Shown: positions 1-21,868 of the stretch, one piece after another
How positions within the stretch are numbered: position 1 is the first letter of the stretch
Layout of the letters: each line of letters begins with the position of its first letter
Virus record (IMG/VR): IMGVR_UViG_2700989545_000008
Reading direction: 5' to 3' (one strand)
DNA from: a virus
Lineage: Duplodnaviria > Heunggongvirae > Uroviricota > Caudoviricetes
DNA: 21,868 bases
The notes under the pieces: generated by a model
The model's input: the letters and a program-made list of their open reading frames with translations, nothing else
Told to the model about the DNA's origin: nothing
Databases searched by the model: none
Made by a program: the position numbers and the translations under genes

Positions 1-30
1 TATTATATCTAAGTTTATATAGTATATTTA

Positions 31-59
31 TCTCCGGCCTAATCTCCCTAGGCCGGAGA
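31..59 (-). terminator. Candidate rho-independent terminator ending the darB/ulx/lxc-like operon
   Basis: Inverted repeat CTCCGGCC (32-39) / GGCCGGAG (51-58) with an 11-nt loop, beginning 5 nt past the stop of the 64-312 ORF; A/U-rich flank on the minus-strand transcript. Confidence 0.4.
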
Positions 60-63
60 GTTC

Positions 64-312
64 TTAATCAGCATTCAGGAGCAATGCGTTATCTATGATG
101 ATCTGCTCCCATTCCTCGAATGCCCGGTCGCGGACGCCCTGGGGAACGCTGTTAGTTTTGAAATCGACGACCGTCCGCCATTTTCCGTCCGGACGGTACA
201 TGCGCAGAGCTTTACTTCCCCCTTCCCTGCGCACCTCAACGTTATGCTTGTCAGCAAACTCTTGTAATGCTCGTAGCGTCCCATGCTTTACTGTGTAGTA
301 TCGCTTTTTCAA
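64..312 (-). CDS. lxc: 82-aa small protein at the position of P1 Lxc/Bof (C1 co-repressor)
   Basis: TTG start overlapping the upstream stop (CTTGA) with a GGAGA Shine-Dalgarno 5-6 nt upstream; last gene of the darB operon. Identity rests on synteny and size, not on recognised motifs. Confidence 0.4.
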   Translation of the reverse strand: MKKRYYTVKHGTLRALQEFADKHNVEVRREGGSKALRMYRPDGKWRTVVDFKTNSVPQGVRDRAFEEWEQIIIDNALLLNAD

Positions 313-749
313 GTTTTCTCTCCAGCCTGTGCCAAGGCTTCAACTTCCAAATCGTAAGACTCAAACTCATAGTCCTGGTCGTCAACTTCTTCAGGCACTG
401 GCAGTAAATGCCAGGCTGAGTATATCTGACCATTATCAAAACGCTCCTGGCTGTAGAGCGTCGCGGCTATGAGTGTTAGCGCCGGGCGGTCATAACGGTA
501 AATTTTGCGAACGTCACGGTCAACGAGACGACCGAAATTACCATAACCGCGCTCCAGTAATAATTTTTTAATTTCCGGCCAGTATGGACCATAGCTGCGG
601 TACAGGCGGGGATTTTTCAGTAATCGCCCGCGTAGCCCTGACAGGAAGAAATCAACGTATTCGTCTTCTGTCTTTCCTAACAACGCTGTACGGAGTACCG
701 CCTCAAGATATGTTTTATTCGGTTTTATTGTATCAGATAGTGTGGCCAT
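309..749 (-). CDS. ulx: 146-aa protein at the position of P1 Ulx (Dar-system component)
   Basis: ATG start 33 nt downstream of the darB stop; stop overlaps the start of the next ORF. Assignment by synteny only. Confidence 0.4.
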   Translation of the reverse strand: MATLSDTIKPNKTYLEAVLRTALLGKTEDEYVDFFLSGLRGRLLKNPRLYRSYGPYWPEIKKLLLERGYGNFGRLVDRDVRKIYRYDRPALTLIAATLYSQERFDNGQIYSAWHLLPVPEEVDDQDYEFESYDLEVEALAQAGEKT

Positions 750-782
750 ATTATGCGACGCCCGGCGAACCGGGCGCTCCTG

Positions 783-3700
783 TTATGCGTATTGTTGGAT
801 GACGGCCAGAACGTCCGCCACGTTGTGTTTTGTCTCGATAATCCACCAGTTACCCGGGAAATCGCTGTTCTTCGCCTTCGCTGGCAGCCAGCGAGCGCCG
901 AATTTCGCCTTGATTGCGTCTTTCGCACGGAAAAGAACGCCTTTCATGCCTGAGGCTTCCTGAAGCCCAAATACCTCGCCAGCGGCGAATTTTGGTGCGT
1001 ACATCATCTTCAGGTCGGCGGTGGATACGCGATAATTCAGACCAAGAGACTGAGCTATGCTGGTGGCATCACCCTGTATTGATGATAACTCTTCTTGTTT
1101 CTCGTTTCTGGCGGCAATCTCTTCCTCCGTGATGTTGCCAAGGGCTAGGTTTATCCGATCAGCGTCGGCCTGTTTCTCTTCATCGGTGCGCCCGGCAAGA
1201 ACCGTGTTAATTCTCTGCAATATCTCCACATGATTCTTGCGCATGCTGAGCAATTCCGGCGTAACCTCGTTAAGATCCACCAGCCCAAGGATGGCAAGGT
1301 CGGAAAACATTGATACCAGGTTGTAGGTCATGCGATAGCTGAGTTGACCATAGGCTGATGGCAACTTCACCGCATCCATTTGATAGGCATCCATAAATTT
1401 AGAGCCGTCGTTTACGACATCCGCTATTGCAGGTGTGATTTTCCCTGTGGTGGCGGCCTCCCTGATTGCTGTTACCCACGATTGAGTCAGCGCGGCGACT
1501 GCATGATTCAGATTGGCTTCCCGTTCTGCTGCGATGCGCGCGCTTGCTGCGTCCATTGCCTGCTTGATCTCGGCTTTATTGCTGTAAATGCCAATGGTGC
1601 CAAACTGTGCTGTGGTGATCTCATAATCTGACGCCCGGAACTCATTGGTACCGAAAATGGCATTGGTGACTTCAAGTTCAGAATCCCCGTTACGAGTAGC
1701 CCCCTGGCTTGTTTTTTCCGGCATTCTGGCGATCGCATCCGCTATTTTCTCCTGAATTGCTTCAGGGGATAGCGTATCTCCGTATGACGCGATTACATCG
1801 CCATAATTGGAGCCAAACAGTTCAACCAGGAATGTTTCTGCCGAACGGATCTGGCGGTTATTCCCTTCCGACATCATACCAAGCACCCATTTTGCAATTG
1901 ACGACTTCAGCGCGCCGTCACGGCGATCCGGGTAAACCGCATGCTTCAGTGGGTCCGTATAGGTACCAACAAAATCGATGCTATAGCCTGACTCTGTAGT
2001 CTGAACGCCGTATGAGTCAGTGATTTTGATCATGCCGCGCTGCTGGAAACGGTAGAAATCGTCACAGGAAATGATGTCGTTAATCCCGGCGATGGAGACG
2101 CCACCACTGATTTTCTGCATAACAGCATCTTCATCGGGAGTTACATCAACCTGTTTATCCAGCGTCTTCACATCCCAGTTACCCGATTTGGTGCCTTTGA
2201 AGGTAAAGATGATCTCCACGTCTGCGCGCTGGCTGTCGAAGTCCAGCGACTTAATGCGAACGATATCACCGGCACAATCATAGTATTGGCCTACACGCCA
2301 TGAGCGATCGCCGATAACAAGGAACTCATTCGCATGGTTAACCAGATCAGGATCAACATCCAGAATGCCTTTATTTATTGCATCCTCCACCAGCGGGCGC
2401 AGGCGTTTGATATCCGTCGCGGCCTTCTGAGTACGGTTCAATAATTTCTCATAGCGGGAGATGGCCTGAGAGATATTAGCCTTGCGCTGAATGGCGCTTT
2501 TCAACGACGCGCGATACTGTGCTAACAACATACGGTCTGTGTGATGGACGCTACCCCAGCGGGCTTTCCAGTCTGCGTTATCAGCTGCTTTGGCCATTAC
2601 CGCCTGTTTGAATTTAGCTACCTCGGCGGTGGTCTTTTCAAGTTCCGCTTTGCTTCGCTCCAATTCAGCGGTAAGTACCTCCACATCCTCACCAGCTGCG
2701 TGCTGCGCCTTGATGTAGTTCTGAAGGTCGATAGTAGCCTGTTCTTTCTGGCGAGCGCGTTTCGCAGCTTTCGCCTTATCCATTTGAACCTGCATCATTG
2801 CCAGACGTTCGCCGTCATCCTTCGCGGTATACATCTGCATTTCGATCATGTCATTGGCGTCGGCGTTCTCCATTTCTGACTTATCTGAACGGAGGATATC
2901 GGAGATCCAGCCTGCTTTACGCTTCAGCGTCTTCAGTCGGTATTCATCGAAAGACCCCTTGCCGCAGTAGTAGTGAACGCGAACGCTTGCACGGTTGGAG
3001 CCAACTCGTGCACCGCGACCGTTACGTTGTGCGATGCTGGCTGGTGTCCATGGCAACGTCAGATGATGGATGTCAGTCGTTCCTCGATGCAGGTTGATAC
3101 CCACCTCTGCCTTTTTGTTGCAGATGATGATCGGAGTCCGGCCCTCCTGGAAGTCGGCTGCAATCTTTTCCAGACCGCCCAACGACATTTCATTTTGCTG
3201 CGCGATATAGGCGTCATACAGAGCCATTTGCTCGTTGTATTTCGCTATCTGTGCATCTGTTGGTTCATCCGGTAGCTCTTTCGGCGGTTTAACCGCTTTC
3301 AGTTTCTTACCGGTTTTACCTGCCTCGGCAACCGTCTGAGCATTCAGGATCCCCACCTTTGAAGGTTCAAGGTTTAGAGCATTGCAGATAATGCGCTTGA
3401 GCTTCTGGTGCTGCGTTTTTTCATCGGTGAAGATGATTTGCTTACCTTCCGGGAAAAACTCCTTCAGCGTGGCGATCAGCTTCGCGTATTTCGGCGTAAC
3501 GGGGTGAGTTACGGTCTGTTCGTCAATGCCAAACCTGGCCAGGCGCTTATTCACTTCCTGCTCGAACGCTTCCGGAACCTGCAACTGAATAAACTCGCCC
3601 TTATCTATCAGGGAGTATTGCGATTGCTGCGTGATTGAATCATCACTGTCGTCGTCTTCGCTGGTGGCTTGTTTAGGCAAACTGTCCGCCAGCTGCTGCA

Positions 3701-6700
3701 CCGCATCGGCGTACTCCGGCAGGAAACGATAGGTGATCCGGCGATAGTACAGGTCCATGTCAGTACATACGCGGTCCATATCCCTGATTATTGAGAAGAT
3801 CGGACGGGCTTTCTCGTGCTCAATCACGCCGTCTTCATTGACCGAGGTCGTTACGCCATTGTTGGCTTTGGCCGCCGCTTCCGCCTGCTGACGCAATTCT
3901 TCATACGCCGCCAGTTGTTCTTCAGTAAGTGGTGCATCCTGCTGGTGTTCGTCCAGCTCCGGGATCTCCACGGTATCCTTAACGTCTTCCGCCGTTTTAA
4001 GCGTTACCCAGCGATGGAATATACCGCGCAGCGCATCAAGGTTTTCAAAGCCCACCAGCGCCATTTTTTCTTCAACTTCACCGCTAATTTTCTGTACCGT
4101 TTCCAGCCTGGTCTTGCCGAAGAATTTAACGAAGTCATCAGGACCGTAGATCCCCATGTTCTGCCAGTATTCCTTCGGCAGAACATGAGAAAGCATGTTG
4201 TATGCATCGATCGGGGTGTTAACGACTGGCGTTGCAGTCAGGAGAACCGGCCCGCGCCCGCCATTCTTTTTCATCAGGTACGCGTTTTTAATTGCCATAT
4301 CTCGCGCCGATTGCGCCACCGCGCTGGTGGGCAGATAGGCCAGTTGTGACGCTTCGCGACCATTTTTATAGCTATTGCGGTAGTTGTGACCTTCGTCGGC
4401 GATCACACTATCGAAGCCCATATCCTCAAAGTACGGATACTTCTCTGCTTTTTCGGTGCCGGTATCTGAATACTCCGACAATACCCGGCGACGCGCGGCC
4501 TCTTTGCGGTGGGAGTCGGAGTCCATTGCGCTGGCTACGCGCCCGGCTGCAACGAAGTCATAAAGCATATCCTGTGCATGCTCATCTACGGTGTCATCAC
4601 GTAGCGGAATGCGGGCGTATTGTTCTTTGGTAAACACGACTGCACGGTAATTTGAGTGCGGGATCGCGTTCATCCGCGCCGTGATAGTGGCTTCATCTGC
4701 CAGTTTTAGGGCATCGCGCATAACTGGAGTGCCATCAGTACCAAGAACAGGTTTACCGTTCTCATCGAGCACCGGCACCTGGCGAATCTGATCGCCATCC
4801 ATCAGCACATCAAGACCGACGAACAGGTAGTTACTGAATGCCTCTTCACTCAGGAATTCTTTTGCTTCGTAATACCAGTTTTCCAGCACTGATTTAGGCA
4901 CTACATACGCAGTACGGGTGGAGCGACCGTTCTCATAGTTGAACGCCTCAAGCGCCAGCGCGGTCGTAGTTTTACCCAGCCCGGTGCCGAAGCCCAGGAT
5001 GCCGCGCCCATCTTCGGACAGTCGGCGCACTTCGCTATTCTGGTAATCAAATGGCTGGCGCTTACCGCTTAATCCCTTCAACCCAAGCGGATCGCCAGAG
5101 TGTTCATACGGGATATTGCTATTGAACACATCGTTGTATTTGGCAACCAGTTCATCGTAGCGATCGTGCGTCTTGATCCACTTATTGAACTGGTCCTCAA
5201 GCAGTGCCATCTGCTCGCGGTAGCCGTTCGCCGTCGCGCTATCTTTGCCACCGATACGCGCACCATTGAGATACTTTTCCAGCTGTGCCGGGAACCCGGT
5301 CGCGTTTTCACCTGATTTACGGTCCCACTCGTAGCGGATCTCGCCTGTTTCTTTATCCTTGCGCTGGACGACACCGTATCGGTGCCCGACGAACAGGCCA
5401 TCACCACCGTGATAGGTGTCAGAAACCATTTCGTCGCCTTCCAGCTGCACTGACTGCACATAGCGCAGATCCGGATAGCCGTTTTCCTGCAAAAACTCCA
5501 GAATGACGGAACGGTCGAACCAACGGCTATTGAGCTTAAACCGGATATTCTCTGCTGGCGTCTTGATGCGCTTCTCTTCGATCGCTGCCAGCTGATTAAG
5601 GACGTTGTTCTTTACTGGACCGTCGGGGAGCGTGGCGAGGAATTCCTGTTTTGGAGCCACTATCTCGTTAATGTCGCCGCTGGTGGCGCGGGCGAACGGA
5701 ACAATCCCGCCATACGGTGAAACCGCAATACCAGGAGTGCTGGCCAATAAATTAAGCAACTCTTCATCACTGGCTGGCAATTCGCCGGTAAACGCAAGGC
5801 GGAAATCATCGAGCTGGATTGGATCGCGGGTAAGATCGCTATAGAGATAACGCAGGGTGTCCTGATAGCTGGTGGAGTCATAACTGGCGCTGGAATCATG
5901 CGTAACCAGCTTTCCTGTCAGCTCGTCAGAAATAGTGCCATCCAGCTTAATTGCACCACGGAAAGCAAACCAGGCGCGCGCACCGCTTCCCGATAATTTA
6001 GCTATCGGACCGCGACCAGGGTTACCAAAACGGTCAATCTCTGCCTGCAAACGGGATACCAGAGAAAGGCGCTGCTGTTCGATTTGTTCAGCACTATGCC
6101 CGGCGGCCTTCATATCCTGATATTCAATTAACATCCGGCCAATCATCGCCCCACGATACAAGCGTTCACGGTATTTTTCAGGCTGGCTGTTAATCCAGTC
6201 CACCAGCTGCACCATATCGTCGCTGATTGATGTGGTGTACTTATCGCGGACATTTGCCATCTGGGTAAATGTCATACCGAGACGGCCTTCTGTTGTAGTC
6301 AGGTTACGCTGAAGAGCCTCCCAGCTATCCGCGCCATAACTGGCAGCATCAATTTTAAGTTCCTTCCCGGCATCAGCTTCAATCCAGCGACCACCAGCAT
6401 ATTTTTGCCATACGCCATTAATCAGGCGCATTTCCCCTTCACCAACAACGTCTGCGGTCAGTGACGGTTCAGCCATATCGAGCAAAGACCAGTCGATACG
6501 GCTTTCGAAACGATGAATCAGCTTCGCTTTAAGAGCCTGGTTATCAATCTGACCGTCGGCACGAACCTCAATACGCCCCTGGAAGCCCTTTTCCTGGGTG
6601 CCATGAACAAACCGGCGGCCATCCTTTTCAAACCACTTGCCAGAAATAAACGTTGGCCAAAGCACATTTGCCGATTCAAGAGTGCTTTCATCCACCAGGG

Positions 6701-7550
6701 GGATTTTCTCAGCCATCTCTGCCGGATGTTTGCGCATCAGCACCACATCAACGACTGTACTGGTCCCGTTTGCGTCAAAAGTACCGGTAGGCAAGCGGTG
6801 GGCACCAAGAAATTCAGCTTTCCGTGATAGGCGCAGGCGTAACCGCTTCATGTTTGAACCTGAAACAATGGACGGCGGCACAATCACGCACATGAATCCG
6901 CCTGGCTTTATCTTGTCCAGCATGCGGAGCATGAAGTAAGAACCCATGTCCGTTTCTTCTGCGTAAGGCTTATCGATGTTGCGTGTGTTATCACGACCGC
7001 CGAACGGAACGTTACCCACAACATGGTCGAATGAATCGTTAGGCGTGCTTATAGCCAGCTGTTCGAACGGGGAAATCTGTACGCTGTCTTCCGGGTGTAA
7101 CAACTGGTTTATACGACCGGAAACACTGCTGATCTCAGTCGCGGTCATCACCGTACCAACCGGTTTTGTCTCATTAAAAACGCCGGTTCCCGCCGATGGT
7201 TCCAGAGTGTTACCTACGTCCGCGCCGTAGAGCTTCATGATCTCCCAGACACCTTCAGCGATCGGCTTTGGTGTGTAATATTCGGAGACGGACCCGCCAA
7301 TGCCGCCTTCACCGGTGTACCCAGCCAGGATCTGGCGCTGTTCATCTGTCAGTGTCGCGCCGTCCACCAGCGAATTAAGCAAATCTATCGCCTTCTGATT
7401 CGCCTCCCGGCGTAGTCGGTCATAGCTTTTGCCTTCCACCTTTTCCACGCCGTATCTAATCGGCGCTCGGTGAGATGTTATTGCCCTAATGTATTTCAAT
7501 ATTTCGCTGACACTTGAACAGCGAAACACCCCCATAGATAGCTTGTTCAT
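783..7550 (-). CDS. darB: DarB-like giant antirestriction protein (N6-adenine methyltransferase plus SF2 helicase)
   Basis: Uninterrupted 2255-aa ORF. N-terminal methyltransferase-type motifs (EPSAGTGVF; GNVPFGG); helicase Walker A (GFGTGLGKTTTALA) and DEGH box (VIADEGHNYRN). AAGGA Shine-Dalgarno 6 nt before the ATG. Size matches what I recall for P1 DarB. Confidence 0.85.
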   Translation of the reverse strand: MNKLSMGVFRCSSVSEILKYIRAITSHRAPIRYGVEKVEGKSYDRLRREANQKAIDLLNSLVDGATLTDEQRQILAGYTGEGGIGGSVSEYYTPKPIAEGVWEIMKLYGADVGNTLEPSAGTGVFNETKPVGTVMTATEISSVSGRINQLLHPEDSVQISPFEQLAISTPNDSFDHVVGNVPFGGRDNTRNIDKPYAEETDMGSYFMLRMLDKIKPGGFMCVIVPPSIVSGSNMKRLRLRLSRKAEFLGAHRLPTGTFDANGTSTVVDVVLMRKHPAEMAEKIPLVDESTLESANVLWPTFISGKWFEKDGRRFVHGTQEKGFQGRIEVRADGQIDNQALKAKLIHRFESRIDWSLLDMAEPSLTADVVGEGEMRLINGVWQKYAGGRWIEADAGKELKIDAASYGADSWEALQRNLTTTEGRLGMTFTQMANVRDKYTTSISDDMVQLVDWINSQPEKYRERLYRGAMIGRMLIEYQDMKAAGHSAEQIEQQRLSLVSRLQAEIDRFGNPGRGPIAKLSGSGARAWFAFRGAIKLDGTISDELTGKLVTHDSSASYDSTSYQDTLRYLYSDLTRDPIQLDDFRLAFTGELPASDEELLNLLASTPGIAVSPYGGIVPFARATSGDINEIVAPKQEFLATLPDGPVKNNVLNQLAAIEEKRIKTPAENIRFKLNSRWFDRSVILEFLQENGYPDLRYVQSVQLEGDEMVSDTYHGGDGLFVGHRYGVVQRKDKETGEIRYEWDRKSGENATGFPAQLEKYLNGARIGGKDSATANGYREQMALLEDQFNKWIKTHDRYDELVAKYNDVFNSNIPYEHSGDPLGLKGLSGKRQPFDYQNSEVRRLSEDGRGILGFGTGLGKTTTALALEAFNYENGRSTRTAYVVPKSVLENWYYEAKEFLSEEAFSNYLFVGLDVLMDGDQIRQVPVLDENGKPVLGTDGTPVMRDALKLADEATITARMNAIPHSNYRAVVFTKEQYARIPLRDDTVDEHAQDMLYDFVAAGRVASAMDSDSHRKEAARRRVLSEYSDTGTEKAEKYPYFEDMGFDSVIADEGHNYRNSYKNGREASQLAYLPTSAVAQSARDMAIKNAYLMKKNGGRGPVLLTATPVVNTPIDAYNMLSHVLPKEYWQNMGIYGPDDFVKFFGKTRLETVQKISGEVEEKMALVGFENLDALRGIFHRWVTLKTAEDVKDTVEIPELDEHQQDAPLTEEQLAAYEELRQQAEAAAKANNGVTTSVNEDGVIEHEKARPIFSIIRDMDRVCTDMDLYYRRITYRFLPEYADAVQQLADSLPKQATSEDDDSDDSITQQSQYSLIDKGEFIQLQVPEAFEQEVNKRLARFGIDEQTVTHPVTPKYAKLIATLKEFFPEGKQIIFTDEKTQHQKLKRIICNALNLEPSKVGILNAQTVAEAGKTGKKLKAVKPPKELPDEPTDAQIAKYNEQMALYDAYIAQQNEMSLGGLEKIAADFQEGRTPIIICNKKAEVGINLHRGTTDIHHLTLPWTPASIAQRNGRGARVGSNRASVRVHYYCGKGSFDEYRLKTLKRKAGWISDILRSDKSEMENADANDMIEMQMYTAKDDGERLAMMQVQMDKAKAAKRARQKEQATIDLQNYIKAQHAAGEDVEVLTAELERSKAELEKTTAEVAKFKQAVMAKAADNADWKARWGSVHHTDRMLLAQYRASLKSAIQRKANISQAISRYEKLLNRTQKAATDIKRLRPLVEDAINKGILDVDPDLVNHANEFLVIGDRSWRVGQYYDCAGDIVRIKSLDFDSQRADVEIIFTFKGTKSGNWDVKTLDKQVDVTPDEDAVMQKISGGVSIAGINDIISCDDFYRFQQRGMIKITDSYGVQTTESGYSIDFVGTYTDPLKHAVYPDRRDGALKSSIAKWVLGMMSEGNNRQIRSAETFLVELFGSNYGDVIASYGDTLSPEAIQEKIADAIARMPEKTSQGATRNGDSELEVTNAIFGTNEFRASDYEITTAQFGTIGIYSNKAEIKQAMDAASARIAAEREANLNHAVAALTQSWVTAIREAATTGKITPAIADVVNDGSKFMDAYQMDAVKLPSAYGQLSYRMTYNLVSMFSDLAILGLVDLNEVTPELLSMRKNHVEILQRINTVLAGRTDEEKQADADRINLALGNITEEEIAARNEKQEELSSIQGDATSIAQSLGLNYRVSTADLKMMYAPKFAAGEVFGLQEASGMKGVLFRAKDAIKAKFGARWLPAKAKNSDFPGNWWIIETKHNVADVLAVIQQYA

Positions 7551-10347
<2,797 letters not shown>

Positions 10348-10358
10348 CCACCAAAAAT

Positions 10359-10380
10359 AACCCCGGCGGCTGCCGGGGTT
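10359..10380. terminator. Bidirectional intrinsic terminator between convergent pro and the lyz unit
   Basis: Perfect stem AACCCCGGC / GCCGGGGTT with a 4-nt loop (GGCT); UUUUU tract on the minus-strand transcript, UUCUCGUU on the plus; 12 nt past both converging stops. Confidence 0.7.
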
Positions 10381-10391
10381 CTCGTTAACTA

Positions 10392-10646
10392 TTATCGCCT
10401 TCGCCTGCGTGCCATATATTTGCGCACCGCGCGGCGTGGACAATCTGAAGCGGTTTCTTTCTGCTGCATCAATCTTGCAGCCATGCTCAAAAATGTCAGG
10501 CACAGCCGAAGCCCGGCATACAATAGCGGTTCCAGTGGCCACGTCTCATTGAGCACATATACCGCCATGAAAATCGAGTCGAAAACTATCGCCGCCAACG
10601 ATAACTTCATTGTCGAAAGTCGGCGGAGCTGCCGGAGTTTATTCAT
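10392..10646 (-). CDS. Small hydrophobic protein coupled to lyz (putative lysis accessory)
   Basis: 84-aa ORF whose ATG overlaps the lyz stop (ATGAATAA). Hydrophobic core (LSLAAIVFDSIFMAVYVL) and an arginine-rich C-terminus. Followed by the terminator. Confidence 0.45.
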   Translation of the reverse strand: MNKLRQLRRLSTMKLSLAAIVFDSIFMAVYVLNETWPLEPLLYAGLRLCLTFLSMAARLMQQKETASDCPRRAVRKYMARRRRR

Positions 10647-11196
10647 TGACCAGTCCCGTCAGGCAAAGCTGGCGTTCTTTTTCACGGCGAATCTTTAAAC
10701 CTCGCAGGGGCACGCCGTTACTGTTCACGAAATCAGGGAGATGGTTACACATATTCACCCATTCCCCTTTCTGCGCCCACTTGTGGATGGACGTTTCTAC
10801 TCGCATGCCTCGCGCTTTGCTGTAGTAGGTCCGTAAGCTATTGCATCCCATATTGAATGCCGCGCTTGTCATTGCACTGAAGGCATTATCGGGCATGTCT
10901 TTGCCCCGGAAGTGCTGATTAATACAGCGTTCAGCGATCAGGATATTCTTTTCCCAATCAGCGGCGATTTGCTGGTCTGTTTTTCGCACACCCGGCGTTA
11001 CCCCGTGTGTATTACCGATCCCGTCAGTCCATACCCCTGCCGGGCACATGTATGGATCACGTCGGCAACCTTCAGCGTTACCAATCAGCTCAAGCCCCGC
11101 CTGGTTGGTTCGCACATTGCCATTACCCATCACGATGGTAATCATCACCGCGATAGCGCAAATTGCACCGCCTCCTGCGGCTGTTTTTCCCTTCAT
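10639..11196 (-). CDS. lyz: SAR endolysin, lysozyme family (P1 Lyz-like)
   Basis: Internal ATG (MKGKTAAGGGAICAIAVMITIVMG...) gives 185 aa with a glycine/alanine-rich N-terminal signal-anchor-release segment and T4-lysozyme-type motifs (GLELIGNAEGCRRDPYMCPAGVWTDGIGNTHG). GAGG precedes this ATG. The track's 33-aa N-terminal extension is probably untranslated. Confidence 0.85.
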   Translation of the reverse strand: MKGKTAAGGGAICAIAVMITIVMGNGNVRTNQAGLELIGNAEGCRRDPYMCPAGVWTDGIGNTHGVTPGVRKTDQQIAADWEKNILIAERCINQHFRGKDMPDNAFSAMTSAAFNMGCNSLRTYYSKARGMRVETSIHKWAQKGEWVNMCNHLPDFVNSNGVPLRGLKIRREKERQLCLTGLVNE

Positions 11197-11328
11197 AAAG
11201 ACCTCATAAGCGAATTTTTTACGCTCCAGGACAAACACCCATTCACAGCCAATACCGACTGACTCGATCCCTTTAGAAGGCACAGGATAATGCAAATCAC
11301 TTGTTAGCTACGTTTCAAAGATATACAT

Positions 11329-11345
11329 TATTGCTCTAATTAATT
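11329..11345 (+). promoter_or_regulatory. C1-repressor operator-like 17-mer upstream of ssb
   Basis: ATTGCTCTAATTAATTT matches the asymmetric P1 C1 operator consensus as I recall it (ATTGCTCTAATAAATTT) at 16 of 17 positions; ends 20 nt before the ssb start codon. Confidence 0.5.
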
Positions 11346-11365
11346 TATTTTATTAGGTAAGATAA

Positions 11366-11854
11366 GTGGCACAACGCGGTGTAAACAAAGTCATCCTGAT
11401 TGGTACCCTGGGGCAAGACCCGGAGATCAGGTATATACCAAATGGCGGCGCGGTCGGAAGACTCAGCATCGCAACGAATGAATCATGGCGGGACAAGCAA
11501 ACGGGCCAACAGAAAGAGCAAACAGAATGGCATAAAGTCGTTTTGTTCGGAAAACTTGCTGAAATTGCGAGTGAGTATTTACGAAAAGGTTCTCAGGTCT
11601 ACATCGAAGGGAAACTTAAAACCCGTAAGTGGACAGATGACGCCGGTGTAGAACGTTACACGACGGAAATTATCGTCAGCCAGGGCGGCACCATGCAAAT
11701 GATCGGCGCTCGCCGTGACGATTCACAGTCCTCAAATGGCTGGGGGCAATCAAACCAACCTCAAAACCACCAGCAATACAGTGGTGGCGGTAAACCTCAG
11801 AGCAACGCCAATAACGAACCTCCAATGGACTTTGACGACGATATTCCGTTTTGA
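11366..11854 (+). CDS. ssb: Single-stranded DNA-binding protein
   Basis: 162 aa, GTG start. N-terminal OB-fold region nearly collinear with E. coli SSB ([20 protein letters not shown]...; [30 protein letters not shown]), glycine/glutamine-rich linker and acidic tail [11 protein letters not shown]. Confidence 0.9.
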
Positions 11855-11950
11855 ATGTGTAAAAAACGACTGAAAGAAAAGCGGTGGTCCAGACGCCGAC
11901 AAAAGCACGAACTCGCAAACAAACGCCAAAGTTGGCAATGGCACGCGCTT

Positions 11951-12031
11951 NNNNNNNNNNNNNNNNNNNNNNNNNNNNNNNNNNNNNNNNNNNNNNNNNN
12001 NNNNNNNNNNNNNNNNNNNNNNNNNNNNNNN
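11951..12031. other. 81-nt run of N (masked or unresolved sequence)
   Basis: Literal n characters. The long 11884-12729 ORF in the track is an artefact of translating through them. Confidence 1.
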
Positions 12032-12051
12032 TTTTAAGCAGAGGAAAGACT

Positions 12052-12729
12052 ATGAATAACATGACAACGAAAGAGCTTTTGACGGCACTTCCAAAATACA
12101 AAAGCCATAAAACAGTTCGCGCCTCAAAAATCAAAGATATCGAAATTATCGCCCTAATGGATGTGGTCCTTTTTTGCAACATCGAAGTCGTTGAGCCAGA
12201 AGGGGTAAAAGTCCATGTTGATAAAATGTTTTTGCAAAAACACCGACCAGAAATTGGCGGATATCTGGTCGCTTATGAGGACGGATCTCTGTCCTATTCA
12301 CCAGAAAAAACATTTGAAGAAGGCTTTAGTCGGACTAACGACTTCTTCGAAAATGGGGTATCGCTCAGTATTGAAGGTCACAATGGGGTGACATTCATTA
12401 CAGCCAGGGACGTAACTATTGCTGCCAGTGGCATCATTACCACACAAGAAGAAATCGACCTTGAAGCAGCCGACTTTTCTGACGCGCTGATGTGGCTGAA
12501 GGATGGCAAGAAAGTTGCTCGACGCGGGTGGAACGGCGAAAACCAATTCTGCTGGCTGGTTCCTGAAGGACAGTACCCGGCACGAATGGAAGCCATTAAG
12601 GGATATTTCCCCGGCGACCTCGTTCCGTATGGTGCTTATTTCGCCTTAAAAAATGCACAAGGTGTAGTTGTTCCGTGGGTTCCTTCTGTAGGCGACTTAC
12701 TGGCATGTGACTGGTTTGTAGTGGAGTGA
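12052..12729 (+). CDS. Two-domain cargo protein: unknown N-terminal domain plus C-terminal DUF2829 (Tad2-like) domain
   Basis: ATG at 12052 with GAGGAAAG 4-11 nt upstream. C-terminal ~85 aa (FSDALMWLKDGKKVARRGWNG...VVVPWVPSVGDLLACDWFVVE) follow the DUF2829 pattern as I remember it. The frame is open back into the N run, so a longer N-terminus cannot be excluded. Confidence 0.7.
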   Translation: MNNMTTKELLTALPKYKSHKTVRASKIKDIEIIALMDVVLFCNIEVVEPEGVKVHVDKMFLQKHRPEIGGYLVAYEDGSLSYSPEKTFEEGFSRTNDFFENGVSLSIEGHNGVTFITARDVTIAASGIITTQEEIDLEAADFSDALMWLKDGKKVARRGWNGENQFCWLVPEGQYPARMEAIKGYFPGDLVPYGAYFALKNAQGVVVPWVPSVGDLLACDWFVVE

Positions 12730-12735
12730 TTTAAC

Positions 12736-13518
12736 GTGGAAAATACTAAAGCAATTCAATACCGCCTGCGTAATGGTCAGAGTGTCGAAGTGACCATCAA
12801 TAATGATGGTGTGCCTGGCGAAAAGGTTTCGATCTCTGATCTGGCTATCGAAAAAACCATCATGTGCCACCTTGGCTTTACTGAAGAAGTGAGCAAAAAG
12901 CATGGTGTAGCAATCTGGAGCGCAATGGATACTGGTATGCGCAGATTCATTACTGCTCGTACCCCAGGGATGACCATGATGGACCTCATGCAGATTGCGC
13001 CGCTGTTTGAATGTGAGCCTTTAGATGTATTCAGCAATCCAGCTATCTGCCAGCAGCTATATGGTGAGATGAAACTCGCGGTTACCCCCATTGTGCTGCA
13101 TGAAGGATCGCTTGCTGGCGTGTGGAAAGTGGAGCGTATTTCAAGCTACATGCCTTTCCATGTCAACGGCGTAATCACTGGTGAAAATCAACCTGTTTCC
13201 GTTATAAAGTCAGACCTCAAGCGCGCAATTCTTGAAGCAAGTTGTCGAGTTGTCGGCCTGGGCAAACAGTCTTATGTTTCCTTCCCGGCTGGCCCTGAAG
13301 GCCCGGCAGAAATTCTGATTATGGATGCCGATCTGCTCTGGCAAATACAGTTTCTGATTGGCAAAAGCATCATCCGCGCTGAAGAACTCGATCAGTACAT
13401 TACCTGCACGATGACGGATGAAGTCAAAAGTGTGGCTATAGCCAATGCCCGGAACCTATGTCGTGCTGCATTAACAGAACTGCAAGAAAACACCACGGAA
13501 GAAGTGGAAAGCGATTAA
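12736..13518 (+). CDS. Hypothetical 260-aa protein coupled to the DUF2829 gene
   Basis: GTG start 7 nt after the upstream stop, GGAG Shine-Dalgarno inside the upstream gene's last codons. No motif recognised. Ends at the strong terminator. Confidence 0.6.
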   Translation: MENTKAIQYRLRNGQSVEVTINNDGVPGEKVSISDLAIEKTIMCHLGFTEEVSKKHGVAIWSAMDTGMRRFITARTPGMTMMDLMQIAPLFECEPLDVFSNPAICQQLYGEMKLAVTPIVLHEGSLAGVWKVERISSYMPFHVNGVITGENQPVSVIKSDLKRAILEASCRVVGLGKQSYVSFPAGPEGPAEILIMDADLLWQIQFLIGKSIIRAEELDQYITCTMTDEVKSVAIANARNLCRAALTELQENTTEEVESD

Positions 13519-13549
13519 AAAAAATCCCGCCGAGTGGCGGGATTTCTTC
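13517..13549. terminator. Strong bidirectional intrinsic terminator
   Basis: A7 tract, perfect 8-bp GC-rich stem ATCCCGCC / GGCGGGAT with loop GAGT, then TTCTTC. Lies between the convergent stops of the 12736-13518 and 13548-13856 ORFs. Confidence 0.8.
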
Positions 13550-13856
13550 AATATACGATCTGGTCTACATGATCACCAAAATCATCGTCGTCGTCCTCAT
13601 CGCCACCATCTACTGCTGGCCAATCAACAAACCAGCCAGCGTAAAGATGCAGCGTTCGGAGAACATCACTTGCGGGAGCATCAAGGGTGTTAACGAATCC
13701 CATATAGCTATTGGGATTTGCCCCAGCTATGGCTTCAGCGATCATGTCCTCGGTAATGTCACCGGAGATAATGCTTAAACGCCCGGAAACTTCTTCATTA
13801 TCATCAAATTCGATAATGGCATCTCCACCTAATGGCGCTGCGATTTTAATCTGCAT
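13548..13856 (-). CDS. Extremely acidic 102-aa protein, translationally coupled to the ddrB-like gene
   Basis: ATG overlaps the end of the upstream ORF by 11 nt. About 23 Asp/Glu against 3 Lys/Arg, including a C-terminal DGGDEDDDDDFGDHVDQ tract. No helix-turn-helix pattern. Confidence 0.6.
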   Translation of the reverse strand: MQIKIAAPLGGDAIIEFDDNEEVSGRLSIISGDITEDMIAEAIAGANPNSYMGFVNTLDAPASDVLRTLHLYAGWFVDWPAVDGGDEDDDDDFGDHVDQIVY

Positions 13857-16718
13857 TATTTAGCTCCTTTGCCACACCTAATAACAGTTCCAGCAATCCG
13901 TCACCATTCATCAGTGATGCGGCAGCGGCCTCTTTGTCATGATACAACTGAAGAGCCATAGAGAATACTTCCGTTGCTGACGTTTTGGAAATAGTCGGTG
14001 ATTTCTGCCGAATTTTCCCGGTGTTACTTACTGAGGCTGGCGGGTATACCTTCGCCATATAAATATTACTCAATCGAGATCTGAAGCACCATTCAGGCTT
14101 GCCACGCCCACCGATATTGACGAAAGATGGCTTATCCCCTTCAACATTGGACTTCAGGAATGACCGGGCTTTCTCTAACAAACCAGGGTTACTGTACTCA
14201 AGATGATGACCCAGCTCGTGCCACAGTGCACTTGCATTTTCATCGTTCAAATTGACAGCAACAACACCATTAAGATTTGCATATGCCCTTCCCTGGTGGT
14301 GAACTACCTTTGATAAGGTCGATATTTTCCCGCCGGTCAGGCGATAAATATCAGCAAGTTCCTTGCGCAGGTCTATCCCACCATTCTGTCCAGCGCGGAC
14401 TTCTTCCACTTCTTCTGTGATAAAAGAGTCGGCCCACTCAAGAGCTTTTTCTTCAGATACGGATGAGTTTGCGATCGCACTGTTCATGGCAGATAACACT
14501 TTCTCGTGGACCGAACCCATACTTCGCTGATTCATTTGCCAGCGTATCTGCGGGTTATATGAGAATCGCTTAAGTAGTTGGTCAAGCTGCTCAAGTTCTT
14601 CTTCACTGACATACTTTTTAGCCTCACCAATAATGCCAGGGAGAATATTGCCGTTAGGATTAAACGCTCGCGAAAGGAAGAGTTTCAGCGCCCCCATGCC
14701 CTCCGATGCTTCAATATCACCAATAACCCGGTTAACAATGGCCGCACTCTTCGGATTAGCATCCGCCAACGCTCTGGCTACGATTTGCAGGGACGATACG
14801 ACCTCACGCTGCATATCAGTCCTGATCTCATCAATAAACTCTGGCGTTATGCCGTGCTCTTTAAGAATATCCCGGCCTTCCGCCGTTACCCCATCGATAT
14901 CACCGACATGTTTATTAACACGACTTTGCAATGCCTTAAATGCCTTCAGAATTCCACGGGCATCATCCGCTTTACTAACGGCCTTCCTGAATGCTGGCAA
15001 GAAGTCTGAGTTAACCTCATTTTGTCGATCGGCCCACTGAATGGAGGCTTCTTTCATCTCGTCCAGAGTCAGATCAACCAACGCGGTATGGTCTGTGAAT
15101 ATGAGCGACAACCTCTGAACCATTTCTGCCAATGGTGATGCCGAATGCGCCGCGCTAAGGAATGCTTTCACCCTGGTTGGGCGAATGGAAAACCAGTCAA
15201 TAGCTGGTGGCATATCTCCGTTTTTTATCGCCTGCGCTATCTCGTCAAAGCCATCGCGCCCAAGGGAGGATGCGTGATTTAACAAGCCGCGAAGTAACGA
15301 ATTGCTGATACCGAATAATCGGCACCATTTTTTCACGTCGGCAACAGGCATTCGAACAAAATGCGCAAGCACTTGTACAAGCTGTTCATCCTGGGGATCT
15401 GTGCGGGAAAGCAGCCTGATCAGATGAATAATGTCTTTGATGCCGGATGCCCGATGTAATAGCAAACTGGTATACGGAGCAACACCGTTGTAACTACCGC
15501 CGGAAACGGACTCGAAAAGNNNNNNNNNNNNNNNNNNNNNNNNNNNNNNNNNNNNNNNNNNNNNNNNNNNNNNNNNNNNNNNNNNNNNNNNNNNNNNNNN
15601 NNNNNNNNNNNNNNNNNNNNNNNNNNNNNNNNNNNNNNNNNNNNNNNNNCCCCCTGAGCAATAACATCGGTAATATGCTGGCCTGACTCCTTCGATTGCC
15701 TTACCAGGTCTACCGCATCTTTCAATGCCGCCAGCGCCTTTTTATCGAGGCTATCCGCTGTCTCAATGCCATCAACAATAGTTGTCACAGCCTGCTTGTG
15801 CGCTTCTCCTGATAAAGCCTGCATCTGGACAAAATCATTGGCTGCCGCATTAAGCGCCGTCAGAACATTACGCATATCCGGATCAGGTTCTTCTGCAACC
15901 ATCCTTACCAGGCGCGCATCCTTATATGCCTTGGCAAAGATCGCGTTTTGTATACGGTCTACAAGTTGCCGTGTTGGTCGCCCATCTTCAGTTACAAGGC
16001 CAGCCGCCTGTGTGGCACCAACTTGCGTCATAAATCCGCGAATAAACGCGTCATTACTGCGGCTAAGCAGATCTCCACTTTCTGACGGGTTAAACAACGC
16101 CATCATCGCCGGTGTTATGCTGTCGGCATCAACAAAAGCCTTTTCACTGGCTGCCATTTCCTGGAGATCAGAAATATTTGAGTCCTTGGCAAACTGAACA
16201 CGGTCAACCTTCGTTAACCGGCGGCGCACCAGTACCGGAGCCGTCATTGATTCAACCTTTTCAGGCCGTATGCCGAATTCGGTCGCATGTTCAATCAGGT
16301 ACTCCCGATACCGATCCGCATTACCGTCCTGATAGGCTTTAATGATCCCCATGGTCCGCCCATTACCTGACTCAACGGCATTGTCCTCACCAATTATTGG
16401 CGCACCATGGCTGGATAAACCGGAATCAGTAAGCTGAGCTGGCCGCAAATCTTTGGATATCTGGTTAACCTGAAGAAGGCTGGATGCGCGGGTCCGGTCG
16501 CGCGGCTGAAGTTCCTGGGGATAGTCAGGATTAATTTTCCCATCCAGAGTATTGGATACCAAAAGAGCTGAGGCATCGACGATATCAAACGCTGTTTTTA
16601 CCTCGTCTCCCTTCGCTGTCACCACATACGAAACCCGCCCATAATCGGGCAGGTTCTTTAGCAGCTCGATCAGCGTTTCTATGCTGGTGGCCATTACCAC
16701 CTGATCGCTTAAGCTCAT
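13846..16718 (-). CDS. ddrB: DdrB-like large darA-operon protein, interrupted by an N run; contains an HExxH motif
   Basis: N-terminal part 15651-16718 (356 codons) and C-terminal part 13846-15519 (open to the N-run edge; track start 15465 is only a TTG). The two parts are in different frames if the N run is exactly 130 nt. LWHELGHHLEYS in the C-terminal part. Together about 950 aa, consistent with the roughly 108-kDa DdrB I recall. Confidence 0.5.
15520..15649. other. 130-nt run of N inside the ddrB-like gene
   Basis: Literal n characters; flanking frames differ by one nucleotide. Confidence 1.
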
Positions 16719-16730
16719 CCCTGTTACGCC

Positions 16731-17096
16731 TTATGCTGCCTCTTTAATGTTGGCGGCTATCCATGCCGCAGTGTGCTGTTTAACCTGGTCCAGGTCGATG
16801 TATGTGCCAACATATTGACTCAAATCCTGCAAGGTACCGATAAATGCATCGGTGCTCTGATCGACGAATTTATCAGCCAGGAAATCAGCAACCAGTTTTG
16901 GCACACCATCATGTTCCGAAGGTTGTTTTTCCTCGCCACTACCACCGCCGGACGCGCCGTACCCCATCTGTTGCATGATCTGGTCAATTTCATCGCTGAT
17001 ATCCAGCAACTCCATGCCACTCGCGGTAGCCGCTTTGGACATCAGAGCATCCAACTTATCGCTGAGATCCATTAACTCAATAGCTGATAGTGTCAT
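16731..17096 (-). CDS. ddrA: DdrA-like small acidic protein of the darA operon
   Basis: 121-aa ORF; ATG overlaps the darA stop (ATGA); 12 nt upstream of the ddrB-like start. Assignment by synteny. Confidence 0.5.
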   Translation of the reverse strand: MTLSAIELMDLSDKLDALMSKAATASGMELLDISDEIDQIMQQMGYGASGGGSGEEKQPSEHDGVPKLVADFLADKFVDQSTDAFIGTLQDLSQYVGTYIDLDQVKQHTAAWIAANIKEAA

Positions 17097-19012
17097 GCCG
17101 CTACCCCCGCTTTCTGGATTGCTACCAACAGATCAGCCAGGTGGCGAGCTGCGCCGTTAACCAGCTCTTCGTTTTCCTCAAAACGTCCGGCAGCCTGAAG
17201 GGCTGCAATCGCTTCCCGGACATTGCCCCGGGCGTTACGGATCTCCGCCATGTCAGTGCTTTGTATATCCATCACGTTATTGAGATATTCAATGGCTTTA
17301 TTAGCCTCTGCATCTGCTTCGCTAACCGTTTCATCAGGCTGTGCCGGGGCCGGTTCTGGCTGAGGAATCTCACCGACTTCGGCCTGCAATGCATTGATCA
17401 TGCTCTGCACCATTTTCTCGGTGCCAGCGCCCCCAGGAAACGCAATATTGGGGAAAGTTTTTTGAAACTGAGTTTTCAGCATTACGCGGAACTCGTCTGG
17501 TGAGCTGGTGGCCAGCTCCAGAGCTTTTTGTGAATATTTGCCAAACGGACCATTAGTAAGTGTCTTCGCCAGGAAGTCGAAAGAATCCTCGCGAGGCAAT
17601 AACTTCAGGTCGTACTCACTCATTTGCTGATCAGAAAGCGGGGTATCGTAAGTAGCAATGCCGTAGCGTGCATATTCATAATACGGGTCACCTTCATCAG
17701 GGCGCGGCAGAATTGCTTTGTTACCTTCAGGTATTGCGCCAGGGGCCGCCGGACGCATTTGCAGGGCATATCGATATGCACCTACAGAGACTTCTGGTTC
17801 AGGCGAAGAGCTACCGGTATCCTCCGCTGGTTCAGGTTCGACGTTTTCCGGTTTATGTTCTTCTGGTTGGACCAGGTATTCCGATACATTACCCGCTTTA
17901 TAGGCTTTAAACAGCTTGCCGATCGCATCTGCCATGTCCACACCCTGTATGGATTTAGCCTTGATCATGTATACGCTGCCATCCGGATCGGTTAACTGGA
18001 TATACCCTTCGCCGCCCCCAATGAATTGCTTCATTGATGCACCATTACTGAGCGTCACTTCCCCGTCCATATGCATACGATTTTTGATACTGGCAAGGCG
18101 ATCCGTCAGCGCGCGAGAGTGCCCACCAGTCATCCCCGCTGGAGCAATGGTATCGCGCCCACCAGTGCGATTGAGCTGATCAATCTCCGTCTGCAAACGC
18201 TCATTCTCTTCATAAAGAGAATCCGCTTCCGATGCAACAGCGTTAATTTTCTGCTCCAGATCTGCCTTCTGCCCTTCTACCGCTGCCACCTGATCCGCGA
18301 GGTCGCTCATGGCATCCTCTTTCTGGTCACTGTCAGCCTGTAGTTGGGTTATTTCATCAACAAGGGCTTTTTTCTTCTTCTGCGCACGCTGGAATTTTGC
18401 CGAGTTTTTCTCTGCAAGGTTGGCAAGTTTCATGGTGACCTGCGCCAGCGTCATATCACGTCCACTCATCGGAGCAACGGTGTGAGTAACGTCTTTTTTA
18501 TTCAGTAAGAACTGGAAAGCAACCAGCGTATCGCTATTGGTGATCCGGTTTTCCGCTGTCGGGCTATGAAACAGAATGCTGATAGTCTGACCATCACTGA
18601 GCGGAATAATGGCTGGCAAGACCGGCAGCCCGTTAACGTTACGTGCCCGGCCAATTTCAGCGCCGCCGATCGCGCGCGCGCCGCTCTGGGCCACATCCCC
18701 CGTTTTATCACTCCCCGCAGAGATTCCGGTACCATTCAGCTTCTGGTTCAATGCCCGGACAAATGCCTGCATGGTCCGGTGTAACTGCAAACGAGTAGAA
18801 CTAATCGCCTCCAGTAAATCCGTAGCACACCAGTGGATCGGCGTGTCATAGAAGAACGTAGCCTCGATTTCCTCCAGGGTGTTGGATTCCGTCATCAGAT
18901 AGCGGTCCTCACCGGCCATTAATGCGCGATATTCATCATCAGTCACTGGCGGGGGAAGCACGTCAAGCCCAGGCTTGATCGTCACCCCTTTATTGATATT
19001 GAACTGTTCCAT
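17093..19012 (-). CDS. darA: DarA-like capsid-internal antirestriction protein
   Basis: 639-aa ORF, the size I recall for P1 DarA. Shares a KNSAKFQ-containing segment (LANLAEKNSAKFQRAQKKKKA) and coiled-coil-like region with the upstream Hdf-like protein. Proline/glutamate-rich linkers. Confidence 0.7.
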   Translation of the reverse strand: MEQFNINKGVTIKPGLDVLPPPVTDDEYRALMAGEDRYLMTESNTLEEIEATFFYDTPIHWCATDLLEAISSTRLQLHRTMQAFVRALNQKLNGTGISAGSDKTGDVAQSGARAIGGAEIGRARNVNGLPVLPAIIPLSDGQTISILFHSPTAENRITNSDTLVAFQFLLNKKDVTHTVAPMSGRDMTLAQVTMKLANLAEKNSAKFQRAQKKKKALVDEITQLQADSDQKEDAMSDLADQVAAVEGQKADLEQKINAVASEADSLYEENERLQTEIDQLNRTGGRDTIAPAGMTGGHSRALTDRLASIKNRMHMDGEVTLSNGASMKQFIGGGEGYIQLTDPDGSVYMIKAKSIQGVDMADAIGKLFKAYKAGNVSEYLVQPEEHKPENVEPEPAEDTGSSSPEPEVSVGAYRYALQMRPAAPGAIPEGNKAILPRPDEGDPYYEYARYGIATYDTPLSDQQMSEYDLKLLPREDSFDFLAKTLTNGPFGKYSQKALELATSSPDEFRVMLKTQFQKTFPNIAFPGGAGTEKMVQSMINALQAEVGEIPQPEPAPAQPDETVSEADAEANKAIEYLNNVMDIQSTDMAEIRNARGNVREAIAALQAAGRFEENEELVNGAARHLADLLVAIQKAGVAA

Positions 19013-19013
19013 G

Positions 19014-19616
19014 TTAATTTCCTGCTTTCAGTTGCTTAAGACGGCGTTTGAGTTCGCCATTTCGGGCCTTTTCGTTATTGAGTCGGCCTGTCTCCTTATC
19101 CAGCTTCGCCCGCAAATCAGTGATCTGCTGTTGATTGAAAGACACCGAGTTCTGCGCTGATTTATAAGCGGCAACCACCTGAGCATTCCGCTGTTTTGCC
19201 TCTTGCAGGCGCTGAAAGTTGGATTTTACTGCCGGTTTCTTGTCTACCGGATTGGCAACACGTTTCGCTTTGGCGATCAGTGATTTCTGGAATTTTGCGG
19301 AGTTTTTGCGGGCCGCTTGCCCCATGACGGTACCAAGCGTCTTGATATCCGGCGACTGAGCGTTAGGAATAGCTTTTCCATTCAGCCTCACAGACGATAT
19401 ATCGCCAGTATCGTTTACCTGTATGGCAAGAATTTGTCCGTCGTTAAGAACCAGCTTTGCGGTTTTAACTTTAACGCCATCTTTCGTTGTTGCGCGGTTG
19501 CTGGAGTCAACCTCAATTACCGTAACACCGGTTTTATTGATCGCCGCGATAAGGGATTTCAGCCCCTTTTCATTAACCTGGTCAAAATCGACCGTTGCAT
19601 ACTTATTTTTCGTCAT
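19014..19616 (-). CDS. hdf: Hdf-like protein (head-size determination factor; DarA paralogue)
   Basis: Second ATG (MTKNKYATVDF...) is preceded by GGATG-type Shine-Dalgarno; about 200 aa. Contains AARKNSAKFQKSLIAKAK, resembling the DarA segment. Ends 1 nt before the darA start. Confidence 0.6.
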   Translation of the reverse strand: MTKNKYATVDFDQVNEKGLKSLIAAINKTGVTVIEVDSSNRATTKDGVKVKTAKLVLNDGQILAIQVNDTGDISSVRLNGKAIPNAQSPDIKTLGTVMGQAARKNSAKFQKSLIAKAKRVANPVDKKPAVKSNFQRLQEAKQRNAQVVAAYKSAQNSVSFNQQQITDLRAKLDKETGRLNNEKARNGELKRRLKQLKAGN

Positions 19617-20046
19617 CTGACACATCCTGTGCGAGATTTATTACGTAACTTCTGCGGATTTGCTGAGTAACAGGGAAAATCCGATACAACGGGTTAATGA
19701 ACGAGTCGCCATGCGTAACCATGACGTTGAAATGCCACAGTCGCTCTCCTTTACCCATATATTCAGTGGGTATGTACAACCATTCACTGTTTTCGCCCTG
19801 TTCAGCCGACGTCAAACAACGTTGTTCGCCTTCAATCACTGTCGTCGGCTTCTGAACATCGCGGATCCAATATCTGACCGTTGCGCCGCGCAAAAACGGG
19901 AATTTAGACCGGTATTTGAACGGCACCCGGATGAAACCCGGTTTAATTTCCACATCACCAAGTTCTAAATGCGTGATGTCCTTGCGTTTTAGCAAATAGC
20001 GATCGGCTAAGGCTAACGCAAGAACGCATACACCCCAGCCAATCAT
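19603..20046 (-). CDS. lydB: LydB-like lysis regulator (antiholin)
   Basis: 147-aa ORF; ATG overlaps the lydA stop (ATGA); N-terminal hydrophobic segment. Position matches lydA-lydB-hdf-darA order. Confidence 0.55.
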   Translation of the reverse strand: MIGWGVCVLALALADRYLLKRKDITHLELGDVEIKPGFIRVPFKYRSKFPFLRGATVRYWIRDVQKPTTVIEGEQRCLTSAEQGENSEWLYIPTEYMGKGERLWHFNVMVTHGDSFINPLYRIFPVTQQIRRSYVINLAQDVSDDEK

Positions 20047-20372
20047 TTCCCGCCTCCCTTTTTCACCAAACTTGTAAGAACATTCAGAATGCTATCGATA
20101 TTCACTCGTTTCATCCCTGAAATCACCTCATGACCGTTATTGCTGGCTATCGTTACCATTAAGTACGTAATTGATAACTCCCAGCCCTCGTGTTGCCCCA
20201 ATAGGTACGCCACCGCGCCAGCTGTCACTGCAACAAAGATCTCCGTAACCAATCCCAACAAATTGCCAGACTGGCGACCGTCTCGGACATCCATCAGGAA
20301 CGTGCCTATCCCACCAATTACTGAAAGCAGGAGCGCAATAGCAACTGGAGCTAATTCCTGTGTGTCAAGCAC
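20043..20372 (-). CDS. lydA: LydA-like holin
   Basis: 109 aa, GTG start with a GGAGG Shine-Dalgarno 6 nt upstream. Two to three hydrophobic helices and a charged C-terminus (KKGGGK). Confidence 0.6.
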   Translation of the reverse strand: MLDTQELAPVAIALLLSVIGGIGTFLMDVRDGRQSGNLLGLVTEIFVAVTAGAVAYLLGQHEGWELSITYLMVTIASNNGHEVISGMKRVNIDSILNVLTSLVKKGGGK

Positions 20373-20446
20373 AAGTTCCCTCCTACGTTGTCAGGAGGTA
20401 ATGGTATGCAAAGTAACTTCTCAACCGGTTATGTTGCATAAGAGAC

Positions 20447-20710
20447 TTACCTATTCAACCGACTTTTGGAACCTTCAATAATAAGCCTGCTATTGGCGCT
20501 GAAAATAAGAACCATGCAGCTCTGAAGGCTTTCATTCATGTCCTTATATTCCGCGAGATACATGCCAATAAAGCCAGCAAGTACGGCGGAAATACATTCG
20601 GCCAGCAATTTCTTGCATGAAGACTCGTAACGGTTTTCACATAGCCCACTCAAATACGAATACACCCCACCAAGAAGGGATAACATCACGATATGTACAT
20701 AAAATGTCAT
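20447..20710 (-). CDS. Small membrane protein upstream of lydA (possible additional holin-like gene)
   Basis: 87-aa ORF with two hydrophobic segments; AGGT 5 nt before the ATG; 74 nt upstream of lydA on the same strand. Confidence 0.4.
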   Translation of the reverse strand: MTFYVHIVMLSLLGGVYSYLSGLCENRYESSCKKLLAECISAVLAGFIGMYLAEYKDMNESLQSCMVLIFSANSRLIIEGSKSRLNR

Positions 20711-20837
20711 TTTTTACCTATACAACAGTAAGTTGAACAACATTTGAGAACGGTATGCACTTTGTGATTTCCACACACACTGGTTTTGTTAATTAAAACC
20801 TGTAGCTTGCAATAAATAACGATAGTGGGCAGAAAAT

Positions 20838-21023
20838 ATGCTAATAGGCTATGTACGCATATAGACAAATGAACAAAACACAGCTATGCAGTGAAAAGCA
20901 CTTGAAAGCGCAGGATGTGAGCTAATTTTTGCGAATAAGGCGAGCAGCAAAAAAGCTGGACACCCTGGGTTAAAAAAGGTTCTGCGTATGCTTTCCAGAG
21001 GTGATACCCTAGTCTCGGACTAG
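20838..21023 (+). pseudogene. Degenerate N-terminal fragment of a Hin/Gin/Cin-type serine invertase
   Basis: Hand translation from ATG 20838 gives MLIGYVRI*TNEQNTAMQ*KALESAGCELIFANKASSKKAGHPGLKKVLRMLSRGDTLVSD*, collinear with the Cin-like N-terminus on the opposite strand. A stop sits where the catalytic serine should be, and two more in-frame stops follow. Confidence 0.65.
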
Positions 21024-21145
21024 GGACAACATTTCGAGAACAGTTTTCATTAGCGGCCAGCAGGCGCTAGATACATCGAATTGATGTGCCGCGCGATAAA
21101 TGTACCTATTCTATCAAGATAAATTACACCGACGCGGCATTTGAA

Positions 21146-21718
21146 TTACAGCTCAGATTGAGTTTGGCGCTTCTCTACAGGATGATAACGATAAATCGTC
21201 GATACACCGATATCGTAAATAATTGCCAACTGTTTCCTGCTGTAGCCATTTTCGATCAACCTCGCTATTTGCTCATGTTGTTCTTTTGTCAACTTCGGGC
21301 GACGTCCGCCAATGCGTCCCTGTTCGCGTGCAGCTGCCAGTCCGGCCAGTGTTCTCTCAACAATTAATTCACGTTCCATTTCTGCTAAAGCACCCATGAC
21401 ATGAAAAAAGAAACGCCCCATGGGTGTTGATGTGTCAATACTGTCTGTCAGACTACGGAAATTAACACCTTTTTCCCGCAACTCCTCTATAAGCGTGATA
21501 AGGTGTTTCATACTTCTGCCAAGCCTATCCAGCTTCCAGACAACCAGCGTATCTCCTTCTGATAAGGTTCTGAGCAGCTTTTTCAAGCCTGGTCTGGCTG
21601 ACTTTGTTCCGCTTATTTTATCTTCAAAAATCAGTTCACATCCTGCGCAGTTCAGTGCATTTCTTTGTAAATCTGTGTTTTGGTCATTTGTTGACACACG
21701 AATGTAGCCAATTTGCAT
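21146..21718 (-). CDS. cin: Cin/Hin/Gin-family site-specific DNA invertase
   Basis: ATG (MQIGYIRVSTNDQNTDLQRNAL...) preceded by GAGG with a 9-nt spacer; the track's TTG start is 3 codons upstream. Serine-recombinase catalytic region and C-terminal helix-turn-helix; ~190 aa. Confidence 0.85.
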   Translation of the reverse strand: MQIGYIRVSTNDQNTDLQRNALNCAGCELIFEDKISGTKSARPGLKKLLRTLSEGDTLVVWKLDRLGRSMKHLITLIEELREKGVNFRSLTDSIDTSTPMGRFFFHVMGALAEMERELIVERTLAGLAAAREQGRIGGRRPKLTKEQHEQIARLIENGYSRKQLAIIYDIGVSTIYRYHPVEKRQTQSEL

Positions 21719-21772
21719 GAAAAACAACCTCTTTGTTTAGTTAAAAATACATCGTTGGTATAGGTAGGGATT

Positions 21773-21798
21773 AAGACTAAAACGTTGGTTTGGGGGAA
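21773..21798. other. cix-like crossover site for the invertase
   Basis: Reverse complement TTCCCCCAAACC-AA-CGTTTTAGTCTT has the 12-2-12 architecture and AAACC / GGTTT-type half-sites of hix/gix/cix sites; about 55 bp from the cin start. Confidence 0.55.
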
Positions 21799-21868
21799 GG
21801 CTCTGCACTGCCTGTTGGTGTGCCCGTTCCGTGGCCCTTAGAAACACCACCAACTGGCTGGCTAAAAT
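21781..21868 (+). CDS. Partial ORF entering the invertible segment (possible tail-fibre variable part, currently uncoupled)
   Basis: Frame opens just after a TAA inside the cix site and runs to the window end (NVGLGEGSALPVGVPVPWPLETPPTGWLK); the proline/glycine/tryptophan-rich stretch reminded me of tail-fibre variable regions. No start codon in view. Confidence 0.25.

Follow-up and report, generated by a model that had tools for sequence, protein, structure and literature searches.

The window, i.e. the whole 21,868 nt stretch of DNA that was analysed, is by sequence similarity a segment of a P1-like phage-plasmid. In a megablast search the region 10600-13900 matches Punavirus genomes, with identities of 99.0% to Salmonella phage SJ46 and about 97% to P1, and over its full length the window shares 99.2% identity with p886Rt_IncY, a 93-kb IncY plasmid of E. 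coli. At least 80% of the window is covered by each of 370 plasmid records. Read from left to right, the minus strand carries lxc, ulx and darB, the plus strand prt and pro, the minus strand lydE, lydD and lyz, the plus strand ssb followed by two cargo genes, and the minus strand hxr, ddrB, ddrA and darA (features under discussion in Table 1). Two runs of masked bases (N) interrupt the sequence, at 11951-12031 (81 bases) and 15520-15649 (130 bases), the latter splitting ddrB into the apparent ORFs 13846-15465 and 15420-16718 with no real frameshift signal. Just beyond the left end of the window p886Rt_IncY carries, at 51289-52593 (L072 1289-2593), a SIR2-family gene in place of P1 res-mod, a possible defence-gene swap in variable region 1.

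Table 1. Features of the ssb region and related elements in the window (positions are those of the window)
Feature	Position	Strand	Basis
lxc (bof), C1 co-repressor	64-312	-	82/82 identical to P1 Lxc
lyz, endolysin gene divergent from ssb	10639-11196	-	from ATG 11196 identical to P1 Lyz; Pfam Phage_lysozyme
LPlyz, late Lpa-dependent promoter of lyz	11284-11302	-	P1 annotation mapped by alignment
P2ssb (former Pr21), sigma-70 promoter	11301-11329	+	transferred from AF234172 and AF125376 via gap-free alignment
P2ssb -35 box, TTGTTA	11301-11306		17-nt spacer to -10 box
P2ssb -10 box, TACATT	11324-11329
C1 operator Op21/Ossb, monovalent asymmetric 17-mer ATTGCTCTAATTAATTT	11330-11346	+	consensus match, P1 identity and annotation
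Operator core, TTGCTCTA	operator positions 2-9
P1ssb, predicted second sigma-70 promoter	11336-11363	+	P1 annotation mapped by alignment; prediction only
P1ssb predicted -35 box, within operator	11335-11340
Plyz, predicted leftward sigma-70 promoter	11359-11385	-	P1 annotation mapped by alignment; prediction only
ssb, GTG start, 162 codons	11366-11854	+	100% identical to P1 Ssb; Pfam SSB, E 7e-40
Conserved non-coding leader, ssb to cargo, 197 nt	11855-12051	+	alignment; frame broken in relatives; 11951-12031 masked N
Cargo gene 1, 225 aa, C-terminal Tad2-like (DUF2829) domain	12052-12729	+	PF11195, PDB matches, RefSeq name
Cargo gene 2, IsaA homologue, 260 aa	12736-13518	+	95% identical to P1 IsaA residues 60-320; phrog_2326 (unknown function)
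Hairpin terminator between convergent stops of isaA-like gene and hxr	13517-13549	bidirectional	stem 13522-13531 / 13536-13545, folding

Several gene models beside the ssb start are over-long: SJ46 lys (L003 3040-3684, 214 aa) and the window ORF 10639-11295 (218 aa, TTG start) both run upstream through the late promoter LPlyz, while the documented lyz start is that of P1, an ATG at 11196 giving 185 aa.

A preliminary description of this DNA had placed a near-consensus C1 operator at 11329-11345, with 16 of 17 positions matched and its end 20 nt before ssb. The site itself is borne out, although its true start is one base to the right, so that the 17-mer ATTGCTCTAATTAATTT occupies 11330-11346 (+). 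It differs from the asymmetric 17 bp C1 operator consensus ATTGCTCTAATAAATTT, of which P1 has 22 operators (PMC8546580), solely at position 12, where T replaces A, and it ends at 11346, with 19 intervening bases before the GTG at 11366; match and distance are thus as first described. The conserved left half of C1 operators, TTGCTCTAAT, is present, and T at position 12 is found also in other operator-like sites of the regulon. Such a match is not expected by chance: none with at most one mismatch occurred in 100 dinucleotide-preserving shuffles of the window, and matches with up to three mismatches averaged 0.11 per shuffled window. We further scored the window with a weight matrix derived from 14 operator-like sites of the closest complete plasmid, p886Rt_IncY, leaving out the ssb site. 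The Op21-type site scores 26.0 bits, the 14 matrix sites 20.9-28.5 bits, and the second-best 17-mer of the window 14.5 bits.

A second candidate operator, ATTGCCCTAATGTATTT at 7480-7496 (+) inside the 5' end of darB, was rejected, having three mismatches, a score of 14.5 bits and C for T at position 6 of the core. This 17-mer is kept in P1 (17166) and in p886Rt_IncY and carries no operator annotation in P1; it is probably non-functional.

Comparison with the experimentally known P1 operators, which the preliminary description had called for, identifies the site directly. Alignment of 11270-11380 to two independent P1 GenBank records is gap-free with 110 of 111 bases identical, and the 17-mer is identical to P1 Op21/Ossb; the sole difference, at 11280, lies outside the site and outside any annotated element. 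In AF125376 the corresponding 17 bases are labelled 'operator 21 (Op21); binding site for the major P1 repressor protein C1', and are preceded by the 'promoter of ssb-P1' and followed by the ssb-P1 ribosome-binding site. AF234172 labels them 'monovalent C1-controlled operator Ossb; corresponds to former Op21', states identity to the Op21 deposit M25412, and places the sigma-70 promoter P2ssb (former Pr21) immediately upstream. The overlap with a promoter that characterises C1 operators is seen here too, as the first operator base, 11330, is the base after the P2ssb -10 box, and the site holds the -35 box of the predicted P1ssb. P2ssb was missed by a generic promoter scan because it matches the consensus at only 8 of 12 positions, and such a scan is uninformative for weak P1 promoters. 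Op21 was reportedly defined by Citron, Velleman and Schuster (J Biol Chem 1989), and an ssb-P1::lacZ fusion is said to have been found repressed in lysogens by Lehnherr et al. (J Bacteriol 1999).

To assess variation of the operator among relatives, we searched with anchored flanks and an unconstrained 17-base stretch between them, and obtained 64 viral contigs. The allele of the window is present in 52 of these, the others being ATTGCTCTAATCATTTT (n=6), GTTGCTCTAATTATTTT (n=3), ATTGCTCTAATTGATTT (n=2) and ATTGCTCTAGTTGATTT (n=1), and alleles with two to three mismatches to the consensus occur in relatives. Operator positions 2-9 (TTGCTCTA), 11 and 15-17 are invariant across the 64 contigs, as is the P2ssb -35 box. 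Positions 1, 12, 13 and 14 vary in the contigs and also among the other operator-like sites of the regulon; position 10 is changed in one contig and is constant among 15 operator-like sites of the regulon. As all relatives holding the ssb-lyz intergenic region are at least 95% identical, this conservation is by itself weak evidence.

The regulatory partners of the operator are found in the lineage. The co-repressor gene lxc lies within the window; its product is characterised in the P1 record as 'modulator of C1 action; enhances binding of C1 to all its operators'. The c1 gene is outside the window; p886Rt_IncY encodes a 283-residue 'phage repressor protein C1' with one difference, at residue 193, from P1 C1.100, and from the near-identical complete plasmids we infer that C1 would be present in the element of the window. 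The same plasmid has 16 sites within three mismatches of the C1 consensus, lying near ant, kilA, ssb, ref, c1, lpa, dnaB (ban) and the dam-methylase gene (dmt), i.e. where, judged by neighbouring annotation, P1 operators are expected. In the rt-qPCR analysis of Ronayne et al. following heat induction of P1Cm c1.100, ssb, dmt and kilA are among the C1-controlled genes, and their induction is stronger and slightly earlier than that of ref (PMC4713147). This result should transfer directly to the window because promoter, operator and coding sequence are identical. The earlier expectation of ssb being shut off in the prophage and turned on upon induction is supported by the P1-identical Op21 at P2ssb and by the rise of the P1 ssb transcript after thermal inactivation of C1 (PMC4713147). 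In P1vir, CRISPRi knockdown of ssb, isaA or isaB left plaque formation unaffected, and these genes were scored non-essential (PMC10695390).

Downstream of ssb the preliminary description had envisaged a DUF2829 gene pair, which is true of the first gene only: this contains PF11195, whereas the second is an IsaA homologue with no Pfam match. The first cargo gene starts at ATG 12052 behind the ribosome-binding site AGAGGAAAG, in agreement with the 678-nt RefSeq 'DUF2829 domain-containing protein'. The PF11195 domain covers residues 141-224 of its product (E 1.6e-22; score 80.3 bits, cut-off 25), and the last 89 residues align end-to-end with the 88-89-residue Tad2 chains ModTad2 9EIB (E 6e-20) and Tad2 8V3E (E 8e-20). 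The N-terminal 136 residues match no named family. AcrIIA7 anti-CRISPR proteins match the same domain, which therefore does not point to a particular target of the protein, and in the literature searched we found no experiments on P1-type Tad2-like homologues. The second cargo gene matches no Pfam family even with the E threshold relaxed to 1, and BLASTP detects no similarity between it and the first.

The 197 nt between ssb and the first cargo gene form a conserved leader. A 281-aa ORF, 11884-12729, was rejected as a gene, as it crosses the 81 masked bases and its frame is broken in relatives, by stop codons in three loci (L018, L043 and L052) and by being out of frame with the next gene in another three (L021, L030 and L046); 11855-12051 is therefore assigned as non-coding. 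For the same reason, i.e. stops in the frame or a shifted frame in close relatives, the deposited models of P1 IsaA (320 aa, GTG start; L002 2784-2955) and of the SJ46 Tad2-like protein J46_0048 (281 aa; L003 4285-4452) appear over-extended, by about 56 codons, and the conserved ribosome-binding site and ATG at 12052 are likely to mark the true start. In P1 the same leader and the same RBS-ATG junction are followed directly by isaA, then by IS1 and isaB, and P1 lacks the Tad2-like gene exactly at this junction. The isaA-IS1-isaB segment has been described as one of the variable regions in P1-like phage-plasmids (PMC9603915; PMC6906374). Of the 64 contigs, 21 contain the Tad2-like gene, 18 have isaA directly behind the leader and 16 hold other cargo, the remaining nine being too short to tell; diverged Tad2-like alleles of 64-65% and 84% identity occupy the same slot in loci L043, L068 and L052.

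Whether the cargo genes share the ssb transcript was approached through the distribution of terminators. No plus-strand terminator-like site was found from ssb to 13518 in either the window or SJ46, a scan of ours was likewise negative for the stretch from ssb to the cargo in all 41 loci with this leader, and 6 nt separate the two cargo genes. In window-type loci the first terminator-like site after ssb is the hairpin at 13517-13549, which has a 10-bp GC-rich stem, sits between the convergent stop codons at 13518 and 13548, and folds with -17.1 kcal/mol on the plus and -22.6 kcal/mol on the minus strand (z -4.8), the U-run being on the minus strand. It was detected by folding and our own scan and missed by a generic terminator scan, probably owing to a G-T stem extension that consumes the T-run. 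Given the absence of terminators and the short gaps, the arrangement favours a single transcript that covers ssb, the Tad2-like gene and the isaA homologue and ends at this hairpin. The literature searched yielded no transcript data on isaA or on the Tad2-like gene, the P1 transcriptome papers reporting ssb, not isaA.

A different organisation is evident in relatives with unrelated cargo, where in at least 8 of 19 loci the ssb stop codon is followed, at a distance of about 40 nt, by a canonical terminator; in these ssb looks monocistronic. The canonical terminator, CCCCTGTTAATACAGGGG plus a T-run, occurs in L022, L044, L050, L064, L066, L067, L015 and L020 at an offset of about 566-583 from the operator. 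An Rfam search of the ssb-to-hxr region of SJ46 gave nothing credible, with matches far below gathering scores, and a structured RNA in the leader was also rejected, the fold z being only -2.1 and the variants in relatives not compensatory.

We consider it very probable that the site is the Op21/Ossb operator of a P1-type phage-plasmid, at which C1 silences ssb in the prophage, and that the transcript most probably continues into both cargo genes. In support of this, the present analysis shows that operator and promoter are identical to those annotated in P1, that the lineage has both C1 and Lxc, and that terminators are lacking, while C1 binding and ssb induction come from published P1 work; C1 would bind at 11330-11346 as is annotated for the identical P1 sequence. 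The exact transcription start, the mode of occlusion and read-through into the cargo are what we infer from this layout. C1, stabilised by Lxc, would bind the asymmetric 17-bp operator and so cover the start region of P2ssb together with the predicted P1ssb -35 box, blocking initiation by RNA polymerase and leaving ssb silent in the plasmid prophage. Upon inactivation of C1, by Coi or Ant or by heat in the case of ts alleles, ssb would be switched on as an early gene, as it would also be right after infection, before C1 accumulates. The transcript would then most probably cross the 197-nt leader, take in both cargo genes and stop at the 13517-13549 hairpin. Operator-bound C1 may in addition stop leftward transcription from the predicted Plyz.

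The properties of the leader allow another view of the cargo, namely that the operator controls ssb only and that the genes beyond it are expressed from a leader promoter of their own, or are largely insulated by attenuation, in which case C1 would not determine when they are expressed. For a gap within an operon the leader is long, and it is conserved although non-coding. In relatives the part of it that is masked in the window contains, from the alignment, a sigma-70-like match, TTTTCA-N17-GATATT, which at 8 of 12 positions is no worse than P2ssb, as well as a moderately stable hairpin (z -2.1) with UUUU 6 nt later. However, the heavily annotated P1 record shows no promoter in the leader, no match of at least 9 of 12 positions was found there, none of the 41 loci has a canonical terminator in it, and the hairpin variants of relatives lack compensatory changes. 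Relatives whose cargo is not co-expressed instead have an explicit terminator right after ssb, which is absent from the lineage of the window, and independent control of the cargo is in our view unlikely, if not negligibly so. We regard as slightly less likely again the proposal that the operator also, or mainly, blocks the leftward Plyz inside the ssb start and thereby curbs leaky production of lysozyme in the prophage. The P1 record does predict Plyz, with a -10 box at the matching 11359-11364 (-), and its transcript would meet C1 at 11330-11346 within the first 25 nt. Yet Plyz is a prediction only, lyz is documented to be expressed from a late promoter of its own, LPlyz, which lies downstream of the operator, and blocking of Plyz would add to the control of ssb and not replace it.

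That the 17-mer is a chance match or the relic of a decayed operator might be suggested by the AT-rich region, by the one mismatch to the consensus and by the alleles of relatives with two or three. It is contradicted by the shuffles, 0 of 100 giving a match, and by identity to P1 Op21, which was annotated from earlier experimental work. Moreover, T at position 12 recurs in operator-like sites elsewhere in the regulon, none of the 64 contigs departs from the core, and P1 ssb is induced on C1 inactivation. We give this explanation practically no credence, and within the limits of sequence and published P1 data it is already refuted. Silencing of ssb by C1 at Op21/Ossb, with transcription most probably continuing into the cargo, remains our preferred reading.

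The operator finding is correct and already known, being textbook P1 biology that has been annotated and cited for decades. Only one point goes beyond the literature searched, namely that in this lineage the C1-controlled ssb is followed by a gene whose product has a Tad2-like domain. We tentatively suggest, at somewhat less than even confidence, that the ssb promoter-operator and leader may constitute a fixed expression platform for an exchangeable cargo slot in P1-type phage-plasmids, which would here hold a two-domain Tad2-like immune-signal sponge, immediate-early in expression and silent in the prophage. P1 lacks the gene at the same RBS-ATG junction, and other lineages carry either 64-84% identical alleles or unrelated cargo closed off by a terminator. 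Should the Tad2-like gene be transcribed together with ssb, this phage-plasmid family, which is common in clinical E. coli, would have in it a counter-defence gene of immediate-early, repressor-set timing. As an operator the site is of little importance, confirming the window as a standard P1-type phage-plasmid. It is of value for annotation, as P1-like plasmids in the databases are without operator and promoter features, and several records over-extend the genes beside the site.

The closest relatives, SJ46 and IncY plasmids such as p886Rt_IncY, are 99% identical to the window and have the same order of ssb, Tad2-like gene and isaA; unlike the P1 records, theirs carry no operator or promoter annotation, and SJ46 has over-long lys and Tad2-like gene models. 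The C-terminal domain of the first cargo protein resembles in sequence the Tad2 anti-Thoeris sponges (ModTad2 9EIB, Tad2 8V3E and SPO1 Gp34.65 8SME), and the cargo protein differs from these in its extra N-terminal domain of 136 residues. In P1 itself ssb is followed by isaA, IS1 and isaB, whereas in the window the Tad2-like gene and then isaA follow, without IS1 and without isaB. The other P1 C1 operators, for example those before ban, dmt, kilA-repL, lpa, ref/cre and c1/coi, share the asymmetric ATTGCTCTAATAAATTT consensus with its conserved left half and, like Op21, overlap or adjoin sigma-70 promoters of early genes. Op21 is distinct in being a single, monovalent site, in contrast to the bivalent overlapping pair at c1 (Oc1ab), and in having T, not A, at position 12. 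With P1 Op21/Ossb and its promoter Pr21/P2ssb the window has in common the same 17-mer, the -35 and -10 boxes and their spacing, the ribosome-binding site, the GTG start and the Ssb protein, and in both the divergent lyz is served by a late promoter.

Follow-up and report, generated by a model that had tools for sequence, protein, structure and literature searches.

The analysed window is a 21,868-nucleotide stretch of the IMG/VR virus record IMGVR_UViG_2700989545_000008. It is a segment of a P1-like (Punavirus) phage-plasmid, with Salmonella phage SJ46 as the nearest relative (99% identity across the region), and carries the genes darB, prt, pro, lydD/E, lyz, ssb, ORF1, ORF2, hxr, ddrB, ddrA, darA and hdf, in this order. 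The array lyz-ssb-ORF1-isaA-hxr-ddrB, in which ORF2 takes the place of isaA, is collinear with P1 and SJ46, so that ORF2 occupies the ssb-hxr slot of P1-like genomes. The first-pass annotation of this DNA, made from the sequence alone, had located ORF1 and ORF2 in the cargo slot that in P1 holds isaA, IS1 and isaB, and the conserved gene order bears this out; the slot has been described as the variable region RD-2 (PMC6906374). The features of the slot and its borders are the following:

11330-11346, plus strand: C1 repressor operator (Ossb/Op21 equivalent), inside the ssb promoter region
11366-11854, plus strand: ssb, the first gene of the unit (Pfam SSB, E=7e-40; named ssb in both P1 and SJ46)
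11855-12051, plus strand: ssb-ORF1 spacer of 197 nt, including the N-masked positions 11951-12031
11855-12037: very basic 60-aa ORF within the ssb-ORF1 spacer, intact in 58 of 61 loci
12052-12729 (stop codon included), plus strand: ORF1, 225 aa, consisting of two modules, phrog_872
12052-12351, plus strand: N-terminal domain of ORF1 (aa 1-100, folded core aa 10-97), a predicted Dec-like OB/small beta-barrel
12352-12462, plus strand: linker of ORF1 (aa 101-137), beta-rich, pLDDT 46-51
12463-12726, plus strand: putative Tad2-like (DUF2829) sponge domain of ORF1, ModTad2-type, aa 138-225
12736-13518, plus strand: ORF2, isaA homologue, 260 aa, phrog_2326, an orphan family
13522-13545, no strand assigned: GC-rich hairpin, a probable bidirectional terminator common to ORF2 and hxr
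13548-13856, minus strand: hxr, right edge of the slot and start of the convergent dar/ddr operon (phrog_2292; named hxr in SJ46 and P1)

Gene boundaries and expression signals

Two parts of the window are masked with Ns, one in ddrB (15520-15649) and one between ssb and ORF1 (11951-12031), for which the sequence was taken from the SJ46 copy. ORF1 starts with an ATG preceded by a GAGGA ribosome-binding site (RBS), and ORF2 with a GTG located 6 nt past the ORF1 stop codon, with GGAG 9 nt upstream of the start. A start of ORF1 at the GTG at 11884, equivalent to a 5' extension, was considered and rejected, the corresponding frame being interrupted by stop codons in roughly half of the 59 related loci compared. 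The 197-nt spacer is not an N-terminal extension of ORF1, and the annotations that run from a GTG just past ssb, namely the 281-aa J46_0048 of SJ46 and the 320-aa IsaA of P1, are over-extended. A search for structured RNA in the unmasked SJ46 copy of the spacer retrieved no Rfam family at E<=1. On the plus strand, the interval from ssb to ORF2 showed no terminator-like sites, in the window as well as in the unmasked SJ46 sequence.

The sequence ATTGCTCTAATTAATTT at 11330-11346 differs by one mismatch from the C1 operator consensus and is collinear with Ossb and the P1ssb and P2ssb promoters annotated in P1 (NC_005856), with 99.5% identity across the region. A simple scan for sigma-70 consensus promoters gave no call in 11200-13900, and the assignment of the ssb promoter therefore rests on the P1 annotation. 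At the far end of the unit, the stop codons of ORF2 (13518) and hxr (13548) flank a hairpin at 13522-13545 (MFE -17.1 kcal/mol, z=-2.95) that is preceded by an A-run and followed by a T-rich stretch, and that was missed by the consensus terminator scan. With this operator at one end and no intervening terminator, we infer that co-transcription of ssb, ORF1 and isaA from the ssb promoter, already suggested by the first-pass annotation, is plausible.

Two domains of ORF1

The C-terminal part of ORF1 (aa 141-224) matches the PF11195 (Tad2-like) profile over positions 2-73 of 73 (E=1.6e-22, 80.3 bits, with a cut-off of 25), in agreement with the DUF2829 domain originally proposed for the end of the first protein of the pair. 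Furthermore, aa 137-225 and ModTad2 (PDB 9EIB; E=6e-20, about 47-50% identity) align over their full lengths, with weaker alignments to AcrIIA7/HgmTad2, SPO1 Tad2 and SptTad2, and the predicted fold of the domain is comparable with the solved Tad2 structures. The binding pocket was compared by alignment only, using residues of HgmTad2 for which the roles have been established (PMC10680739): W21/N22/G23, S90 and D93, all of which bind gcADPR, align with the GWNG loop (W160-N161-G162), S212 and D215 of ORF1, respectively, and W160, S212 and D215 are invariant across 38 homologues. The C-terminal domain of ORF1 is a true Tad2 homologue. Its ligand specificity is uncertain because the equivalent of HgmTad2 T92 is G214 in ORF1 (and S in ModTad2). 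The beta2-beta5 insertion, which in HgmTad2 forms a second, cyclic-nucleotide pocket (PMC10680739), is represented in the alignment of the P1/D6 alleles by at least four length or sequence variants; such variety would be the pattern expected for a surface under diversifying pressure.

ModTad2, encoded in a Myroides odoratus prophage, belongs to the same length class as ORF1 with respect to the beta2-beta5 insertion and shares with it the C-terminal helix motif WxPSVxDxLAxDW, but is a free-standing protein of 89 aa, whereas ORF1 has ~137 additional N-terminal residues. ModTad2 does not block type I Thoeris; the ligand that it sequesters is His-ADPR, the signal of type II Thoeris (bioRxiv 10.1101/2024.01.03.573942), and through a second interface binds cUMP and cCMP, thereby blocking Pycsar (bioRxiv 10.1101/2025.08.24.671296). 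At 225 aa and with an extra domain, ORF1 falls outside the stand-alone size of Tad2 sponges (~90-100 aa); fused Tad2 proteins are documented members of the family (Tal et al. 2025, bioRxiv 10.1101/2025.07.12.664507). The N-terminal part of ~137 aa could hinder tetramer formation.

An alternative assignment of the DUF2829 domain of ORF1, as an AcrIIA7-like anti-CRISPR instead of a sponge, strikes us as extremely improbable. Type II CRISPR-Cas is not known from E. coli and Salmonella, which counts against a function of this kind. Moreover, inhibition of Cas9 by HgmTad2 was not reproduced by Li et al., who showed sponge activity instead (PMC10680739), and Yirmiya et al. came to the same conclusion.

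In the predicted structure, aa 10-97 of ORF1 form a small beta-barrel (pLDDT about 90), followed by a beta-rich segment (aa 98-137) of low model confidence that is swapped or missing in many homologues. The N-terminal domain (hereafter, N-domain) has no match in Pfam, consistent with its initial description as an unknown domain. As candidate identities, Acb4 (PF13876), Sequestin (PF21825) and Lockin (PF26760) were each tried, with no match to any of them, and a match to the EF-P OB domain (PF01132, E=0.082) was dismissed as noise. A conserved basic stretch, PxYK.HK.VRA.KI, is present in the domain and is the one hint of the positively charged pockets between protomers that are expected of a sponge. 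OB-fold homology was found to the capsid decoration protein Dec of phage L (PDB 6E3C), and the sole detectable relative of known function is thus not a sponge. Dec is a late, capsid-binding trimer, whereas the N-domain of ORF1 is encoded in an early-type operon and has a sponge as its fusion partner; the resemblance between the two is remote and gives no indication of function as yet.

In a profile search across 5.8 billion proteins, the N-domain was recovered as about 25 standalone phage proteins of 79-117 aa and in several kinds of fusions, namely, to Tad2, to the PF21825 Sequestin in two proteins (P0170, from Klebsiella phage ZX1, and P0193), and to PF25708, the T7 gp5.9 RecBCD inhibitor, in one (P0181). 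An N-domain-related segment is also held by a MazG-like phrog. Among the 120 best relatives of ORF1, 89 have the N-domain-Tad2 architecture, and 26 have a different N-terminus or none, including dUTPase-Tad2 and Tad2-Sequestin fusions. The clearest example is provided by the related Klebsiella phages SopranoGao and ZX1, which encode, at one and the same early position (flanks 90-96% identical), proteins that are 95% identical over aa 1-111 and continue into Tad2 in one phage and into Sequestin in the other. In another case, a standalone N-domain gene is located two genes away from a Lockin sponge gene. The N-domain is thus a separate, portable module.

Could the N-terminal part of ORF1, OB domain plus beta-rich linker, nevertheless be a Dec-like capsid-binding or trimerising module, with ORF1 associated with the virion, for instance to deliver or display the sponge, in the manner of the neighbouring head-packaged Dar/Ddr anti-restriction proteins? 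The N-domain, whether standalone (~90 aa) or fused to Sequestin or gp5.9, is found in podo-, sipho- and jumbo phages, the capsids of which are unrelated, and its genes are usually located in early regions, beside cI/cro-like or NinB genes. ORF1 itself shares its strand with ssb and does not belong to a late operon, and its position behind the C1-controlled, early ssb promoter counts against late expression; the linker, a low-confidence segment of the model, is absent or replaced in many homologues. We therefore regard a virion-associated, Dec-like ORF1 as quite improbable.

The properties of the N-domain are those by which candidate sponges are recognised through guilt by fusion (Tal et al. 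2025): it is short, phage-specific, mostly standalone and recurrently fused to sponges. Sequestin was discovered in this way, through its fusions to Tad2 and Acb4, in a search restricted to Pfam families (bioRxiv 10.1101/2025.07.12.664507), and it is because of this restriction that the N-domain, which has no Pfam family, was invisible to the screen. As in the sponge-sponge fusions (Acb4-Tad2 of Pasteurella phage Pm86, Sequestin-Tad2 and Sequestin-Acb4), Tad2 in ORF1 is joined by a flexible linker to a small phage-specific domain, and this partner, like those in the fusions of Tal et al., also exists as a standalone protein of ~90 aa and also fused to Sequestin. It differs from Sequestin in its fold, an OB-like beta-barrel as opposed to an alpha-helical one, and, unlike the partners in sponge-sponge fusions, is joined in addition to a non-sponge inhibitor, gp5.9. 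The N-domain is, then, a candidate new anti-defence module, for which a second anti-defence activity is the most likely role, ahead of an oligomerising, stabilising or targeting function, with Dec-like capsid association ranking last. A broader proposition is that the N-domain (phrog_11049 and the N-part of phrog_872) represents an overlooked, widespread anti-defence family, perhaps a sponge or inhibitor in its own right, which together with swappable Tad2, Sequestin or gp5.9 cassettes would neutralise two defences; we advance this tentatively, as a possibility less likely than not.

IsaA and its linkage to the Tad2 cassette

ORF2 is 94.6% identical at the amino acid level to IsaA of P1 (aa 2-260 aligned to 62-320 of the P1 protein; tblastn) and 100% identical to SJ46 isaA, and matches phrog_2326 over 1-260 (E=1.5e-149). 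The suggestion in the first-pass annotation that the two genes could simply be homologues of the P1 isa genes holds for ORF2 but fails for ORF1, which is absent from P1. P1 IsaA (P1_gp017) shares with ORF2 the slot, the orientation and the hxr neighbour; in P1, however, isaA is followed by IS1 and isaB, both missing here, and is not preceded by ORF1. The 320 aa annotated for P1 IsaA include a 5' extension, the real protein being about 260-264 aa long. The exact ORF2 protein is widespread in databases as a 'hypothetical protein'.

ORF2 is IsaA, a member of a narrow orphan family. A HMMER scan of 1.84 billion representative proteins recovered just 34 clusters of this family, all unannotated, and no relatives of ORF2 were detected in Pfam, NCBIfam, PADLOC or the PDB in searches with the single sequence, with a 17-member profile (PDB) and with all members (Pfam). 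The family is characterised by the conserved motifs NGxLxGxW.VER, CRV.G.GK.AY and ELD.Y, followed by acidic tails. Structure prediction, to which the first-pass annotation had looked for both proteins, yielded confident domains for ORF1, whereas the AlphaFold2 model of IsaA, built from a shallow alignment, was unusable (mean pLDDT 46.5, pTM 0.28). Strong purifying selection acts on isaA (omega 0.10 vs P1, dS 0.21), and P1 isaA is not needed for lytic growth, as indicated by CRISPRi (PMC10695390).

Comparison with P1 defines the boundaries of the inserted gene. P1 lacks ORF1 exactly: the sequence is kept through the ORF1 RBS and ATG and is then joined to isaA at codon 3-4, and P1 isaA is therefore translated from the signals of ORF1. 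The apparent gene pair is best understood as a Tad2 cassette placed at the 5' end of isaA, and the tight coupling of ORF1 and isaA would exist because the cassette sits directly there.

We compared 80 IMG/VR loci encoding relatives of IsaA, 58 of which are P1-type (93-100% IsaA identity) and 22 D6-type (about 48%). One P1-type locus is incomplete; in the 57 that could be scored, ORF1 is directly upstream of isaA in 22 and absent in 34, and in the remaining one (L037), it is split by, or separated through, an insertion. All 22 D6-type loci contain a Tad2-like gene that ends 10-30 nt upstream of isaA and includes the N-domain in 16 cases. The slot comparison that had been envisaged for P1-like genomes thus uncovered an adjacency that is universal among the D6-type loci but present in only 22 of the 57 P1-type ones. 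D6 itself, like a Logan contig with an IsaA of 44% identity, shows the arrangement cre-like integrase ... dUTPase, Tad2-like gene, isaA, such that the Tad2-isaA pair is located near cre in the D6-type and next to ssb in the P1-type. The stretch 12407-12776 of the window, spanning the Tad2 domain and the 5' end of isaA, is 97% identical to D6 at the DNA level, whereas the IsaA bodies are 48% identical at the protein level; the near identity across the junction indicates recent recombination there.

Outside of this group, the two components come apart. Distant homologues of IsaA (19-24% identity), encoded in P1-like elements of other hosts beside c1 and a cre-like integrase, are preceded by a winged-helix gene and not by a Tad2 gene, and N-domain-Tad2 fusions are present without IsaA in Klebsiella phages and other elements. 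The linkage is frequent and old in the E. coli/Salmonella P1/D6 group but obligatory in neither direction because isaA occurs without Tad2, and Tad2 fusions occur without isaA.

These observations bear on the proposal, close to that of the first-pass annotation, that ORF1 and IsaA are the two obligate components of a counter-defence module in which IsaA is the effector or a partner acting on the ligand or on the fusion protein. The 6-nt gap between the genes, with an internal RBS, fits translational coupling. The succession of a Tad2-like gene and isaA recurs in 22/22 D6-type and 22/57 P1-type loci as well as in D6 and the Logan contig, in two genomic positions (ssb and cre), as if the two genes had moved together, and the junction with D6 seems to have been exchanged as a block. 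Nevertheless, isaA on its own is under purifying selection in P1 and in the 34 P1-type loci without ORF1 (omega 0.10), distant IsaA homologues have no Tad2 neighbour, the fusions exist without IsaA, and all characterised Tad2 sponges act alone. An obligate module is thus unlikely. The adjacency at ~48% IsaA identity and in two positions goes beyond what is expected of a hitch-hiker, which leaves room for cooperation.

At the opposite extreme, ORF1 could be a decaying, non-functional remnant of mosaic exchange, with isaA alone being of consequence in the slot. ORF1 is clearly dispensable, being absent in P1, interrupted by an insertion of ~10 kb in RCS47, and split in L037. However, its frame is intact and identical or nearly identical on hundreds of contigs, its omega values are 0.14-0.24 vs distant homologues, the pocket residues are invariant, and both domains are modelled with high confidence. 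Decay of ORF1 is accordingly very improbable.

Proposed function and implications

Our preferred reading is an early ssb-ORF1-isaA operon that encodes a Tad2 sponge coupled to a portable N-domain along with an IsaA protein with a separate function; we assign it a probability of roughly 65%. Of this picture, the identities of the domains, the synteny, the limits of the cassette and the purifying selection are observed, whereas transcription from Pssb, the oligomeric state, the identity of the ligand and any activity of the N-domain or of IsaA are inferred. Under this scenario, when C1 repression is lifted, or upon infection, the ssb promoter would drive ssb, ORF1 and isaA, with transcription ending at the 13522-13545 hairpin, and the operon would probably be expressed early. 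By homology, the Tad2 domain of ORF1 would assemble into tetramers, with ligand pockets where the protomers meet, and sequester TIR-derived ADPR-type signals, the most likely ligand being His-ADPR of type II Thoeris, and cyclic mononucleotides or dinucleotides might be held in the pocket formed by the variable beta2-beta5 insertion. As a consequence of such sequestration, the Thoeris effector, and perhaps a Pycsar or CBASS effector, would stay off. The N-domain would most likely contribute a second anti-defence activity or, alternatively, an oligomerising or targeting function, and IsaA, a backbone-associated gene of the P1/D6 superfamily, would act independently. The obligate module apart, the other explanations considered here and any that we have not named jointly account for a minor share of the likelihood.

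Clinical E. coli, Shigella and Salmonella commonly carry P1-like phage-plasmids, and P1 routinely serves as a test phage in work on defence systems. The laboratory P1 is devoid of the Tad2 cassette that is carried by about half of its wild relatives, and the absence of this cassette would account for the sensitivity of P1 in signalling-defence assays. P1 and the ORF1 carriers, which share the same RBS, make up a natural isogenic pair for testing.

The novelty of ORF1 as such is lower than assumed at the outset: its exact sequence is present on >700 contigs, annotated as 'DUF2829 domain-containing protein', and a DefenseFinder screen has already reported that Tad2 is carried by 56% of the P1-type phage-plasmids and by 93% of those of the D6-type (bioRxiv 10.1101/2025.09.12.675607). 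In the literature we searched, we found no description of the recurrent association of the Dec-like N-domain with Tad2, Sequestin and gp5.9, of the clean cassette relationship of ORF1 to isaA, or of the conserved Tad2-isaA adjacency. The fusions of the N-domain are of the kind that led to the discovery of Sequestin. If the N-domain is active, it would be a new family among phage counter-defence proteins and would show that phages exchange sponge cassettes while keeping the partner domain the same. If it is indeed an anti-defence family, IsaA might belong to the same counter-defence operon as a third member, specific to this lineage. For IsaA, a conserved orphan gene product, the linkage to the Tad2 cassette provides the first handle for functional tests.

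Exchange of the sponge domain in Klebsiella phages

The N-terminal Dec-like OB domain of ORF1, the gene that joins this domain through a linker to a C-terminal Tad2 (DUF2829) sponge domain, is also found in two related Klebsiella phages, in the same early-region slot:
SopranoGao, locus L006 4001-4597: N-domain-Tad2 protein
vB_KpnP_ZX1, locus L092 3501-4025: N-domain-Sequestin (PF21825) protein

The two proteins are 95% identical over residues 1-111, that is, the N-domain and linker, and diverge completely beyond residue 111, where SopranoGao carries a Tad2 C-terminus whereas ZX1 carries Sequestin. The pair is a case of natural exchange of the sponge cassette.

Interruption of ORF1, additional cargo and the possible ancestral position of isaA

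In several P1-type elements, the region between ssb and hxr, which in the window holds ORF1 and the isaA homologue, is arranged differently:
phage RCS47 (FO818745), about 14743-15950: DUF2829 gene, annotated as 'part 1'
phage RCS47 (FO818745), about 25823-26602: isaA
phage vB_EcoM-813R1, locus L003 3039-4109: additional gene (356 aa) that overlaps the end of isaA

Given the 'part 1' label and the location of isaA about 10 kb further on, ORF1 of RCS47 appears to be broken by a large insertion with a flanking inverted repeat. Similarly, in IMG/VR locus L037, the Tad2 domain is interrupted by ~1.4 kb. The 356-aa gene, which is carried by some P1-type elements that lack ORF1 (examples are vB_EcoM-813R1, MH422554 and MH445380), is further cargo in the same ssb-hxr slot; two records label it 'terminase large subunit', and a PADLOC search with this gene gave no hit.

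Distant IsaA homologues (19-24% identity) are encoded in two P1-like elements from other hosts (L089 and L090), in the order c1 repressor, cre-like integrase, small genes, a 174-aa, weakly MarR-like wHTH gene and IsaA, so that IsaA is the last gene of the cre-proximal operon in both. This arrangement suggests that isaA originally resided beside cre, as it does in the related phage-plasmid D6, rather than beside ssb.

Gene starts and a small basic ORF downstream of ssb

Two deposited genes start at a GTG codon just after ssb:
P1 (NC_005856), locus L001 4585-5547: isaA, 320 aa
SJ46, the closest relative of the window, locus L002 3585-4430: J46_0048, the ORF1 counterpart, 281 aa

Of 59 related loci, about half carry in-frame stops within the 5' extension from this GTG, so that the true starts of both genes are the ATG equivalent to window position 12052.

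The spacer between ssb and ORF1 includes an open reading frame and one of two masked stretches:
11855-12037, +: 60-aa ORF, extremely basic (MCKKRLKEKRWSRRRQKHELANKRQSWQWHAL...)
11951-12031: N run, 81 nt, in the ssb-ORF1 spacer
15520-15649: N run, 130 nt, inside ddrB

The ATG of the 60-aa ORF abuts the ssb stop (TGAATG), and its closing TAA lies just 5' of the ORF1 RBS. In 58 of the 61 related loci, the ORF is uninterrupted and keeps a length of exactly 60 aa, while the overlapping annotated frame gains stops. Its variable sites are distributed 10/3/10 by codon position, which leaves it no more than a candidate coding sequence; a PHROG search returned no match, and it is labelled 'hypothetical protein' in just a few NCBI records. 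The spacer sequence under the shorter N run was taken from the SJ46 copy, and the spacer read in this manner yielded neither an Rfam hit nor a terminator. The longer run splits the ddrB ORF in two in the ORF list of the window.

Other features of the window

Two further features were recorded:
7480-7496, +: weak C1-operator-like site (ATTGCCCTAATGTATTT), 3 mismatches
10639-11295, -: lysozyme ORF, 218 aa from a TTG start

The operator-like site lies upstream of prt, and its position matches that of Op(pro), an operator listed as hypothetical in the P7 annotation. The lysozyme can be read as 218 aa in the window and is annotated as 214 aa in SJ46, compared to 185 aa in P1; the endolysin of the window/SJ46 lineage therefore either is extended at its N-terminus or uses an alternative start.

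Follow-up and report, generated by a model that had tools for sequence, protein, structure and literature searches.

The Dar (defence-against-restriction) system of phage P1 is the textbook case of antirestriction delivered from the capsid, and a hyper-acidic, co-translated partner of its component DdrB would bear on how that protein is processed and loaded. Reviews and a 2026 paper on the head structure count six proteins in the system (PMC12810830). LC-MS/MS of purified P1 virions detected DdrB, DdrA, DarA, Hdf, DarB and Ulx; the product of the last gene of the operon, Hxr, was absent, whereas DdrA and Ulx, which are similarly small, were seen with 2-3 peptides (PMC9024508). DdrB is an internal head protein required for DarB function, is reportedly processed to about 76 kDa before packaging, and has a C-terminal domain predicted to be a zincin-like autopeptidase (the MPTase assignment; PMC5512222). 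In a genome-wide CRISPRi screen hxr was non-essential for plaque formation, and Piya 2017 is cited there for its non-essentiality (PMC10695390). Our literature search found no paper assigning Hxr a function.

Here, we analyzed the hxr locus carried by a 21,868-nt stretch of the IMG/VR virus record IMGVR_UViG_2700989545_000008 (hereafter, the window). The gene is not new: hxr has long been annotated in P1, though wrongly labelled and uncharacterised in function. New here are the rejection of its Xre label, the conservation of its acidity, and the strict module that it forms with the peptidase-bearing form of DdrB.

Identity and genetic context of hxr

An ATG-to-TGA open reading frame of 102 codons on the minus strand of the window (Table 1) encodes the protein MQIKIAAPLGGDAIIEFDDNEEVSGRLSIISGDITEDMIAEAIAGANPNSYMGFVNTLDAPASDVLRTLHLYAGWFVDWPAVDGGDEDDDDDFGDHVDQIVY. 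Judged by its sequence, this frame is phage P1 gene hxr (P1_gp021, YP_006490.1), which is odaA in phage P7; the P1 record annotates it as "possible repressor; homolog of Xre" and the P7 record as "unknown function". The product is 98% identical to P1 Hxr, with two substitutions relative to P1 (N56D and A81V), and 100% identical to a protein of phage vB_EcoM-813R1. The surrounding DNA is likewise 98-99.5% identical to P1, P7, SJ46 and other punaviruses (98.5% for the flanks against P1). An earlier, sequence-only reading of the locus had held that this does not look like the Xre-like gene at this position in P1; it is that gene, and it is the database label, not the identity, that fails. Across its full length (residues 1-102), Hxr is matched by PHROG 2292, a family with no assigned function (E 2e-59), and it takes the position of that family, directly 3' of ddrB at the end of the darA operon.

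The reading frame represents real coding, since it is intact in 86 of 87 related P1-clade loci (the remaining one being a contig end), its variable sites are biased towards codon position 3, and it has homologs at 28-62% identity. Specifically, 18 distinct core alleles differ from one another at 18 sites, 14 of them third codon positions. The core changes in these alleles comprise 13 synonymous and 5 nonsynonymous ones, a pattern that places hxr under purifying selection.

Table 1 Features of the hxr locus, in positions of the window
Feature	Position	Strand	Basis
hxr coding sequence, 102 aa, net charge -20; stop TGA at 13548-13550	13548..13856	-	ORF and translation, PHROG 2292, selection
Predicted folded core of Hxr, residues 1-82, net -10, comprising two helices, three beta strands and one more, short strand	13611..13856	-	AlphaFold2
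Predicted disordered acidic C-terminal tail of Hxr, residues 83-102, DGGDEDDDDDFGDHVDQIVY, net -10	13551..13610	-	pLDDT
GAT/GAC/GAG repeat coding DEDDDDD, length-polymorphic	13581..13601	-	Sequence
11-nt overlap of hxr (ATG 13856-13854) with ddrB (stop TAA 13848-13846)	13846..13856	-	Sequence
Shine-Dalgarno AAGGAG of hxr, 7 nt 5' of the ATG	13864..13869	-	Sequence
Intrinsic terminator, stem AAAUCCCGCC/GGCGGGAUUU followed by a U run	13517..13546	-	Starts 2 nt after the hxr stop
ddrB, ParB-like N-terminal half and C-terminal half with zincin motif WHELGHHLE	13846..16718	-	P1 identity, Pfam
Late promoter LPdar, AAGTTACTTTGCATACCAT, identical to P1	20401..20419	-	P1 annotation and sequence identity

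As the final cistron of the late LPdar operon (lydA-lydB-hdf-darA-ddrA-ddrB-hxr), hxr is encoded in the darA operon together with Dar proteins. No minus-strand sigma-70-like site for hxr was found between positions 13500 and 16800, i.e., inside ddrB or before hxr. The start codon of hxr sits 8 nt upstream of the ddrB stop, inside the final ddrB codons, and its Shine-Dalgarno sequence is built from Lys-Glu codons of the DdrB C-terminus, an anatomy that marks the ddrB-hxr boundary as a putative translational coupling junction. Four divergent loci (L004, L005, L088 and L089) preserve this K-E/AAGGA(G/A) layout, DdrB C-termini read ...KEL/KEI/KEV..., and the coupling anatomy is retained across DdrB proteins only 41-45% identical to P1. 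The sequence-only reading had placed the gene at the end of the dar cluster and had described it as coupled to the ddrB-like gene; the overlap, the ribosome-binding site and the terminator that closes the operon all bear this out.

The terminator hairpin folds with -22.4 kcal/mol (z = -5.3), a stability that none of 200 shuffles equalled; a simple terminator scan missed it because the stem takes up part of the U run. Comparable hairpins lie 3' of hxr in L004, L005, L007, L088 and L089. In the window the terminator is shared, head-on, with a convergent SJ46-type isaA-like gene, whereas in P1 hxr is followed by IS1/isaB. The position after ddrB, the 11-nt overlap and the terminator are thus the same as in P1, and the downstream neighbour differs.

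The upstream gene, ddrB, contains a masked 130-nt N-run at 15520-15649, where P1 and SJ46 have 245 nt, so that its intactness in this window can be read only outside the run; on either side it is 98-99% identical to P1. DdrB matches the Pfam family ddrB-ParB, and the motif WHExGHHxE (HExxH) is invariant in 11 divergent DdrB homologs. Searches for structural relatives of the C-terminal domain returned just weak zincin matches, and the peptidase assignment therefore rests on the invariant motif and on the published prediction (PMC5512222).

Composition, predicted structure and family of Hxr

Hxr has a molecular weight of 11.0 kDa and contains 23 acidic (17 Asp and 6 Glu) against 3 basic residues (1 Lys and 2 Arg), giving a computed charge of -20.3 at pH 7; the hyper-acidic 102-aa frame with its DGGDEDDDDD tract and a net charge near -20 had been recognized correctly from the sequence. 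The window holds 62 stop-to-stop frames of 90 aa or more, and none comes near Hxr in acidity: it carries -0.19 charges per residue, followed by ddrA at -0.11. The high negative charge density that characterizes Ocr and ArdA is accordingly found in the composition of Hxr, with a net charge of -10 each in core and tail.

An AlphaFold2 model built from a 20-sequence alignment reached a mean pLDDT of 76, with 10-residue block means of 68-89 (mostly 81-89) across the core and values <50 at residues 83-87 and 93-102. The predicted elements are strands at residues 2-6, 12-16 and 28-32 and helices at residues 36-44 and 62-71. As modelled, Hxr would consist of a small, beta-rich core and a disordered, poly-acidic tail of ~20 residues with a hydrophobic tip, the tail end being here the IVY variant of a conserved hydrophobic-X type.

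Word-indexed and exhaustive HMMER searches yielded a family of ~20 distinct full-length sequences at 28-62% identity. Members with known context or source belong to P1-like elements, several of them on 80-96 kb contigs, and the sources include Escherichia, Salmonella, Klebsiella, Citrobacter, Rosenbergiella and Cronobacter phage JK004. About 12 divergent lineages keep the acidity in both core and tail, and charges across 20 members range from -4 to -10 for the core and from -7 to -13 for the tail. Eight residues are invariant (G53, V65, L66, R67, L69, W75, W79 and P80). The tail sequence varies freely apart from its C-terminal tip, which is IVY in the P1 clade and mostly IVN or VVN elsewhere, and among the P1-clade alleles listed the poly-Asp run after GGD(E/D) differs in length, from 4 to 8 Asp, without ever shifting the frame. 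One metagenomic element encodes a tandem-duplicated Hxr of 184 aa. The exhaustive HMMER search also returned FG-GAP/VCBS repeat proteins, repeatedly matching Hxr residues 23-49; we set these aside, as the resemblance (GDVTGDGVAEIVTG vs SGDITEDMIAEAIAG) is at the level of a motif and not of homology.

A profile match to a protein of unrelated function, which the sequence-only reading had named as a possible outcome, was sought in Pfam, NCBIfam and PDB. None was found: Hxr matched no Pfam family at E up to 10 and no NCBIfam family, and PDB sequence searches with the single sequence and with the family profile gave nothing meaningful. A Foldseek search of the Hxr model against BFVD returned nothing below E 0.2. 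Neither Ocr, nor ArdA, nor any other solved chain showed profile or fold likeness to Hxr in the libraries searched, which presumably include Arn, barstar-like inhibitors and secretion chaperones. To our knowledge, however, the DNA mimics described so far share no common fold, and negative fold searches are therefore compatible with mimicry by Hxr.

Co-occurrence of Hxr with full-length DdrB

Wherever an Hxr could be placed in context, its gene directly follows ddrB and overlaps the ddrB stop by 8-17 nt, and the preceding DdrB frame carries HExxH and spans about 930-1050 aa where complete. An HExxH-bearing DdrB with an overlapping Hxr was found in 86 of 87 P1-clade loci and in 16 of 16 divergent IMG/VR loci, and also in L004, L005, L007, L088, L089, L090, L094, L095 and L101. 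The overlap measures 11 nt in L004, L005, L088, L089 and L090, 17 nt in L007, and either 11 or 14 nt in the 16 divergent IMG/VR loci. The genes 3' of hxr vary each time (IS1/isaB, porin, RelE/MqsA, Arc, DUF905), and in L088 GerE and SSB genes are inserted between ddrA and ddrB, but the ddrB-hxr overlap stays.

A search from the DdrB side, with patterns of the N-terminal ParB half and one genome per species, returned three kinds of loci. Full-length DdrBs (966-1017 aa, with WHExGHHxE) were each followed by a small, acidic, overlapping frame, including two highly divergent Hxr-like frames, one of 104 aa and net charge -17 in Serratia (L094; hhalign E 9e-4) and one of 107 aa and net charge -14 in Rosenbergiella (L101), for which the alignment is colinear and its significance limited to a local motif. 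Five independent short DdrBs of 442-500 aa, from Enterobacter, two Pantoea, Erwinia and Buttiauxella, consist of the ParB half only, and a 704-aa form from Thaumasiovibrio is likewise without the C-terminal half. Near these short and 704-aa DdrBs, we found neither an Hxr-like frame nor a DdrB C-terminal half in the fetched DNA, which reaches ~3 kb past either end of the tblastn match. Loci of the third kind encode giant polyvalent proteins of Marinomonas, whose frames continue past the end of the fetched DNA.

Since the short and 704-aa DdrBs come without an Hxr-like frame, Hxr tracks the C-terminal half of DdrB and not its ParB domain. Among the fetched loci, the co-occurrence of Hxr with the peptidase-motif half is strict and holds in both directions, which, together with the coupled position directly downstream, is the pattern of a partner gene. 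The two proteins need not evolve at the same pace: in L007, DdrB is 95% identical to P1 vs only 62% and 43% for the duplicated Hxr, so that Hxr can change far more quickly than the protein proposed as its partner. Where DdrB is paired with canonical Hxr, a conserved basic stretch (+6 to +10 in 60 residues) follows the HExxH motif. Covariation of this basic patch with the acidic tail of Hxr was considered and not retained, being suggestive but unclean: L094 is without the patch and keeps the acidic tail.

Possible roles of Hxr and comparison with known systems

Given this gene anatomy and phyletic pattern, we tentatively propose that the C-terminal half of DdrB has in Hxr a dedicated partner made by coupled translation, i.e., an inhibitor, placeholder or assembly chaperone. 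Of the readings considered, this is the one that we favour, and it seems to us quite possible without being probable. In a cell producing a P1-like phage-plasmid, hxr would be transcribed late from LPdar as the terminal gene of the darA operon, and its translation, coupled to the end of ddrB, would supply Hxr late and in roughly fixed proportion to DdrB. There, Hxr would act as cognate inhibitor, placeholder or chaperone of the zincin-type metallopeptidase half, masking it, and possibly the basic stretch after HExxH, until DdrB has been processed and has entered the prohead, and would itself stay outside the virion. That Hxr binds DdrB, inhibits or chaperones it, and is kept out of the capsid is what we infer here.

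Several observations are consistent with a DdrB partner: the identity and operon position of hxr, coupling within DdrB codons, co-occurrence, a terminator directly after the gene and no promoter of its own, absence from virions, non-essentiality, acidity selected in core and tail, and the basic stretch of DdrB. Late expression, virion absence, the disordered charge, dependence on ddrB and the missing match to Ocr or ArdA argue, in particular, for a DdrB-linked rather than an autonomous role. However, a further effector passed on with ddrB as a block would likewise lie next to it and co-occur with it, and the divergence in L007 better fits an outward-facing target of an arms race. The imperfect match between basic patch and acidic tail in L094 also speaks against the partner reading, as does the weakness of the proteomics negative, given that trypsin yields a single Hxr peptide of convenient size.

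The sequence-only reading had cast Hxr as a candidate DNA-mimic antirestriction protein. In this role, Hxr would bind and block a DNA-binding enzyme of the host, for example a nuclease, BREX or a restriction enzyme of type I, acting either once the capsid has delivered it alongside the Dar proteins or late in infection, and it would, if confirmed, bring a new fold to the class. The part of that proposal that stands is the charge: a net -20 in 102 aa is the extreme of the window, and acidity is conserved family-wide while the tail sequence varies. The gene also belongs to a dedicated antirestriction operon, and divergence faster than that of DdrB (L007), duplication and the polymorphic tail length suggest an arms race. 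The comparison of the predicted structure with known mimics went the other way, with no fold likeness to Ocr or ArdA and no profile or fold match to any solved mimic, a negative tempered, as noted above, by the diversity of mimic folds. The disordered tail, and not a rigid, DNA-shaped surface, accounts for half of the charge. Timing is a further difficulty, as restriction acts at DNA entry, whereas hxr closes a late operon that has no early promoter and its product was not detected in virions (a weak negative), leaving its presence at DNA entry unsupported. Finally, and unlike the scattered ocr and ardA genes, hxr was only ever found next to ddrB, and it is missing from the fetched loci whose DdrB has no C-terminal half. 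On balance, we regard an anti-defence DNA mimic as unlikely, though still worth serious consideration.

Hxr could also be a seventh packaged Dar component, an adaptor or structural partner bound to DdrB and serving the loading or ejection of DarB and Ulx, which we consider rather improbable. It shares its operon and stoichiometric coupling with DdrB, which is packaged, and DdrA, confirmed as packaged, resembles Hxr in its small size and acidity (121 aa, net -14). Against this, Hxr is missing from an LC-MS/MS list in which small DdrA and Ulx were seen, the literature counts six Dar proteins, and a DdrA paralogy of Hxr was rejected (hhalign probability 0.1%); with its one convenient tryptic peptide, Hxr could nevertheless have been missed.

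We find it similarly improbable that Hxr combines partnership and mimicry, i.e., that it is a new-fold protein using DNA-like charge either as a self-directed mimic masking or gating the peptidase and basic surfaces of DdrB until capsid loading, or as a capsid-delivered mimic riding on DdrB. The former, if true, would make Hxr a seventh, non-virion Dar component; we know of no description so far of the latter combination, a capsid-delivered DNA mimic riding on a partner.

The database annotation as an Xre-like helix-turn-helix transcriptional repressor, for which the sole support is a P1 GenBank note that matches Hxr residues 23-80 to Xre residues 2-80 at 28% identity, is effectively refuted as far as computation allows and retains next to no credibility: no helix-turn-helix family was matched by Hxr at E up to 10 or by 20 family members at E up to 1, hhalign against HTH_3 proteins gave a probability of 0.4% over 12 residues (a helix), the predicted structure, with three beta strands at the N-terminus, two helices and a tail without order, is not an all-alpha five-helix fold, and a net charge of -20 cannot be reconciled with direct binding to DNA. 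On the lack of a helix-turn-helix, the sequence-only reading was right. The Xre note has been copied as "putative repressor" to SJ46, RCS47, JL22 and others. Correcting "putative repressor Hxr" concerns many records of P1-like phages and phage-plasmids, some of them with resistance genes.

Ocr and ArdA are small, acidic antirestriction proteins encoded by modular and widely scattered genes. Set against their described properties (e.g., PMC10149784), Hxr resembles Ocr (T7 gp0.3) and ArdA in being small and very acidic, in a charge density of the same order, and in being encoded by a mobile element that counters type I restriction. It differs from them in lacking sequence or fold likeness, in carrying much of its charge in a disordered tail, in being tied to one partner gene, and in its late expression, as opposed to their immediate-early or leading-region expression.

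Cognate pairs are also formed by staphostatins encoded after staphopains, by immunity genes after the C-terminal domains of polymorphic toxins, and by dedicated secretion chaperones. Hxr has no homology or fold match to any such family, but it may be analogous to a cognate inhibitor or immunity protein in being small and acidic, in overlapping the 3' end of a gene with a peptidase domain, in its strict co-occurrence, and in going undetected in the virion. In bacterial SSB (...DDDIPF) and T7 gp2.5, an acidic tail with a hydrophobic tip serves as a docking or nucleic-acid-mimicking element. Hxr has no OB fold and ends in IVY or IVN instead, but its predicted disordered poly-Asp/Glu tail with a conserved hydrophobic tip would, by analogy, be an element of the same kind.

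Divergence of Hxr and its acidic tail

At one related locus (L007), Hxr is a 184-aa protein carrying a tandem duplication whose two core copies share 62% and 43% identity with the P1 protein; the DdrB that precedes it is 95% identical to P1 DdrB. Divergence or recombination of Hxr can thus proceed independently of ddrB. On a finer scale, the poly-Asp tract is encoded by a GAT/GAC repeat whose length is polymorphic among near-identical P1-clade loci, where it specifies 4–8 Asp, in frame every time, and some P1-clade alleles carry an alternative Hxr tail (...DDDDDEEVFSDETVNQLLY).

Coordinates of the features discussed, in the window unless a locus is named
Feature	Coordinates	Strand	Description
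Masked N-run	11951-12031		81 nt, within the ORF of 281 aa that follows ssb
Masked N-run	15520-15649		130 nt, inside ddrB
ssb-hxr interval	11884-13518	+
Antisense ORF	13458-13778	+	106 aa
Poly-Asp-encoding repeat	13581-13601	-
DdrB basic stretch	~13981-14130	-	P1 DdrB residues 901-950, net +9
DdrA	16731-17096	-	121 aa, net -14, acidic
Hdf	19014-19625	-	203 aa, net +21, pI 10.3, very basic
GerE-family regulator gene and ssb	L088 3548-4920
Duplicated Hxr (protein P0015)	L007 8001-8555

DdrB with and without Hxr

Immediately past its WHELGHHLE motif, P1 DdrB carries a basic stretch that is kept at +6 to +10 in DdrBs whose partner is a canonical Hxr, and is missing from the DdrB of the two most divergent pairs (L094 from Serratia and L101 from Rosenbergiella). 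Other P1-like elements, from Enterobacter, Pantoea, Erwinia and Buttiauxella (L096-L100) and from Thaumasiovibrio (L102), encode a short DdrB consisting of the ParB-like half only (442–500 aa, plus one of 704 aa); both the peptidase half and Hxr are missing from these fetched loci, which extend ~3 kb past the match on either side. The DdrB stop of L096 is overlapped, in place of Hxr, by a 208-aa basic ORF that looks lysozyme-like by eye.

Within ddrB of the window itself, the masked run stands in place of 245 nt in P1 and SJ46; this 115-nt difference is not a multiple of 3, and the gene therefore appears split into two ORFs. The other masked run is equal in length to its SJ46 counterpart.

Gene content around hxr

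Comparison of the equivalent position across related loci identifies the ssb-hxr interval as a cargo hot spot: the window and SJ46 hold a 281-aa ORF and an isaA-like gene, P1 holds isaA, IS1 and isaB, and P7 holds the nmpC porin gene. Immediately past hxr, other lineages carry RelE/MqsA, Arc or DUF905 genes. In a Klebsiella variicola P1-like element (L088), the dar operon is broken between ddrA and ddrB by a GerE-family regulator gene and ssb, and the ddrB/hxr overlap is retained. The antisense ORF overlapping hxr and the terminator starts within the isaA-like gene, and its frame crosses the terminator hairpin; we judged it to be a shadow ORF of hxr.

Charge across the dar operon

The products of the dar operon are strongly polarised in charge, DdrA being acidic whereas Hdf is very basic. 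In the 2026 head structure, the DarA-Hdf complex presents a positively charged, DNA-facing surface.

What the first reader, a model, noticed from the sequence alone, without database searches (positions are those of the whole stretch)
13846..15519. HExxH zincin-type motif inside the DdrB-like protein
The C-terminal part contains LWHELGHHLEYS, the canonical metallopeptidase zinc-binding pentapeptide in a plausible helical context. I do not recall a peptidase domain being described for the Dar proteins. It could point to a proteolytic step in Dar maturation or to an injected effector activity, but a bare HExxH occurs by chance fairly often in large proteins.
Basis: partly seen in the sequence, partly recalled or inferred. 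Interest (0 to 1): 0.45.

Follow-up and report, generated by a model that had tools for sequence, protein, structure and literature searches.

The report
Known zinc-peptidase domain in P1 DdrB
The HExxH motif is real and sits in a conserved zinc-protease-type domain at the end of phage P1's DdrB anti-restriction protein, but the P1 genome annotation and a 2017 paper already predicted this, so it is correct and not new.

Summary
The window is P1-like phage DNA, 98-99% identical to P1. The finding covers the C-terminal 557 residues of ddrB, whose full gene is 16718..13846 on the minus strand. A 130-N mask stands for 245 nt in P1 and creates a false frameshift.

LWHELGHHLEYS is present at 14226..14191. 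The HELGH corresponds to H872, E873 and H876 of P1 DdrB.

It is not a chance motif:
- Among 155 diverse homologues, H872, E873, H876, E879, R849, E914, Y925, Y930 and E955 are invariant or nearly so.
- An AlphaFold2 model of the last 238 residues is confident (pLDDT 92).
- E955, in a TEVFSMA helix, fits the third zinc ligand of gluzincins.

The novelty does not:
- The P1 RefSeq record calls DdrB a "possible metallopeptidase".
- Iyer et al. 2017 describe its C-terminal zincin-like metallopeptidase (MPTase) domain and propose autoproteolysis to the 76-kDa virion form.

I found no experimental test of this. The small additions here are that no Pfam model covers this clade and that its nearest solved folds are lethal factor/MtfA-like.

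The parts
13846..16718 (-). ddrB gene (995 codons in P1), interrupted in the window by an N mask
   Evidence: 98-99% nucleotide identity to ddrB of P1 and 18 other P1-like phage records. P1 annotation. PHROG 2299 matches both halves, E=0 and 1.8e-252.
15520..15649 (.). 130-N mask inside ddrB, standing for 245 nt (DdrB residues about 357-438) in P1; it causes the apparent frameshift
   Evidence: the flanks map to P1 ddrB nt 1069 and 1314.
16218..16613 (-). N-terminal DdrB-like ParB/sulfiredoxin-superfamily domain (DdrB residues 36-167)
   Evidence: Pfam PF18763 ddrB-ParB, E=4.4e-40.
13849..14562 (-). C-terminal zincin (gluzincin-type) metallopeptidase domain, DdrB residues 758-995
14206..14220 (-). 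HELGH: H872 and H876 are predicted zinc ligands, E873 the predicted general base
   Evidence: Invariant in 153/153, 153/154 and 153/155 homologues. Lies on helix 111-124 of the model.
13969..13971 (-). E955, predicted third zinc ligand at the start of the 'glutamate helix' (TEVFSMA)
   Evidence: 154/154 conserved. Helix 199-205 of the model. Matches the gluzincin glutamate-helix motif (E,H)xx(A,F,T,S,G) quoted in PMC7213743. Modal spacing from the second His is 63 residues, against 59 in E. coli MtfA. Metal geometry could not be measured.
14044..14061 (-). Y925-x-x-K928-x-Y930 (YMAKVY; family consensus YVGKVY), conserved tyrosines and lysine preceding the glutamate helix; candidate transition-state-stabilising Tyr, as in lethal factor and MtfA
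   Evidence: Y925 154/154, K928 143/154, Y930 151/154. Modal Tyr-to-Glu spacing is 6 or 11, against 7 in MtfA. The functional role is inferred.
14197..14199 (-). E879 (HELGHHLE), conserved acidic residue three positions after the second His
   Evidence: 153/155 conserved.
14287..14289 (-). R849 (RAYA), invariant arginine in the beta-sheet region before the active-site helix
   Evidence: 152/153 conserved.
14092..14094 (-). E914, conserved glutamate in the beta-hairpin insert between the active-site helix and the glutamate helix
   Evidence: 152/154 conserved.
13548..13856 (-). hxr, the downstream gene; its start overlaps the ddrB stop by 11 nt

Best explanation
The last ~238 residues of DdrB (P1 numbering 758-995) form a catalytically competent gluzincin-type zinc metallopeptidase domain. 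This is the 'MPTase' of phage polyvalent proteins.

Predicted active site: H872 and H876 of HELGH plus E955 on the downstream TEVFSMA helix bind zinc, and E873 activates the water. R849, E879, E914, Y925, K928 and Y930 line the site.

DdrB is a head-packaged Dar (defence against restriction) protein with three parts: an N-terminal ParB-like domain, a long helical middle, and this C-terminal peptidase behind a flexible linker.

The most likely role is limited proteolysis of DdrB itself. That would separate the peptidase module from the ParB-containing body, producing the processed virion form reported in the literature. Cleavage of other Dar or host proteins is the alternative.

What is shown here: the motif, its conservation, the fold, and partner domains in homologues that point to the phage head. 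What is inferred: the identity of the third ligand, catalytic activity, and the substrate.

My confidence that this is a genuine zincin peptidase domain is about 0.9. My confidence that its substrate is DdrB itself is about 0.4.
For: - Motif present.
- An exhaustive profile search finds 589 cluster representatives at E<=1e-3.
- H872, E873, H876, E879, R849, E914, Y925, Y930 and E955 are each conserved in at least 98% of the 155 aligned sequences, which share only about 20-40% identity with the window.
- AF2 model: pLDDT 92.2, pTM 0.89. Its order is helix, short strands, HExxH helix, second helix, hairpin insert, glutamate helix.
- A profile search of PDB sequences gives FtsH, E=0.01, over the strand plus HExxH.
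- Sub-threshold Pfam hits of family members are enriched in zincin families: Reprolysin_2-5, M91, Zincin_1, M66, M90, M10.
- His-to-Glu and Tyr-to-Glu spacings resemble MtfA.
- Homologues carry ddrB-ParB, Phage_Mu_F, Portal_Mu and InPase domains, and match PHROGs named minor head protein or head morphogenesis.
- DdrB is found in P1 virions: 39 peptides, 59.5% coverage (PMC9024508).
- Iyer et al. 2017 identify the same domain. They cite Lobocka 2004 and Walker & Walker 1981 for processing of DdrB to a 76-kDa form.
- The 557-residue model shows a low-confidence linker just before the domain.
- Cutting at that linker would leave an N-terminal product of 82.6-84 kDa and a 25-26 kDa peptidase module.
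Against: - No experiment on the DdrB peptidase was found in the searchable literature.
- Foldseek against the PDB found nothing significant.
- A 76-kDa N-terminal product needs a cut near residue 697, or a C-terminal product starting near residue 301. The predicted linker at 758-768 would give about 83 kDa, so the match to the reported size is only approximate.
- P1 has a dedicated prohead protease, Pro, which processes the capsid protein and DarA. Pro could be what processes DdrB.
- In ArdC, the best-studied anti-restriction protein with such a domain, the E229A metal-site mutant kept full anti-restriction function (PMC7213743).
Confidence: 0.8

Rival explanations
1. The HExxH is a chance occurrence in a helical protein and there is no peptidase domain.
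For: Shuffles of this protein give an HExxH in about 2.5% of trials, so a bare motif is not impossible. No Pfam, NCBIfam or functionally named PHROG family covers the region.
Confidence: 0.02
2. The domain is an active peptidase that works as an injected effector. After ejection with the DNA it cleaves a host protein, for example a component of type I restriction or another defence system, or another Dar protein, rather than DdrB itself.
For: [quoted passage not shown]
- DdrB is abundant in virions, with 59.5% sequence coverage. That figure is high if about 30% of the protein had been removed.
- The nearest solved folds include toxin proteases that cut host proteins, such as lethal factor and PPEPs.
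- Iyer et al. list this as an alternative.
Against: No substrate is known. DdrB's only assigned role is helping DarB into the capsid. ArdC's protease did not degrade a restriction enzyme in vitro and was dispensable. It is not known whether the peptidase module is in the virion.
Confidence: 0.25
3. DdrB is processed by the P1 prohead protease Pro, as the major capsid protein and DarA are. The C-terminal zincin is not responsible and serves a structural, targeting or dispensable role.
For: Pro is credited with cleaving gp23 (E120/S121) and DarA. The region holding the MPTase of N4 virion RNA polymerase is needed for encapsidation without any processing. ArdC E229A is fully functional.
Against: Strict conservation of every catalytic-type residue across hundreds of diverged homologues argues for retained enzymatic activity, not just a scaffold.
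Confidence: 0.25

Closest known systems
Zincin-like MPTase domains of polyvalent proteins (Iyer, Burroughs, Anand, de Souza, Aravind 2017, PMC5512222), including the C-terminal domain of P1 DdrB itself
   Same: This is the same protein and the same domain call. It has HExxH on the first C-terminal helix and a Glu on a later helix, in a head-packaged multidomain anti-restriction protein. The proposed roles, autoprocessing or effector, are also the same.
   Different: Nothing essential differs. Three points are added here. The Pfam model built from that work (PF18818 MPTase-PolyVal) does not detect this clade. The clade has an extended signature, R..A, HExxHHxE, E, YxGKxY, TEVxSMG. Its nearest solved folds are lethal factor/PPEP/MtfA-like, whereas the paper says no clade is specifically related to previously defined zincin clades.
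ArdC C-terminal metalloprotease domain (plasmid R388; PMC7213743)
   Same: It is a gluzincin HExxH plus glutamate-helix domain fused to a nucleic-acid-related N-terminal domain, in an anti-restriction protein delivered with incoming DNA.
Anthrax lethal factor-like (ATLF, MEROPS M34) peptidases, including Pro-Pro endopeptidases PPEP-1/2/3
   Different: Identity is 13-15% and there is no Pfam hit to ATLF. DdrB has a long hairpin insert between the helices. The context is a phage head protein rather than a secreted toxin or protease.
MtfA (Mlc titration factor A, Peptidase_M90)
   Different: hhalign aligns only the strand plus HExxH, with probability 4.8%. Only 1 of 37 members gives even a weak M90 hit, E=0.1. 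MtfA is a cytoplasmic regulator and aminopeptidase.

Membership tests
Zincin / gluzincin metallopeptidase fold | HExxH on an 'active-site helix' | tested here: met
   HELGH lies on helix 111-124 of the model. It is invariant in 153 or more of 155 homologues.
Zincin / gluzincin metallopeptidase fold | Mixed beta-sheet preceded by a helix and followed by the active-site helix and a further helix (overall fold) | tested here: met
Zincin / gluzincin metallopeptidase fold | Third zinc ligand: Glu on a downstream 'glutamate helix', motif (E,H)xx(A,F,T,S,G) | tested here: inconclusive
   E955 (E-V-F-S) starts helix 199-205, is conserved in 154/154 and fits the motif. The distance to H872 and H876 could not be measured because no model coordinates were available.
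Zincin / gluzincin metallopeptidase fold | Zinc binding and peptidase activity | not testable with these tools
   This needs biochemistry. No published test was found.
Pfam PF18818 MPTase-PolyVal (ArdC-type) | Match to the family HMM above the gathering threshold | tested here: not met
   No hit at E<=1 for the window protein. No hit at E<=0.001 in 73 full-length homologues. Not among the 25 most-matched families listed when the 37 domain sequences were scanned at E<=5.
Peptidase_M90 (MtfA, PF06167) | Sequence or profile similarity beyond the HExxH helix | tested here: not met
ATLF-like / MEROPS M34 | Sequence membership | tested here: not met
P1 DdrB family (PHROG 2299) | Full-length match to the family profile, and synteny darA-ddrA-ddrB-hxr | tested here: met
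   PHROG 2299 at E=0 and 1.8e-252, covering profile positions 1-356 and 439-995. Gene order as in P1.
DdrB-like ParB domain (PF18763) | HMM match in the N-terminal part | tested here: met
   E=4.4e-40, 137 bits against a cutoff of 27.6.

The most novel reading that the evidence does not exclude
The DdrB-type peptidase is a distinct lethal factor/MtfA-like gluzincin clade with no Pfam model, widespread in phage head and MuF-type proteins. It acts after ejection as an effector protease that cuts a host defence component, such as a type I restriction or BREX subunit, rather than merely trimming DdrB. This would be a proteolytic mode of anti-restriction delivered from the capsid.
Probability: 0.12. 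Interest if true: 0.65.

Novelty: already known. Interest (0 to 1): 0.15.

Why it matters
Dar is the classic capsid-delivered anti-restriction system, and how its six proteins work is still unclear. A working protease in DdrB could explain how the packaged proteins are matured, or how host defences are disabled.

The prediction itself has been public since the 2004 P1 annotation and was spelled out in 2017. This analysis therefore only confirms it with a structure model and a wider homologue set. What remains open is experimental: whether the domain is active, what it cuts, and whether it travels in the virion.

Tried and rejected
- Pfam, NCBIfam and PADLOC-independent scans of the C-terminal part: no curated family. 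PHROGs gives only families of unknown function.
- The word-indexed protein search returned only 7-11 hits, mostly partial. The exhaustive representative search was needed.
- Foldseek against the PDB: nothing below E=0.6. IrrE/PprI appeared only at E about 10.
- Foldseek against BFVD: only uncharacterised phage proteins of the same family.
- hhalign of the family profile against E. coli MtfA, alone and with 120 close MtfA homologues. Only the HExxH helix aligned, probability 2-5%, because the MtfA set had low diversity.
- The search for related loci with the alignment failed, as there was no conserved stretch long enough.
- Piya et al. 2017 (PMC6011833) and Lobocka et al. 2004 (PMC523184) are not held. 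The 76-kDa processing claim is therefore cited only through Iyer et al. 2017.
- The Gonzales 2022 supplement holds no peptide map for DdrB.
- The 557-residue model is poor for DdrB 439-588 (pLDDT <50), so the middle region is not interpreted.
- The plus-strand ORFs inside the region (14578..15009 and 14633..15040) were treated as antisense by-products of the ddrB frame. No evidence supports them.

Full report
**What the region is**

The window is P1-like phage DNA. The stretch 13846..16718 matches ddrB of phage P1 and 18 other P1-like records at 98-99% nucleotide identity. The whole window matches P1-like phages over more than 90% of its length.

Gene order follows P1:
- darB (783..7550, minus)
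- prt, pro, lyz, ssb
- hxr (13548..13856, minus)
- ddrB
- ddrA (16731..17096, minus)
- darA (17093..19012, minus)
- hdf (19014..19625, minus)

The finding's coordinates, 13846..15519, are the part of ddrB downstream of a run of 130 N (15520..15649). In P1 that run corresponds to 245 nt. The two out-of-frame ORFs listed by the ORF tool are therefore a masking artefact. The gene is one 995-codon ORF in P1 (108.8 kDa).

**The observation**

LWHELGHHLEYS is encoded at 14226..14191 on the minus strand. HELGH is H872-E873-L-G-H876 in P1 numbering. It is the only HExxH in the fragment.

**Conservation**

The word-indexed protein search gave only a handful of hits. An exhaustive HMMER search with a small profile found 589 cluster representatives at E<=1e-3 and 85 at E<=1e-10.

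I aligned 155 of them, mostly 20-40% identical to the window. The near-invariant positions are:

| Residue | Conserved in |
|---|---|
| R849 | 152/153 |
| H872 | 153/153 |
| E873 | 153/154 |
| H876 | 153/155 |
| E879 | 153/155 |
| E914 | 152/154 |
| Y925 | 154/154 |
| K928 | 143/154 |
| Y930 | 151/154 |
| E955 | 154/154 |

The family signature is R-A-x-A ... HExGHHxE ... E ... YVGKVY ... TEVxSMG.

**Fold**

An AlphaFold2 model of DdrB 758-995, built from a 37-sequence alignment, is confident: mean pLDDT 92.2, pTM 0.89. Its order of elements is:
1. helices
2. short strands
3. a helix carrying HELGH
4. a second helix
5. a beta-hairpin insert
6. a loop of lower confidence
7. a helix that starts at E955

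- the lethal factor-like domain of Certhrax (6.8)
- anthrax lethal factor (6.7, 6.1, 6.0)
- MtfA (6.5)
- edema factor N-domain (6.2)
- M32 carboxypeptidase, ERAP1 and LTA4H

Wss1, botulinum neurotoxin, Spartan, thermolysin and the minigluzincins follow below.

Foldseek against the PDB found nothing significant. A profile search of PDB sequences gave FtsH at E=0.01 over the strand plus HExxH. Sub-threshold Pfam hits of family members are enriched in zincin families, but none is significant.

**Third ligand**

E955 is the best candidate, for four reasons:
- It is invariant.
- It opens a helix downstream of the active-site helix.
- Its context, E-V-F-S, fits the gluzincin glutamate-helix motif (E,H)xx(A,F,T,S,G) quoted for ArdC.
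- The modal spacing from the second His (63) and from the conserved Tyr (6) resembles E. coli MtfA: HEVAH148-152, Y204, E211, giving spacings of 59 and 7.

Model coordinates are not exposed, so I could not measure distances. This step is inferred.

**Context of the domain**

No Pfam model covers the domain. PF18818 MPTase-PolyVal does not hit the window protein or the homologues scanned at the thresholds used.

In full-length homologues the partner domains are ddrB-ParB, Phage_Mu_F, InPase and Portal_Mu. The matching PHROG families are named minor head protein, head morphogenesis, and minor head protein and DNA pilot. One homologue sits in a phage structural module.

In the 557-residue model, a low-confidence linker at fragment residues 321-327 (DdrB 759-765) separates the helical middle from the peptidase module. 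The N-terminal part of DdrB carries the ddrB-ParB domain (E=4.4e-40).

**What is already known**

- The P1 RefSeq record annotates ddrB as 'unknown protein function; possible metallopeptidase'.
- Phage JL22 annotates it 'putative metallopeptidase'.
- Iyer et al. 2017 (PMC5512222) state that they identified a C-terminal MPTase domain in P1 DdrB. Citing Lobocka 2004 and Walker & Walker 1981 for processing to a 76-kDa form, they propose that the domain catalyses autoproteolysis before packaging. They list post-injection processing or effector activity as alternatives.
- Virion proteomics finds DdrB with 39 peptides and 59.5% coverage, and describes its role as aiding DarB addition to the capsid (PMC9024508).
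- The 2026 P1 capsid structure paper resolves DarA and Hdf but not DdrB.
- ddrB is non-essential.
- I found no paper that tests the DdrB peptidase.
- In ArdC, the metal-site mutant E229A retained full anti-restriction function. This is a caution against assuming that the protease is the anti-restriction activity.

**Mechanism**

Best supported: this is a genuine, probably active gluzincin peptidase.

The most likely substrate is DdrB itself. A cut in the linker before the domain would give an N-terminal product of about 83 kDa and a module of about 26 kDa. The reported 76 kDa would need a cut near residue 697, or a C-terminal fragment starting near residue 301. The fit is therefore approximate, and which fragment is packaged is unknown.

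The rivals are processing by the prohead protease Pro, and an injected effector role.

**Verdict**

The increments here are modest:
- a confident model
- a lethal factor/PPEP/MtfA-like nearest fold
- an extended conserved signature
- the fact that this clade lacks a Pfam model

Noticed in passing
window 15520..15649 and 11951..12031: There are two runs of N, 130 and 81 bases. The first replaces 245 nt of P1 ddrB. The mask does not preserve length, so it creates a false frameshift that splits ddrB into two apparent ORFs.
   Followed up: yes
window 12052..12729 (+): A 225-aa ORF has a C-terminal Pfam PF11195 Tad2-like (Thoeris anti-defence 2-like) domain, E=1.6e-22. It lies between ssb and the isaA-like gene, in a segment of about 790 nt where P1 has only 111 nt. 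This P1-like element therefore carries an extra candidate anti-defence gene that is absent from reference P1 at this position.
   Followed up: partly
window 13519..13547, junction between the isaA-like ORF (12736..13518 +) and hxr: Relative to P1, the window lacks IS1 and isaB, about 1.7 kb (P1 locus L001 9398-10904). The isaA-like sequence is only 93.8% identical, against 98-99% for its neighbours.
   Followed up: partly
window 15766..16197 (+): An antisense ORF inside ddrB corresponds to P1 'iddB', annotated as unknown function. It is 143 codons here against 132 in P1. Nothing supports or refutes that it is expressed.
   Followed up: no
window 19014..19625 (-), hdf: Hdf matches the Pfam DarA_N domain (E=1.5e-21), as does DarA itself. 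The two capsid-lining Dar proteins are therefore paralogous in their N-terminal domain.
   Followed up: no
window 21014..21868: The alignment to reference P1 stops at 21014, within the cin region. Some other P1-like phages, such as vB_EcoM-813R1, match to the end of the window. The right end is therefore a variable segment among P1-like phages.
   Followed up: no

Follow-up and report, generated by a model that had tools for sequence, protein, structure and literature searches.

A decayed cin 5' remnant beside a Min-type invertase gene on a P1-type backbone

Two described systems are close to the locus analysed here. The first is bacteriophage P1 (AF234172), with its working DNA invertase gene cin at 31660-32220. 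The P1 record places the predicted promoter P1cin, a ribosome-binding site, cin codons 1-59 and an internal recombinational enhancer within 31570-31836. The second is plasmid p15B of E. coli 15T-, which carries the invertase Min. Sandmeier and colleagues reportedly found in 1991 a truncated invertase 5' region beside min and named it psi-cin, and are said to have proposed in 1992 that Min had replaced a Cin-like system in ancestral p15B. We found no accessible text in the literature that describes this remnant; the P1 GenBank record cross-references the homology to p15B. Among other elements, PMC6906374 describes a P1-like plasmid with an invertase that shares 98.5% identity with p15B Min and is reversed relative to P1 cin, as well as pTZ20_1P, which has a delta-cin, and pSvP1, which has a partial cin.

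We analysed a stretch of 21,868 nucleotides of Caudoviricetes DNA, IMG/VR record IMGVR_UViG_2700989545_000008, called the window in the following. It holds a remnant of the same kind, for which we use the name psi-cin. We consider it very probable that this remnant is an inert relic of the resident cin, marking the left junction at which a replacement module was illegitimately joined.

The remnant and its neighbours on the P1 backbone

From 20838 to 21035, the plus strand of the window translates as MLIGYVRI, a stop, TNEQNTAMQ, a second stop, KALESAGCELIFANKASSKKAGHPGLKKVLRMLSRGDTLVSD and a final stop. This is collinear with the N-terminus of the intact invertase encoded on the other strand (Table 1), which begins MQIGYIRVSTNDQNTDLQRNALNCAGCELIFEDKISGTKSARPGLKKLLRTLSEGDTLVV. 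Pfam Resolvase (PF00239) matched psi-cin residues 3-59 with the stops masked (E=2.8e-9) and was the sole match in the Pfam search; an HTH domain, present in the intact neighbour, was absent from psi-cin. When 20700-21150 was searched against phage genomes by megablast, 20749-21014 aligned with P1 31570-31836 at 89% identity (89.1%) with one gap (E=1e-88), a similarity far beyond chance. An earlier, sequence-only reading of this DNA had proposed an N-terminal invertase pseudogene at 20838-21023, and the translation, the PF00239 match and the DNA match to P1 cin all bore this out. As it had also stated, the remnant lies on the opposite strand about 120 bp from the end of the intact gene; the gap to the 3' end measures 122 bp and the genes are convergent. 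Its start held for the codons, which indeed begin at 20838, but the homology begins earlier, with the cin promoter region from about 20749. In the pairwise alignment, P1 homology was unbroken from there to its end at ...GGTGATACCCTAGTC (21014), and there was none past this position. An uninterrupted ORF of about 185-190 codons is absent from psi-cin, its homology ending at codon 59 and being interrupted by stops at codons 9 and 19.

Table 1. Features around psi-cin and their coordinates in the window
Feature	Start	End	Strand	Basis or description
LPdar, late promoter (-10 and -22 box) of the lydA-lydB-hdf-darA operon	20401	20419	-	atggtatgcaaagtaactt, identical to P1 31212-31230, annotated LPdar
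lydC, variant allele, 87 aa	20447	20710	-	ORF; annotated LydC in vB_EcoM-813R1
Direct repeat, left copy	20737	20751	+	ACAACATTTGAGAAC, a native part of the DNA between lydC and cin in this lydC allele
cin promoter region remnant (P1cin homologue)	20749	20837	+	P1 alignment and P1 annotation
psi-cin, P1-type cin codons 1-59	20838	21014	+	P1 alignment, translation, Pfam
Recombinational enhancer homologue	20856	20927	+	86.1% identical to P1 31678-31749 (annotated enhancer inside cin)
Junction fold-back	21007	21025		CCCTAGTC (last 8 nt of psi-cin), TCG, GACTAGGG (perfect inverted copy)
Direct repeat, right copy	21026	21041	+	ACAACATTTCGAGAAC, left end of the putative incoming segment
Spacer of Min-type cassette, 104 bp	21042	21145		Seen in P1-like Min-type elements alone
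Intact Min/Pin-type DNA invertase, 190 aa	21146	21718	-	Pfam Resolvase (E=2e-51) and HTH_7
Crossover-site-like 26-mer	21773	21798	-	TTCCCCCAAACC AA CGTTTTAGTCTT, upstream of the invertase 5' end

The comparison of the whole window with P1 gave one collinear block, 17759-21014 against 28570-31836 (95.3%), which spans darA, hdf, lydB, lydA, lydC and the cin 5' end and stops inside cin. Over its first 180 nt, psi-cin was 86.7% identical to P1 cin, 85.6% to P7 cin, 82.8% to D6 cin and 86.1% to the cin stub of SJ46. Identity to the neighbouring invertase was 65.0% over 180 nt, and blastn aligned just 94 nt of the two (75.5%). Collinearity and identity values together argue that the stub is the backbone's own cin and that the intact gene is the incomer. 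The sequence-only reading had considered a past recombination between invertase cassettes, with a second invertase module once abutting the locus. The exchange stands; the second module does not, the stub being the resident. Its other proposal, a decayed tandem duplicate, would be an inverted copy of the neighbouring intact invertase, and such a copy would indeed adjoin the intact gene and be collinear with its N-terminus. We regard this origin as extremely improbable, given the identity of 86.7% to P1 cin against 65.0% to the neighbour, and P1 homology that takes in the cin promoter and the backbone upstream of it, which is not expected for a copy of the neighbour. That reading had also named an intact conserved feature in P1 as an objection to a pseudogene. 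In one sense P1 has such a feature, since its sequence is the working cin 5' end, and this explains the remnant rather than refuting it.

A regulatory role towards the darA operon had been suggested as well, with the remnant occupying its upstream region and importing regulatory sequence. Both parts failed. The remnant is upstream of lydC and not directly upstream of the late promoter: LPdar, unchanged from P1, is placed between lydA and lydC, outside the remnant and about 420 bp from the stub, with lydC intervening. Since the stub sits where P1 cin sits relative to lydC, no regulatory sequence was imported. The lydC allele itself is 84.4% identical to P1 31346-31499. In the P7 annotation, a C1 operator for lydC is found directly beside the cin start, and the intergenic DNA adjoining psi-cin is probably kept for the need of lydC.

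The intact invertase, 69.7% identical to P1 cin and in reverse orientation, falls in the UniRef100 cluster with the representative Q05517_ECOLX ('DNA-invertase'), which we take to be the p15B Min entry. Its own enhancer region, presumably active, is 81-83% identical to that of P1. The invertible tail-fibre region, lying largely beyond the window, has its edge at the 26-mer upstream of the invertase gene, and the half-site of this 26-mer matches the invertase crossover consensus quoted in PMC4134206. When the window was compared with the otherwise near-identical loci L002, L004 and L012, the invertase gene proved mosaic, with 90 variable columns in 573 nt; the stub had 4 in 180 nt. An exchange of alleles within the invertase gene is suggested by this. 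In vB_EcoM-813R1, the invertase gene is annotated as two CDS, Hin1 and Hin2.

Decay of the remnant and possible functions in cis

Decay was measured against the consensus of the cin sequences of P1, P7, D6 and SJ46. At 20862-20864, TAG replaces codon 9, the catalytic serine, which is TCA in all four; the stop at the catalytic serine noted in the sequence-only reading is therefore real. A second stop, TGA at 20892-20894, stands for codon 19, an arginine (CGA) in the consensus. The third of the in-frame stops in that reading, TAG at 21021-21023, lies in an inverted filler past 21014, where the homology breaks off, so that two of the three belong to homologous sequence. We counted 19 substitutions private to psi-cin, distributed over codon positions 1:2:3 as 6:5:8. 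Sixteen of the 59 homologous codons differ from the consensus, two by nonsense, eight by missense and six by synonymous changes; codon 60 differs as well, but sits at the junction. The missense changes include D33N and R42H, and Ser9, Asp33 and Arg42 are thus all lost. By homology with resolvase and invertase active sites, D33 and R42 belong to the catalytic pocket. In the intact cin genes, private changes were almost only synonymous and the protein was nearly invariant. The few columns that vary among copies of the stub are as frequent as in the flanking genes and too few to measure selection. We conclude that the stub is decaying and makes no protein, and that it has probably drifted without selection.

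The promoter region showed comparable traces. A -35 box, TTTCCA, is found at 20768-20773. The -10 box at 20794-20799 reads TAAAAC, where P1 has TAAAAT, and the T at the last position is lost; a second -10-like box at 20811-20817 reads AATAAAT in place of the TATAAAT of P1. The T-run in the promoter spacer has a 1-nt deletion relative to P1. A consensus scan of 20711-20837 returned no promoter-like site, and Rfam returned no match in 20350-21868 at E up to 1. Within the enhancer homologue, 10 of 72 positions differ from P1, all of them in the 5' two-thirds, and the 3' part is identical to P1. One of the differing positions falls, as we take it, on the initial base of the segment aligned with the distal Fis site of hin.

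Two side observations concern the same DNA. By eye, 20778-20803 resembles an invertase crossover half-site, ...CACACTGGTTTTGTTAA in the window and GGTTTTTGTTAA in P1, the window having one T fewer; it may correspond to the quasi-cix site reported for the P1 cin promoter. On the minus strand, a TTG-initiated ORF of 53 aa (20707-20868) runs antisense through the stub start and the cin promoter. Its end overlaps the lydC start codon as ATGA; the ORF is Cys-rich, has no annotated P1 counterpart and is probably spurious.

It might be asked whether the stub is kept for a function in cis: as a second Fis-dependent enhancer for Min inversion, as a quasi-crossover site, for convergent transcription into the invertase gene, for lydC regulation or as a homology patch by which the Min cassette could pass, through homologous recombination, from one cin-bearing relative to another. 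It does cover the whole enhancer annotated in P1, at 86% identity and with the unchanged 3' part just described, a conservation like that of the neighbour's own enhancer region; it was present in every Min-type copy seen, and the same spacer and invertase are attached to P1-type and D6-type stubs alike. These copies, however, are at least 98% identical, so that the universal presence of the stub reflects recent common descent rather than selection. The changed enhancer positions, the damaged -10 boxes, and the scans for promoters and Rfam families also speak against a function, as does the drift of the repeat copies and the junction palindrome in a second sub-variant (see below). Stubs in other lineages comprise 17 to about 103 codons, and no particular part is therefore required. 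Taken together, we find a retained function in cis very unlikely, and the relic of the resident cin described above is likely to lack residual function.

A related proposal gives the stub a role in recombination. Since it is about 85% identical to cin genes and has an enhancer half unchanged from P1, it could serve as a homology anchor, perhaps also as an auxiliary Fis enhancer, when Min cassettes are swapped among P1-, P7- and D6-type phage-plasmids. If so, the whole Min host-range cassette would be exchanged by homologous recombination, together with the conserved constant region of the tail fibre, and cin 5' stubs would be functional 'module adaptors' rather than scars. We would give this proposal little credence.

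The junction, its distribution and the probable course of the exchange

The 11 nt that follow the end of P1 homology, 21015-21025, form a filler with no other origin than the fold-back in Table 1. Its right arm, GACTAGGG at 21018-21025, would pair with the last nucleotides of psi-cin in a predicted 8-bp hairpin and carries the third stop mentioned above. The arrangement suggests that the filler was made by hairpin or fold-back repair during illegitimate joining.

A repeat of 15/16 nt, ACAACATTT(C)GAGAAC, flanks the remnant. The window holds two copies, and none of 100 shuffles gave two. The left copy also occurs in E. fergusonii pRHB41-C23_2, upstream of another cin stub of greater length; it is present at 3679-3693 of L020. 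Most simply, the donor segment would have started in lydC-proximal sequence of a similar kind, with the repeat copies of both parents being retained. Twelve IMG/VR contigs represent a second sub-variant, in which substitutions have affected the palindrome as well as the two repeat copies and the junction reads GGCTAGGG; this marks repeat and palindrome as drifting scars and not as conserved sites. A donor lacking psi-cin, with lydC, repeat and spacer in direct succession, was sought with a synthetic junction against PLSDB, which gave only two-piece matches containing the stub, and by exact-pattern scans of IMG/VR and GTDB representatives, where this junction was not found.

Functional identities tried for the repeat were discarded. 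It had no match to the -22 box of LPdar (AAGTTACTT in P1) and, judged by eye, resembled a cix half-site poorly outside GTTCTC. Nor did it match the consensus of the C1 operator, matches to which occurred in the window only elsewhere: the 17-mer ATTGCTCTAATTAATTT at 11330-11346 has one mismatch to the operator consensus of the P1 C1 repressor, and 7480-7496 is a weaker match with three mismatches.

The spacer contains an inverted repeat (21079-21093 and 21133-21147) and a weak terminator-like site on the minus strand (21140 to 21126), just after the invertase stop codon. It was absent beside chromosomal pin-like genes, whose homology ends at the stop codon, and a search with 21015-21145 found no distant phage match beyond two near-identical P1-like phages and one weak match. 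D6-type plasmids with a different cin stub share the spacer from 21043 onward at 90.5%. In pEc-050-T0_3 and the IMG/VR contig L025, this D6-type stub extends to about codon 103-108 and is followed by the same spacer and a Min-type invertase.

This second junction raises the possibility that Min was captured only once, long ago, leaving a stub of about 103-108 codons, and that the 60-codon form arose by a later internal deletion with homogenisation of the 5' part to the local backbone. P1-type and D6-type Min junctions would then not be independent captures. Besides the shared spacer and invertase, both stubs have ATA at codon 8 and the donor-side junctions are within about 15 nt of each other. 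On the other hand, each stub follows its own backbone, P1-type or D6-type, promoter region included; the fold-back filler duplicates the end of codon 59, in keeping with a primary break at that point; and intermediate forms were not found. A single capture followed by deletion therefore appears to us possible but rather doubtful.

From these data we infer the following order of events for the replacement of the resident cin. The ancestor would have had the gene order of P1, with lydA-lydC, cin, the C segment and the tail-fibre genes. A Min/Pin-type inversion cassette, made up of the spacer, the invertase on the opposite strand, the crossover site and several invertible tail-fibre segments, would then have taken the place of the C segment and of the 3' two-thirds of cin. 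Joining on the left would have been illegitimate, cin being cut after codon 59 and the fold-back filler of 11 nt being added, while a second copy of the 15-16 nt lydC-proximal sequence would have been retained from the donor. Afterwards the stub would have drifted without selection and its promoter boxes would have been damaged. It may persist only since nothing removes it and since the adjoining intergenic DNA probably still serves lydC.

The combination of stub, spacer and invertase was found in 147 PLSDB plasmids (at least 80% coverage), mostly non-mobilizable plasmids of about 95 kb from Escherichia, Salmonella and Klebsiella, and further in two sequenced phages, 23 IMG/VR contigs and one GTDB representative. 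The stub end with spacer and invertase was present in 198 of 5426 complete E. coli genomes. Both nonsense codons were present in every copy inspected. With P1 cin as query, 464 PLSDB records matched, but at least 80% of the gene is present in only 219. All partial matches in an evenly drawn sample of 60 rows began at cin nt 1 or 19 and ended at nt 52, 139/140, 177, 198, 212, 234/236, 264 or 307. About half of the cin-matching P1-like PLSDB plasmids thus carry only a 5'-anchored fragment of cin, with at least eight end points, and these varied end points indicate that replacement of the tail-fibre/inversion module with a junction inside cin happened repeatedly. At each cin-internal replacement junction, the lydC-proximal end alone survives. 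The modules that adjoin the stubs differ and include a Pin-type cassette, non-invertible tail fibres, an acetyltransferase and IS26.

Junctions read directly added at least five other P1-like lineages that have cin 5' stubs with different breakpoints. Apart from the D6-type stub described above, cin extends to about codon 79 in pRHB41-C23_2, to about codon 72 in pVPS18EC0801-3, where no invertase follows, and to codon 17 in A1_181/phi456. In SJ46, the stub (L019, 2599-2823) is an open 74-aa ORF annotated 'DNA invertase' and followed by a convergent pin. Its first 60 codons show no private amino-acid change, and it looks like a much younger truncation.

The value of psi-cin is modest and it opens no new mechanism. 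It may nevertheless serve as a nucleotide-precise marker of the left edge of a host-range module exchange that is recurrent in the P1 family, and it shows the Min/Pin-type cassette as an incomer on a Cin-type backbone. Many P1-like phage-plasmids carry resistance genes, and the pattern of cin stubs has some use in annotating and classifying the group. Annotation pipelines now in use either pass over the stub, as RefSeq does, or label it 'DNA invertase', as in SJ46. In the RefSeq/PGAP annotation of NZ_CP063155.1 (9544-12114), for instance, there is no feature between lydC and the invertase and the stub is unannotated.

Comparison with P1, other cin stubs and p15B

Relative to lydC, psi-cin has the same position and orientation as the working cin of P1. 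It lacks codons 60-186 of the latter and thereby the remainder of the catalytic domain, the HTH domain and cixL. In the part that is left, psi-cin differs from P1 cin by the replacement of the catalytic serine by a stop, by a second stop, by eight further residue changes and by the altered -10 box. The other cin 5' stubs resemble psi-cin in that the lydC-/lydA-proximal end is kept and the tail-fibre-proximal part lost, and they too are found at the left edge of a replaced tail-fibre/inversion module. They differ from it in their breakpoints, in the incoming sequences and in the degree of decay.

The closest likeness is to p15B. The P1 GenBank record lists homologies with p15B (X62121) of 99% for nt 7728-8294 and 84% for nt 7483-7638, and further ones of 89% with one gap for nt 7147-7408 and 83% for nt 6463-6533. 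We anchored p15B nt 7408 to position 20749 of the window and mapped the other coordinates without adjusting the spacing. The mapped intervals in the window gave 99.8%, 84.4%, 89% and 83.1% with the same P1 intervals, at the same spacing. As in the window, the cin remnant of p15B lies between lydC and the 3' end of the invertase gene. It comprises about 262 bp with 89% identity and one gap to P1 31570-31832, which the window reproduces, and the spacing to the invertase enhancer region and to the lydC and lydA blocks is the same; no differences were detected. Judged by the coordinates and percentages of the P1 record, the feature in the window thus matches the cin remnant of p15B and is in this sense already known. 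Its arrangement, that of p15B and common in P1-like plasmids, is an ordinary one.
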